A DNA stretch of 64,000 bases from Neophaeotheca triangularis. Lineage: Eukaryota. The notes under the pieces were generated by a model. It was not told the DNA's origin. It did not search any database and saw only the letters and a program-made list of their open reading frames with translations. Shown here one piece after another: positions 1 to 64,000 of this stretch; within the stretch, counting starts at the first letter, position 1, and every line of letters begins with the position of its first letter. Made by a program: the position numbers and the translations under genes. The stretch lies in assembly GCA_054600435.1 (NCBI GenBank), contig BAAIJX010000011.1, forward strand, positions 186,001 through 250,000, in the 5' to 3' direction.

Positions 1-1488
1 GTCACCTCCCGTGCTAGCCAATACCGCAGCGCTGGATGCGTTTGTACTGCTGTTGGATTGTTTCGACAGTCGTCCGTTGTTGGCAATGTTGGCCACTCTG
101 ATGATGCCACGCGTAGTGGACGAATGCGCCTCTTCAGAGTAAACCTTGCTCGTCTCCTGAGGCTCGCTGTGTCCAAAAGACCAGAGCTTGGTGACAGTAA
201 GATGGTTAGTAGTAAGCGTGCCTGTCTTGTCCGAACAAATCACGTTGACGCTCCCCAAAGTTTCAACGCTGGGTAGTCGGCGAACAATCGCATGCCGTTT
301 GCTCATGCGCAAGACTCCCAAAGCAAGAGTAACCGTGACGATAATTGGTAGACCCTCGGGAATCGCGGCAACAGCCAGTGATACTCCTATCTGGAAGAGC
401 TCAAGGAATTCCAGACCACGCCAAAGCCCAACAAGCATGATCAATCCAATGACGACAAAGGAGAAGTAGCTGAGATCTTTCCCAAGGCGATCCATAGACA
501 GCTGCAACGGTGTTCTTGGCGACTCAATCTCCTGAAGCGACGCGCTGATAGCTCCGAACTCCGTATCCCCGCCAGTAGACACTACAATCCCCTGTCCATA
601 ACCAGACCTCACCAAGGTGCCCATGAATGCAATGTTCGTTTGGTCGTTTAGCCTCAAGTCAGCCCCTCCGTACATTGGCGAAGTGTGTCCGTTCGCAAGC
701 GTGGAGGGATCGACCGTATCCTTTGACTTATTCACAGGCTCGTTTTCTCCAGTCAAATTGCTTTCATCAATGCTCAAATCACTCGCGTGCGTAATCCTGA
801 TATCCGCTGGTACTCTGTCTCCCGTGGAGAACAAGACCAGATCTCCAGTAACCAATTGTGACGCACCTACAGTGCTACTTGCTTTTTCCGCACTGTCGAA
901 CCCTTCGACCCCGGGACCCTGCGCCTGTCCAGCAACCTCGTACTTTATGTCACGGCCTTTGCTGGATGGAGCACTGCTTCGAATCACGTGCGCAGTGTTG
1001 GCGACCAACTGATTGAGCGCTTCCAAGCTCTTCTCTGACCTGTATTCTTGCACAAAGGCCACGGTTACCACAATTGTAACGGCAACCGCTATACTGATGG
1101 CATCTGAGGAATTGCCCATGAGAGCGGAAATTGCTGCGCTGGCCAGCAGGAGGAGGATGAGTGTTTCCTTGAACTGCTTGACAAAGCGCAGCCATAGGGG
1201 CTCCGGCTCCTCCTTGGGAAGTTCATTGGGCCCTTGGGCGTGCAGGCGAGACTGTGCATCTGAAGGATGTAGACCGTGAGTCAGGGAGGTAGAATGCCGT
1301 TCTGCAACCTGCTCGGGGGATATTGTGGCGTGGGTGGATGTTATCGATTGCTGTCCAGGGACTTTGAGTCTGCTCTTTGCTCTCTTGTGGTGTTTGTCGT
1401 GGGGGGGTTCTGGACTCGGGGAGAGGTTGTATGAGTTCGAGGCGGGACCATTGTGGACTGGCAAGCCTGGCGACTTGGACCTTGACAT
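1..1488 (-). CDS. PMR1: Secretory-pathway Ca2+/Mn2+ P-type ATPase (PMR1/SPCA), 5' part; runs off the left edge
   Basis: Not in the ORF track because it is open at the edge. Manual translation from ATG 1488 gives ...[24 protein letters not shown]...[18 protein letters not shown]...[22 protein letters not shown]...[11 protein letters not shown] (PEGL and DKTGT motifs of type IIA P-ATPases). Confidence 0.92.
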
Positions 1489-2278
1489 GTTTTCGCGGCC
1501 ATCAATCGATCAGTCAGTCCATGGACGGGCTCCGACTCGTGTCAGTCCGGACGAGGAGAGGGGGGGGGGCAAGATCGGTGGGTTCGAGAAGGGCGGGATT
1601 GGTCTGGTGGAGGTGTCGGATGCTGTTATATCATTATAGGCGGTGGAGTGGTGGAAGAAGTACAGGAGAGTGCCGAGCACGTGAAACGGGGGTGCCTCCT
1701 TTGCAGCAGAGGCGAAGCTGTTATTATTCTCCTTCCAGACGTCTCAACGTCGAGGCGCTTGGAAGTGTTTCAAAGGGGCACGTCGCGAGACAGTCTGCGA
1801 GCCGTGGCGGCCTGACTTTCAAGGCATGCATAGATCTTACGGTACCTACCTATCTAGGTAAGGTGTCGTCGATGGATGGAGAACCGACGGGAGGCTCTGC
1901 ATTATTCTTGGCGCTTTCCTCAGCAGCTCCAGCCACCGCTTGACAACAACGCGCGACACTTCGGCCAGCACCGCGAGCCATCTCCATCCATCTTCGACGC
2001 CTCCGGACAGCCACTTTGTGCGACAAACACATCCTCCTCTCTCCACTGCCTTTTTTATCTTCTTGCTCTGCAATTTCTCACGACTATGCTAACATAGACC
2101 GTCCCCGACGACGACACCGGACTGCCGACCACCTGACGTGGACGCGCCGTCAACAACAATAACAACGCGCTTTTGCGCAGGCGCAACACCAACAACTCGC
2201 CACCACCAACCCTCACGCATTTGATACCCATATCACCAGAATCGCGTCGACTCGCTCTACCTTGCTATCGCCGTCAGC

Positions 2279-4281
2279 ATGTTTTACTCCGAATCGCTTC
2301 TCGCCAAAACCGGGCCCCTTGCTCGCGTCTGGTTGGCGGCCAACCTGGAGCGCAAGTTGACGAAACAAAATGTCTTGAACTCCGACCTCGAAAACAACGT
2401 CAAGGATATCATTGGTAATGGCCAGGCGCCAATGGCGTTGCGGTTGAGTGGGCAGCTGTTGCTGGGTGTGGCACGCATTTACAGCAAGAAGGCCAGGTAT
2501 TTGCTCGCAGACTGCTCCGAAGCGCTGCTGAAGATCAAAATGGTAAGGCTAGCGCTAATGGCCGCCACCGTGCGGCAACAATGCTAATATGTTCTCAGGC
2601 ATTCCGACCAGGCAACGTCGATCTTCCCGGCGGAAAACAGTCCCACACTGCTAACCCAAATGCACTTATCCTTCCAGACACGATCACAGAGCTCGACCTG
2701 TTTGCTCCTCTCCCTGAACCTGAGGACTTCCTTGGCGAACCAGAGACACGCGCTCCAGGTCGCGATCCCACACTGCTCGATTTTGGCACCAGCCAGCTAC
2801 TTCCCGAGAGTCAGACTCCCGCTCAACGCAAAGAGAAGCAGACGCTAGGCCAACTTCATGAAGACGATCTAGATCTGGATCTTGGTTTGGAGGATGATGA
2901 GCCTACAGTGCGCTCAACACCCTTTGGCGGTGACGATGATCGTAGTGTCGAAATTGGTCGACGCGCTCCCACCCCCAGACGTGATGAGCCAAGCATGCTG
3001 TTCCCCGACGATCTCGGATTGGACACTGGCCTTGATGACAACGACAAGACGATGCGCGAGAGCTCAGTACGCCCTCTCCCACAGGACGAAGACACGGTAA
3101 TGCTGGGTATGGACGATGATAATCAAGCGCCCATGCCAATGGATGATGACGTTGAAGTCGCAAACACGGCTGCCTTTGGCCGCGCATCTGCTACTGCTGA
3201 AGAGAGGAGACAACGCGACTCGGCTTCCCCTCTGTCCTCGATCCGACCGAGCGTGGAGCGCGATCTCGAGGAGACATTCCATCTTTCGCAGAATCCCTTG
3301 CAACGCGAAGAAGAGGAACAAGATGAAACGATGGTTCAGGCTGCTCAACGCGTGAAGCGACGAAAGGTGCTGCAGCAAGACACAGAAATCGAACTTCGCA
3401 GTGCTCAGCTTCGCCAACAACAGGAAGACCGTTCCGCCATCACCAAAGCCCCCTCGTTCTTGCCCCGTGATCCTCTACTTCTCCAACTGATGGAAATGCA
3501 GCGTTCGGGAGCTTTCGTCAGCAGCATAATGGGCGACGGGCGCATGGCTGGCTGGGCCCCCGAGCTCCGCGGCATCAGCTCCATCGAAGTCGTGCGCAAA
3601 GCCGGCGAGAAAAAGCGCAAGCGCGACAGCGGCCTCCCCGCCGTCGACGAAGAAGGCATCCGCGAAGAAACTCCTCGTCTCGAGCTGCCCCGGGACGAAG
3701 ACGAAGGTTTCCAACCCGTTGCCGACGACTTCGCCCTCGGCGGCAACACCACCCTCCCACCCTCCGACGGCGCCGCACCCGCCCTCGGCCTCGACTCCGA
3801 TGCTCCCCTCCCCCTTCAAGACGAACAACAAGACCCCTACGACGAAGCCCCCACCCCCGCCGCTCCCTTCGACACCACCGAAGCCCCGCTCCTGCACCCT
3901 TCGCAATCCGGGCCCGTGAGCTTAGGAACGCAAACCGCCGTCCACCTCCTCCGCTCGCACCTGGCTCCCGAGCACGACCCGGCTTCCACTTCGCCACCCA
4001 CGCCCAGCAAGCGCGTCAAAGCCGAAGCCCTCTTCACCGACATCTGTCCCGAAGAGCGCACCAGCCGGCAGGATGCCACGAAGATGTTCTTCGAACTTCT
4101 CGTGCTCGGGACTAAGGATGCTGTTAAGGTTGAGCAAGGAGGGGAGGAGCTCGGAGGCGAGATTAGGGTTAGAGGGAAGAGGGGGCTTTGGGGGGATTGG
4201 GCTGAGCGGGGCTTGGGTGCTTCGCAGCAAGTGGAAGAGGATGGGGACGCGGGAGCTGAGGCTGTGGCTGTGGAAGTGTGA
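2279..4281 (+). CDS. RAD21: Cohesin kleisin subunit Rad21/Scc1/Mcd1 (2 exons: 2279-2542, 2599-4281)
   Basis: N-terminus MFYSESLLAKTGPLARVWLAAN...ALRLSGQLLLGVARIYSKK and C-terminal ATKMFFELLVL winged-helix motif. Intron 2543-2598 (GTAAGG..GCTAAT..CAG) joins KIKM to AFRPG. Separase-like SxExxR sites SVEIGR and SIEVVR. Confidence 0.95.
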
Positions 4282-4711
4282 GTCGGAGAACGACTTTGGT
4301 GGTGTGCTTGCTTGCATCTAAATCATTGATGATTAAATTTTGGCCACTCGTAGCTGGCTTTTGGGAATGCGTTGCGGTTACGACAGACGATTGCCGCGCT
4401 TTGGCGTTTCGATACCAGGACTGGACAGGACAGGATGTAGGCGAGGTTTTCTTCTTATCTGTAGCAGTAAAGCGAATGGGTACTTTCTTTGCATCGAGTC
4501 AATGACCCTTCTCCAGTTTACTTTCCATGACATCTAGAAACATAATGGCCCCTCGACAGGTCTCACGCTAAACCAATCATCAACGCGTACATCATAACCT
4601 CCACCACCGCCAACCCCACCTCACCTCAACTCATCTCAACCTCGACCCCAAACAACCAAGCTACGGTAACGACAGACCCGACCTCCCTTTTCTGTCCTCG
4701 AGCCATTTCCC

Positions 4712-5703
4712 TCAAGACCTCTCAGAAGCACTGTCATCGACCCTCTTGGGATCTCTCTCGGCATCCCGCTGCGCCATCTCGCGCTGCACTTTCTGCGACT
4801 TGCTGCGGCGGAAGAGGAAAAAGACGGCCGTGGCGATGAGAGCGAGACCCGCGACGGAACCGACGACAGCGCCGGCGATGGCGCCGTCGGAGATGCCGCT
4901 GGAAGAGGAAGAGGAGGTGTCATCGTCGGAAGAAGAAGAGGAAGAAGAGCCGGACGAGGACTCCTGGAAATCAGAAGCATCGTGCGGCGCCTCGCCATCC
5001 TCACCCGTAGTGGTGACATCCACATCCTCATCGACCTGCACTTCGGGCTCACTGACTGTGGCATTGAAGCAAGGGATGCTCTCGTCGAAAGCGGACAGTT
5101 CGACAAACGTGACGTCGGCGCACGCGTAGTGCATTTCGCCATCGTCGGCGTCGAGCCAGAACATGCTGAAAGTTGCGTTGTCGCCTGCTGAGGCCTGGGA
5201 GGAAGAGGGCGAGTCGATGGGGATGCAGGTGTGGCCTAGGTCGAGGGAGCCGATGGAGGTGGGGGTCTCCAGGGATTCGAAGTCGTCCCAGTCTTGGGGG
5301 TCTGGAGGCAGGGGGTTTAGAAGGTGAGGGTTTTGTTTGGGGAAGGGTATGGGGGGTGGCTTGGCTTACCGTTGGAGTAGGAGACGCTGATGTGGACGGC
5401 ACTGGTGTCGTCTTGGGTTACAAGCGCGAGGCGGCCGTTGGCTGTGCGGGTTGAGTTGTTAGCAGGGAGTCTTCTTTCTGCCTGTGGCGGGCGCTTCGAC
5501 TTACAGAGAGGAAATTCAGTCCTCTCTCTAGGCCCGCTGGTGGAACCGCAAGGGGCTTCAGTGGAAGCATCCTCCGACCACTCGCGGGTGGGGGGCCACA
5601 TGATCGAGCCGGCGGCCATGGTGTCGGACTCCATGGACTGGGCGACGGCATTGCTGGCGACCAGAGCGCCAAACAGGGCGGCGAGGTGTGTCTTCACGGC
5701 CAT
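4712..5703 (-). CDS. Secreted, single-pass membrane protein with BIM1/X325-like (copper-acquisition-factor-like) domain; 3 exons (5703-5505, 5441-5370, 5301-4712)
   Basis: Signal peptide MAVKTHLAALFGALVASNAVA; motifs WPPTR, APCGS, RTEFPL, GHTC, NAT, YACADVTFV, PCFNAT; Ser-rich stalk; TM segment GAIAGAVVGSVAGLALIATAVFFLF followed by RR. Introns 5442-5504 and 5302-5369 are GT-AG and restore the frame. Family assignment is from motif recall. Confidence 0.75.
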
Positions 5704-6131
5704 TGTTGATGGTGGGTATTGAAGTGAAGAGAGGAGGATGTGACAATCTTTGAAGACTCGACTCTCGAAGCAGATGATGCCAAGGTGGTTTTTGCGACGT
5801 GAAGACCTACCAACGTGAGCAGAGGACCACGGGGATGTGATATACCTCTGAGAGTGACGTCCTTGGCTTTCGCAGGTAGCTACCATCCTTCAGTGCGAAC
5901 ACCTGATGTTCAGCCCTAGCTCCGCCAAGTCGTTTTCGATACTTTCTCGTAGCGAGAAGCGCTGGGCGACGAGCCCGCTATCAGGTCCGCCAGGTCCCTT
6001 CTACACGCGCTCACCGTTGGTAGAGCCCTCTGCTGGAGCTCTGAAAGCTTGCTTGGGGCTTCGATTCGCTCCGATAGCGCCGCAGTGGTTGCTTGGGTTT
6101 TCAGGAAACCTGATGGGATATGAGCCATCTA

Positions 6132-6576
6132 ATCTTATCAGATGGACGTACTGGTGAAAAATCCAAATTAGTACGCATTTGCCAAGTCACTCGCGTTATT
6201 GCATTCCAAGCGAGGGTTCCAGACACCGGCATATCCCGTCGTGGTGATTGAGACTGTTAGGTACCTAGTGAGTGTTCACAGGGGGGTCAGGAGTCAGGAG
6301 TCAGTCAAGTGAAAACGTACCATCTGATAAGATTCCAGGTTAATCTAATCAGATCCCGAATTGGTATTGTTAGGCGAGGTCCTCGTTAAGTGTGGGCTTT
6401 CATTGACTGCCGCCATCCTGGTAACTTCCTGTTCGGGTAGCCAATTTCTGGGCGCCAATCCCGCTTTCGGAGGCTTTTTCTCTGGCGTTTTGTCTTTCCA
6501 AGGCTCTACCCAGGTAGTGACCGTTGCTGCGTACATAACATCTGATTAGATGAGGGAAATTTTCATCTTATCAGAT
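6132..6576. promoter_or_regulatory. Cluster of five ATCTGATWAGAT boxes (SreA/Fep1-type GATA iron-repressor motif) in the divergent promoter
   Basis: Copies at 6132-6143(-), 6322-6333(+), 6343-6354(-), 6540-6551(+), 6565-6576(-). Three contain the exact ATCWGATAA consensus. Confidence 0.75.
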
Positions 6577-7060
6577 GCCTGGTTGGTCCGACATTGTCGC
6601 CAGATCAGACCTGCATGATTCCTGCCACGCCATTAGTTCTGCACTCATGGCTACAGTACCTTACCGGTCTCGCCTGCTTCACATGTGCACTTTTCCTCTG
6701 GCGATGTCGGCTTGTTTTGTCGGCGTCGTTGTAGCCCTACCTAAGATACCTTGTTGTACCCTTAGGGCTGGCCATGGCGACTTGCCATGACTCTCTCGCC
6801 CATGTCCGTTTGACCCCATTCCCAACAGAGTCTTGGCAGACTCATAGCAAGTCGAGCTGGCAGTACCTAGGTAGTTCCGGACGTGAAATCTTGAATCTTG
6901 GGAGTCCATGGCTCTCCTGGAGGGAAGTCGACCGTGCGCAAGAGAAGACCCGGCAGGGTACATATTCTTTTGACTTCGCTCTTGACCTGCTTGCTTTCTT
7001 ACTACTCGGTACCTCTACTTTCAAGACCAACACAGTCGTTATCAAAACCAACCAATAATA

Positions 7061-7986
7061 ATGCCTTTCTCTCCAGTCGTTGTCGGCGCTTTCGCCTCTC
7101 TCCTCGTGGGCGCCTCTGCCTCTTCCGGTCTTGTCGCTCGGGAGCTACCTCTGCCCCACCTTGTGCCGATTGAGAAGCGCCAGGATGTCTCCCCGGAGCA
7201 GTACCAGTGCCACTCCAACTGTGGTAAGTCGTCTCCCTCCCAGTATCAGCAGAGCTGTGGTCGTCTACCTAACCCCCATACTAAGACGATTGTTAGGTAA
7301 CGCCATCTTGGACGCAGACGGCGACCACTGCGATAGCTCTGACTGGAACGAGCTTTACTCGGGGTGCATGGAATGTGCCGAGGAGTTTGGCATCTGGCAA
7401 TGGTACCAAAGCGGTGTGACCGAGGCGGCTGAGGAGTGTGGTCTTGATGCCGAGCCTGTGGAGGCGGATGGCGACGACGACGAAGACGAGTCGCCAGCTG
7501 CCCCGGAGCCTGAGCCCACCGTTGAAGAGACCCCGGTGCCTGAGGAGACCACTGCCGTTGAAGTCCCTGTCCCCGAGGAAACCACAGTCGTCGAAGAGGC
7601 CCCTGCCGCTGAGACCAACACGGTTTCCGAGGATATTCCTGCCGCCGAGGAGACTCCTGACGTCGAGGAAACCCCCGCCGCCCCAACTGCCACCGTTGCT
7701 CCCGTTCCGGAGCAGCCTGAAGAAGACGCTGCCCCTGTTGCCACCGCTACGGAAACTGGTATCTGGGTTGGCAACGACACCGCACCCGTGCCCACCTCCA
7801 CCGCCACATCGCCCGCCCTTCCTGAGGAGGTAAAAATCCCCACCTTACTACAAAAAGACAAGTAAGCGAGACTAACTCATCCATCTTTAGTCTGACGACC
7901 CGATGGAGTTCGACGGTGGCGCCAGCGCCATGGGCGCAAGCTGGGTGGCTGCCATTGGTGTGTTGATGGCTCCTTTCTTGGTTTAA
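7061..7986 (+). CDS. GPI-anchored cell-surface protein with a 6-Cys N-terminal domain and acidic Pro/Thr/Glu stalk; 3 exons (7061-7223, 7297-7829, 7891-7986)
   Basis: Signal peptide, Kex2-like KR, then QCHSNCG..HC..W..GCMECA..IWQWY..V.EAAEECG. C-terminus FDGGASAMGASWVAAIGVLMAPFLV* resembles a GPI signal. Introns 7224-7296 and 7830-7890 have CTAA branch sites. Confidence 0.85.
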
Positions 7987-8680
7987 GTCTGCTGGCAATG
8001 AAACAATGAAACCGAGCCTCATTTGGTGTTCTCGAGGTCGTCCGGTCGGGGACAACGGAGTAGTTTTACTTTCTCGAGTGGCATGACGTGTGCCCCTAAT
8101 ACCTTGTTATGCAAGGACTTGCTAGATGACCGGTGATGAGGTCCTTGTGTATATACCATTTGTATAATAGCCATGCTTGGATTTGTCGTTCATCCTTGCA
8201 CTCGTACGCCCATGGTGATGGTGCTGGGTTTGGTCTGTCATTTGCTGAAGTGCAGTGCCGCGTGCGGGTTGGACTGTTGATCCATCTGATTAGATAGATG
8301 GTGAGCATAAGGTTGGGGGTCAGCCGGGACATGTACCTGTCACGATAGCACTACTGATCAAAAGCACAAGGATCATGGGAGATTTCACGATGGACCTCAG
8401 ATGCGTAATGTACCTAGGTACTCTGATCGACGTATAGAAAAGGTGCCTTGCAGGCCTGGCAAGCAGTTGAGAAGAGATCAATCGAAGAATACGTAGTAGC
8501 CAGTGTAAGTCACCCTCGCCGCACTCACAAGCGTAAACCGTTCTAGAACTTTAAACTTCAAAAGGATTGGTAGTGTGTACCCATCATCAAGCAACGAAGA
8601 GCCAAACAGCCCCCCGAAGTCCACCTCGAGGCACACCACTCTCAAACCTCTCCAGAACAACTCCCACAACCTAAAACAAA

Positions 8681-9007
8681 ATGTGCCACAAAGCAGTCTG
8701 CTCCACCTGCCGTAAGCCCGTCCACGCCCATTCCACAAAACCCAAGCTCCCATACCCTCACCCTACCGCTCCCCCACCCCATCGAATACTACTAACCCTC
8801 CACCTCCGCTCCCTCTCAGAGAAAACAACCTGGTTCGGCTGCGGCGCCCACGTCCCCCAAGTCCTAGACGCCGTGCCCGAGCCCGAGCGCTGCGACTGCG
8901 AACCTCGCGTCGAGAAGAGCGGGAAACAGTACCCACCGATGGGTAAGTCTGCTGCCGAGTTGGCGCGGGAGAAGGGGCCGAAGGTTGGGGTGGGTATTGG
9001 GTTGTGA
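8681..9007 (+). CDS. Small conserved Cys/His-rich protein (~72 aa after splicing; exons 8681-8711, 8820-9007)
   Basis: Spliced product MCHKAVCSTCQKTTWFGCGAHVPQVLDAVPEPERCDCEPRVEKSGKQYPPMG... In-frame 108-nt intron 8712-8819 (GTAAGC..ACTAAC..CAG). Confidence 0.8.
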   Translation: MCHKAVCSTCRKPVHAHSTKPKLPYPHPTAPPPHRILLTLHLRSLSEKTTWFGCGAHVPQVLDAVPEPERCDCEPRVEKSGKQYPPMGKSAAELAREKGPKVGVGIGL

Positions 9008-9673
9008 ACGCGCGGCGAGGGTTTTGCGGTGCGGGGTGAGGTGAGGGGGTTATGTTTCGATTGAGCTGCTGTGAATTTCGTGCTGACTTTTGGGGGCGCT
9101 GGTAGGTGGGGCTTTTGGCATGATTAAGGGGATGTTTGGGATGGGGGGTGGTGGTGGGGGAAATTCCGGGGAGGGGAAGGGGGAATTGTAGATTGCGGTC
9201 GTTTAGGATGATTGGGGAGTTGAAGAGGTTGGACCTGGGTTTTGAGAGGTCTGGCGATTGGACACCTTGATGGGTGATGAAGCTGGGGGATGCAATTTTC
9301 AAAGTTTGGAGAGTGACGGTGGTGTACTATGTTTTTGCAGCTTCTTCGTTTGATGATACATATGTCCCGCCGACGGGGCGAATTGTCGATGGACTTGTCG
9401 ATGCTATCAATGAGCAAGACTTCGCGTCTGATCTGGCACGCAATTATCCACAAAGGTATCTTGAAACTGCCTCCTGGATCCCCCTGAACTCTGTCTCACA
9501 AACGTAGAAAGGGTTTGAACCAATTCAATACCCATGCCTCATCCTGTTCAAGTATTCTCTGTCCAAAACGGCAGACCGCATCATGGTGGCATCACAGTCG
9601 TAAGCCGCGAGCCGCCATCTCGACCCATTCGGTTGACCCATCTCAAGCCCATACTCAATGGTTGACCTTTATC

Positions 9674-11671
9674 TCAAGTATCCATAGCGGTACTTCCAAC
9701 AGGCACTTCAGGAAGACCACCTTCAACATTCTTCGCCAGTGTCCACATATTCTCCATGTTCGCTCTTCTCAAAACCTCCATAGCCTCGCCATCCGTCCCA
9801 CAGATCCTGCTCTCCCAACGTCTAAACTTACGCTCCTTCATCTCGCCCTCCCAAACTTCCACGCAAGTGTTGTCGCTCAGATCTTTGAGAAGGAAGTTTC
9901 CTCCAAAGTCGGTGGCCTCGGACCATGGGCTCAACCATCCACGGTCGAAACCGCGGTCTTCGGCTCTCTCTTGGTTGGCCTTGTTGCCGATGAAAGTCGT
10001 CGCAGTGCTGTTTTCGCTAGTGGATTGAGGGGCCAAGTTCTCCGTCCAGCGGATGCGGTGGAGAGCCTTGCGGTAATTTTTGAGGGAGTGGGCGCCGCCT
10101 TCAACCACGATAAGAGACATGGAAGGGTGCAGCACGACGATACCCGTGCAGTTGTTCTGCTTTGCGTTGATGTCGACGGCAAAGCGGTGTTTGCCGCTCA
10201 CGAGCGACAATACGCGAAAGACTGCGATGCGGATTCCTAGCGCTTCGTCACCGGCCTGCTGCTGCTTGAGCTTCTCTTGCCGTTGTTCTTTGGTGAGTTT
10301 GCGCTCTTCGTTGTTGGCGACGTGTCCGGCCTCGCGTGCGGCGATTTCACGGTTCACGCGCGCTTCGACAGCCGTGGGGTCCTTGACGGCCTCCTCGCCC
10401 AATACGCGCATCATGTTGCTCTTCTTGACTTTGGGTGGTGGGGGCTCCACCAGACCGAGCCGAACCTTGGCTTGCTCTTCCTTCATGTCAGCCATGCGGC
10501 GTTGGCGACGGACCTTGGCTTGCTCTTTAGCTGTAAGCATCATTGGTTTGGGTGGAGGAGCGAATTTGTCTTGTGGAGGCTCGTCGAGGCGAGGATGTTG
10601 AACGAGGTTAGTGATGATGGATCCGTTCTCTTCGGTGTTCTCGATGCGGTTGCGCGCAGGATTCTCCCAGTCGTCGTAGCTATTCTGCTCAAGTGGTAGA
10701 AGCCCCTCATCCCACCATTCTACCTCTGGCGGTTCGGATACTAGGAGGCTGCGATCTGAGGCTTCTTCGATTTCGGTCCTGCGAGTCTCCGCGGCAATGC
10801 GCGCCTTCATCTCCTCAAGCGCAAGCTGGTCACGTAGGGCGTTCGCTTGGCGGATGTGTTTTCCAGGAGCGGCAAAGGTGAGACCCTTCTTGCGTTCGCG
10901 CTCAAGACCTTTCTTACCCGCATCGTCATTCTCAAAATCGGCGAGGTAAGGATTGACCTTTGGTGCTTGGTTGCCTTTCATAGTGCTGAACTTCGGGCCC
11001 TTGCCAGTGGACGGCGCGACGGTGTCGCCCATGAGAAGAGGATGCAAAGGAGCATGCTTAAGGCCAGTTCGTGGAGCCGGACGAGTCTCTTCTTGTTGCG
11101 AGGGCGAATGTGAAGTGCCTGGAGTATCAGATCTTGCTCGCGCGGCGGCCTGTTCCTTTTCATCCTGTAGTCTTCTAGGGCGAAGTGTTAGTACTGAGTG
11201 CACGAAAGTTCCAACGGAGCAACGGCCGTACCTTTGCTCTTTTTGTTCCTTGATCCTCTGGTGCATAGCTGCTTGGGTGCTATTACTGGCCGGAGGAGCA
11301 GTCCCATTTGCCTTTTGTTTCGCCGCCATGCTTGCTTTGAAGGCCGCAATACGTTCCGCCGCCGCAGCCTTCTTAGCTTCTGCATCACTCGCTGGAGGAG
11401 CTTGTGCTGGCGGGGGAGGAGGGGGTGTTGGGCTAGGCGCAGCGACGGCCGGGGTACGTGGGGGCGGCGGAGGGGGCGCGCCAGTTTTCATTCGCTCCTT
11501 TAAGGCCGCAATCCTTGCTTTTGTATCCGCGCTCTTCTTTTCCTTCTCTGTGAGCTCCGACATGGCCTGGGCGGGTGGGGGAGCTGGGGAGCCATCGTTT
11601 CCTCGCATGCGTTTGCTGTCGGGGTCGTCGCCCGGAACGCCGGTGCCGGAGTGGGCGCGTTTGCCGGACAT
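9674..11671 (-). CDS. PRP3: U4/U6 snRNP protein Prp3
   Basis: PPEVEWWD, LVQHP, KVRLGLVEPPPPKVKKSNMMRVLGEEAVKDPTAVEARV and VVEGG motifs. Probable in-frame 57-nt intron 11175-11231. Confidence 0.95.
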   Translation of the reverse strand: MSGKRAHSGTGVPGDDPDSKRMRGNDGSPAPPPAQAMSELTEKEKKSADTKARIAALKERMKTGAPPPPPPRTPAVAAPSPTPPPPPPAQAPPASDAEAKKAAAAERIAAFKASMAAKQKANGTAPPASNSTQAAMHQRIKEQKEQRYGRCSVGTFVHSVLTLRPRRLQDEKEQAAARARSDTPGTSHSPSQQEETRPAPRTGLKHAPLHPLLMGDTVAPSTGKGPKFSTMKGNQAPKVNPYLADFENDDAGKKGLERERKKGLTFAAPGKHIRQANALRDQLALEEMKARIAAETRRTEIEEASDRSLLVSEPPEVEWWDEGLLPLEQNSYDDWENPARNRIENTEENGSIITNLVQHPRLDEPPQDKFAPPPKPMMLTAKEQAKVRRQRRMADMKEEQAKVRLGLVEPPPPKVKKSNMMRVLGEEAVKDPTAVEARVNREIAAREAGHVANNEERKLTKEQRQEKLKQQQAGDEALGIRIAVFRVLSLVSGKHRFAVDINAKQNNCTGIVVLHPSMSLIVVEGGAHSLKNYRKALHRIRWTENLAPQSTSENSTATTFIGNKANQERAEDRGFDRGWLSPWSEATDFGGNFLLKDLSDNTCVEVWEGEMKERKFRRWESRICGTDGEAMEVLRRANMENMWTLAKNVEGGLPEVPVGSTAMDT

Positions 11672-12025
11672 GGTGGTGGTTTAGAAGGAGTAGGTCAGTG
11701 ATAGTCAGTAGGAAGTGAAAGTGCTAAGATTAAATGCGCGCGCGCGGCGGGTGGATTGGCTCCAGGTTAGACTTAGGCAGCGGGCAGAAGTTCGTTCGTT
11801 CGTCAGAGCGGACAAAAGTAAAGTCGGCCCTGATAGACGTTAGCGCCAAATCGCACACGGGCCGAGCCGCGTGTTAAAGCCGAAACAGAGAGAGAGCTTA
11901 GGTCCGCAGCTAAAAATCTCGAAGCTCTGCAGTTGAAAGTTGCACGGTCGAGACGAGACAACTCGACGCTAACAATCGACTTCACCGGCAAGACCACAAC
12001 ATCAGCAGATGTCTGGAGCGCGACG

Positions 12026-15000
12026 ATGAACACATCCCAGCCTGTTTCGTCGCAGCTGCAAGGCGTTTCCTTCCACTTCCTATCGTCCGAAGATATCAAA
12101 GCTTTGTCTGCGAAACGCATCACGAACCCGACCACCTTCGATACACTCCTCAACCCCATCCCAGGCGGTCTCTACAGCGCAGAGCTAGGACAATTTGGCG
12201 ACAATAACTGCGCAACATGTGGCCTGAAAAGTCCGCAATGTCCCGGCCACTGTGGTCATATTGAGCTGCCCGTACACTGCTACCATCCAACTTTTTTGGA
12301 CCAGGTTTTACGCCTACTGCGAGCAACATGCATCTACTGCAACCGCCTTAAGATGAGTCGTGTTGCCGTCAACCGCTTCGTCTGTAAATTGAAGCTGTTA
12401 CGCTGGGGATTGCTCAAGGCATGCGAAGATCTTGACGATATTCACGTGAGCTCCAAAACGAATTCGGGTGGTGGTGGTGCAGGCGGGGGATCGGATGCTG
12501 AAAGCATTTCCGATGAAGACGAGAGTGACGCCAACGACCTTATCCAAAAGCGAGAGGCATTTGTGAACAAGACAATCAAGGCAGCCAAAGCAGATGGCTC
12601 AGCAACTGCTGCCAAGACGGAGGCAACAACGTCTGTGAGGAAGGCGGTGATTTCAGAGTTCATGGGAGCTATTACGAAAAGCAAGAAGTGTGGCAATTGT
12701 GCCGGGGTCAACCACGGATACAGGAAAGATCGTTTCGTGAAGATCTTCAGGAAGCCGTTGACGGAGAAGGAGAGGTTGGCAATGGTACAAAGTGGACATA
12801 GGGCCAAGGATGCTCTTGTCGAATCAAGGAAAAGAATTGAAGCTGGCATGAAAAGGAAACGGCCTCAGAAAGATGAAGGAATTGCAGACATGGATATATC
12901 GGGTGAAGAGGAGTCTGAGGAGCCCGAGGAAGGGGAGGAGTCTGAAGAGGAGGTCCGCATTGCTGGTGGAGACATCGTCGATACGTCTGCAGGAATGGCG
13001 ACCAAGACAAAGAAGAAGGCTATCACGCAGGAGGAGTATCTCAACCCTAGCAGAGTGCATGCACAGCTCGAGTCGATGTTCGAGCGGGAGCACGAGATCC
13101 TTAATCTTGTCTACGGGAGGTATAATGTAAAGAAAGGCAGCAGCAACGGTGTCAAGGCGGACATGTTCTTCATCAAGGATGTCCTCGTTCCACCAAACCG
13201 ATTCCGTCCAGAGGCCAAGACTGGAAATGACGAGATCGCAGAGGCGCAGGAGAACACTCTTTACAAAGCAATATTGACGCAATGCGAAATCCTAGGCCAG
13301 ATACAACGAGAACTTGCTGGCGATACTCCTGCGTCTGCTCGGTATCGAGTACGCACTTACGCTGACTTCGAGACTACTTGGGTGACTCTTCAAGACTCCG
13401 TCAACAGTCTCATCGACCGCGATCGCAATCCCATCCAAGGTGCTGCGGGCAAGCGCAACCCAGATGGCGTCAAGCAAAAGTTGGAAAAGAAGGAGGGAAT
13501 GTTCCGGAAATACATGATGGGGAAGCGGGTCAACTTCGCTGCACGTACCGTCATCTCGCCTGATCCGAACATTGAGACCAACGAGATTGGTGTTCCGCCC
13601 GTCTTCGCCGTCAAGTTGACTTACCCAGAGCCAGTTACCGTATGGAACGTCGAGGAATTGCAAGAGGCCGTAAGGAACGGACCGCATGTGTGGCCTGGGG
13701 CCGTCGCAATCGAATCAGAAGACGGTAGGATCGTCAACCTAGAGCGCAAAAACGCGGAAGACCGTACCGCTCTGGCAAATCAATTGCTTGCTCCGTCACT
13801 CAACACTCGCGGTACACGTCCGAAGAAGGTGCATCGCCACTTGAACAATGGCGACATTGTAATCATGAATCGACAGCCAACCCTCCATAAGCCCTCAATG
13901 ATGTGTCACAGAGCTCGAGTGCTTCCGGGCGAAAAGACGCTGCGCATGCACTACGCCAATTGCAACACCTACAACGCTGATTTTGACGGTGATGAAATGA
14001 ACATGCACTTCCCTCAAAACGAATTGGCGAGATCCGAGGCCCTGAGTATAGCAGATACCGATCATCAATACCTCTCAGCCACCGCGGGTAACCCGCTCCG
14101 AGGTTTGATTCAGGATCACATCAGCATGGGTGTCAGCTTGACAAGTCGTGATACCACGTTCACAAGAGACGAATACATGCAGCTGCTCTACTCAGCACTC
14201 AGACCAGAGTCTGGGCACTGTGCTAGTGGCAGGCTTGAGACTGTACCTCCCGCGATCATGAAGCCCAAGCAACTGTGGACGGGCAAGCAAGTCGTCACGT
14301 CTGTGCTCAAGAACATATGCCCCCCAAATTGCGACGGCATTACCATGACAGGCAAAAGCACTACGAACAAGGAGCTTTGGCTGAGCCGACCACCTTTGAA
14401 GGGGAAGCCCAAAGACAACAAGGACAGCGAGCAAGACGTAGTCTTCAAAGACGGAGAGCTGCTTCAAGGTATACTCGACAAAAAGCAACTGGGCCCCAGC
14501 AGCGGTGGCTTTGTCAATGGCGTCTACGAAGCTTACGGTCACACCGTTGCCGGACGTCTTCTTTCTGTCATGGGAAGGCTCCTCACCAAGCTACTTCACA
14601 TCCGCGCTTTCAGCTGCGGTGTTGAAGATCTGATTTTCACCCGCGAAGGCGAGGAGAACCGACGACAGGCACTCAGCGGGGCGGAGACCATTGGACTGGA
14701 AGTCGCGGCGAAATACGTCTCGATGGACGACGTGAGCCCCAAAGCCAACGACCCGGAACTGCGCAAGAGGTTAGAAGATGTGCTGCGCGAGGAAGACAAG
14801 CAAGCTGGCCTAGATGGCGTAATGAACAGTGCTACTCGCGGACTTTCTTCCGATGTAACAAGTCGTTGTCTGCCTGCTGCCTTGACCAAGCCGTTCCCCA
14901 GGAACCAGATGCAACTTATGACTTCCTCCGGTGCTAAGGGTTCGGGTGTCAACGCCAACCAGATCTCTTGCAACTTGGGTCAGCAAGTTTTGGAAGGTCG

Positions 15001-17272
15001 ACGTGTGCCCGTCATGGTGTCGGGAAAGACTCTACCCTGCTTCAAGCCCTTTGAGCCTTCAGTCCGCGCGGGTGGATATATTGTCGATCGCTTTTTGACG
15101 GGTGTACGACCGCAAGAGTTCTTCTTCCACGCAATGGCTGGACGAGAAGGGCTTATTGATACCGCTGTCAAGACCTCTCGTTCCGGGTACTTGCAACGCT
15201 GCGTCATCAAGGGGATGGAGGGTTTGAAGGTCGAGTACGACAACAGCGTCCGCGACACCGATGGCAGCGTGGTACAGTTTTTGTACGGAGAGGATGGTCT
15301 CGACGTCGCCAAGGCCAAATACTTGCCGGATTTCAAGTTTTCCGCTGAAAATTACATGTCTCTCTTCCAGGCCTTTGGTGTTGATGAGAACTTCACCAAG
15401 ATGGTCAGTGAGGAGGCTAGGGAATGGAATAAAAAGGCCGAAAAGGCTTATCGGAGGACCGGCGACTTGGGAGCCGTGGACCCTGCGCTTTCTGTCTACG
15501 CGCCGAGTACGCATGCTGGCAGTACGAGTGAGGCTGTGTTGGCAGCTAGCAAGGAGTACATGGACACGAACCCGGATCGCGTTATCAAAGACAAGAAGAA
15601 GGGCATCGAGGGCGCTGTGACCAAGAAGCAATTTCAGAGCATTCTGGACGTGCGGTACTTGAAATCAATCGTCGAACCTGGAGAAGCCGTTGGTGTCGTT
15701 GCGGGCCAGTCCGTTGGAGAACCCTCCACACAGATGACTCTGAACACTTTCCATTTGGCTGGTCACTCTGCCAAGAACGTCACGCTCGGTATCCCTAGGC
15801 TGAGAGAGATTGTCATGACAGCCGCTGCGAACATCGCCACGCCCACCATGACGCTGCGCCTTAACGAGGAGATTAGCGTCGAGGATGCGAAGAAGTTTGC
15901 AAAGGGTATCAGCAAGCTTAGTCTGGCTGAGGTCGTGGACAAGGTTACCATTACTGAATCTACAGGCAAGGGCACCGCTTATGGGGAGGCGAAGAAGTAT
16001 GCAATCCGTCTCGATCTGTTCCCGAAGGAGGAGTATGCCAAAGAGTATGCCATCACTGTGGACGATGTCGTGAACACCATCGAGCACAAGTTCCTGCCTA
16101 GGCTGCAACAAGCTACTAGGAAGGAGCTGAAGAAGAGAGGAGACGAGAAGAGTCTGAAGGCTGCGGCCAAGAGCGACGCTGTCCCTGATGTAGGTGCTTC
16201 TTCCGGAAGAGTGGAAGAAGCTTCTGGCAACGCTGCCGGTGAGCGCGAAGGCGGCGACGACGATTCGGATGCCGAGGGCGACGACGACGCTACCAAGGAC
16301 AAGGCCAAGAGCAACCGAGCCCAAGCCGGCTACGAAGCCTTCGAAGACGACGAGGAGAACGTCATAGCTGCGCGCGCCCTCCGCGAAGACGCCGGCGTCT
16401 CCTCCGATGAAGACTCTGAGCCCGAAGACGAAGCCTATGGCGGCTCCCCACGCAGCCCACAGTCACCCACCAGGCTTGCCGCCTCGCAGCGCAAACGCCT
16501 CGCCAACGACCGCGCCCAGCGCATCAAGTCCTCGCGCAAAACCAACGACGTCACCGCCTTCAACTTCTCTGACACCACCGGCGACGCCTGCACTTTCACC
16601 CTTGAATACGCCGCCAGCACCGCCAAAGTTCTCATGCTGCACCTAGTCGAGACAAGCCTGCACGAATCGCTGATCCAATCCGTCCCCGGCGTTAGCGCCT
16701 GCATGCTCGACATGGGCGCCATGAAAGACGCCGCTCACGACGACCCAATCCTATCAGCCTCGGGCGTCAACCTCCTCGCCATGCGCGAGTACCAACACAT
16801 CGTCCACCCGCACCACCTCTACACCAACTCCGTCACGGAAATCCTGCAACACTACGGCGTCGAAGCGGCCCGCGCGACCATCGTCCGCGAGCTCCAGTCC
16901 GTCTTCGGCGGCCACGGCATCTCCGTCGACCCCCGCCACCTCATGCTCATCGGCGACTACATGACGCGCAGCGGCGGTTACCAAGCCTTCTCCCGCATGG
17001 GCTACAGGGCGAACACGAGCCCGTTTATGAAGATGAGTTTCGAGACGACCGTGGGGTTTTTGCGCGATGCGATGTTGGAGGGCGACGATGATGATTTTGA
17101 GGGCCCAAGTGCGCGTATCGTGGGGGGCAAGTTGAGTGGCGTCGGTACGGGGGGTTTTGGGGTTTATATGCCAGTGGAGGAGGGGGAGGAGATGGAGGTT
17201 TTGGGCGAGGCGGAGGAGGTGGATGAGGATGGTGAGGTGGGTGATGGGGATGTTGCTATGGGTGGGGTTTGA
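12026..17272 (+). CDS. RPA190: RNA polymerase I largest subunit
   Basis: Start MNTSQPV (ATG 12026). Zn-finger C..C...CPGHCGHIEL, KKEGMFRKYMMGKRVNFAAR, catalytic YNADFDGDEMN, EPSTQMTLNTFH. Intronless and divergent from PRP3. Confidence 0.97.
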   Translation: MNTSQPVSSQLQGVSFHFLSSEDIKALSAKRITNPTTFDTLLNPIPGGLYSAELGQFGDNNCATCGLKSPQCPGHCGHIELPVHCYHPTFLDQVLRLLRATCIYCNRLKMSRVAVNRFVCKLKLLRWGLLKACEDLDDIHVSSKTNSGGGGAGGGSDAESISDEDESDANDLIQKREAFVNKTIKAAKADGSATAAKTEATTSVRKAVISEFMGAITKSKKCGNCAGVNHGYRKDRFVKIFRKPLTEKERLAMVQSGHRAKDALVESRKRIEAGMKRKRPQKDEGIADMDISGEEESEEPEEGEESEEEVRIAGGDIVDTSAGMATKTKKKAITQEEYLNPSRVHAQLESMFEREHEILNLVYGRYNVKKGSSNGVKADMFFIKDVLVPPNRFRPEAKTGNDEIAEAQENTLYKAILTQCEILGQIQRELAGDTPASARYRVRTYADFETTWVTLQDSVNSLIDRDRNPIQGAAGKRNPDGVKQKLEKKEGMFRKYMMGKRVNFAARTVISPDPNIETNEIGVPPVFAVKLTYPEPVTVWNVEELQEAVRNGPHVWPGAVAIESEDGRIVNLERKNAEDRTALANQLLAPSLNTRGTRPKKVHRHLNNGDIVIMNRQPTLHKPSMMCHRARVLPGEKTLRMHYANCNTYNADFDGDEMNMHFPQNELARSEALSIADTDHQYLSATAGNPLRGLIQDHISMGVSLTSRDTTFTRDEYMQLLYSALRPESGHCASGRLETVPPAIMKPKQLWTGKQVVTSVLKNICPPNCDGITMTGKSTTNKELWLSRPPLKGKPKDNKDSEQDVVFKDGELLQGILDKKQLGPSSGGFVNGVYEAYGHTVAGRLLSVMGRLLTKLLHIRAFSCGVEDLIFTREGEENRRQALSGAETIGLEVAAKYVSMDDVSPKANDPELRKRLEDVLREEDKQAGLDGVMNSATRGLSSDVTSRCLPAALTKPFPRNQMQLMTSSGAKGSGVNANQISCNLGQQVLEGRRVPVMVSGKTLPCFKPFEPSVRAGGYIVDRFLTGVRPQEFFFHAMAGREGLIDTAVKTSRSGYLQRCVIKGMEGLKVEYDNSVRDTDGSVVQFLYGEDGLDVAKAKYLPDFKFSAENYMSLFQAFGVDENFTKMVSEEAREWNKKAEKAYRRTGDLGAVDPALSVYAPSTHAGSTSEAVLAASKEYMDTNPDRVIKDKKKGIEGAVTKKQFQSILDVRYLKSIVEPGEAVGVVAGQSVGEPSTQMTLNTFHLAGHSAKNVTLGIPRLREIVMTAAANIATPTMTLRLNEEISVEDAKKFAKGISKLSLAEVVDKVTITESTGKGTAYGEAKKYAIRLDLFPKEEYAKEYAITVDDVVNTIEHKFLPRLQQATRKELKKRGDEKSLKAAAKSDAVPDVGASSGRVEEASGNAAGEREGGDDDSDAEGDDDATKDKAKSNRAQAGYEAFEDDEENVIAARALREDAGVSSDEDSEPEDEAYGGSPRSPQSPTRLAASQRKRLANDRAQRIKSSRKTNDVTAFNFSDTTGDACTFTLEYAASTAKVLMLHLVETSLHESLIQSVPGVSACMLDMGAMKDAAHDDPILSASGVNLLAMREYQHIVHPHHLYTNSVTEILQHYGVEAARATIVRELQSVFGGHGISVDPRHLMLIGDYMTRSGGYQAFSRMGYRANTSPFMKMSFETTVGFLRDAMLEGDDDDFEGPSARIVGGKLSGVGTGGFGVYMPVEEGEEMEVLGEAEEVDEDGEVGDGDVAMGGV

Positions 17273-17677
17273 GATGTTGGTCGATCCAGTTTTTTGAGTG
17301 GAGTAAATGGGTTGATGTTGGAGTTTAGGGATTGCAGCGCATGCTATGTATTATCGGCAAAAATGGTACGATGTTCGTTGATATTCGGCTAGTCCTCAAC
17401 ACCCAACCTGTTTTCATTGTCGCAACACCTTGTTTCCCGGCGCAGATAAGTAAAGGTGGCCCTGTACCTCAGTATTTCCTTGGCCGAGTTGACGGCGACC
17501 AAAACATGGTGATGGGTAGATACAATCTAGCAAACTTGATTGACCACCAGCGTCCCCAGAAGACCAATGGGCACTGCAACAAAAGCAAGAACAGCATGGA
17601 AGAAGGCGCGATCATTCATCGTATCGACATAGACTATCCGCATCCCCAGCATACCCCGAAAGTCCCCAACAAATCCT

Positions 17678-19929
17678 CTAGCAGCCGCTTGGAAGCGTGA
17701 AGTCATCAGTGTAAGTACCATTAATGTTGGCGGCATCTACACCAAGCCCACGTTTCGCGAAACCGCGCCAGATGAGACACCTGTTGCGGCCATTGGTGAG
17801 AGCCTCGTCGGCGTCGATGATGGCGTCTCTGGCTTGCACGAAAGTCGGGCTGCACGGCTGCAGAGCCATGCCGTCGAGGACCAACTTCATGCTCAGGTAG
17901 CGGCCGTCCAGTGGGGCGCCGCGCAGACCCCGGAGTGGTATGGTGAGAGCGGTGTTGCCGCGGGCATCGCTGGAGTTGTGGTCAGTAAGGCTGTTTGGTT
18001 CTCTTTCAAGGTTCTGGCATGGCTTACATCAGGTTCCAGAGGACCTCGTAGAGCATCGAGCACCAGACTGTTCCGAATTCGTGCACGCGTCCAAGCCCGT
18101 TGAGGGTAGAGTATGTGTAGGGGTTAGTTTCCATGCTAGTGCTGTAAATGACCGCCCGGATTCCCAAAGGATCGTTGAAAGAGTAGTCTCCGATGGGGTA
18201 GTCGACTGTGCGGTCATCGTCGTTGGACACTCGAATAGCGGTTGGGTAGAAGTCCGACCAGCCCTCGCCCATGCCTCCGGACTCGAGGGTGGAGAGACAA
18301 CGAGCGTTTAATGGGCCGCCGGTGAGGCGGTTCGACAGGCCGTGGGTATACTCGTGGATGACAACGCCTGCATCGAAAGAAGTGTCTCTGAAGGGCGTGG
18401 CCAGGTTGGTGCGGTACATGCGCATACGACCCCTTTCACCATCAGGGGGAGTGCGGAAGTTGGCATTGTTGATACCGCTTCCCTTATTATGTGTCAGTAA
18501 CCTTAGGGACGAGACATACAGAAGAATGAGAACTTAGAATATCTTACATCTTGGGTGTTGAGGATAACTTTCGGCTAGTTAGTAGAGTTGAAACGTCGTA
18601 AAGGCTAGGAGTTCTCACCATCATCGTTTTCTGCCCCACCACGACCAAAGTTGTAAGCTTGGAAGTTGCCAGCCTCTTCGGTAAATCCTAATACGTAGAG
18701 CACGTCGCGGAACTTGTTGGAGGTGTAGAAGAGCTGGACGATTGAAGCGTTGATGTACTGCTGTGTGTTAGTACGAAGAAGCTTTGGCGATCAGGTGTAG
18801 GATCTTCAATGTCTTACTTGCTCCGGTTCCCAAGCTGTGTCAAACGGCTCGCGGAAGTTGAGAATGCGGCTCTGAGGCCTTGGGTTGCTCTCGTATTCAG
18901 CTGTGCCATCAGGATTGCCCTGAGCAATGGCGTTGTTGCCGCGGGTCTCATAGAAGGTTTGGTCGTCATCCTTGTGCCATCCGATGGTGCTGGAGCGAAC
19001 GTCGACGTTGAAAAACTCTATATGCATGTCAGCTTTCCATCAAAAGATCGGAGATGAAGGTAAATCAATTACCGTTGGTACGTTGGTTGCCCCTTGGATC
19101 GTTGAGAGGCCATTTGAAGACTTGGTAGTTCGCGTCTGCAACGTAGTCGGTGACGGCCAGAATCTCTTCCGAGTCGGATTCGCGTGCGGAGATGTATGTG
19201 GTGAGATAGCTGTCGGTGAGATCTGTCTCGACACGCCATGCAGGCACCAGTTCGCCCTGAGCATTCTGGTAATACACGAGTTGACCGTTGGGTTGAGGCC
19301 CGGAAGCACCTGCGATCGAAAAAGAAGTTTCTTCCTCGACATTGAGTTGTCCGGCCTCGGGGTCGATAGGCAAGTTGAGAGTGCTCACAACGGAGTTGAG
19401 CGCAGAGCTGGGCTCAGTGAGATCACCTGACGATGGTGGAGACGAAGGAAGCTCGCCCTCGTAAGCGGAGCCGCCCCAAGAGAAGATGTCGCCATTGGGC
19501 CGGACCTATTGACGTGGATTAGCCTTGCTGGAGGCCATTGAGGAAGAAAGTTCTACTCACGTTCACATTCACGTCCGCATTGTCGATGTCGTAGCCGAAA
19601 AGAGTCTGTTTGAAATACACGTGACCGATGCCACTGCTGCTGACATAGTTGTCTCGGACTCGTCGGAAAGTAGCGTCAGGGAACTGGGCTGCAACGAAAG
19701 CCTCTGCCGATTCGACGTAGTTGGCCCTGCGCCACCAAGGAGTGGGAAGGCGAAAGGCTGCCCGTTTGAGGTACCTGGCAAATGAGAGAGGCCTGAACCT
19801 ATCAGATCTTCCAGGCAACTGACGGGCCACTACTTCGTTTGATGATCTGCCATCGAGCGGTTGGTGATGGGGATGAGCGAACGACGAGGCGGCCAGGGCC
19901 GAGAGGGCTGCTGCCTGTGCAATGCGCAT
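17678..19929 (-). CDS. Secreted fungalysin metalloprotease (peptidase M36), 7 exons
   Basis: Signal peptide, FTP propeptide ([18 protein letters not shown]), [39 protein letters not shown]. Introns ~19506-19560, 19018-19072, 18761-18817, 18568-18618, 18483-18547, 17970-18027. Confidence 0.93.
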
Positions 19930-21229
19930 TTCGAATAGAACGAGCGAATGGTTTGCTGCGATGAAATCACCTCAAAGGCGTTGGACCGCTTCTTTATATC
20001 TCTTCACTCTTCACCTATGTCGGCCTACTGCTTCCTCGGCCTCTGTCCAAGTCGTGGCTAGCCGCTGACCAGAGACTGAACGACAGTTCTTAGTGCATCC
20101 ATTACATCTCTAGAGCGATGCAACCTGCAGAGGTGTATTGGATCCATTGCGCCAACCTCTGGCGAGAGCGGCATGGAACAATCTGTATCAGCCAGCAGCG
20201 CAGCATGTACACACCTATCTTTGCTTCGTTATTGGAGCGGCCTGTCATCTGATCCACCGACTTCCCGCGCTGCGAGTTGCCATGTGGTAACAGAACGGTC
20301 TCGCGCGAGGCATACCAAGCGATAATAGCAGCGTGCCCAGAACGCCTTTCGCAGAAAGGGCAGGTGGTTTTCCTGATAGCTGAGAGCCGCAGGGACCGGC
20401 ACTGCGATTTTAATAAAGGCGGCATGCTCATGTGCGCAAGCTAGCAGACAATCAGTGTTAGCTCCAACTCACTACCTTACCTAGGTAGTTGGCGCAGGCG
20501 CATGTATACGCCGAAGCGAGGCAGCTCTCCTGTGGGCGACTAGGCGAGATGCTCGAGACCAAATCGAGGATGAAAGAACGCATGCCTTGGAACGGTATCA
20601 TTTGAGCGATACGTCCTGATGGGAATCCACTCACGAACACGCATCTTACCATATGCTGGAAAAATTGAACGACTTGATTGTTTATTGATAGTCGAAACGT
20701 CCAGAGAAGGTGCCCTGTAGGTGGTCTAGAAGACACGCCAAGGCGTGCTCGATCTAGAGGCGGCACGTGAGGCGGGCCGCGGGGCTGCAACCTTCAGCAG
20801 TTTAATAAATATTCCGGAGCTTTTATTGCCACGACGTCTCGCTTGTCGGCCATGATGGGAGGTAACGTTAATACGGATATGCTGCAACCCGTTAAACTTC
20901 AAAAGATTATTCAGCTCCATGTACTCATGCAGACCACAGACCGCTCCTGACCAAGCTAAGGCCGTCGTCGCCCGTAATGGACAGCGGGAAAGATATCCTG
21001 ACGAGATAGTCTTGGACGAGGCGAAAGCGGCAGGACGCAGCCAAGGACGGAGCGACTTCTGGAGCTGGGGCTGGGACCGAGGTCTTTCAAGACTTCGAAG
21101 AGTCGAAGAGATAACGCAAAGCAATTGACAAAAACAGCAGAAGGCAAGTTGAGTGCACTTCCTGGGAACAACCCCCCAATGTTCGCGAAGGATCAGATGT
21201 GAAGGTGCGACAAACGTTGCACTCCGGTC

Positions 21230-24200
21230 TCACTCCCTTGCACCCATTCCCATCATTAATGTCAGTGCAGCCAAGATCACAGGTCCGACGCTCACAATCT
21301 CCCCGAGTCCAGCATATGCGGGAGGGATTCTGACTTTCACAAACGCCCCAGCTGCGAGTAGGATGGCAAAAACATTGTAGACAGCCGACCACACGAAGTT
21401 GAAGACAATGCGTGCGAATGCTTGCTTGGAAACGTCGAGCAGCACCGGGACGCCCTCGAGGCCTCGGAGCAACACCACGTCCGCAACAGCGCTTGCAATG
21501 TCAGATGATGTGCCGAGCTGAGCGCCCACATTGGCTTGAGCAAGCGCCACTGCATCGTTTGTGCCGTCGCCGCACATGAGGACAATCTTGCCGTTTGCTT
21601 GTAGAGCCTCGACGTATTCCTTCTTCTGCTGTGGTGAGCGATGAGACGCTATGTTCGTCGGCTCAACGTCCAACGCACGAGCAGCGGCTGCTACGGCGCG
21701 GGTGTGATCCCCGCTGACAATGTGGGTTGCGATGTTGCGCTTATGGAGTGTCGCAATGACCTGCTTTGCTTCGGAGCGCAAGGTTGCCTCCATCCCTATG
21801 GCTAATGTAGGTTTGTCGTCGATGCTCAAACAAAAGCATGTTAATCCTTGATCGAGAAGCTCGGAGACGGCTGGGTAATGTTCCAAAGACAGCCAAAACG
21901 GATTTCCCGCCTTCACGGTACGGCCGTTCCACTTTGCTTGAATCCCAGAGCCGGGTACGGATTTGACGCAGTCCAGAGTAACAGACTTGGAGACTACATG
22001 TGCGAGGTGTGCAGCAACACCTTTGGCAACAGGATGGGTGTCATCCTTCACAAGAGAATGTGCCACTGTGTTTGCCTCGTCGTCGGTTACCTCATCGCTC
22101 AGGAGCTCCTCCCGAACGACGCAAAGACCGCCCTTTGTCAGAGTTCCAGTCTTGTCAAAGATAACAGTTGTGACCTTGTAGGCCCGTTCTGTGGCATCAG
22201 AAGCTTTGATGATCACGCCCATCTTTGCCGCGACCCCACCAGCAATCACTAGGACCATGGGTACGGCCAGCCCGAGCGCGCAAGGACAAGAGACCGCCAG
22301 AACCGCGATTGCGTAGGTGATGGCGGTACCAATAGCGCCGCCAGTGGCCTCTCCACGAACTCTAAGCGCTACAGCAATCCAGATAGCAAATACAACAGTC
22401 GCTATTACCAGTACCGTGGGCACGAACCACGAGGCAACTTTGTCGGCGAGATCTTGAACTCGTGGCTTAGCGCTGAGAGCATTCTCGACACTTTTGGCAA
22501 TGTCGCTTATGCTGTTGGCACCAGGTAAACGTGTAATTTTGACGTGCAAGATACCTTCGCCATTGGTGGTGCCGGCTGTAACCGCATCGCCTTCGCGTTT
22601 CGTGATCGGCAGTGCCTCGCCGGTCAGGAGAGACTCGTCAACCGCACTCACGCCGGAAGCGACAATCCCATCTGTGACCACATGTGCGTGAGCGCGGATG
22701 ACTATCGAATCGCCATACTGTAATAGGCGGCTATCAATTTCAAGCGTGCTTCCCTCGGACAGCAAGAGTACTGATTTCTCTGCTTGCAATGAACGCAAGG
22801 AGACAGCACGAGTAGCGCGAGTACGAGCGTAGGCGGCAACAAGACGACCGAAGAGCACCAGGGTGATGAGGAGCGTGCTCGTCTCGAAAAACGCTTCGTG
22901 CTCAAGCTCGATGCCAACTTCGGCAAGAGCGAACGCGACAACGCTGTAGGCGTAGGCGGCGGTAATGCTGACGACGACCAGCATGTCCATCTCAATAACT
23001 CTGCTGAAGACCAGTGACTTAATGGCTTGCGTGTAGAACTCGGGCACTGCAATGGCTTGGACGAAAGTAGCCAGTATGAGCGAGATCACTCCCCGGGTAT
23101 GGCGAGGCACTGGGGTCGGTGCCCAGGCAAGCACAACCACCGGGACGGTAAGCAACAAGGCAATTGCAAAGAACCAAGTCATCTGTACCAGGCGCTTGGT
23201 GCTTTCTCTGGCGCTGGGGTCCGCCATCGGAGGTGCCAAAACAGCGCCAGGTGGCATTAAGTCTCTTGCTCCTACGATGTAGGGGTTGTAGGTCACACGG
23301 TAAACATTTCCTTTGGCTTTGGTGATTGATACGATGCCTTGTGTCCCGCTCTCTTCCAGCTGCTTCGCCACATGGTGGTCCATGAGCACATCCAAGTGCT
23401 GGTGGTCCTCGATAAGACGCTCGCATTTGAAGCCCGTTCGCCGCTCGAGTAGTGCCACCACTTCATCTGCCCTGGCAACCTTGCTATCAAGCTCGAAGGA
23501 AGCGGTTCCCAATACAAAAGTGACTTCATATTTTCCGACGCCGGGTATCTGTTGGAGCACATTTTGCACCTTTGTGCTACAACCCGTGCAAGTCATTCCG
23601 GATACATTCAAAACCACCTGCTCTCGTCCGGCATCATTTTCCACGTCTGCGACCGAGCCAGTCTTATTATGGACGTCCTGTGTAGTCGATCTATCGGAAC
23701 AATGACCGCCAGTGTTTGAAGTCGGGATTTTCGGTGGATAGGGAGCACTTGTGATGGTCGAGACAGTCTTGGCCTCAGACGACAGCTTTGGTTTGGCGCA
23801 GCAGCCCGAAGTTCGGCCTACGTCTAGTTCGCGGCTGCTGAGGAACCTTTTCTTGTCTCTGGTCTCTCCTTTCGTGGTGCGCGCGGTAGTCGACGCCCTG
23901 TGGTCAGCGCAAGCACCGCTGATCGGCAGGCTTCCGTTAGAAGACAGTGTACAGCAGCAAAACCCAAACTCTTCTACAGCTCGGCGACAGATGCATTGAC
24001 CACGTCGTATTAGCGCCTCGAACCTCTCAAATGCGGCGAGTAGATGGCTGCCACAAGCGCTGGACGGTGACTTGTCGTTAGTGTCCTCGACCTGACCGCA
24101 ACAATCGTCCCGACATTCCTCGTCCTGAAGTTCCTTTTCGTCAAGCACGATGCAGCATTTGTCTTTCACAATGCCGGCGTCACTAGGCTTGGTCTCTAGC

Positions 24201-25122
24201 GCAGTCCCTTGGTCGCAGGCTTCGTTGCTACCGCAGCAGTCGTTCTTGGCAAGCTCCGCACCCGTGGCCTTGTCGTTCATGGCGGCGGGCAGGCCCTCAT
24301 CACTGCTACAGCAGCCCGGCTTGGTTTCCGTAGGAGAGTAATTGAGGTCAGGCACGGCTTCTGAACCTCTGCCCTCAGATTTGCAGCAGGTGGAAGGCTC
24401 CTTCCTAGAAGGTTCACAAGAACGCGCACCCAACCCGGCAGAAGCAGGAGCTGCATTGATCTGAGGCTCTTTCTTCTGGCAACAGTCAGAATCCTTCGAG
24501 GCAACGGGCGAGCAGTCGGATGAAGCGACCCTGTCGGAGGGATTTTGCTTTGCTTTGCGACAAGGCGAAGGGTCCTTGGTGGCACATGACTGATCTGGAC
24601 AAACGCGCCCTAAGCCATCGTGCCCAACAGAGGTCTTGTTGCATCCATTGACGTTTGAATCAGAAGGCCGGCTGGTGGAACAGCAGTCCTTGAGTTCCTG
24701 TTCCTCAGACTGCGTCACTGGGGCTGCACTGGCCGAACAGTCGTGAGACTGCATCGCTACAGGCAAGTCACCGCTTGGGATAGCACATCCCGACATCTTT
24801 GGCTTCGGTTTGCAACAGCCCGAAGGACCCTCAGTGTCGTCAACAACGCCAGAGGCAGTGCCCACCGTGTTGCCACTCGAGGCTATGCCAAAGTCGCTGC
24901 CGATGTCGAAGGGTGCTGGTGCGTGTTCTCCGAGCAAGCAAAGGCGTGCGGCGATGCGTCGCAAGCACTCCTCTGTAGAATATTAGATTAGGAAAACTAC
25001 CGTGATAGCAGTGGGAAAAGCTTGCGAGACCGCCATCAGGGTTGCCGTCCCGGCCCTTACATGTGGCACATACCTCTGCACCCAGACCCTCGCTTATCGG
25101 GGGTTGGGTCCTCACACGCCAT
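21230..25122 (-). CDS. P1B heavy-metal-transporting ATPase, PCA1-like, with long Cys-rich N-terminus (exon 1 25122-25074; exon 2 24972-21230)
   Basis: GMTCTGC HMA motif, TGE, SCPCALGLA, FDKTGTLT, HP, GDGTND and YN. The last TM reads AGLGEIVS rather than the Cu-type MxxSS. Intron 24973-25073 (GTATGT..CTAAT..CAG) supplies the ATG start MACEDP. Confidence 0.92.
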
Positions 25123-25580
25123 GGTTGGTGTCTTGAACAGTTTCTTCACCTATAGAACGTATCTGTCGCGTGATGTGCTGAATACGGGTTCGTTAGAATG
25201 AACCTTGGGCATGTGCAAGTAACCTGGAAGGGTTCAGGTTCTAGAAGTGGTCTGGTCTATAGGTGTCGTCGCGGGGGCGGGCGCTTGGTCTTGGCGCGAG
25301 CGTGTGCTTCCGCCAAGCAAGCGAGAGGCTGTCTTGTTCATTAAACTTGGTCGCATCTATCATGCAAGTGGGTAGGTCGTTAACCACAGCACATACGCAA
25401 TTGCACACAGGACGTGCGAGCAGAGGGGGGTCCTTTTTTTGTCAATATCAGGGCCACACTCCCGACTTTACATGATGGTACTCAGACCGCGTGAGCAAAT
25501 GCATTCATTCATGATTCTACATATTTCACGGCAAGCCCTTCTTGTCACCTCGCACGTAACTATAATCCAACATGACCCAT

Positions 25581-27429
25581 CTAATGATCGTCCTTGACAT
25601 CGATGACAGTGCTCTTGAACTTGCGCGCCGAGATCTTGCGGTGGAACAAGATATCGAGCTCGCGGTACGAGCGGTGCTTGAGCTCGGGCAATTGGAAGTA
25701 CGCCCAGACGAGGAAGAAAGCAGCAGTACCGCCCCAAACGTAGCCACACTTGCCCGCCAGGTTCCAGCCCGTGGGGTTGAGGAGTTGAGAAGCCAGGTAG
25801 ATCATGGGGATCTCGGCGATGTAGTAGGCGGCGCGACCGACACCTGTGCTCAGTGCGCGGAGACGGACGGATGAGGTTTCGGAGATGATGGCGTAGGATA
25901 TGGGACCTTGGGCGCCGGCGTAGACGAAGCTGATTATGACACCGAGGCAAGCTTGCGCATAGTTGGTCGAACTTGACTGTGGGATCGAAGCGCATATTCC
26001 GAGGATGATCAGCAGCACGAAGGCGGTAGCGAGGCCTCCTAGAAAGATTGTCCGGCGCCCAAACCAGGATGTAAGGAATAAAGCTCCAATGTTGGCGACA
26101 AGCTGGAGGCACGAGTTGATCAGGCCCAACTGGAAGGAGAAGCTGGTGTCCATCCCGGCTTCTAGATGGGCGTTAGTATTCTCCTCGACAAAGTTTGTGG
26201 GTGACTGCTAATGCTTACGTTCGAAGAAGAAAGTCGCTTGGTTGGCGATGAGGTTACCAGCGAAGTTTTGCGAGACATACACCATACAGGTGATGATGGT
26301 ACGCCGAAGATCGGCATTCTTGAACAAATCCAAGATGCTGGGGTCGCCACCCATTTTCTTTTCAATCTCGACAGTTCTCTCGACGTAAGCGAGTGCTTCA
26401 TCGGCATTGACTTTAGATCGTCGGCCGAGTCTCGAGAGTGACTTGCGAGCCTCCTGGAGACGTCCACGACGAGCGAGCCAGTACGGGGACTCGGGTGCGA
26501 AGAACACGAGAACCATGATGGGTGTCTGAAGTTAATTAGCAACTGTTCTCATAGACAACAAGAGAAAGAAGGGTCTTACCGGAAACAACCATTGCAGGGC
26601 AAGAGGCGCTCGCCATGCCCATTCGTCGCTACGATTCTGGTAAACATAACATACACCGGCGACAATTATGCTGCCGATCGACCAGCTCATCTGAAGAGTA
26701 GCTGTGCAGGCGCCGCGAAGGGCGAGAGGAACGACCTCAGAGGCATAGGCAGGTGAGTTGGCGATGAAAAAGCCCCACGGAACACCTTGGAGAGCTTGAC
26801 CAACTGTGAGCACTTCGAGAGAGTCGGCCTAGGAATGGTGTTAGTAACCACGACATCGACGGCCCGAAATAGCATTGGGACACATACAAAGAAAGAAACG
26901 AATATTGTGGCGTTCATCAGGACGAGACCCAAGATGGTAGTCCACCGGTAACCCAGTCTGTTCGTAATCGGCCCAGCTAGGAGGACACCGACAAAGGCAC
27001 CACACTGACCGGACTGGAAGAGGGCGCTTTGCCACTTTGTCTGGATAGCCGGAAGGTCCGCGCCGACGTCCACGCCGTATCTGTAGCATCAAAGTCAACA
27101 CGCGCTCGCAAAGGCTGCATCGGATGCACTCACGCCCTACGGAAAGCCGGCATGGCGACGAAAGCTCCGTTTAAGAACATGTCAAAAGACTCCATGACGA
27201 TGGTGAAACACATGAGAAAGGCCCAGAAGCATGCCCATGGATATGTCTTGACCGCTTGCCAGACTCCCATCTCGTGCTCGGCGTTTTCTCCCTGGTAGGC
27301 ATCTTGCATCAAATCCTTGTCCGAGGCGATGTCCGACTGATAAACGTCTTTCTCCTTGAGGTCCTCGGTATGTATGTTGTCGACACCACGGTGGGCCGAG
27401 TCAGCCGAAGCGTCAATCTTCGACGCCAT
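25581..27429 (-). CDS. MFS sugar porter, maltose/alpha-glucoside permease-like, 5 exons
   Basis: AYASEVVPLALRG, PESPYWL, ISETSSVRLR and PELKHRSYRELDILF motifs. Introns 27081-27133, 26829-26887, 26526-26579, 26162-26218. Confidence 0.92.
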
Positions 27430-29469
27430 GTCTCAAGTCGCTGGTAGTAGTAAGCTGATGGGGCTTTGGACCTTGCACAATGTGGATTGGGAGAGGAAAG
27501 GAAGAATGGAGAGAGGGGACTGGAGGAAGATATACTTGGCGACATCCAGTGCAGATATCGCTGCCATTTGGACTGAGCCGGGTACCCCATGCCGGCACCT
27601 TTTCCTCCTTCGCAGGTAGCGTTCCTCCTAATGCTAGATGAGCGTGTGATTAGGGGCATCACGGGTGGAAATCAGCGCTAAGGGCATGATTGTGGTGGAG
27701 GCCCCGGCCTTTGGAATGGCTGGCGCAAAGTCTCTGACAAGCCCCCACGATACCCCACAAGCTCTAACTGGAAGCAACCAAGCTCAGCCAAGGATGCACG
27801 TGGATGCTTGCTCGCAGCCTCCACCAAGCGTCCCGCGCTTATTGGACAGCTTGTTCTAGATTCAAGCCCTCCCGGGCTACTCGTAAGGTATCATTATTCC
27901 TTTCTCGGCTTCTTTCGAGCCACATCTCCCGTGTCTCTACTTACTCTCTACGCCTACGCAAGGCGCTCGTTCTACCGCTGCGACAGTCATCATGGCCCGG
28001 TAGGATCAGTCCAACATTGGTGCTTCGCCCGGCGTCCGGAATGTGGACGTGATGGTCACGGGTTCGCCTCGTCGTGTTCGTGCTTTTCTTCCACACGTCT
28101 CTTCCGACAATATCCTGTCTGCCAGACTCGTGTGTTTCGAGGAGGTCGATCTCGATGTAGCAAACGCCGATTGTTTCTCATTGAAGACTCGAGACCCTGT
28201 TATCCCACGTCAAATAAAGTGTTTCGCATCAATGGCACAGCATCGGCTTTGGCTGGCCATTGCAAAATGCCGCGGTATGTGGGCGCCGTTTGTTCTGCCG
28301 TCATGAGGTTCTGGGGCTCCGCTACTGCGTGAGTCGTGACTCGTGACTTGCTCGGTCTCGAAAAAGCCTAAGGTATGTTTAGTGAAACCTTCTAGGCTAT
28401 CGGCAATAGGTCAGGACGAGATCGGCTACGGCACAAGCGTGGGATTCGAGGTACAATGGTAAGAGGGCAACTCTCCCCGATGTAAGCATCCGGCCACAGG
28501 AGTATATAGTGCAATGATGATGGACTGCTCTTCCGTCTGTCAAGCCGCAAATGGGGTGGATGAACGAACGGGGGCAAGACCACCCGGGTTACCTTTTGCC
28601 ATGCCGACACGCAACCTAGGAATGGGGTCAAAGCTACCATAACCATGAAGGCACGTGGGACATAGCCGCCCTGGACCACATAACAGTTAGGTACCTTGTG
28701 TCAGTCTTAGCTGACTATGTGTTTGCCTACCATCAAAAGCATCCGGTCATCGTCATGTTCAAAGCTTCACGTGGAATCGTTGTAGAAAGAACGATAGACA
28801 CTAGATGCGTAAAGGTCTCGTCCTCTTCCGGAGGTCTACCTCCTATCGGTTAGGTGAAGGCGAAAGCGAACGTACCCTCAATCTGTCCAGATATGCACGC
28901 AGCACGCTCAGAGAGATCGCCAGAGTCTTCGGCCCTTCTCTCCGGCATGCAAGAGCGGAGCATTCGTGCTGCAAGAGAGAGACAGCACACTCTTTTGGTC
29001 GATATCATCATTCGCGACGTTCATTTTCTGGCCCATGTACTCAGTGGGCACTTGACGGTCCTTGAGAGCCCGATTATAACGCAAACATGTATTCCGGAGC
29101 GACGCGGGAAAAAACATTTGCAACAGTCCGTCTCCAAGCTAGCTCGAGCACATTCGTTGTCGTCAGGAATCGAATCGAGCCCCGATGGCCCACGGAACGC
29201 CAGGACAACGTACCTGGTAAGCAGAGATTTCCGGCTTACAGCCTGTTTTGATGACTTTTTCAACCCGCCTGTCTTGCGGAACTTCGCATGGCGCGGTAGA
29301 GCATGTAAACTCCACCGGTATCTACTTCGTTGCCAATCGTGAGGAAATCCCAGAGTGCCATTGTTTGATGGGACAAGACTAAGGCTTCGGTTTCGCGATC
29401 TCGTCGGTAAATGGGGCGAAAGGTGGAAGATAAAGACTCTCCTACATACCATCAGCTGGACCATTGTTT

Positions 29470-32010
29470 CTATGGAACAGGCTCCTTACGTCGCCCCCCC
29501 TCGTGGCTCCTAGCGAAAAATTTTCCCAAGTCCTTCGCCACGTCTTCAACCGTTCCAGCGCCCCTATCATCCACCATGCTCTCCCTGATCCACCCTGGCA
29601 GCTTCCCCCGCACCCTCTCATCCGCATACCGAGCATCGAACAACAAGATACTCGCCCAATCGCTTTTGTGCCTCACAACCCTCCCAATACCCTGGTTCAC
29701 AGCCCGCATGCACACATTCTCCACATGCTCCCTCCCAGCTTTACCGCGCGGCTCGCCCCTCGCCGCAGCCTTGTCATCAATATACTGCAGTTTTGCTTTC
29801 CACTCAGGGGAATAAGTGTTCGGGTACGGCAGGCCTACGACTATCACGCAGCGACCGAGGTCGTCGGCGAAGTTTATGCCTTCGGAGAGTTTGCCACCAA
29901 GGACAGAGAGGAGTACGGCGCCCTTTGTGGGGTTCTTCTGTATGGTAGCCGAGTAGGCCCGGAAAATCTCTTCGGTTTTGGCGCCGCGGGAATCGTGGAA
30001 GGTGGGTTTCATGGCTTCGAGTTGAGGGAGAAGGGTGGTCCATTTGTTTAGTGCGGCGCCGAGGAAGGCGTAGCTGGGAAAGAAGACAATCATGCCACCA
30101 GAGACACTGGAAGCCATTTTAATCAGAGCGGCTCCGAGGCGGTCGAGAGTCTTGGGATTTTCGCGGGCTTTGTAGTCGAAGCGAAGAGAGTCTGATGCTG
30201 TCGAGGAGCTCGTTGAGTCTGAGCCTATTATCCGTACAAAGAGATTCTCTGGGGGTACAATGTGACCGCAAGAAAGCGTTTGTATTTTGGGCAGGTATGG
30301 GAAGAGTTGCTGCGTGTAATCTTCCATCGGTGACATTGTGCCACCTGCGAGAATGACAGCTCTTGCGTCTTCAACAATGTCGCGAAAGTGTTCCGAAGGA
30401 TCGAGCAGCATATAGCGGAGGTGGTGCTCGTTGCCATCTCTCGATCTGAAGAAGCGACCTTCTCGGGATGGGTTCATCATAGCCATCAAGAAAGATTGAA
30501 CATGCGTCAGAGCTGGAGTTTCCGGATCTGTCTTCTTCGGCATCCGAAGCCTGCCTTCCGGCTGTGACTGGTCCTCCGCAGCAACATGGGCGGCGTAGCC
30601 TTCCACTTTGCGCGCAAGCTTGCTTTCGCTGATGTATCGGACGAGCTTGGTGAGGTTGATACTGTCAATATGGTTTCCTGAGAGCAAGGTATCGATCTGT
30701 ACAACAGCATCTTCACCGGACACCGAAGACGCCAGCGAATCAACAATCTTAACAAGCTGCGCCAAATACTGCCTATTCTGCCCTTTCAGACGATTCCGGA
30801 ACTTGTGCAAGTACAGCATTAGCCCGCTCTTCGCGTACTTGAGCTGAGATTCTGAGATGTGGACAGAGTATATTCCGGCAATAGCGTCCATGAGATTGTG
30901 AGCTTCGTCTATGACAACTACATGCCCTCTAAGATTGATACCAAGAGCCTCCCTAGCGGACTTTTGTAACAGCAATGGATAAGGTAAAGTAACCATCTCC
31001 GCCGGGCCTATCGCAGGCCGAGTGGCGTAGTAAGGGCATATGGAAAGATCTCTTCCGAGTTCAGCAAGATCTTCAATATCACGAACGCTGGCAAGGGCAT
31101 GGTCTCGGAAGCCAATCACAGCATCCTGGTTGCCCTGGTTAGGAACGAACGTGCACTTATGCTCTTTTGCGGTTTTCGGCTGTTGTAGTTCCATGCATCC
31201 CTCGTTGATTGCCGTAGGATCTTTCAAAGAAGCCACCTTCTTGTTGATGCATAAATTCTTTCGTGAGCCCAACGATAGCTGCTTCAATGCTTCGACTGGG
31301 TCATCTTCCTCACTTTTCGGGTCGTTCCGGGGCACTCCAGACGGCAATCTCACTCGTTGAAGCTCACCCACGAATTGAGAGAGTTGGGAGTGCGTTCGCG
31401 AACAGATAAACACCTTCGACTCGTCCACATCTTCTTGATCCGGGTTGTCGGCATTCTTGACGATCATTCCTAACTTCTCCATCATCTGCTGCGTTTCCGT
31501 CGTGAACCCTTCCGCGAAGTCGCCACCTCGAGTTGTTCCTGGATCACGTTCGGCATCGTCGTACGATTCGAGCAAGTACTGTTCAACGTCGTCGCCGCCA
31601 AGATTCGGCGCATCTTGCGAGTCACGCCTGCGTCGCTTTGAAGGTGGCTCGCCATTACGGTTGCGCTCTCGAGCCTTCTTCTCTCGTTCTCGTGCAGCTT
31701 CCAACCGCTTCTCAAAATCCTCAATCAGCTGCAACGCATTCCTGCGCTTGGCAGCCTTGGCATGCTCAACCATCCATTCGGGCTCGTCATCGTCAAGCTG
31801 TATTTGAGCAAGTGTCGCTTCGAAAGTTTGTCGCTTGTGCTCGCGAAGCCATGTCAGAGAACCGCAAATCAGACTTAGCGATTTGCCTGTTCCGGTTGGA
31901 GACTCAAAAATGCCGACTTTCCGATTTTCGATGCAGTCGTAAACTGCTTGCATGAATTGCTGCTGGATTTGGTATGGCTGGTACGGATGGTGAAAGTCCT
32001 TTGTGGCCAT
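29470..32010 (-). CDS. CHL1: Fe-S DNA helicase Chl1/DDX11
   Basis: Start MATKDFHHPYQPYQIQ (ATG 32010); ESPTGTGKSLS, SRTHSQL, CPYY, DEAHNL, GGTM, SEGINF, RAVNQGIGR. Confidence 0.95.
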   Translation of the reverse strand: MATKDFHHPYQPYQIQQQFMQAVYDCIENRKVGIFESPTGTGKSLSLICGSLTWLREHKRQTFEATLAQIQLDDDEPEWMVEHAKAAKRRNALQLIEDFEKRLEAAREREKKARERNRNGEPPSKRRRRDSQDAPNLGGDDVEQYLLESYDDAERDPGTTRGGDFAEGFTTETQQMMEKLGMIVKNADNPDQEDVDESKVFICSRTHSQLSQFVGELQRVRLPSGVPRNDPKSEEDDPVEALKQLSLGSRKNLCINKKVASLKDPTAINEGCMELQQPKTAKEHKCTFVPNQGNQDAVIGFRDHALASVRDIEDLAELGRDLSICPYYATRPAIGPAEMVTLPYPLLLQKSAREALGINLRGHVVVIDEAHNLMDAIAGIYSVHISESQLKYAKSGLMLYLHKFRNRLKGQNRQYLAQLVKIVDSLASSVSGEDAVVQIDTLLSGNHIDSINLTKLVRYISESKLARKVEGYAAHVAAEDQSQPEGRLRMPKKTDPETPALTHVQSFLMAMMNPSREGRFFRSRDGNEHHLRYMLLDPSEHFRDIVEDARAVILAGGTMSPMEDYTQQLFPYLPKIQTLSCGHIVPPENLFVRIIGSDSTSSSTASDSLRFDYKARENPKTLDRLGAALIKMASSVSGGMIVFFPSYAFLGAALNKWTTLLPQLEAMKPTFHDSRGAKTEEIFRAYSATIQKNPTKGAVLLSVLGGKLSEGINFADDLGRCVIVVGLPYPNTYSPEWKAKLQYIDDKAAARGEPRGKAGREHVENVCMRAVNQGIGRVVRHKSDWASILLFDARYADERVRGKLPGWIRESMVDDRGAGTVEDVAKDLGKFFARSHEGGRRKEPVP

Positions 32011-32321
32011 CTTTGCTGGCTCGAAACCGGACCTTTGGATGCTCTGGATGGGGGGCCTTTGTCGTATGTTTTGGGAATCCACAGTTTTGACAATTTTCAA
32101 GGCAGATCCTATGTTCTTGAAGAGTTCCAATTCAATCGGTGTAATGTCAAAAGCACGATGTAGCTGTCGGCGGTACTGATGTTGAGGTGAAGGTGAAGAG
32201 CGAACTTGGAGCTGCAAAGCCGGCCCCACTTTTACGCGCTAATGAAACGCGCAATCACATGACCCTAGGCGTTTCCTATAATGGAAATAGGGGCACATCG
32301 TAGGGTAGTACCAGAAAAAGC

Positions 32322-33157
32322 TCATCGATTCTTCCCTTTCCTAAAACGAACAGTGCTTTCCTCAACTGGCTTCGCGGAGGACTTCTGGTCAATCACCCAA
32401 GTCTCCATAACCTCCTTCTGCTCCAGCTTCTTCACCTCCTTTTCCTTCGACTCCCTCACTCGCCTAATGTACCCAAAGTAGATTGCCACTTCAGCAACGG
32501 CGACCAGCACGCTTCCGAACATACTCAGTGCCAGGCGTGACGGTACACTCCAGCGCCTCGCAGCCATCCAAATGGCAACGCTGCAGCAAATGATGGAGAC
32601 CAAAACGTTGATGATGAGGGCCATCTGTCGGTTGACATCTGCGTAGGTCATTTCATCCACTTCCTCCGGTGGATGCTGGCCGATGGATGTCATGGGTTCG
32701 AAAGTGTTGGGAGCGTTTGGAAAACGATGGCCAAAGGTTTCGTTCGCCTGTGGAGGGTTGATCATGCGCTCGTACTGGCGGTGTTCCTCTTGTTTTCGTA
32801 GTTTGGCCATTAGAGCTTGATATTCGGGTGTCTACTTGTCTGGTTAGTTTTGCAGATTTCTTTCATTTGAGAACACGGTGTATGTACTTGTTCCTTCTTC
32901 GGTGGTGGTGGCGGCCGGTAGATCGTTGACCCTTTCAACAAGGCACCCAACCGCCAATGTTTGGAGACATCCGCATCTTCTGCATTTTTTGACTGTTGGA
33001 CGAGGGTTTTTGATATCTCAACAAGTTTCCAGTGCTCGATAGGGCTGCCTACGCCAGAGTCTTCAAGCGGTATATCGTTGGCGAGTGTTGCAGCATCGAA
33101 GCCGCGAAAGGCTTCGATCGCTTTTTGGGCTGCATCCGTCACAGTGAGGAGAACCAT
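32322..33157 (-). CDS. VMA12: ER V-ATPase assembly factor Vma12/TMEM199 (intron 32832-32887)
   Basis: MVLLTVT.., LLKGSTIYRPPPPPKKEQ|TPEYQALMAKLRKQEEHRQYERM, then two C-terminal TM helices (LIINVLVSII; VAVAEVAIY). Confidence 0.85.
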
Positions 33158-33453
33158 TATAGATGCCGATTAAAATCCCTGAGCATACGAAGTGTCTTCG
33201 AGTTCATCCCAGATGGAATCGCGGTACCTGCATCTTCGCCAAGCCCCGCGGCGAGACCCCCAGATGCTAGCGTCACGGAATAATCTTGACCTTTATGTGC
33301 TCATACAGCATCTTGCAACCTCGCCATTGCCCTGTAAATTGCGTTCATACATTCATCCAAGTACTAATACGACAGTCGCGACATCCTCTGAATATTGAGC
33401 GCATACGAATGCTACACTAAAGACCTCGACCTACCCTCGCCGCGACCGTTCAC

Positions 33454-34869
33454 ATGTCTGCAACTTTAGCGCGGCCATCTGCGCTCCTAGGGAAGTCTCT
33501 CAAGGCAAGAATACGACCACAAGCAAACTCTCCCTGTTGCCCTGGATGCTTTCGACCAATTCCCTACCGATCGCTCCACGAGACCAGAAGACGAAGTCTC
33601 AAGCAAACCTCACAAGACCAGCAATCCAGCGTGGCTGCCGCTGTATCCGCGGCGAAACAAATTTTTAACAATGCGCCTCCTCCCCCTGGACCCATGGGAG
33701 TAGACCCCCTGCGAAGTGTCGCGAAAGAGATGAAATTCATGACGGGCAATATACGGCAGTTGCTGGGCTCAGGGCACCCGATGCTGGAGACTGTGTCCAA
33801 ATACTACACGCAATCAGAAGGGAAATATCTACGGCCGACACTAGTGTTGCTGATGTCGCAAGCGACGGCTACGCTGCCAAAAACGTCGAGGGGGGCATCG
33901 CAGAACGAAAACGAGATTAACAGTCCTATAAGTCCGGCATCAGTGCTTGCAGACGAGAACCCTACGAGCCCCTTGAGGACCGGCGCCATGGAAGGCGAAG
34001 AGAATGCGGATGCCTCGATATTACCATCGCAAAGGAGGCTCGCTGAGATTACCGAGTTGATTCACACGGCGTCCCTGCTGCATGACGATGTCATCGACAC
34101 TTCGGTCTCGCGGAGAGGCAACCCTTCAGCAAACATCGCTTACGGCAACAAGATGGCAGTGTTGGCGGGAGACTTTTTGCTTGGTCGAGCTTCAGTAGCG
34201 CTGGCGCGGTTGAGGGATCCGGAGGTTACTGAACTTCTTGCGACAGTCATTGCAAACTTGGTGGAGGGAGAGTTCATGCAATTGAAGAACACTGCGCTGG
34301 ACGAGCGAAATCCTACCTGGAGTGAGGATACCATCTCATACTATCTGCAGAAGACGTACCTCAAGTCGGCGAGCTTGATCAGCAAGAGCTGTCGCGCTGC
34401 CGCGCTGTTGGGAGAGCACTCGCCGGAGGTGGTTGAGTCCGCTTATCAGTACGGGAAGAACCTTGGGCTGGCATTTCAATTAGTGGACGATATGCTGGAT
34501 TACACCGTGAGTGGCTCCGAGCTGGGCAAGCCTGCCGGCGCGGACCTTGAGCTTGGTCTTGCTACAGCGCCGCTGTTGTTCGCATGGAGGAGCAATAAGG
34601 AGCTGGGAACGCTCGTAGGCAGGAAGTTCGCCGAGGAGGGCGATGTACAGAGAGTGAGTACCAGCGCAGATACTCTAGCGCGCAAGTGCCCAAGCTAACC
34701 TTGACAGGCTCGCGAGATCGTCGTTCAGAGCGACGGTATCGAGCAAACGCGTGCGTTGGCGCAAGAATACGTCGACAACGCTGCCCGGGCCATTTCTGGG
34801 TTCCCCGAGAGTGAGGCGAAGGTGTCGCTGATCCAACAATGCTCGAAAGTCATGAGCAGGAGAAAGTAA
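33454..34869 (+). CDS. COQ1: Mitochondrial polyprenyl (hexaprenyl/decaprenyl) diphosphate synthase (intron 34654-34707)
   Basis: ELIHTASLLHDDVID and AFQLVDDMLD DDxxD motifs, GKPAGADLELGL. Last exon AREIVVQSDGIEQTRALA...SRRK*. Confidence 0.95.
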
Positions 34870-35508
34870 GCTCAAAGGCGGCAATCGATCTCGAGCGGCG
34901 CGGGGCGAATCGCAGCCCGTCATTTTTGAAGCGTTCGGCAGCGGTTTCGTAGATTTGTAGGAGGTGCATGGCGCATCTTGGGGAAGATGTTTTGCTTCAT
35001 AGTGTGTCCAATGTGTATCAATACTAGACTTTGTACACGGATACTTTCTCTTCGCCGTCGTTGCCATTATGTCAGCAACAGGAAGTCTCTGTCTCCACGA
35101 TAGGCTTGACCCGCTTCAATCTATTCAAAAGTTAGCGACCTGAAGGAATTGCTGATCCGTAGTCAAAGAGTGGAACGTCGCAGGAGATAACCTTGGCTCG
35201 ACTGTTCCTAATGTACCACTTTTTGGCGACCAGAAAGCCACGCACTAGCGTACGACTTCCAATGACCAATCGAAAGCCAACAGCCGTCTAGCTTCACTGG
35301 CACTGCAGCACGAGGTTAGGTACTTTTGCAACCTCACTCGTTGCCGACTCTTATCGAAACGCACTGCACTACGCGCGCGTCAAGGGAAGAAACACTTGGT
35401 ATGTAAGTATGCACCAGTTCTTGAGGATTCAATATATCACAATGCCTCTACAGACGGGACTAACGAGCAAAGCTCCATTTCAACCTTTCAAATCGACAAG
35501 CCACCAAC

Positions 35509-38500
35509 ATGGACCTCCGCACCTTCGTGTCCGACAACTTGATCAAGTTGGTGGGAGGCAGCGAGGACATGATGGTGGACTTCGTGACCTCGACAGCGAA
35601 AAAGGCCGGTTCGTCGACAGAACTCCAAGCCAAACTAGAACCTATGTTGGACGCCAGCGACGATGCGGGCTTGCGCAAATTCAGCGACGACCTTTTTGCG
35701 CGGTTGCAGGGGAGTTCGGGTAGTGCGAAAGCGAATGGGGATGCTGGGGTGAAGCTCGCGCAGCGGGAGAAGAAGCAGCCGAAGAAGAAGTATACGATGC
35801 TGGATCTGGATGTGGAGGAAGAGGAGCCTGCGCCGAAGGCTGAGGCAGAGGACAGGGAGAGGAAGTCGAAGCACAAATCTGATCGCGGGAGGAAGACGAA
35901 GAAGGTGCGGAGACGTATCTCGCAGGATTTTGATGATCGGTGGGGCGACGATGATGAGGAGAGTGAGGAGGACTTCCAATCACCTCCTGCGAAGCGCAGA
36001 AAGAGCGAAACTCCGGTAGAGGATGAGGAGGAGGACGAGCGAGACCGTAAAGAGCGTGTGGAATTTGAAAAGCGGTTGAGGAGCAAGGACAGCGACAACA
36101 CGAAGAAGCTCACCGAGGACCGTTCTTCGCGCCGTGAGCAGGAAGATGCGGAAAGACGTAGGCAGGCTGGAAAAATGACGGACGAGGAGATGAAGGCTTT
36201 GCGGTTGAGGTCCAGGCAGGACTACTTAAAGAAACGGTCGGCGCAGGAGCTTGTGCTTCTGCGCAAGCAGGTTGCTGAGGAGGAGGACGAGGAGCGCAAC
36301 AACCCGACGTTGACTCCTGAAGAGAAAGCGGAGTTTGCAAGACACAAAGAGGCGCTCCGTCTTGCAGAGGAGCGCGAGAACATTGACGACTATGTTGATG
36401 GGTACGCCATGCCGGCTGATTACATCACTGAGAAAGGCAAGATGGATACGAAGCGGAAAGAAGAGGCGCTCTATAGCCGCTACGTCGACCGAGACGAAGC
36501 CGGACGAGAGCGTTATGTTACCGAGCACGAAGAGTGGGAGCGGGAGCAGCTTGCTAAGACAGCAGCTCAGATCATTCCCGCGAATCGCATTGAGGAAAAG
36601 CAATACGAATACGTCTTTGATGAGGAGCAGCAGATTAAGTGGGTTACCGATGCAACCATGAAAGGTGGCTTGGGTAAGATGGAAACTCAGGAGGAACGGC
36701 TAGCTGCTCAGCAACTACTAGCTGCTGAGCGGAAGGCAAAAACCATCGAGGAGAAGCGGAAGACTTTGCCTGTCTATGAGTACCGCCAGATCTTCTTGGA
36801 TGCAGTGAAGGAGCATCAGGTCATGGTCATTGTTGGAGAAACTGGTTCAGGAAAGACCACCCAGTTACCTCAGTATTTGTACGAAGCTGGCTGGTGCGAA
36901 GATGGTAAGAAGGTTGGTTGTACCCAGCCTCGGCGTGTAGCGGCAATGAGTGTCGCAGCTCGCGTTGCGGAAGAAGTTGGGGTCAAGGTCGGCAACGAGG
37001 TCGGATACTCGATTCGATTTGAAGATGCCACGACCGACAAGACTGCACTCAAGTACATGACAGATGGTATGCTGCTTCGAGAGTTTTTGACCGAGCCGGA
37101 CTTGAGCGGATACAGCTGCTTGATGATCGACGAGGCCCACGAGCGTACCCTGCACACTGATATTCTGTTCGGCCTGCTCAAGGACATCGCTCGAGGCCGA
37201 CCTGATCTAAGACTCTTAATTTCTTCAGCCACTTTAGACGCCCAGAAGTTTGCAGACTTCTTCGACGACGCTCCGATCTTGAACATTCCGGGAAGAACGT
37301 ACGACGTGGAGATGAACTACTCGCTTCAGCCGGAGGCCAACTACTTGTCAGCTGCGATAACGACAGTCTTCCAGATCCACCTTTCTCAACCGATGCCGGG
37401 CGACATATTGGTTTTCCTAACTGGCCAAGATGAGATTGAGCAGGCGGAGGCGAGTTTGCAAGAGACGGCGCGAAAGCTGGGTGGTGCTGCGCCAGAGCTG
37501 ATGATATGTCCCATTTATGCCAGTCTACCGACAGATATGCAGCAGAAAATTTTCGATCCTACGCCACCGAAGGTACGCAAAGTCGTGCTGGCTACCAACA
37601 TCGCTGAAACGTCTTTGACCATCGACAACATCGTGTATGTCATCGATCCAGGCTACGTCAAAGAGAACCGTTACACACCCGCGACAAACATGGAGAGCTT
37701 AGTTGCGGTGCCTATCTCTCGCGCCTCGGCAAACCAGAGGGCCGGTCGCGCAGGGCGTACAGGACCGGGCAAGGCGTTCAGATTGTACACCAAATGGGCA
37801 TACTACAACGACCTCCCTGAATCGACGACACCCGAGATTCAACGCACGAACCTCTGCAGCGTCATGTTATTGTTGAAGTCTCTTGGAATTAACGACCTTG
37901 TCAACTTCGACTTCCTAGACCCGCCCTCGCCTGACATGATTATTCGCTCTCTCGAACAGCTTTACGCTCTGGGCGCGCTCAACGACAAAGGCGAGCTCAC
38001 AAAGATCGGACGCCAAATGGCCGAATTTCCCACGGACCCTATGCTTGCCAAGTCTGTCCTGGCCGCAGACAAACTCGGCTGCGTAGACGAAGTTCTCAGC
38101 ATCATTGCAATGTTGGGCGAAGCTAGTGCCCTCTTCTATCGTCCCAAGGACAAGAAGCTGCAAGCCGATGCAGCGCGTAATCGTTTCACCAACAAAGAAG
38201 GCGGCGATCACCTCACCTATCTCAACATCTGGAACCAGTGGGTGGACTCGGATTTCTCTTACGTCTGGGCCAAGGAAAACTTCATGCAGCAACGCTCCCT
38301 CACGCGCGCGCGCGACGTTCGCGACCAGTTGGCCAAACTTTGCGACCGAGTCGAAGTCACTGTCAGCAGCTGCGGCTCCACCAACATTGAGCCAATCCAA
38401 AAGGCCATCACGTCGGGTTTCTTTCCAAACGCCGCCCGCTTGAACAAGGACGGCTCAAGCTACAGAACGGTGAAGAACAACTTGACAGTACACCTGCATC

Positions 38501-38694
38501 CAAGCGGTGTGTTGCTGGAGGCTCGTCCAAAGTGGGTCATCTATTACGAGCTGGTGCTCACGAGCAAGGAATTCATGCGCAGTGTTATGCCGCTGAAGCC
38601 CGAGTGGCTGACGGAGAGCGCGCCGCATTATTACAAGGGTGATGAGATTGAGAAGCTCGGGGTGGATAAAAAGATGCACAGAGCGAAGTTTTAA
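35509..38694 (+). CDS. PRP2: Pre-mRNA splicing DEAH-box helicase Prp2/Cdc28/DHX16
   Basis: GETGSGKTTQ, TQPRRVAA, DEAHER, SAT and QRAGRAGR, plus a DHX16-type N-terminus (SRQDYLKKR, HEEWE). Confidence 0.9.
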   Translation: MDLRTFVSDNLIKLVGGSEDMMVDFVTSTAKKAGSSTELQAKLEPMLDASDDAGLRKFSDDLFARLQGSSGSAKANGDAGVKLAQREKKQPKKKYTMLDLDVEEEEPAPKAEAEDRERKSKHKSDRGRKTKKVRRRISQDFDDRWGDDDEESEEDFQSPPAKRRKSETPVEDEEEDERDRKERVEFEKRLRSKDSDNTKKLTEDRSSRREQEDAERRRQAGKMTDEEMKALRLRSRQDYLKKRSAQELVLLRKQVAEEEDEERNNPTLTPEEKAEFARHKEALRLAEERENIDDYVDGYAMPADYITEKGKMDTKRKEEALYSRYVDRDEAGRERYVTEHEEWEREQLAKTAAQIIPANRIEEKQYEYVFDEEQQIKWVTDATMKGGLGKMETQEERLAAQQLLAAERKAKTIEEKRKTLPVYEYRQIFLDAVKEHQVMVIVGETGSGKTTQLPQYLYEAGWCEDGKKVGCTQPRRVAAMSVAARVAEEVGVKVGNEVGYSIRFEDATTDKTALKYMTDGMLLREFLTEPDLSGYSCLMIDEAHERTLHTDILFGLLKDIARGRPDLRLLISSATLDAQKFADFFDDAPILNIPGRTYDVEMNYSLQPEANYLSAAITTVFQIHLSQPMPGDILVFLTGQDEIEQAEASLQETARKLGGAAPELMICPIYASLPTDMQQKIFDPTPPKVRKVVLATNIAETSLTIDNIVYVIDPGYVKENRYTPATNMESLVAVPISRASANQRAGRAGRTGPGKAFRLYTKWAYYNDLPESTTPEIQRTNLCSVMLLLKSLGINDLVNFDFLDPPSPDMIIRSLEQLYALGALNDKGELTKIGRQMAEFPTDPMLAKSVLAADKLGCVDEVLSIIAMLGEASALFYRPKDKKLQADAARNRFTNKEGGDHLTYLNIWNQWVDSDFSYVWAKENFMQQRSLTRARDVRDQLAKLCDRVEVTVSSCGSTNIEPIQKAITSGFFPNAARLNKDGSSYRTVKNNLTVHLHPSGVLLEARPKWVIYYELVLTSKEFMRSVMPLKPEWLTESAPHYYKGDEIEKLGVDKKMHRAKF

Positions 38695-39174
38695 TGGCCG
38701 AACGATTGCAATTGACGATGTACAATGCAGGATTGTCCGAATCGAATGGCTGTTGCTCATGGTATAATACTATTATCATCGAACACCTGTTCATTCCACG
38801 TCGATTCACCCATTATTGCTGTGGTCCACCTGTTCTCTGTTCCAGGGACCAGGAGTCCAGGACACGTGAATCTCCACGGGTTCGCAGCCCTGACAAATTT
38901 AGCCAGGTACACAGGAATAGAGTTGCCCCACGCAGATCGCCCGTTCCTGTGGGTCGGGTCTACAATTATTGGTACCAGGTTAGGTACTATAGTCTATCAG
39001 TCTATCGGATTTCGAAACATTCGAGACCCTAAACCTTGAAACATTCACCTTTTGCGTTCTGCCTTCCTCCGAAGAATCTTCTTCATTCTTCATACAATTA
39101 ATCGTTTCGTTTGTCCATTTACCCAAATACCCATATTTTCCTTTGCGCGACGAGCCCGTAATATATTCCCAGCA

Positions 39175-39886
39175 ATGCCTTCCCACTTCTACCTGACAAC
39201 CTTCCTCAACCTTCTCGTCGCAACAACTCCCTTCGCCCAAGCGCAATCCGCCTCGGGCACGATCGTCTACCCGACCTCCGCCGCGCCCTCCGCGACCACA
39301 ATACCAAGCGGATCCGGCTTCGAATATGTCGGCTGCTACAACGAGACTGTCGGATTCGAAGAGGCAGGCGGCGTTCGAGCGGTGCAAGAGGGCAACTTTG
39401 TAAGCAACAAGAGCGCTCACACCTACACAATTTCTAGCTTAGAGACGCAAGGAAAATAAGTGGCTAACCACGCACATAGTCCGCCATGAACGACCTCACT
39501 ATCGAGGCATGCCTTGAACACTGCTCTGAAGCCGGCTCCTACCAATACGTCGGCATCGAATACGGTATGACCTTCCATACACCCATCCGCATCATACGGC
39601 ACTCCCCCAGACCCCGCTCCTAACGCTAAAGCCACTTGTAGGTCGCGAATGCTACTGCGGCGCCTACCTCTCCACCCTGTCGGAAGAAATCGATGATTCC
39701 AACTGCAACTTCGCTTGCAATGGCAACCGATCGCAAGTCTGTGGCGGCCAGTTGGCGATTACTCTCTATAATTCTACGAGGAGTGTGCAGCAGGGGACTG
39801 CGTGGAGTTTGATGGGCCATTCCGGCAGTGCGGCTTGGTATGGCACTGCCGCGGTGCTTACGCTTATTGTGGCTGCGGCGTTGTGA
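39175..39886 (+). CDS. Small secreted WSC-domain protein with hydrophobic C-terminus (3 exons; introns 39400-39479, 39565-39641)
   Basis: Spliced: signal peptide, YVGCYNE..LTIEACLEHC..YVGIEYGRECYCG..CNFACNGNRSQVCGG..LYN, ending AAVLTLIVAAAL*. Confidence 0.88.
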
Positions 39887-40464
39887 AGGGGAGAGGCAAC
39901 GAGTCAATTGCGCGGGAGGGGAGGGGCCTGTAAGATGTGATATTGCTATGGGTTTGCAGCGAAGGAGTGTGGCGTTTGTCTTGGTAAAGATTTCCGGGAT
40001 CGCTACTACAGGGGTTGGCGTTATGGACTTGCTGGGTAATAAGAGTGGGCATGGGCATTAATGGCAAAGATGCGATTCCTCGCGATAGAGCTGTTTGAGG
40101 ATACACTGCACTCGTTAGGCCAACAGGGAGATAGACACGATGATCACATACCGCACCTGCAAGCGATCCAACCAGCTTCTCGGCCCGACTCTCCACAAGG
40201 GATCGACTAGACCATGTTACTGAGATCTACATCAAGTCGGACTCAGCCATTGGTGAGATCAGTCAAGACAGTAAAGCACAATCTCTCAGAGGCGGCCGAG
40301 AGCGAACCAAATCCCTCGAACTGGGATGGAGCAGACGAGCAATTTCAGTCCCCCGGCGGCGCTTTGACGAGACTCATTTGGACCGGCAGTCCTTCTCTCT
40401 ACTCCTTCTTGCGATCTCGCCTAGGAATCTCTAAAGAGCTCGCCGGGATACCAACTTCCGTCCT

Positions 40465-40790
40465 TTGACTAGCAGAGACGCTTTTTCGACCAATGAGCAA
40501 GTAATATACCTCTGACGCTAGCTCATGGACGTTTCTTCCGCCCCCCACCCCCCTCTCCGCCCCGATCGCCCGGCTCTCCCTCGTCTTCCTGCGACGACAC
40601 TAGTAAGCCCTTCCTTCACTGGCGCGAGAGTCGCTTGTTCCGTTCACTAGTGGCAGCGCCTTTCCAACCCATGAACAAGCACAACACCTTTGACGCTAGC
40701 TCTTGGACGCATCTCCGCCACTCCACCCCACCCCCACTGCTCTCTTGCTCCGCTCTCTCACTTCAAAAACGTCCACTCACTAGCCTAAAA
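40465..40790. repeat. Diverged tandem duplication, period ~178 bp
   Basis: TGACGCTAGCTC(A/T)TGGACG at 40513 and 40691, with similar flanks on both sides. Confidence 0.7.
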
Positions 40791-42219
40791 GTCATTCATA
40801 TAGGTCTTCCATTGGCGTCGTCAAATCTGCCGCCAGGCAATGGACGAATATCCAGATCTTGGCGCTCACTTTGCGGTTGAACACCTCGCGTGGTAGGCTT
40901 CGAGCTCGGTGGCGTCTTTCGCGCCTCGTTCGCAGAGTATTCCCGCTTAGAAAGCAAGGCCCGCCTCGCCAGGGTTTTGGATTCTACCTGTACGCTGTCG
41001 CCACGAGTGCCGACCTCCCATGCCTCAGCCGTGGCCCCCCGCTTGAGCGCCAGGGCTTGGGGATGAGTGTTTGTGTCCTGGCGTCCATGGTCTGGAAAAT
41101 TACCAAGCTGTCACCGACAATGGAGTGTGGAGGCAAGACCAGGCTTGAGTAAGATTTCACCAGAGAGGCGTTGGCAGCCACGACGGTGTGCGTGACTGGC
41201 TCTTTCGCGTCGCTTGCGTGAAGCATCAAGGGCCAACGAGTAAAGAAAGAGGAGCCTTTCCTAGATAGTTCTATACCTCCGTCCAACATTGGGCCGGTCT
41301 CGCATCTATAGCGATCTTACAAGCACCAAATAGACTGATACCGCATCGTTTGGCGGGAGAAAGTGGGACAGCTTCTCCCACATAGGCGGGGGGGATCTTG
41401 CAATATCCTCCTCCTTGTGTCTGGCCGGCATGCGAAAAACAGCCGTTGATCAGCGTGAGTCCGGTCTGACGAGGGAGCGTCATCGGTATGTTTGGTGAGC
41501 TGTCGTTGTCTTTTTAAAAGACTTTCAATGCTGGCGATAGTGAATCCAACTTGGTCCTGAGCCGGGCAGCATCGTCTACTAGTACGTTTACTATAATATA
41601 TGGCAGAATCCATCCATTTGTTAGCGCTGCTCGATAACCAGCGAATGGGAATGCATTTTGGGGGGGGGATGTAAGGATACCAGCCAGATCTTGGCAAGTG
41701 GACAAGACCAATCTGAACTTCCCTCCTACAGTACTCCTACAAACACGAGCATGATGCGTAGTATTCGCAATTTCAGTCTCCAACTTTCTGCCCAGTAGAA
41801 GACGAGAGTCGTCGGCCACGTGCGACGCCGACAGTCCCGTTGTTACAATCACACGGGAACCTTGTCCCTGTAATGCCCAGACTTTGCCGAGAGATACGGA
41901 GATAGCACGTGGGTGGGGAGTTTGGGGTGGTAGGCACGTAGGTAGGATGATAACGACGTCGCCTCGGCGGCCCGCCCGCTTGCGATGGATGGATGGATGG
42001 ATGGATGGTCGTGGATGACCTGCCAGAAACAGGAAATACCGCTACATCTCCTCTCATGCACCAAGATGGAGCCTCTTTCGGCATTCATGGCATTGTTGCT
42101 TTGATATCGTCACGGCTGGTGGTAATCATAAGTAGTCTCTTCTCTCCTCTACTTTCTCCTCTTTTCGTCTACGCCGCTAATTCTCTCTCTCTCTCCCTCT
42201 CTCTCTACATTATTTCAAC

Positions 42220-44064
42220 ATGTCCGTCAGGCAGGTATTGGCCGCCACGGTCATGGCCGTCGCCGCAGTATCGGCCGAGGATGTCTTGTACAGCCGACGC
42301 CACCTTGAGAAACGTTTCATCGACGAGGATGGGAACTACAATATATCCTTCTACCACATCAATGACGTGCACGCTCATCTCGACGAATTCACCTCTTCCG
42401 GCGCTGATTGCGAGGACCCGGAGGACGGCTGCTATGGCGGCTACGCGCGGGTCAAGCACGTCGTTGACGAGATGAGGCCAATGCACGAGGACAGCCTCTT
42501 CCTGAATGCCGGAGATGAATTCCAGGGGACTCTCTTCTACAGCTATTACGGCGGGGAGAAGATCGCCGAGACCATCAACCAGCTCGGCTTCGATGCCTTG
42601 ACGCTCGGAAACCACGAGTTCGATGGAGGAGACGAGGAGCTCGCCGAGTTTGTGGCGAACCTGACTTTCCCAGTCCTCGCTTGCAACATCCAGACGGATA
42701 ATGAGATTCTCAACTCCACAATCGAGGCCTACCACATCTACGAAGAATACGACCTGGCCGTCATCGGAGCCATCACCCAGACGACTCCACAGCTCGCTAG
42801 CCCAGGAAACGGCACCATCTTCCTCGATGTAGTCGAATCAGTACAGCGAGCAATCGACGAAATCTACTCCACGACCAACATCACGCGCATTGCAGCTCTA
42901 ACCCACATCGGCTACGAGCAAGACCAGGCCTTGGCCGAAAACACCACCGGCCTCTACCTAATCATGGGCGGCCACTCACACACCCCGCTAGGCAACCGCT
43001 CCGACGACGAAGGCCCCTACCCGACCATCCGCCAAAACCTCGACGGCGAAGACGTCTTCATCGTAACCGCCTACCGCTGGGGCGAATACCTCGGCTACAT
43101 CGACGTGACGTACGACCCAGCGGGCAAAATCCTCTCCTACCACGGCGGGCCGCTCCTGCTCGACAACTCGACGTCCCAAGACGGCGACCTGCAAGCCCAA
43201 ATCGAATCCTGGCGCGGCCCCTTTGAAGCCTTCGCGGCCGAAGAACTGGGCACCTCGCTCGTCGAACTGGACCAAACCAACTGCCAGCGCCAAGAATGCC
43301 TCCTGGGCAACTTCATGACCGACGCCATGCTCGCCTACCGCCTCAACACGTCCAACACGGCCGACTTCGCCCTCATAAACGCCGGCGGCATCCGCGCAAC
43401 CATCGACGCCGGCCCCGTGACGCGCGGAGAAGTGCTAACCGCTTTCCCCTTCGGCAACGCCATTGTGGAAATCGCGCTAAGCGGCCGCACCATCCTCGCC
43501 GCCCTCGAGGGCATCGTGTCCGGCTCCTCCCCCCGCAACGGCGAAGAGGTAACCTCCTTTTTCCAAATCAGCCGCAACATCGTCGTCGCTTACGACCCGG
43601 ACGCGCCCGCGGGCTCACGGCTGGTCCGAGTCACCGTCGCCGGCGACGACATGGTCCCAGACCGCGTTTACAACATGGTCACGTTGGATTTCATCGCGGG
43701 CGGGGGCGACAACTTCTTCGCCGAGCTCGACGGCGCCGTCCCTCTCGATCTGCAGGACGAGGTCTTGGTCGCGTATGTGCAAGCGCAGAGTCCGATCGAT
43801 GTCGAGATTGAGGGGAGGATTGTCGAGACGGAGGCGAGTGGCTCGCCGGGCGGGGTGGTGGGGGGCAATGGCACTGTCGGGGGGAATGCGACTTCGACTG
43901 TTGGTGGGGATGGGAATGGGAATGGGACTGTGGGCCCGCTGCCTTCGGCTACGGCGGAGGTGGTGCCGAGTGAGGGTGCCGCGGCGGCGGTGGGCAGGGC
44001 GCGCTCGGTGGGCGCGGCGGCCGTGTTGGCGCTCGTGGCCTTGGGCGCCGCTCTCGTGCTGTGA
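42220..44064 (+). CDS. Secreted/GPI-anchored 5'-nucleotidase/apyrase (calcineurin-like metallophosphoesterase plus 5'-NT C domain)
   Basis: HINDVHAH, NAGDEFQGT, LGNHEFD, GGHSHT, INAGGIRA, PFGN and GGD motifs; signal peptide and GPI-like C-terminus. Confidence 0.93.
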   Translation: MSVRQVLAATVMAVAAVSAEDVLYSRRHLEKRFIDEDGNYNISFYHINDVHAHLDEFTSSGADCEDPEDGCYGGYARVKHVVDEMRPMHEDSLFLNAGDEFQGTLFYSYYGGEKIAETINQLGFDALTLGNHEFDGGDEELAEFVANLTFPVLACNIQTDNEILNSTIEAYHIYEEYDLAVIGAITQTTPQLASPGNGTIFLDVVESVQRAIDEIYSTTNITRIAALTHIGYEQDQALAENTTGLYLIMGGHSHTPLGNRSDDEGPYPTIRQNLDGEDVFIVTAYRWGEYLGYIDVTYDPAGKILSYHGGPLLLDNSTSQDGDLQAQIESWRGPFEAFAAEELGTSLVELDQTNCQRQECLLGNFMTDAMLAYRLNTSNTADFALINAGGIRATIDAGPVTRGEVLTAFPFGNAIVEIALSGRTILAALEGIVSGSSPRNGEEVTSFFQISRNIVVAYDPDAPAGSRLVRVTVAGDDMVPDRVYNMVTLDFIAGGGDNFFAELDGAVPLDLQDEVLVAYVQAQSPIDVEIEGRIVETEASGSPGGVVGGNGTVGGNATSTVGGDGNGNGTVGPLPSATAEVVPSEGAAAAVGRARSVGAAAVLALVALGAALVL

Positions 44065-44221
44065 GAAGGCCGTGGCGTGGGTGTTGATAGATGGATGGGC
44101 CAGAGCCGTGTGTAGGTGTCAAGTCCGCGGATACCCCGTGTAGATGGATAGATAGATACGAGACTCGACGCGCCTCCAAACTATGGCGCTTCAAGCACAC
44201 TTACTCAGCCCTTCACAATCC

Positions 44222-44263
44222 AAAAAAAAGAAAAAAAAAAGAAAAGAAAAAAGAAAAAAAAAA
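44222..44263. repeat. A-rich (poly-A) tract between convergent genes
   Basis: About 42 nt of A interrupted by a few G. Confidence 0.9.
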
Positions 44264-44708
44264 ACCTCGGATATGGCACATTTGCATCTCGTGGACAGGT
44301 AGCACATCAAAACCAGGCGCGTGGTAGACACTCAAAACGTCAACAACGAGGTACATAGATACATGGCCAGCAGGCTTTTTGTCGCTCAACATCCTCCCAT
44401 CGGTTCGTAAAGCAAACCCAGCCCAAAGCAAAAACGCAAGAGGTATATCCCATCACTCAGTCCCACAAAATCTCAAGGACGAGGATACAAAAAAACGCCA
44501 TGTTAGCATTGAACCCTTTCCGTCTCTTCCCAACCACCATTCCCACCCAGCAACAAGTGTGTTGGAACCATCGACGGATGCTCAAAAGCAAGTCCGAACT
44601 TACGCCCTGCCCAAAACGCCAATTTCCCACCCATTTCTTCCGCGCGAAAATCCTCCTCTTCCTCCGTCCCCCATCTTCCACATCTCGATCCCACATAGTA
44701 CCTAGCTC

Positions 44709-47413
44709 TCAAGTCCCCAAATGCTGATCGGCCTGATTAAAATCTGGTCCATTCTGGCCCCACAAAATCGTATTTAAAACCGAATAGGGGCTATACTCCT
44801 CCACATCACCAGCAATAACACTACCCGCGGTCGAAGACGGAGCGGGCGCGGCCCCCGGGCCGACAAAAGACCCCGCACCGCTTGACACATCGGTGCCAGG
44901 CGTGAAGATGTTGCTGGAATGGTTGAGTTTGAGACTTCCGTCCTCGCCCAGCAGGGTCACGCTGTCCGCGTCGAGGGTGCCGGAGCTGGGGGCCTCGGTG
45001 GGCGGCGCGGGAGCAAAGGTTGCGCCCATGGCTATCGTTGTGTTGGTTGCGTCGCGCGTCTCGGTTATGTTGAGTTTGCGTAGAGCGGTGAGGCCGCGCT
45101 GGACGGGCATGGATATTTCCTCGGGAGCAATGTTCGAGGTCACGTCGGCCATGACTGCCACGAAGCGGCCGAGCATGTGGCGCGCGCGCTCGCTGCGCGT
45201 GTGTTCTCCGAGGATGCCTAGGAGTAGAGCAGAGCCCAGGCCACGGTGCATGGAGACCCAGCTTTGACGGGCGTAGGGGGTTATGTTGTTGAGACCAAGA
45301 AAGGCTTCGATGGTGTTGATGAGGTTGTCAATGCAGAGGGGACGGAAGGCGGTACGGAGGGCTTGGTCAGTTGTACGGGGGGAGATAGCCGGGCGGCCTA
45401 GTTCGGAGAGGATGTAGGATGAATGGAGGTAGAGTGCCTGAGGGAGTGAAGGAGTGGTAAGTTTGTGCAGTCGTCAAAGTGTTAAAAAGGGAAAGACTTA
45501 CCCAGTGCTCGAGCGTCTGCTGAAGCGTCGTGCACTGCCGGGAATCTCGAAGGTATTCCGCAGAATCTCGCATTATTGTCTGTATCTCGTCGCGGTGCTT
45601 TGCGATACGAGAGTGCATTTCCCTCGGGTCTTCCACCAGAGGGGACCGTTCGCAAACAATATCCATGCCCTTTTTACACAGCTTATACATGACGACGTGA
45701 TACGGTGATACGCTCGGATCGTAGTGCTGCGGCATTGGCATCGAGGATGTGTCCATGATGGCGGGAGAAGTGGCCCTGTCGTACGTGATAGACAGTAAAC
45801 TGTCCTGCCATATGATGGCCCACCAGACTTTTGATCTAGGTATCACCTTCTCCGGGTGGATTCCAGGCGGACACCGGCGGTGTAGACCCAGGCCTTGAGC
45901 GAGTCTGATGGTGAGACCCAAGATTGTCCAAGCAGTGCCTGCGTTCATGTTATTCTGCACGACGCTGCCAATGACTAGTATAGCCTGTATACTCTCAATC
46001 GTGGCCTGTGAGAGGAAATTGGTGAATCGTAAGCACTCAAAAGCGCAGCACACTGAACCGTGTTAGTTTTGATCTAGTAATGGTCAGGCAGGCAACGAGA
46101 CTTCGGCACTCACCATAGACCTGTGACGTCAACTCCCTCTCCTTCCTCTGCATGCCGCTACACTGCGCACCATTGGCGAGAACGGCAAACAGCATAGCGA
46201 GCCATCTGTACCCCTTGCCGTAGATGGTCTGCTCAGTCACTCCATCCTCCGGCGTGGTCCGCATCTGCCGATCCATCATGAACAAGTTTAGATCATTCTC
46301 CAATTCGTCCACGTTGGCTATGGCGGGGAAAATGACGGAACCCATGTCCCGGTAGGCTCGGAACAGGCTCGCCATTTGCTGGTCGCCAGGCAACGCATTC
46401 GCCAGCTCTCGCGCTCTCGCAACTGAACCATGCGGTAATCCCCACAAGTCCACGAAAGGATAGGTGGCGCTCTCATTGTCCAGACCGAACATGGGTAGGA
46501 TGGCTTTGCCCAGCATCTCTCGTATCTCTGGCCTCTCAGTATCGCCTTTCCCCATTGCTAATATGGTCGCGGGAATGGAGCGTGGGCCTAAATGTACGAT
46601 TTCGCCCTATACGAGACAACTCGGTTAGCTGTGCGCTGGCTCGCCAATACCAGGCCCAGGTGAATTAAGGGGAAGCTCAGCACACACCCTATAATCCTGG
46701 GTATGCAGGCCATGCACATCTGTATGCCTGGGCGCTTCCTCGGATAAGCTGGGGTCAGTGGTCGTCGTCACTTCCGGCCAACGGGGTTTGAATGGCTCTC
46801 TTTGCTGGTGCTGCTGCGGTTGCCTAGGCCGCTGGTAGTCGGTAGGCGGATATTGCGGCACCTGTTCCGGTACACTCGGGACTTGATGATGCTTGGTCGG
46901 CTGGCCTTGGTTGCGCGACATTTGCTGTCTCAAATCGGCGATGGAGTTTTCGAGCCCGTCGAGTTTAGCAAAGAGGTGGTCCAGCTCGTTGCGACCGATG
47001 GGAATGTATGGGACGCCGTTTTGAGCATCCTCGGGGCGCGGCATGGGGGGTTTTACGTCGCCTGCTTGCTGCTGCTGTTGCTGTTGACGCTTGTTTGGGG
47101 GGTGGTATGAGCATAATTCGGGGTGCTCGCGGTCGCGACAAGTCTGGCAAGGACGACCCAAATCGCATCTACGAGAGTGAGGAAGTGTTAAGTTGGTGGT
47201 GATAGTTGTACAATGGCTTTGATGGTCACGGGTGTGATGGAGACAAGACGAGAAGACTTACTTTACTTTACGCTGGCGACACGGATAACAAGCCTTGTGC
47301 TCGCGTGCTTTACGTTTCTTGCGCAAGTAGTCGTCGACGTCCTGTTGCGGTGGCATGGCGTCCTGGTAGGGATGGAGATTCATGGGGGGATTTTGCTGGA
47401 GCAGTGGGTCCAT
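44709..47413 (-). CDS. Zn(II)2Cys6 transcription factor with fungal-specific TF domain, 5 exons
   Basis: Spliced KACYPCRQRKVK|CDLGRPCQTCRDREHPELC; middle-homology motif IRLAQGLGLHR..WWAIIWQDSLLSITYDR. Introns 47169-47261, 46607-46687, 46053-46113, 45438-45501. Confidence 0.9.
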
Positions 47414-47460
47414 GGCGTGGCGTGTTCGTTCTGGCTGGCGCCAACGCGACTGCCGACTGG

Positions 47461-47770
47461 GGTAATGATGATGATGATGATGATGATAATAATAATAATA
47501 ATAATAATACTGGGCTGATAGAGGAGAAACTTCTATTGCGGGTCGCGACCATGGAGTGTTGACGACTCGGCAGTCTTGCGGAAATGGTGGTGGTAGTGGT
47601 GGTGGTGGTGGTGGTGGTGGTGGTGGTGGTAGTAGTAGTAGCGGGTGATGCGGTGTTGTATACAGTACCTAGGTAGTAAGTAGTATGGTAGTGTGGTAGT
47701 GTGGTAGCGTAGTAGGAGTAGTGTGGCAACGTTGACGGGTGTCGGTGTTGGTAGTAGTAGTAGTAGTGTC
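47461..47770. repeat. Compound trinucleotide microsatellites (GAT)n(AAT)n, (TGG)n, (TAG)n upstream of the Zn2Cys6 gene
   Basis: Directly visible. Confidence 0.9.
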
Positions 47771-49080
47771 GGGTGTCTGTCAAGTTACAGAGTAGCTCAT
47801 CAGTAGCTCAGTAGACCCTCGGCGTGGACAGAAGTCTGCGGAACAGGAGAGAGTGACCGGGACTGATGAACTTTGTAAGGTTGGCTGGCTGGCTGTCCTG
47901 TCATTGCTGCTGTGGGCGTGTCTGTTGCTCCAAACTCTATCCTATCGCAAGCTCCCCAACGTCTGTCCAGTGTCCGGTGTCCACCTACCGGCAATAACAA
48001 GAAGAGACAGCGAGCTCCCTAACATACACACAACGTTCGGAGTGATTAGGTAGTAGTAGTCACAGGCTATAACTTTTTAACGTCATGGCCATGAACTTTG
48101 AAGGTGGTGCTGGTGATGAAGCTGACGCGGAGGCGGCAAGACAACCTCAAAGACAAGAAAGACCGAAACCCCGGGCCGTCTACAACAACATCTCATCTGT
48201 CTAGACTCTCTCTCTTTCTCTCTCTCTCTCACCCTCGACCAGTACTAATAATACTGTAACTACTCGGAGGGCCGTGATCCGTGATCCGTGACTAGTATTG
48301 AAAGAGAGAGAGAGGGAGAGAGAGAGAGAGAAAGCCCAAGTGGCCTTCCACTTCCAGCTCGGTCCTCCAGTGATGATGAAACTCTATCCCCCATCAGATC
48401 AGCAACTCAGCATTAAATATTTCGCATGGAGCAAACACAAAACACACGGTACACCCCGACCCTCGACTCTCGAGTGTGCCCGGGTGCCGGGAAACAGGAT
48501 CCGAGGCTGAGGAGTTGTGTGTGGGGGGGGGGGGTGTCCAAACCTTGTACCTGGTCACGGGCACTACCTAGCTCCAACCACTCATCACAGCACCTCTCCC
48601 AAGTTCCTCCACGTAACTAACGTTAGGTAGCATTGAATAAACATCAATTGTAGCCGTCAAGCGTCAGGTAGGCAAGTGCAAGTGAGGCATCTACCCAGAT
48701 GACGACGAACGACGGCAGAGTCGGCCCGGGTCAAACATGAAGAAATGACACGGGCAATTGGAGCGAGCGAGCGAGCGAGCGAGCCATCGAGAAAATATTC
48801 GACCTTTCTGCAATCTTCTTATTAGTCCCGGGTGGGAAGTGGGTGATAATAATACCAGGAGGTACCTCACAAAGATATCGAGTGCAACCAACCCGATGAA
48901 GCGTAAAGCCTAGTAAAGAGGTATGTAGGTACCTTAACTATCGCAATCAGCTTGACCACGAGCCCGACCACGAGCAGAGTGCCGTTGTGTGGTGGCTTGA
49001 AAGGGGGCAATGAAAATAAAATGATGCCCGAGCAGCCGGAGGTATATAGTACATACTAATACTGACCCAGGCACACGGTA

Positions 49081-49225
49081 AACCTGTATCTGTTACCTGT
49101 TACCTGTTACCTGTATCTGTTACCTGTTACCTGTTACCTGTTACCTGTTACCTGTTACCTGTTACCTGTTACCTGTTTACCTGCTGGACCTGTAGGTACC
49201 TGCTGGACTTGTACCTGTTGGGCCT
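49081..49225. repeat. 7-bp tandem array (CTGTTAC)n with degenerate right end
   Basis: More than a dozen consecutive units with two CTGTAT variants, decaying into CTGCTGGAC-like units. Confidence 0.95.
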
Positions 49226-49569
49226 GTTTTTGTACTTAACGATGAGACTGCAGCACTGTGAGATGCCACGGTCCACTGCAACGGTTGTCGGGGTGTCCAG
49301 GACTCGACGTCCAGATCCTTGGGAGCTGGAGTGAGCGCGAGTCGGCGCTCTCGACGTGCGTTCTGTAGTAAAGATCTCTTAGGTTGAGTCGACCGGACTT
49401 GTGGCAATCTTTGCGGAAGGGTTGTGTATTGACAATGTGAGAATGATACATGCAAATAAGCGGATATTTTCGTGGTACACGTTTCGTGACACGCTCGTCT
49501 CGAGCTCGCACTGCTAGTAGCTACTACAAGAATAGATATACAACCATCATCCAAGGATGGGTGACTTCC

Positions 49570-52500
49570 TCACTCCTCCCTAGCACCTACACTCCCCTCC
49601 CTCCCGTGCACAACCATACTACTCCCGGTGTCCTCGCGCTGCAAACCCGGCGCCTGCGGACTCGCCTCCTTCTTCTCCTCCTCCTTCCCCTCCCCCTCAG
49701 CAGCCACGACGCCCTGCGCAGCCCTCGCGTCCCGAATAGCACGCCTGTACTCAGCCTTCGCGACCCCACTAGCCGGGCTCGCAAAGCCACTGCCTCCACC
49801 CGCCGTAGCCGCCGAACTGCCCGCGGGAATCTCTTCGGCAAGCCGTTCAGCCATGTTGGCGTCGTATTCGCGCTCTTTGCGGAAAATGGCTTCGGGGTCG
49901 TGCTCGCGGGCGGAAGCGAGGAGGTCGAGGGAGCCGTCGGATTCCGCGTCGGAAGAGGTGTCGTCGGCGTCGGCGTCGACGGCGGGGTCGGAATAGCCGG
50001 ATTCCGAGTCGGCTTCGGAGCTGGAGGCGGAAGCGATTTCCATGGCTTGCGGCGCTGTGGAGGGATGGAAGCCGCCGTTGGAGGCCGGGGTGATGGACAT
50101 TGCGTCAGAAGCGTCCGAGGTCGACGAGTTTTCGTCGTCACCGTAGCCGTAGGAGTCGGTGTCGAAGGGCATGAAGCTTAGGGCTGGGGGGAGCTCGGAG
50201 GGGGGCAGTTCTTTGGTGTCCGAGGTTACGACTTGCATGTTTCGATGGACAGCCGAGCGCGTGCGGCGGGTGGGGTCGGAGCCTTGAAGGATAGCGGCGA
50301 TCTTGGGTGGATAGGTTCTGGGTTGTTTGCGGCGGGGAGGGGCTGGTGCTTCGTCTTGGTCATCGCGGCCGTGGCAGGAGGAGACTTGGATCGCGAAGTT
50401 GTCGGCTGGGCAGACGCCGCCGATGCCCGAGACCTCGAGCTCGATAGGTCGGTCTTCCTGCAATTCTTGCTTGGTTCGTGATTGCATGGGTGATCGAGGC
50501 GGAAAGGCGAGGCGTTGTGAGTCGGGGGTGGAGCCTCCCTCGAGAGGTTTGGGTTCGGGCAATTTGGTCGCTTGCTCGAGCGGTCCACGCTTCTCGGGTT
50601 GGTGGCGAGCTGCGGGTTGGAGCTCGCCGATTGGCACCGTGTTGGTCGCTTTGTAAGTGGGCGCGTTGTAATTGCCGTTGATGTTGTGGTCGCCGCTGAG
50701 GTCGGTACAGAAACGAGCATTGTTGTAGAAGATGATGGGTCCGTCTTCGCGCTTCTTATCGCGACGGGGAGGTTGAGCCAGCCCTCCTGAACTAGTCATC
50801 GCCGAGGAGTCGTTGCCGACCTGTTGTGGGAAGGCAGATTGGTCCTCTTCGACTTCAGACGAAGACCCCGACTCGCTATCGGAATCCTCGCGGTGGAAGA
50901 ACAATGGTGTGTAGACGAGCTTGTTCTCCGACTGCGCTCGCTGAGTGCTCCTGGCCTTGCTAGCGTTGCTATGTTTGGAGAAGTTGCTGTCGCCGCGATT
51001 GAGCTTCATTCGCTTTCGCGGAGTCTGACCGCTAGGTGTGTTGACACCAACGGACGAGCTGTCGTCGTTGCTACTCGTGAACGTCGTCCCTGAAGCGCCC
51101 CGCCTCCAGCGTACTCGTCGGCCATCCGCCGACACCTCAAACTTGTCACTGTACTCATCAATGGCCTTGCGAACAAAGTCCACCGTGACGTGCATTGTAT
51201 GCAATTGGGCCATGTTGATCAACAGGTTGAGGTAAATCCACCCGTAATCGTCGACAGGACTACGATTTGAGTCAATGTTGGGTGAGAAACCCAAGTGACG
51301 AATGTATCGAATGTTTTCGTCTGGAACTTGGGCGCGATGAGGGTCCAGATCCAACGGTCGGGTAGGTCGTTGTTCCACAGGCAGCTTCTCCGCAAAGTCG
51401 TTCTCGGAAACGCACTTTTCCTCAGCATAGCGGTTGGTGGAATCTGCCTGTCTCTTTAAAGAGGCGGGGTTGAGAGGATCCTCAGTCTCTTCATCCATAA
51501 TGCACGCTTCACGCACACCCTCAGTGCCAGCCGCCTGACCGCGAGCTTCAATGGCGTTCCTCTCAGCCCTCGCGGCCATTTGCGACACTTCTTCCTGTTG
51601 GAACGACTGCTGGTGTCCACTTGCAGCTGCGCCTTTGCCAGCGAAGATTTGTTCCAAGCGCTTCACCGTCAACTTCTTCATGGACTTCTCCGACATGGAG
51701 GCCGGCTCCTGTTGTGGCATCAAACCTTCCGGAATATGATGTAAGTAAGAGTGGATGTTCTGCTGCCTCGACTTTGCGCTTTGAGCGGACTGCCTCTGAC
51801 GTTTGCCTGTCCCGGAGGCGCCCTGGCCCATAGATCCTTGTCCCGAAGCGGATATTGACGCATAGGCGGAGTCAGCCAAATGGACGTTGCTGGAGGATGC
51901 AGTCTGCGAGTATGTCGGCTTGGAGTTGTTGAGCAGCGGCATCAGGCCCTCGTAGCCATTGTTCGGAAATCCTGAACTCGGCCCAGGCTGGCCTAAACCG
52001 GCAGCAAACGTGCGGAGCGTCTCTTCCAGCTCTTGCTTCTTTGCTGGCGGAAGGCCGTGGATGCGCACTTCAAACAATTTCTCGTCCTTTAGATGACGGT
52101 CGTGCAACTTCTCATACTTCTTCAAGCGTCTTTTCAGCTTCTTGTTCTGTATAGTCAAGTCGTCAATGACGCTGCGAAAGTCCTCGGTACTGCTCCCTTC
52201 GTTGCCAAGGCGGAGGAGTCCTGTTCGATTCGGCAACGAGTCCTCGAGGTCGGGATGGGCCAAATACTGGTTCACGTTGCGGTAATCCGGTGGTGTTTCC
52301 GAGGAAGAGTTATTGCGCATGAAGAAAGGCGGGTCGTTGTCGGCGACGGACTGCTTGTTCATGTACGCATCGTTGTTGGAGTTCTCGAACCACCTTTCCG
52401 CATTACTACTCTCGCCAGAGCTGTTCCTGCCCAGAGGTTGTAGACTCGAGGGCGAGTCGCGCTTGCGTTTGACCGGGTTTTTGTTTGCGCGGTTGCTGTC

Positions 52501-52635
52501 GGTCGAAGAGTCGCTCGTCTGGTAGGCGCTCTGGAGGCGTGGAGTATGCAACAGCGACACTGATCGGTGAGCCGGTGTCCGTTTGGGGTGTGCCGCTGCA
52601 GTGGCTGCAGCCTGAGGGCGCAGATTGGTGGTCAT
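49570..52635 (-). CDS. frq: Circadian clock protein Frequency
   Basis: SGESSNAERWF, DPPFF, coiled coil DFRSVIDDLTIQNKKLKRRLKKY, LFEVRIHGLP, VKRLEQIF, EQRPTRPLDLDP, GWIYLNLLINMAQLH, SAATAGG. Confidence 0.96.
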   Translation of the reverse strand: MTTNLRPQAAATAAAHPKRTPAHRSVSLLHTPRLQSAYQTSDSSTDSNRANKNPVKRKRDSPSSLQPLGRNSSGESSNAERWFENSNNDAYMNKQSVADNDPPFFMRNNSSSETPPDYRNVNQYLAHPDLEDSLPNRTGLLRLGNEGSSTEDFRSVIDDLTIQNKKLKRRLKKYEKLHDRHLKDEKLFEVRIHGLPPAKKQELEETLRTFAAGLGQPGPSSGFPNNGYEGLMPLLNNSKPTYSQTASSSNVHLADSAYASISASGQGSMGQGASGTGKRQRQSAQSAKSRQQNIHSYLHHIPEGLMPQQEPASMSEKSMKKLTVKRLEQIFAGKGAAASGHQQSFQQEEVSQMAARAERNAIEARGQAAGTEGVREACIMDEETEDPLNPASLKRQADSTNRYAEEKCVSENDFAEKLPVEQRPTRPLDLDPHRAQVPDENIRYIRHLGFSPNIDSNRSPVDDYGWIYLNLLINMAQLHTMHVTVDFVRKAIDEYSDKFEVSADGRRVRWRRGASGTTFTSSNDDSSSVGVNTPSGQTPRKRMKLNRGDSNFSKHSNASKARSTQRAQSENKLVYTPLFFHREDSDSESGSSSEVEEDQSAFPQQVGNDSSAMTSSGGLAQPPRRDKKREDGPIIFYNNARFCTDLSGDHNINGNYNAPTYKATNTVPIGELQPAARHQPEKRGPLEQATKLPEPKPLEGGSTPDSQRLAFPPRSPMQSRTKQELQEDRPIELEVSGIGGVCPADNFAIQVSSCHGRDDQDEAPAPPRRKQPRTYPPKIAAILQGSDPTRRTRSAVHRNMQVVTSDTKELPPSELPPALSFMPFDTDSYGYGDDENSSTSDASDAMSITPASNGGFHPSTAPQAMEIASASSSEADSESGYSDPAVDADADDTSSDAESDGSLDLLASAREHDPEAIFRKEREYDANMAERLAEEIPAGSSAATAGGGSGFASPASGVAKAEYRRAIRDARAAQGVVAAEGEGKEEEKKEASPQAPGLQREDTGSSMVVHGREGSVGAREE

Positions 52636-54175
52636 GGTGACTCTCGGCGTGTGTGAGTCGAGAGGAGGAGGTTAAGCGCTTATTCTCCCCATGCGTGACG
52701 TAGGGGAGTGGAAAATGGCAAGAGGCCAGCCGGTCGTTGTGTTCTGTTTTCTGTATGATATCCTGGGTATGTATGCCAACTCTTGTGATTTACGGTAATG
52801 CTGCCTGATGGGTTGTAGTTTGTCGGTGAGGATGCAGAGGGGATGGAGAAGGCGCAGGGCGATGGACGGATGAGCATCAGAATGGCAAGTAGTGTCAGCC
52901 GGAGCCAGGTGCGGTGTCTGCGATGGCTTCGATTGGAGCGGATGTGGATGCGGGGGGCGTGATGGCGTCAAAGGGAGCGAGTTGACTGAGGTGTTCGGTG
53001 TTCCAGGTTCCAGTCGAGGTCCGGGTCCTTTCCATTTGATGCAGCCATCAATCGAGATCCCCGGGCAACTTCTCAACCCTTGGACGTTGGACGGGAGTGG
53101 ACGGGGGTGTACCGTGTGCCACCATCGCGATCGTCGGGCATGTCCAGGGTCCAAGAGCATCTGGGCAGTTCACATGGATCGAGCAGCCTGAGGCCTCAAC
53201 ACCTTAACCTCTTTCTCTTTCTCTTCCAAGTCCATTGTTCCAGTCTTCACATTATTCATCCAAAATAAGCATACGCACACACACACATGCCCTACACAAA
53301 CATGGACGCTCCTCTCAGCAATTTCAGCAGTCCCCATCAGTGCCTTGGTACACAAGCAAACACGCCAGTCTCAAAGTCCTGGAGGTCCAAGTCCAACTTT
53401 GGCATCGCTCGATCCCAGTCCTGCCCAGCCCAACTACCTTACCTTACATCAGCGGGATTTCATCATACCTTACCTAAAGGTAGGTATGCCCTAGGTCGTG
53501 ATATTATTGTTCCTGGAACATCGCCGATGCGGCTTTGATATATCAACCGATCCTCACAGTTAGTCCCTTCAGAAATCACCTCTAGTGGTCCCTACCTTCA
53601 CACGCCAATATAGCGCCATCACACGATCCGTCGCAGTAAAATCTACTAGTGACGTTGCTCGTGCTGCCTTTGAAAGAAGCAACGTCCAAAAAAGGGTCTG
53701 ATTTTCGTATCGCATAAGATATATTTTTTCACGTGAACACCACAGGGAACATTCCATCATCACATACCGACTGCAGTGCAGGGGTTAGTGTGCGTTCTGC
53801 TAACCGCAAAGGTCTTGCTGTGTAGGTATTATTCTGGAAGACAAAAAAGGATAACCCGTTTCCGACCAAGTGACGAGAACGTTCAAGGTCCTGCGGTACA
53901 GAGTTTACTTCAATGCATGCCAGCATTCCGTAGAAGTGGGATTTATATCCGTCTAGAGTCTCAGGGTTTGTGGATTCGATTTCGCACCAGCGACGCTTTT
54001 CGAGGGCCCTGAGGGCACCCAAACCCCGTCGTTCCCGCAACAACATCCACGTACCAAAACATGCCGTGAAATCCCACGGGCACGACGAGAGGTCATAGCA
54101 ACCCCAAACGGCGAATCCAAATACCAGCAGAATGCATGGGTACAGTTAAACATCAACATAAGCTCTCCGATAAAT

Positions 54176-55837
54176 CTACATCCAAAGACACAACTTCCCA
54201 CTAGCAGTCCCAGCAGCAACCCAATCCATGCTATCGTGGAATCTCGCAACCGCTGGCACAGCCGTAATGCCCTCGCCACCCAACTGCGCCAACTGATGGC
54301 CCTTGGAGTCGTAAATATCCACGAAACCTAACAAGTCTCAAAGTCAGCATCCTCAACTCTCCCGAACCCGCTGAACGGAAAAATTAAAAGTAGACAAGCA
54401 CTCACGATTCATGTTCCCAATAACAAACCTCTGAATTCCACCGGGCGGTCTCAACTGCCACTGAGCCCGCAAAATCGTAACCCACCTCCCCGTCTGGTTA
54501 TTGTGCGGCACCACCGTCGACGGCAGCATCTGCTCCTCCCCCAACCCCGCTTTCCCCGCCGCCCAATCGCCACACTCGCTGCTGAAATCGTAGATCTTGA
54601 CCGTGTCGTCGTAGCTCGCCGTCGCCACCTGGCCCGCCGCATTCCACGCGGCGTGCGAGACCGACAACGGCGACAGGTGTTCGCCTATCAAATGCGGGCC
54701 GCGGTCTTCGCCCTTGCCGCTGATTTTGCGGAGGTCGTAGACGCGCATGTGTCGGTCGAGGGAGGCGGTGGCTAGCAGGTGAGGGTACGAAGGGTGCAGG
54801 CTGAAACCGCCGATTTTCTTTTCCGATAGCTGCAACATTTCGACCACGTCCGAGGTCGGGGTTCGCAGGTCGTGGATGCCGAAGCGGCCGTCCAGGGTGG
54901 TGAAGTGGAGAAGGTTGGGGTCTTGAGAGGAGATTTCGACGCCCGAGAGGGGCGCGTCTTCGCTCGTGTCGGCGGGTGCGTAGGCTTCGATGGCGGTGCC
55001 GGCGCTGAGGTCGAGGCGGCGGATCGAGCTGTCGTAGCTGGCGGAGTAAAGGCCGTTGCTGTCGTGGGGTGAGAATTGGAAGGCGCTGATAGTGCGGGTG
55101 TGAATTTTGAAGCTGCTGATGGCGGGTTCGGCCTCTTCGGAGTCGGATTCTTCGTCGTCTTCTTGTTTGACGGTTTCCGGGTTGGTCTGCGACCCGTCGA
55201 AGAGGCCGATTGATCCTAGCTTGTCACCTGCAAAGACCAGCGGTTTCTCTTTTGAGGGGTGGAAGCCGAGGGAATAGATACGTTCGGGTGTGATTTTGAT
55301 GCGATTGGGTTCCCAGCCTTCGTAAAGTTGTAGACTTCCGAGTCTCTCACGTATTTCTCGTAGCTCTTTGTCTGTTGTGTCTCGCACATCCTGTGCGTCG
55401 AACGTCCTCTCTCCCGGCTGCGCGGGTCCGACAGCAGTCAACCAGTTGCCAGCCCGATTCCATGTACGACCATTGACCAAAGCGTCCGTCAAATTGATAT
55501 CCCCACTTACGCGTTGCCGCTTAGCTTTCTGCTGTTCTTGAAATGCCTCGTTCTCAGCTTCTTGTTTCTGCCGTGCGACTTCGCTATCAGCGACGATGCC
55601 TTTAAGGCGGGAAGAAGTGCGGCGGGGCGCATTGTCTTCTTCTTTGACCTTTTGCGCGGCAGGCTTTTTGCGTTTCTGTCCAGCGGTAGAAGTAGGTTTC
55701 GGTTTAGACTTGGGCGCAATGCCGGTCTGAGCGGCATCCAGTTGGAGTTGTTGTAGAAGTGCTTGGTTTTTGGCTATCTTTTCTTGACGTTGGAGTTCGT
55801 AGTCTGACAGACCATTCTCCTTCTTAGGACGAGCCAT
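54176..55837 (-). CDS. CMR1: WD40 DNA damage-binding protein Cmr1/WDR76 (intron 54328-54405)
   Basis: [31 protein letters not shown] and HNNQTGRWV; last exon [25 protein letters not shown]. Confidence 0.93.
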
Positions 55838-56155
55838 GACCTTTTTGAATGCGATAGAGGTGCTTTAGAAAAAACGATATGTTAACAAATGCACGTTGGA
55901 AGCTGAATTGAACGATTGGTGAAACCCGCGATCGAGTGTCATTCATGACGAAGTCGCGTTTCTCGCGACGCGATTGCTTGCGCTAGCCATGCGAGATGGA
56001 GTGCGGATCTAGCCGAAATTGATACTGTACATGCAACTTGAGAGCTTCCGGAGAAGCGCCTGGTGCCCAAATGGCAGGAATAAAGATACTATTTCGAACT
56101 CCGGTACGCGCCGCTCGGGAGTGGGAATAGATGCAGAGAAACATAGCTCGTCGCC

Positions 56156-57745
56156 ATGAGCAAAACCTTAGGAGTACGACACGCTCGTGAAGTGCTGCAA
56201 GACTCTTGGACAAGTCCCTTGGCCTTCCTTTACTGCACCAAAACTATCCGGCGGTGCTTTAGCAATCCTTCCCAGAGATTGGCACAAGACGATGCCCTCT
56301 CACATCTCGAGAAAGAACAACCTTCTGGCAATGCCCTGTCGGAGTTGAGTGCTCAGCGACGAGAATCCCAGCGCAGGCGTCAAGGTCACGAAGAGGCTTT
56401 CGAGAGAGGTGGGTCGAGGCAAAGAAAAGAGGATCACCATATGCTGGGCGACCGGACGTCAGGGAAAATTAGGCTCATTGGAGGCGGTTCAAGCGGAGTG
56501 CCGCACTCGCCGCACTTAAGAAAGATACCTGTTGGCATAGTCGAAGAAGCAGAAGGGGGGCCTTTCACTCGGGATGAAAGATCACCTAGGAATTTTCGAG
56601 TATCCAGCGAGCGCAAACCAAAGACCGAGTCTCGGACAGATTACATTCCATTCGAAGATGGCACTGAGCCAGATGCGAACTTCGACTTTGGGGACTCAAC
56701 GATAACGCCGAGCGAGCGCAAAGCATTCGAGGGCCTTTTTGAGATTCAACAGGATGCGCAACCACCGCCGCAGACTCAGCACGAGCAGAGTTCTTCTAGC
56801 GATGACGACATCAATGCAATGTTTTCGGAGGTGCTTGAAGGAGAAGACAGAGGACCACGAAGGGAAGCTCCATCGTTTCCAGAACCGCTACGCCCGCTGG
56901 CTGAAAAAGCTCGCGCACAGCAGATGAAAAAGCAAGAGGCTAGTCAAAAACAAGGGATCTTGCAGAGGTCTATGCAGCCTCGTAGTGCCGCCCAGAAACA
57001 GCAAGTTCGTAGCAGATCTGCGCAAATAGCGCTGGAATCTGTCACCAACCAAATGGCAAAAGCGAAGACTGAAGCAAACTTGTGGGAGACTTTCCGGAAT
57101 CATGTCTTGGTGCCACTCGAAGGGCAGGAACGGGCCAAATCACCGCAGCAGTATTATGGCACCCACAACAAACAATCAGAAACGATCAGAACCAAAATGG
57201 AGTATGGCGGCACTGAGGTCCAGCTTCCGCATGGCTCGTTCGACGTCCTCGCGCAGAATTTGTCTCAATATCTTGAAGCATTCAATCGAAAATGCCGTGT
57301 CGACTACCCTTCCTCCGACCTGAGACTAAGCTTACTACCACAACTCAAGAAAATTGGCCCGAGCTCTTTCGCTTTGGTAGCCTCCACTAGTCTTTATAAC
57401 AACCACATCGCACAGCTGTGGAACAAATACAATGACATTGGTGGTGTCAACGACATGCTCGCCGAGATGGACAACAACGTGGTTGATTTCGACGAAGACA
57501 CGGTTGAGCTGTGCGAGACGATATTGAACCATTCGCGCAGGATCCAGGATCCGAAGATGACTCGTGGAGAGGCTTTGAACGTGATTTACAAGAATGGGAC
57601 GACACGAAAGAGATTGCAGGTCACGAAGCATTGGCTCCATGATATCAAGGCTCGTTTACGGGAGAAGGCGCTAAGGCAGATGAGAAGTCAGCAGGAGATT
57701 GAGAAGTATAAGCAGTCAGTTGAGGGAAAGGAAGAGGAAGGGTAA
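56156..57745 (+). CDS. Probable mitochondrial Mtf2-like protein
   Basis: 529-aa ORF with a basic presequence-like N-terminus, STITPSERKAFEGLF and LKKIGPSSFALVASTSLYN..LW..EM...VDFD motifs. Family is from recall. Confidence 0.65.
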   Translation: MSKTLGVRHAREVLQDSWTSPLAFLYCTKTIRRCFSNPSQRLAQDDALSHLEKEQPSGNALSELSAQRRESQRRRQGHEEAFERGGSRQRKEDHHMLGDRTSGKIRLIGGGSSGVPHSPHLRKIPVGIVEEAEGGPFTRDERSPRNFRVSSERKPKTESRTDYIPFEDGTEPDANFDFGDSTITPSERKAFEGLFEIQQDAQPPPQTQHEQSSSSDDDINAMFSEVLEGEDRGPRREAPSFPEPLRPLAEKARAQQMKKQEASQKQGILQRSMQPRSAAQKQQVRSRSAQIALESVTNQMAKAKTEANLWETFRNHVLVPLEGQERAKSPQQYYGTHNKQSETIRTKMEYGGTEVQLPHGSFDVLAQNLSQYLEAFNRKCRVDYPSSDLRLSLLPQLKKIGPSSFALVASTSLYNNHIAQLWNKYNDIGGVNDMLAEMDNNVVDFDEDTVELCETILNHSRRIQDPKMTRGEALNVIYKNGTTRKRLQVTKHWLHDIKARLREKALRQMRSQQEIEKYKQSVEGKEEEG

Positions 57746-58396
57746 GGGGAGCGAAAGCAGGATGAGGAGGACGAGATGCAGTCTTCTCAAGCGCAGAACT
57801 CTGTCGCCGCGTAGTATAGCGTACAAAACGTGTAAGAAGAACATGTCGATCGTTCGTACATTCTGGTTGTCTTGAGACGAATGTGTTGGAATGTAACTTG
57901 CTACAGTACATACGTCTATTATTATCTTATCGCCTGCCTCGCTAAACGTCGGCTCAAACCCATCGAGATCCACCTGCCCCCACGTCCATCCCACACGAGC
58001 CTTGAGCCGCAGGGGCACTCTTGAAACCTTAAAGCAACCACGCCTACACCTGCACTTAGCGGTATAGGCCCACTCACTAAGAAACCAGCATTCCCCTAAG
58101 TACAGGCGCACGCGGACTTCTCTCGTAATCATGGCACACCAGAATCGCCCTGACCAGAGCGTCAGAATTTTCACACGTTTTCTTTCCTACAAACTATCCC
58201 CAACACCTCCAGACGCCTCCTTCAGTGCTTTGATAAGCGATTTCGGTTGACAATAGGACTTGGAAGTTCTGTGCATGTAAGTAGGCGGTGCGGTATGCAT
58301 TCGGCGAATCCAAATTGGCTATACTAACCACGAACATAGTCCTACTAAGAATAGTCTACGACGTTGACCTACTTGTCCGCCTCTTCACACGACACA

Positions 58397-59433
58397 ATGG
58401 ACGCTTCAACCATCAAGCCCAAGTTCCTCTCCAACTCTGATGAGCTGGGACTCGTTGCGGTTGGCTTCTCAGGCGGTCAAGTACGTCTCGCCGTACCTTG
58501 CCATGGCCACAGCAAGATACTGATCAAACTCTCCAACAGTGCAAGCCAGGCGTTGATGCCGCGCCCATGGCCCTGCTCGAATCCGGCCTTGTCTCCCAAC
58601 TCCAGGACGACCTGAAATACGACGTCAAACACGACAACACGGTGCACGCCTATAACGATCTCCTCCCAACACCCGACTCCGACACCCCAGTCCGCGGCAT
58701 GAAGAACCCCCGTGCCGTGTCCGCAGTAACCCAAAAGCTGTCCAGCCAAGTCTACTCACACGCCAAAGAAGGACGCTTCGTGCTCACCCTTGGCGGTGAC
58801 CACTCCATCGCCATCGGCACCATCAGCGGTACCGCGCAAGCCATACGCGAGCGCCTCGGCCGCGAAATGGCCGTCATCTGGGTTGATGCGCACGCCGACA
58901 TCAATACGCCCGAGACCTCGGACAGCGGCAACATCCACGGCATGCCCGTGGCCTTCCTGACGGGTCTGGCGAAAGAGAAACAGCAGGATGTTTTCGGCTG
59001 GCTGCGTGACGAGCAGAGAATCTCGACGCAGAAGCTCGTGTACATTGGTCTTAGGGACGTGGATCGCGGTGAGAAGAAGATACTGAGGGATCATGGTATC
59101 AAGGCTTTTAGCATGCATGATGTGGATCGTCATGGCATTGGCAAGGTTATGGACATGGCTTTGGGTTGGATTGGCAGGGACACGCCGATTCATCTGAGTT
59201 TCGACATCGATGCTTTGGATCCGATGTGGGCACCTTCGACCGGGACGGCGGTCAGGGGCGGTTTGACGCTGCGGGAGGGCGATTTTATTGCAGAGTGTGT
59301 GCACGAGACGGGCAGTCTGGTGGCTTTGGATTTGGTCGAGGTAAACCCTCGTCTGGAGGAGGCGGGGGCTGCCGAGACGGTGAGGGCGGGGGTTAGTATT
59401 GTTAGGTGTGCGCTTGGTGACACTCTTCTCTAG
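58397..59433 (+). CDS. CAR1: Arginase (intron 58481-58539)
   Basis: GFSGGQ|CKPGVD, GGDHSIAIG, WVDAHADINTP, SGNIHGMP, SFDIDALDP, VEVNP. Confidence 0.97.
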
Positions 59434-62196
59434 GAGCGAAGGGCTGGCTGTCGAGCATAGTTGCGAAGTGGGTGAGGTAAATACAACAGAATAGACTCAG
59501 CAATGGGAAGATTTGACACCTAGCCCAAGAGGTTGACGTCGCTGGAGAAGCCAGCGTCCCCTCTACTAATACCCACACTTTGCTGATAATCCACCCGTGC
59601 GAACACTAGACTTTTGTTTCCCTCTCCCCGGCTAAGACTATCAGCAAGCATAGCCCTAACAGCTTCGCTGCGTGAGTCGGACATGATAGCTAACCTACAG
59701 AGTAACCTTGGAACCTAGACTACCTAGGACGAGCCCAGCAAAGCAACAAATCTGAGTGTGCTCCCTTGGACCTGCACAAGACCTCTGGGCGCAAAAGGGC
59801 GCGCATTATATCGTTAGGCTAATCTCTCAACCACTCTGATCGATATACCTTCGTAGCTCTTGAAGTTCCAGAGCTCACGTATGGAAGCTGCACAGGTGCA
59901 CCCCAGAAGGCGCCAGCGGCGGCCACTCGAGACGGGAGGCGCTTGTCGAAGAACTTGATTACGAAATTTGTCCTCCGGCTGAAACGATACTCTACAGTTT
60001 CTGGGTCAAACGACGAAGACGCCACATAGTCATCTTCGGACGAGTTCCGGCATCCCAGCGAGCTGGTCTTTACATGAGTCCAAACAGCCAGAGGCCTTGC
60101 TGGGTCAAGCCACACTGTCGCCCGAGGCCGGCTATGAAGAGGATCGAGATCTCTCAGCGCTGCAAGGCCGCGGAGATCTTGGAATCCATCTTTGAGACCG
60201 CGTGAGTGGGCTTCACGCTTGCTTTGGGAGATGTTCTGGCTTCTTGGCGGTTCGTGTGGTTGTTGTTTTGCGGTCACGCTGGCGGGTCTTTGCGGGGGAA
60301 TCTTCGAAGGTGTTGCTGCCATCGTCAGGAATGAAGTCTGTCGTCCTGTTTTTAAGGCTCTGCTTGGCCCTTCCGGTTCCTCTTCTATTTTTGGCGGTAG
60401 ACAATAATTCCGGCCTCCGGCGACGCCTTACTTGAATACCTCAGCTATCTGCGTCCACATGGAAGGAAAAAGCCTCGAGATGTTTCTTTACAGGGTCGCT
60501 CGAGGCGTATACCGGCCACAATGTCCTGGCTCAAGCATCTCGGCTCTATCCAGGGAGAGGGTGTCCATGATGTTAAAACCAGACAAGAAACACCACCGGC
60601 CGTCAAATCAGGTCGAGAAGTCATCGACTGCTCCGGCGTTGGTCGACATTGCTTGTGCGGACGAGCTACTGACCGCCGGAGAGAAGCAGATGCATGTCTC
60701 AGCACCTGCTGACAAAACGTCTCCAGCGATCCGACAGATGATAACGTCGAATGCCTCTCCCTCGGCCAACAACTTCTACCCCGGAGCAGGCACAAAGCAT
60801 CAAGATCAAGATCGCCATCCCCTTCCATAGGTGCAAGACACCTACCTCCGTTGCCGAGAAACAGGTACAAGTCCTCAATGGCGGTACGAAATCGAGCGCC
60901 GACGAGGTCGAGCTTGAAGAATCAAATCTCCCCGCCGACCCATCAAAGCCTTGTGTAGATCGTTTCGAGGATACGCCGAGCCCACCCGTCCTAGCGCGCA
61001 GCTTCTATCCAGTCTCTGGAGTGAACTCCTGTTCTCCAGGTCGAAAAGTCTGGGTTGCGGTATCATGCCTGAACAACGACTACTCAGAAGGCAAAAACCT
61101 CTTACAGCATGCCCATGCCCCGAGCCAACCGCCTCACCAGATTAACCAGGCCTGGGTTGCGCGCTCGGCATAGTTGCATGCCTGGGCAATGGATACATAC
61201 TTCAAAAGCAACCGTCACAAGCGGCGTCTCCAGACAAGAAAGCCACGCGAGCGAAAGCACCAGTCTTCCTCCTACCCTGATGGATGAACATCAAACTACG
61301 TCGCTCTCAACGTCCTTGAACAAAAAACCAGAAAGATATTACTTTCCTTGGATCCCCTTCTGGTAATGGAAGGCCATATGCTTACGCATAACAAAGAAGC
61401 TAAATCACAGCCAATCGTGACCCGGAAACCCCAGAAACCAACAACGTAGGCCAAGAGTCCTGAGCGTGCATCGTAGCGTGCATCGTAACCTGCGGTAGCT
61501 CGATTGCAGTCGGCCGGGTGTAGGGAGTAGACGGGTGGTGTGATAGTAGCTCGAACTCGCACAAGAAACTCGAAGCAGTCCGCGAGGCAGTTATGAAATA
61601 GTTTGACAGATGGAACGGGATAAGGTAGCAAGCGGGGAGGAGCAGGGTAGATAGGACCAGTCATCTATACCTGTGGAATAGCGAACCGGGAAAACTTACA
61701 TACTCTGTATCACGTTATGGGTACCGCATTCGCCTTGCTTGACCTACTGAGAGTTCTACGTTCCTTCGGAATGATTTTGCTTAAAGTGGACCAGAGAAAG
61801 GGCGACAGGAGTGTTTCTATAGCTCCGAGTAGAAAGAAGAAAGACATGGTTCTCATATGCAGCACGCAGCATTCGAGATCTCCCAGGCGAGCAAGCAAGC
61901 AAGCGAGCGAGCCCGTTCATTCGTTCGCAATCTCGTCGCGAGCCTAGAAAAAAGAAAGAAAGAGCAACGCTCCAACAAGCAAGCACACAAGCCCCATTCC
62001 CTCGATGCACGCTCAATCTCTCCGCGGAAAAGGTCGCCTTTGTCGTCGGGGAAAGGCTCAAGGATAAAGATGGCTCCTACATTCCCGCCAGCCAGGCGGA
62101 CCGAAAAGCACTCGCTGGCACCGTCTGTCTACCTTCCTCCCGGTTGCTGAGTTTTCGCAGTTCTTCTCTCCTCCCCAGTTCGTGAAGCGCGGCCGT

Positions 62197-63025
<829 letters not shown>

Positions 63026-63861
63026 GGTGTCCGCTCGTGTGTGGTGGGGTTGGAGGAGTGGTTGGCAGCGCCCTCGCTTGTGGGTGATGCGGTGGACCGG
63101 TAACCGGCGTGAGTGAGAGTCGTGTTGTTTTGGAGAGGGTTGAGGTGTGGCGTGGTGTTTGGGTGGTGAAGTTGTGGTTGTTGGAAGGGTGGTGGTGTCG
63201 GAGATATGGGCGAGGTTGGATAGGAAGAGGCTCCGTTGGTGGGCTGTGGGCTGTGGGCTGTGAAAGAAGAGACCTCGTGCAAGGCGTCACTTCCAAACGC
63301 GGGTATTGCCGCTATCCGGCCGTGGGGGGGAGTCAAGAGTGATTACGAAAGACACAGTAGCATCTGGGCAGCTTCTGAGGCAGGAGCCAGCGCCTCACTT
63401 CGATCTTGGCTTAACTGTGGCGATTCGTAACAAGAGTAAGCGCGTTTTTATTTTCCCATTAAGGTTGCAGGTGTGTCGCCAACGACTGCCCTGACATAGA
63501 ACATGGAAGAAACGGTACCGTAAAGGCTTTTTGAGCTTCACGTCGGGTGTTACTTGACTTAGCCTTTCTCGAAATACCCATCTTGAACCCTGCATGCCAT
63601 GCCATGCCATGCCATGCTGACTGAAGCCCAAAGGCGCTTAAGGTACCAGAGGTACAGCCTGCCTGCCTGTTCTGCCCTACTCTCGCTCAACAGTCGCCTC
63701 CCGAGGCAAAGGGTGAAGTAGCAGCTCGAGTGATAGAAGCAGCTCTCCCCACCACCGCCTCAAACTACAGTATGGTGTCAAATTGAGCAAAGCTACCTGG
63801 GAAAGCTTTTCGATTGATACATGCTGTCTGATCTGTACATAAGGATACCGGCGAGGGTGAT

Positions 63862-64000
63862 CTAAACAAAAGCCTGTATCCCTGTAACAGCACGCCCAAG
63901 TATCAAAGCTGAGAAAACCCAAAGTCAGCATCATTCCAACACCTTTGACAAGAACGGTCGTGTACTCACCGTGGATATCACTCTGCCCCTCATACGTCTG
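63862..64000 (-). CDS. Glutaryl-CoA dehydrogenase, 3' end (enters from the right edge; intron 63909-63969)
   Basis: Not in the ORF track. The spliced translation QTYEGQSDIH|ALILGRAVTGIQAFV* matches the GCDH C-terminal signature (TYEGxxDIHALILGRAITGIQAF). Confidence 0.88.

What the first reader, a model, noticed from the sequence alone, without database searches (positions are those of the whole stretch)
4712..9007. Candidate undescribed iron-regulated cell-surface module: BIM1/X325-like membrane protein, 6-Cys GPI protein and small Cys/His protein under SreA-type boxes
Seen: two uncharacterised surface-protein genes are divergent across a 1.36-kb spacer holding five copies of ATCTGATWAGAT. 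A sixth copy (8284-8295) lies ~390 bp upstream of a third, metal-ligand-rich small gene. Known: ATCWGATAA is the consensus of the fungal iron-responsive GATA repressors SreA/Sre1/Fep1, Bim1/X325 proteins are surface metal-binding proteins, and iron-repressed Cys-rich GPI proteins (CFEM family, S. pombe Shu1) mediate heme capture. Inference: the genes may form a co-regulated iron, heme or siderophore capture system. The GPI protein would be the outer receptor, the TM protein a relay or sensor, and the small protein an intracellular chaperone. No transporter, reductase or siderophore gene is adjacent, so it is not a standard iron cluster.
Basis: partly seen in the sequence, partly recalled or inferred. 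Interest (0 to 1): 0.85.

Follow-up and report, generated by a model that had tools for sequence, protein, structure and literature searches.

The report
Fungal surface-protein pair under iron boxes
Two back-to-back fungal genes for cell-surface proteins share a promoter packed with iron-repressor-type boxes and stay paired, with the boxes, in distantly related moulds, which points to an undescribed iron (possibly heme) capture unit; the small third gene beside them does not appear to belong.

Summary
There are three spliced genes and six exact ATCTGATWAGAT copies, against about 0.3 expected by chance.

The motif marks the SreA regulon here. Of 20 other distinct loci examined, 7 lie by a sidA-type gene, siderophore-transporter-like MFS genes, an AmcA/Cgr1-type pair or a HapX-like bZIP.

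Genes A and B form a conserved divergent pair. A has a BIM1/X325-like domain and a TM helix but no histidine brace. B has a 6-Cys three-helix domain, a GPI-like end and invariant His51/Tyr91. B lay upstream of A in 14 of 15 fungal metagenome loci with enough flank (12 distinct, near three fungal classes). Verticillium dahliae has the two under adjacent locus tags. All 12 spacers carry ATCWGATWA (25 sites in 15.8 kb versus 4 in 97 kb), while flanking genes differ.

Gene C was linked in none of these loci, and its actinobacterial relatives often sit in persulfide/redox operons, so it is probably not part of the module.

Best reading: an SreA-repressed two-protein surface relay for iron capture, most likely heme (about 0.45). 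Iron regulation, ligand binding, A–B contact and homology to Cig1 were not shown.

The parts
4712..5703 (-). Gene A (exons 5703-5505, 5441-5370, 5301-4712), 286 aa: signal peptide, BIM1/X325-like beta-sandwich (about residues 29-172), Ser-rich linker, TM helix (about 232-254), about 30-aa cytoplasmic tail; no N-terminal His
   Evidence: PF20238, E 7.5e-15 and 1.5e-8 by exon; identical to P0001; LaX325 best match by sequence and by fold
5704..7060 (.). Shared divergent promoter region of A and B, 1,357 bp
   Evidence: equivalent spacers in 12 distinct homologous loci
6132..6143 (-). SreA-type box 1 (ATCTGATAAGAT)
6322..6333 (+). SreA-type box 2 (ATCTGATAAGAT); inverted pair with box 3
6343..6354 (-). 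SreA-type box 3 (ATCTGATTAGAT)
6540..6551 (+). SreA-type box 4 (ATCTGATTAGAT); inverted pair with box 5
6565..6576 (-). SreA-type box 5 (ATCTGATAAGAT)
7061..7986 (+). Gene B (exons 7061-7223, 7297-7829, 7891-7986), 263 aa: signal peptide, pro-region ending in KR, 6-Cys three-helix domain (about residues 45-105; invariant His51 and Tyr91, near-invariant Trp88), Glu/Pro/Thr-rich stalk, hydrophobic GPI-like C-terminus
   Evidence: (identical to P0050)
8284..8295 (+). SreA-type box 6 (ATCTGATTAGAT), between B and C; may put C under SreA locally; not part of the conserved unit
8681..9007 (+). Gene C (exons 8681-8711, 8820-9007), 72 aa, small Cys/His protein of a fungal and actinobacterial family; a neighbour, probably not part of the module

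Best explanation
A and B are a conserved two-gene unit of filamentous ascomycetes, repressed by SreA through one shared promoter and switched on together when iron is scarce. Most likely they form a cell-surface relay for iron capture, with heme as the likeliest ligand. B is processed at its KR site, GPI-anchored and held out into the wall on a long stalk; it would catch the ligand at a His51/Tyr91/Trp88 site at one end of a disulfide-locked three-helix bundle. It would pass the ligand to A, whose X325-fold domain has lost the copper brace and is fixed in the plasma membrane by a true TM helix with a Lys-bearing tail, for hand-over to a transporter or to endocytosis. Shown: gene models, boxes, motif enrichment, conserved pairing, domain, fold model, residue conservation and loss of the brace. 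Inferred: SreA repression (strong, about 0.85), ligand, contact between A and B, direction of transfer and uptake route.
For: Pairing: B lies divergent from A in 14 of 15 loci with at least 1.49 kb upstream, and in 0 of 39 control loci. These are 12 distinct loci whose A proteins are nearest to Cladosporium, Aspergillus/Penicillium or Sordariomycete proteins. V. dahliae VDAG_05721 (A) and VDAG_05722 (B) carry adjacent tags. Flanking gene families differ between loci. Boxes: 12 of 12 spacers carry ATCWGATWA, 25 sites in 15.8 kb versus 4 in 97 kb; Zap- and Cu-type motifs (recalled consensus) are not clearly enriched. The one locus without B also lacks boxes and encodes a GPI-type A. In the own genome the motif occurs 32 times versus 16 for the reversed control; 7 of 20 other distinct loci lie at iron-regulon gene classes; a two-finger SreA-type gene is present; and the two His1-type paralogues have no box in their 3.4-kb loci. 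His51 is present in 80 of 80 B homologues that contain the first helix, and Tyr91 is invariant in 92 aligned rows. A has invariant His114, Tyr149 and Asp153 in 85 of 85. Four of 97 A homologues carry the source name 'cytokine inducing-glycoprotein', the name of the iron-induced hemophore Cig1 (PMC13535237, PMC12797982, passages).
Against: No expression, binding or genetic data exist here for either gene. Homology of A to Cig1 was not tested with a sequence; it rests on transferred names and recall. Cig1 is described as GPI-anchored, whereas A is a TM protein. His and Tyr conservation in a 60-residue disulfide bundle may be structural, and the bundle may be too small to enclose heme. The weak heme-oxygenase match in this genome has no box nearby. 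The genome has 8 CFEM-domain matches that could already serve heme uptake. The organism and many holders are saprotrophs or plant associates, for which heme is a less obvious iron source (own knowledge). The A. niger homologue An01g14820 is listed as a Wsc2-like wall sensor (PMC3722221, passage).
Confidence: 0.45

Rival explanations
1. Same SreA-controlled pair, but the ligand is a ferri-siderophore or ferric iron. The proteins retain it in the wall and present it to siderophore transporters or the reductive system, as yeast Fit1-3 mannoproteins do (recalled).
For: The same box marks siderophore genes in this genome. In A the LaX325 His49 position is Asp/Glu (86% of 85) next to a conserved Gln, an oxygen-rich site suited to Fe(III). 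One paired locus has an MFS/TRI12 gene and another an esterase and an MFS gene close by.
Against: Only 2 of the 10 paired loci scanned have such neighbours, and the L039 MFS was not shown to be a siderophore transporter. The invariant His plus Tyr in B fits heme better (inference).
Confidence: 0.22
2. A is a Wsc/Mid2-like wall or ligand sensor and B its wall partner or an adhesin/masking protein. The pair remodels or monitors the wall during iron starvation and carries no iron.
For: A has the layout signal peptide, Cys domain, Ser-rich linker, TM and tail in 85 of 85 homologues (the search favoured TM forms). Many homologues are source-named WSC2 (PMC3722221 passage). Cbi1/Bim1 affects wall remodelling (PMC9258870, passages). 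The Atlas gave CAP22-family clusters at 0.79-0.80 as a lead for B.
Against: No WSC-domain match. The tail is short and unconserved beyond the basic stop-transfer residues. The TM hit PF21314 is only at its cut-off.
Confidence: 0.15
3. The pair gathers copper during iron starvation to supply the multicopper ferroxidase of reductive iron uptake, keeping the Bim1 function with other ligands.
For: A has the LaX325 fold; Met29 (86%) and His114 (100%) could bind copper; high-affinity iron uptake needs copper (PMC9258870, passage).
Against: Both brace His positions are lost. The genome keeps a separate His1-type paralogue beside a gene that reads like a metalloreductase by eye. A CuRE-type motif occurs in only 2 of 12 spacers.
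Confidence: 0.08
4. The original three-gene model: C is an intracellular metal chaperone of the same system.
For: An exact box lies 386 bp upstream of C; C has 6 Cys and 2 His.
Against: C was linked in 0 of 68 loci; its paralogues have no box; 17 of 44 bacterial loci scanned have sulfur/persulfide-type neighbours and none had an iron-uptake family among the ORFs scanned.
Confidence: 0.05
5. A and B stay together only because they share a bidirectional iron-responsive promoter; they work in unrelated processes.
For: Divergent pairs can persist through shared regulation (own knowledge), and no functional link has been measured.
Against: The pair persists across three classes while all other neighbours change, and both products are predicted at the same surface compartment.
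Confidence: 0.05

Closest known systems
Bim1/Cbi1 (Cryptococcus neoformans) and LaX325; Pfam PF20238
   Same: A has the same domain (PF20238) and fold (6ibh, profile E 8e-13; Foldseek E 1e-6).
   Different: No His1 and no second brace His; TM plus tail instead of GPI; SreA-type boxes instead of copper control; fixed partner gene B.
Cig1 hemophore of C. neoformans
   Same: Iron-starvation surface protein of similar size; 4 of 97 A homologues carry its name; I recall it as a member of the same domain family.
   Different: Described as GPI-anchored and heme-binding (PMC13535237, PMC12797982, PMC12329525, passages); I saw no partner gene described in those passages. Sequence homology was not tested here.
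CFEM hemophore relay of Candida albicans (Csa2, Rbt5, Pga7)
   Same: Works-like model: small disulfide-rich helical domain on a GPI stalk passing ligand towards the membrane (PMC12153323, passage).
   Different: B has 6 rather than 8 Cys and no PF05730 match in 92 members; the membrane-side partner has an X325 fold.
Shu1 (S. pombe) and Fit1-3 (S. cerevisiae)
   Same: Iron-repressed GPI surface proteins helping heme or siderophore uptake (recalled).
   Different: No homology tested or seen; not known to me as partners of an X325-fold protein.
A. fumigatus SreA-regulated gene clusters
   Same: Same motif; the mitochondrial carrier plus Cgr1 pair (SRGC8) is also boxed here (PMC2610380 section 11).
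   Different: No SRGC is described as a pair of surface proteins. SRGC1 holds a divergent pair about 1.63 kb apart (from Table S2 positions), but one gene is described as an alpha-1,3-glucanase; identity with A or B could not be tested.

Membership tests
BIM1-like domain (PF20238) | HMM match above the curated cut-off | tested here: met
   56.1 and 35.7 bits by exon, cut-off 27
Bim1/X325 copper proteins | LPMO-like beta-sandwich fold | tested here: met
   LaX325 is the top hit by profile and by Foldseek on the model (model mean pLDDT 61, domain blocks 47-92)
Bim1/X325 copper proteins | N-terminal His of the mature protein (histidine brace) | tested here: not met
   No His between residues 7 and 82; the equivalent position is Ala31, Pro or Ala in homologues
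Bim1/X325 copper proteins | Second brace His (LaX325 His49; ligand role recalled, position counted from the alignment) | tested here: not met
   Aligns to Asp77; Asp 71% and Glu 15% of 85
Bim1/X325 copper proteins | GPI anchor | tested here: not met
   TM helix followed by a tail of about 30 aa
Cig1-type hemophore | Sequence orthology to CNAG_01653 | not testable with these tools
   No tool returned the Cig1 sequence; only transferred names
Cig1-type hemophore | Heme binding and induction by iron starvation | not testable with these tools
   Needs experiment; only promoter motifs were tested
CFEM hemophores | Eight conserved Cys and PF05730 match | tested here: not met
   Six Cys; 0 of 92 members match PF05730 at E 0.1. 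One member carries an automatic UniRef CFEM label.
CFEM hemophores | CFEM helical-basket fold | tested here: inconclusive
   Three-helix model, pLDDT about 97 over residues 51-110; fold searches gave no clear relative
CAP22 (PF28223) | Family match | tested here: inconclusive
   Atlas feature scores 0.79-0.80, lead only; no CAP22 match appeared in the Pfam copy used, which may not hold that model
SreA regulon | ATCWGATAA in the promoter, enriched and conserved | tested here: met
   motif from PMC2610380 (passage)
SreA regulon | SreA-type factor (two GATA fingers with Cys-rich middle) in the genome | tested here: met
   G000:C22, L225; architecture recalled
SreA regulon | Iron repression lost in an sreA mutant; SreA binding | not testable with these tools
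   No expression data were available for these genes or their orthologues
Wsc/Mid2 wall sensors | WSC or Mid2 domain | tested here: not met
   No such Pfam match at E up to 1

The most novel reading that the evidence does not exclude
The pair is a previously unrecognised heme-capture relay of filamentous ascomycetes, built from parts unrelated to CFEM: a new 6-Cys His/Tyr hemophore family and an X325/LPMO-like fold that lost its copper brace and became a membrane heme receptor. The same fold would then serve copper uptake (Bim1) and heme uptake (A, and possibly Cig1), and the two-gene cassette may have moved between fungal classes as a unit.
Probability: 0.35. Interest if true: 0.9.

Novelty: new variant of a known kind. 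Interest (0 to 1): 0.72.

Why it matters
How moulds take up heme is open; a 2025 review says questions remain for A. fumigatus (PMC12153323, passage). This finding supplies two named, single-deletion candidates with residues to mutate (B His51/Tyr91/Trp88; A His114, Asp77). Gene A is present in Aspergillus niger, Penicillium, Fusarium, Colletotrichum, Sporothrix and Verticillium; the pair itself is shown by name only in Verticillium. It gives a likely function to a widespread unannotated GPI family and suggests that A-type proteins now labelled 'copper acquisition factor' or 'WSC2' are mislabelled. Whether A. fumigatus has the pair was not determined. Even if heme is wrong, it is a conserved and apparently overlooked member of the SreA regulon.

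Tried and rejected
Complex prediction of the A domain with the B domain and heme: no answer (score 0.10, mark 0.34; alignments not used); no evidence either way.

RNA runs: no RNA holder listed.

Fold of B: no Foldseek match at E 0.001 or better; the VIA-wide best was Z 6.6 (rmsd 2.7, 65 aligned) among generic helical proteins; the PDB profile search found nothing. None of this shows the fold is new.

The word-index search for B found only itself; the HMMER search found 127.

Literature: no paper with the V. dahliae, Penicillium or Colletotrichum tags tried. One paper each for An01g14820 and AFUA_1G03360. None for 'cytokine inducing glycoprotein' + iron + SreA, and none joining Cig1 with Bim1/X325 in a way that states homology (listings only). 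Supplement searches of PMC10602907, PMC6126142 and PMC7144946 gave no hit (one file each). Files of PMC3722221 were cut when stored. Unseen transcriptome tables, bioRxiv supplements and closed papers (Cadieux 2013, Labourel 2020, Garcia-Santamarina 2020, not read) may already show iron regulation or state the Cig1/X325 link.

A. fumigatus SRGC1 was considered as the same pair and left unproven. The siderophore-transporter identity of the MFS genes had no PDB match and rests on Pfam plus recalled resemblance. Earlier findings of the scan: nothing shown. The whole genome was not available as a file, so genome-wide tests used single searches.
Full report
1. Observation. The window is fungal. Six exact copies of ATCTGATWAGAT lie at the stated places and nowhere else in 64 kb, even with one mismatch; shuffles give 0.32 on average and at most 2. 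Five are in the 1,357-bp spacer between two divergent genes, four of them as inverted pairs. Spliced models give A (minus strand, 286 aa), B (plus, 263 aa) and C (plus, 72 aa). A and B equal the database proteins P0001 and P0050, which have adjacent locus tags and the source label Neophaeotheca triangularis. The neighbours are Rad21 and Prp3.

2. Is the motif an SreA box? ATCWGATAA is the A. fumigatus SreA motif (PMC2610380, passage). The 25.4-Mb genome holds 32 exact copies against 16 for the reversed control, and 6 of the 32 are here. Of the other 26, 24 came back as loci, which collapse to 20 distinct places. I scanned the 7 longest ORFs of 21 of these loci. Seven of the 20 places lie at iron-regulon gene classes: an ornithine monooxygenase (L020); MFS genes resembling siderophore transporters (L001, L007, L012, and L028-030 with an esterase; resemblance recalled, Pfam MFS/TRI12); a mitochondrial carrier divergent from Cgr1 (L025), as in A. 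fumigatus SRGC8 (section 11); and a Cys-rich bZIP matching PDB 7aw7 (L011, E 8e-7; HapX-like by recall). The other 13 show no such gene, about what chance predicts. A two-finger GATA gene with a Cys-rich middle is present.

3. The pair is conserved. It gave 68 loci, 29 with the BIM1 domain and 39 with only the TM match, which served as controls. A profile of the B family hit 14 loci, always on the opposite strand upstream of A; that is 14 of the 15 loci with at least 1.49 kb upstream, and 0 of 39 controls. The other 14 BIM1 loci were too short to test. After merging L037/L056 and L048/L049, 12 distinct pairs remain; four are Cladosporium-like, so independent lineages are fewer. Their A proteins are nearest to Dothideomycete, Eurotiomycete and Sordariomycete proteins. 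Named confirmation: V. dahliae VDAG_05721 (A) and VDAG_05722 (B), and V. longisporum HYQ45_001047/001048; orientation is not visible from tags. The flanking gene families differ among the 10 paired loci scanned. All 12 spacers carry ATCWGATWA, 25 sites in 15.8 kb against 4 in 97 kb of the same loci. The exception, L032, is AT-rich, encodes a GPI-type A, and has neither B nor boxes. The two His1-type paralogues in the own genome have no box.

4. Protein A. It matches PF20238, with LaX325 as best solved relative by profile and by fold. X325/Bim1 bind copper through a histidine brace and Bim1 is GPI-anchored (PMC10952591, PMC9258870, passages). A lacks both brace histidines: the first position is Ala31 and the second aligns to Asp77. 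In 85 homologues His114, Tyr149 and Asp153 are invariant, and all have a TM helix and tail (biased by the query). All 82 tails measured hold a Lys, which is weak evidence because basic residues are expected there. Four of 97 homologues are source-named 'cytokine inducing-glycoprotein' and many 'WSC2'. Cig1 is an iron-induced, heme-binding surface protein of Cryptococcus (PMC13535237, PMC12797982, PMC12329525, passages). No tool gave its sequence, so homology is a lead only.

5. Protein B. It has no Pfam match but 127 relatives at the 50% cluster level; the named ones among the 20 looked up are Pezizomycotina. Among 80 full-length members, 65 end in a hydrophobic GPI-like stretch and 51 have a dibasic site before the domain. 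His51 follows the first Cys in 80 of 80; the 47 others lack that segment or pattern. Tyr91 is invariant and Trp88 nearly so. The model is a confident three-helix bundle. It is not a CFEM domain by Cys count or HMM.

6. Gene C. No homologue lay in any of the 68 loci. Two paralogues in the genome lack the box. I scanned one to three neighbouring ORFs in 44 of these loci: 17 had rhodanese, TauE, CsoR-type, sulphur-transport or YgaP-like families, two more had thioredoxin alone, and none had an iron-uptake family. C looks like a small thiol/persulfide or zinc-binding redox protein (inference). Box 6 may still put it under SreA in this species.

7. Mechanism. The best reading is an SreA-repressed surface relay: B on a GPI stalk captures an iron ligand and passes it to membrane-fixed A for uptake. 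Co-regulation by SreA is well supported (about 0.85). Heme as ligand is the leading guess (0.45 overall), because of the His/Tyr site, the Cig1 lead and the analogy to the CFEM relay (PMC12153323, passage). Against it: there are no binding or expression data, the genome has 8 CFEM matches, and the weak heme-oxygenase match has no box. Rivals are siderophore or Fe(III) retention (0.22), wall sensing (0.15), copper supply (0.08), the three-gene model (0.05) and mere promoter sharing (0.05).

8. Novelty. My searches found no description of the pair (listings, open library only). The kind of system is known (iron-repressed surface capture proteins), but the parts and their coupling appear new. Verdict: new variant of a known kind, interest 0.72.

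Papers seen: PMC2610380 (passages, section 11, supplement rows and part 18); PMC13535237, PMC12797982, PMC10952591, PMC9258870, PMC12329525, PMC12153323, PMC7712450, PMC5660106, PMC3722221 (passages; supplement search for the last); PMC11848283 (term search, nothing relevant); PMC10602907, PMC6126142, PMC7144946 (supplement searches only). Fit1-3, Shu1, the LaX325 ligand numbering and the CuRE, PacC and Zap motifs are recalled.

Noticed in passing
window 4712-5703 (gene A tree): A groups with Sodiomyces, Verticillium and one Colletotrichum copy, inside a clade with Cladosporium, Septoria, Zasmidium and the basidiomycete Ceraceosorus. One clade for the four Dothideomycete rows is rejected (p-AU 0.009, quick tree; grouping chosen after seeing the tree). 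Transfer between classes or hidden paralogy; Colletotrichum has a second copy. B's nearest named hit is Microdochium, so co-transfer is not shown.
   Followed up: partly
window 5704-7060 and 12 homologous spacers: GCCARG (PacC/Rim101-type, recalled) occurs six times here and is about 1.9-fold denser in the spacers (40 in 15.8 kb versus 129 in 97 kb); possible alkaline-pH input. Weak, no shuffle control.
   Followed up: partly
window 8681-9007; L107-L186: Gene C belongs to a small Cys/His family without a Pfam match, shared by ascomycetes and Actinobacteria and often found beside persulfide-detoxification genes; it may deserve its own study. Its 108-bp intron keeps the frame and has no stop.
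   Followed up: partly
L099:1372-2272 (G000:C4): His1-type Bim1-like gene divergent from an ORF that reads like a metalloreductase; probable copper counterpart of this module (reductase judged by eye).
   Followed up: no
P0246: Rhizoctonia solani protein with both PF20238 and PF04145 (Ctr, recalled): a Bim1-Ctr fusion or a merged gene model.
   Followed up: no
L003-L005 (G000:C5:589927-590070): Three box copies at exact 66-bp spacing, probably a tandem repeat near an autophagy gene.
   Followed up: no
L027:475-1134: Bacterial-type solute-binding protein domain in this fungal genome, about 370 bp from a box.
   Followed up: no
L032:5854-6726: GPI-type, His1-less BIM1-like gene in an AT-rich, yeast-like contig, without B or boxes.
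   Followed up: partly
PMC2610380 Table S2: Motif positions show that A. fumigatus Afu1g03350 and Afu1g03360 share a divergent promoter of about 1.63 kb; both are iron-repressed and SreA-dependent, and Afu1g03360 is uncharacterised. Relation to A or B untested.
   Followed up: partly
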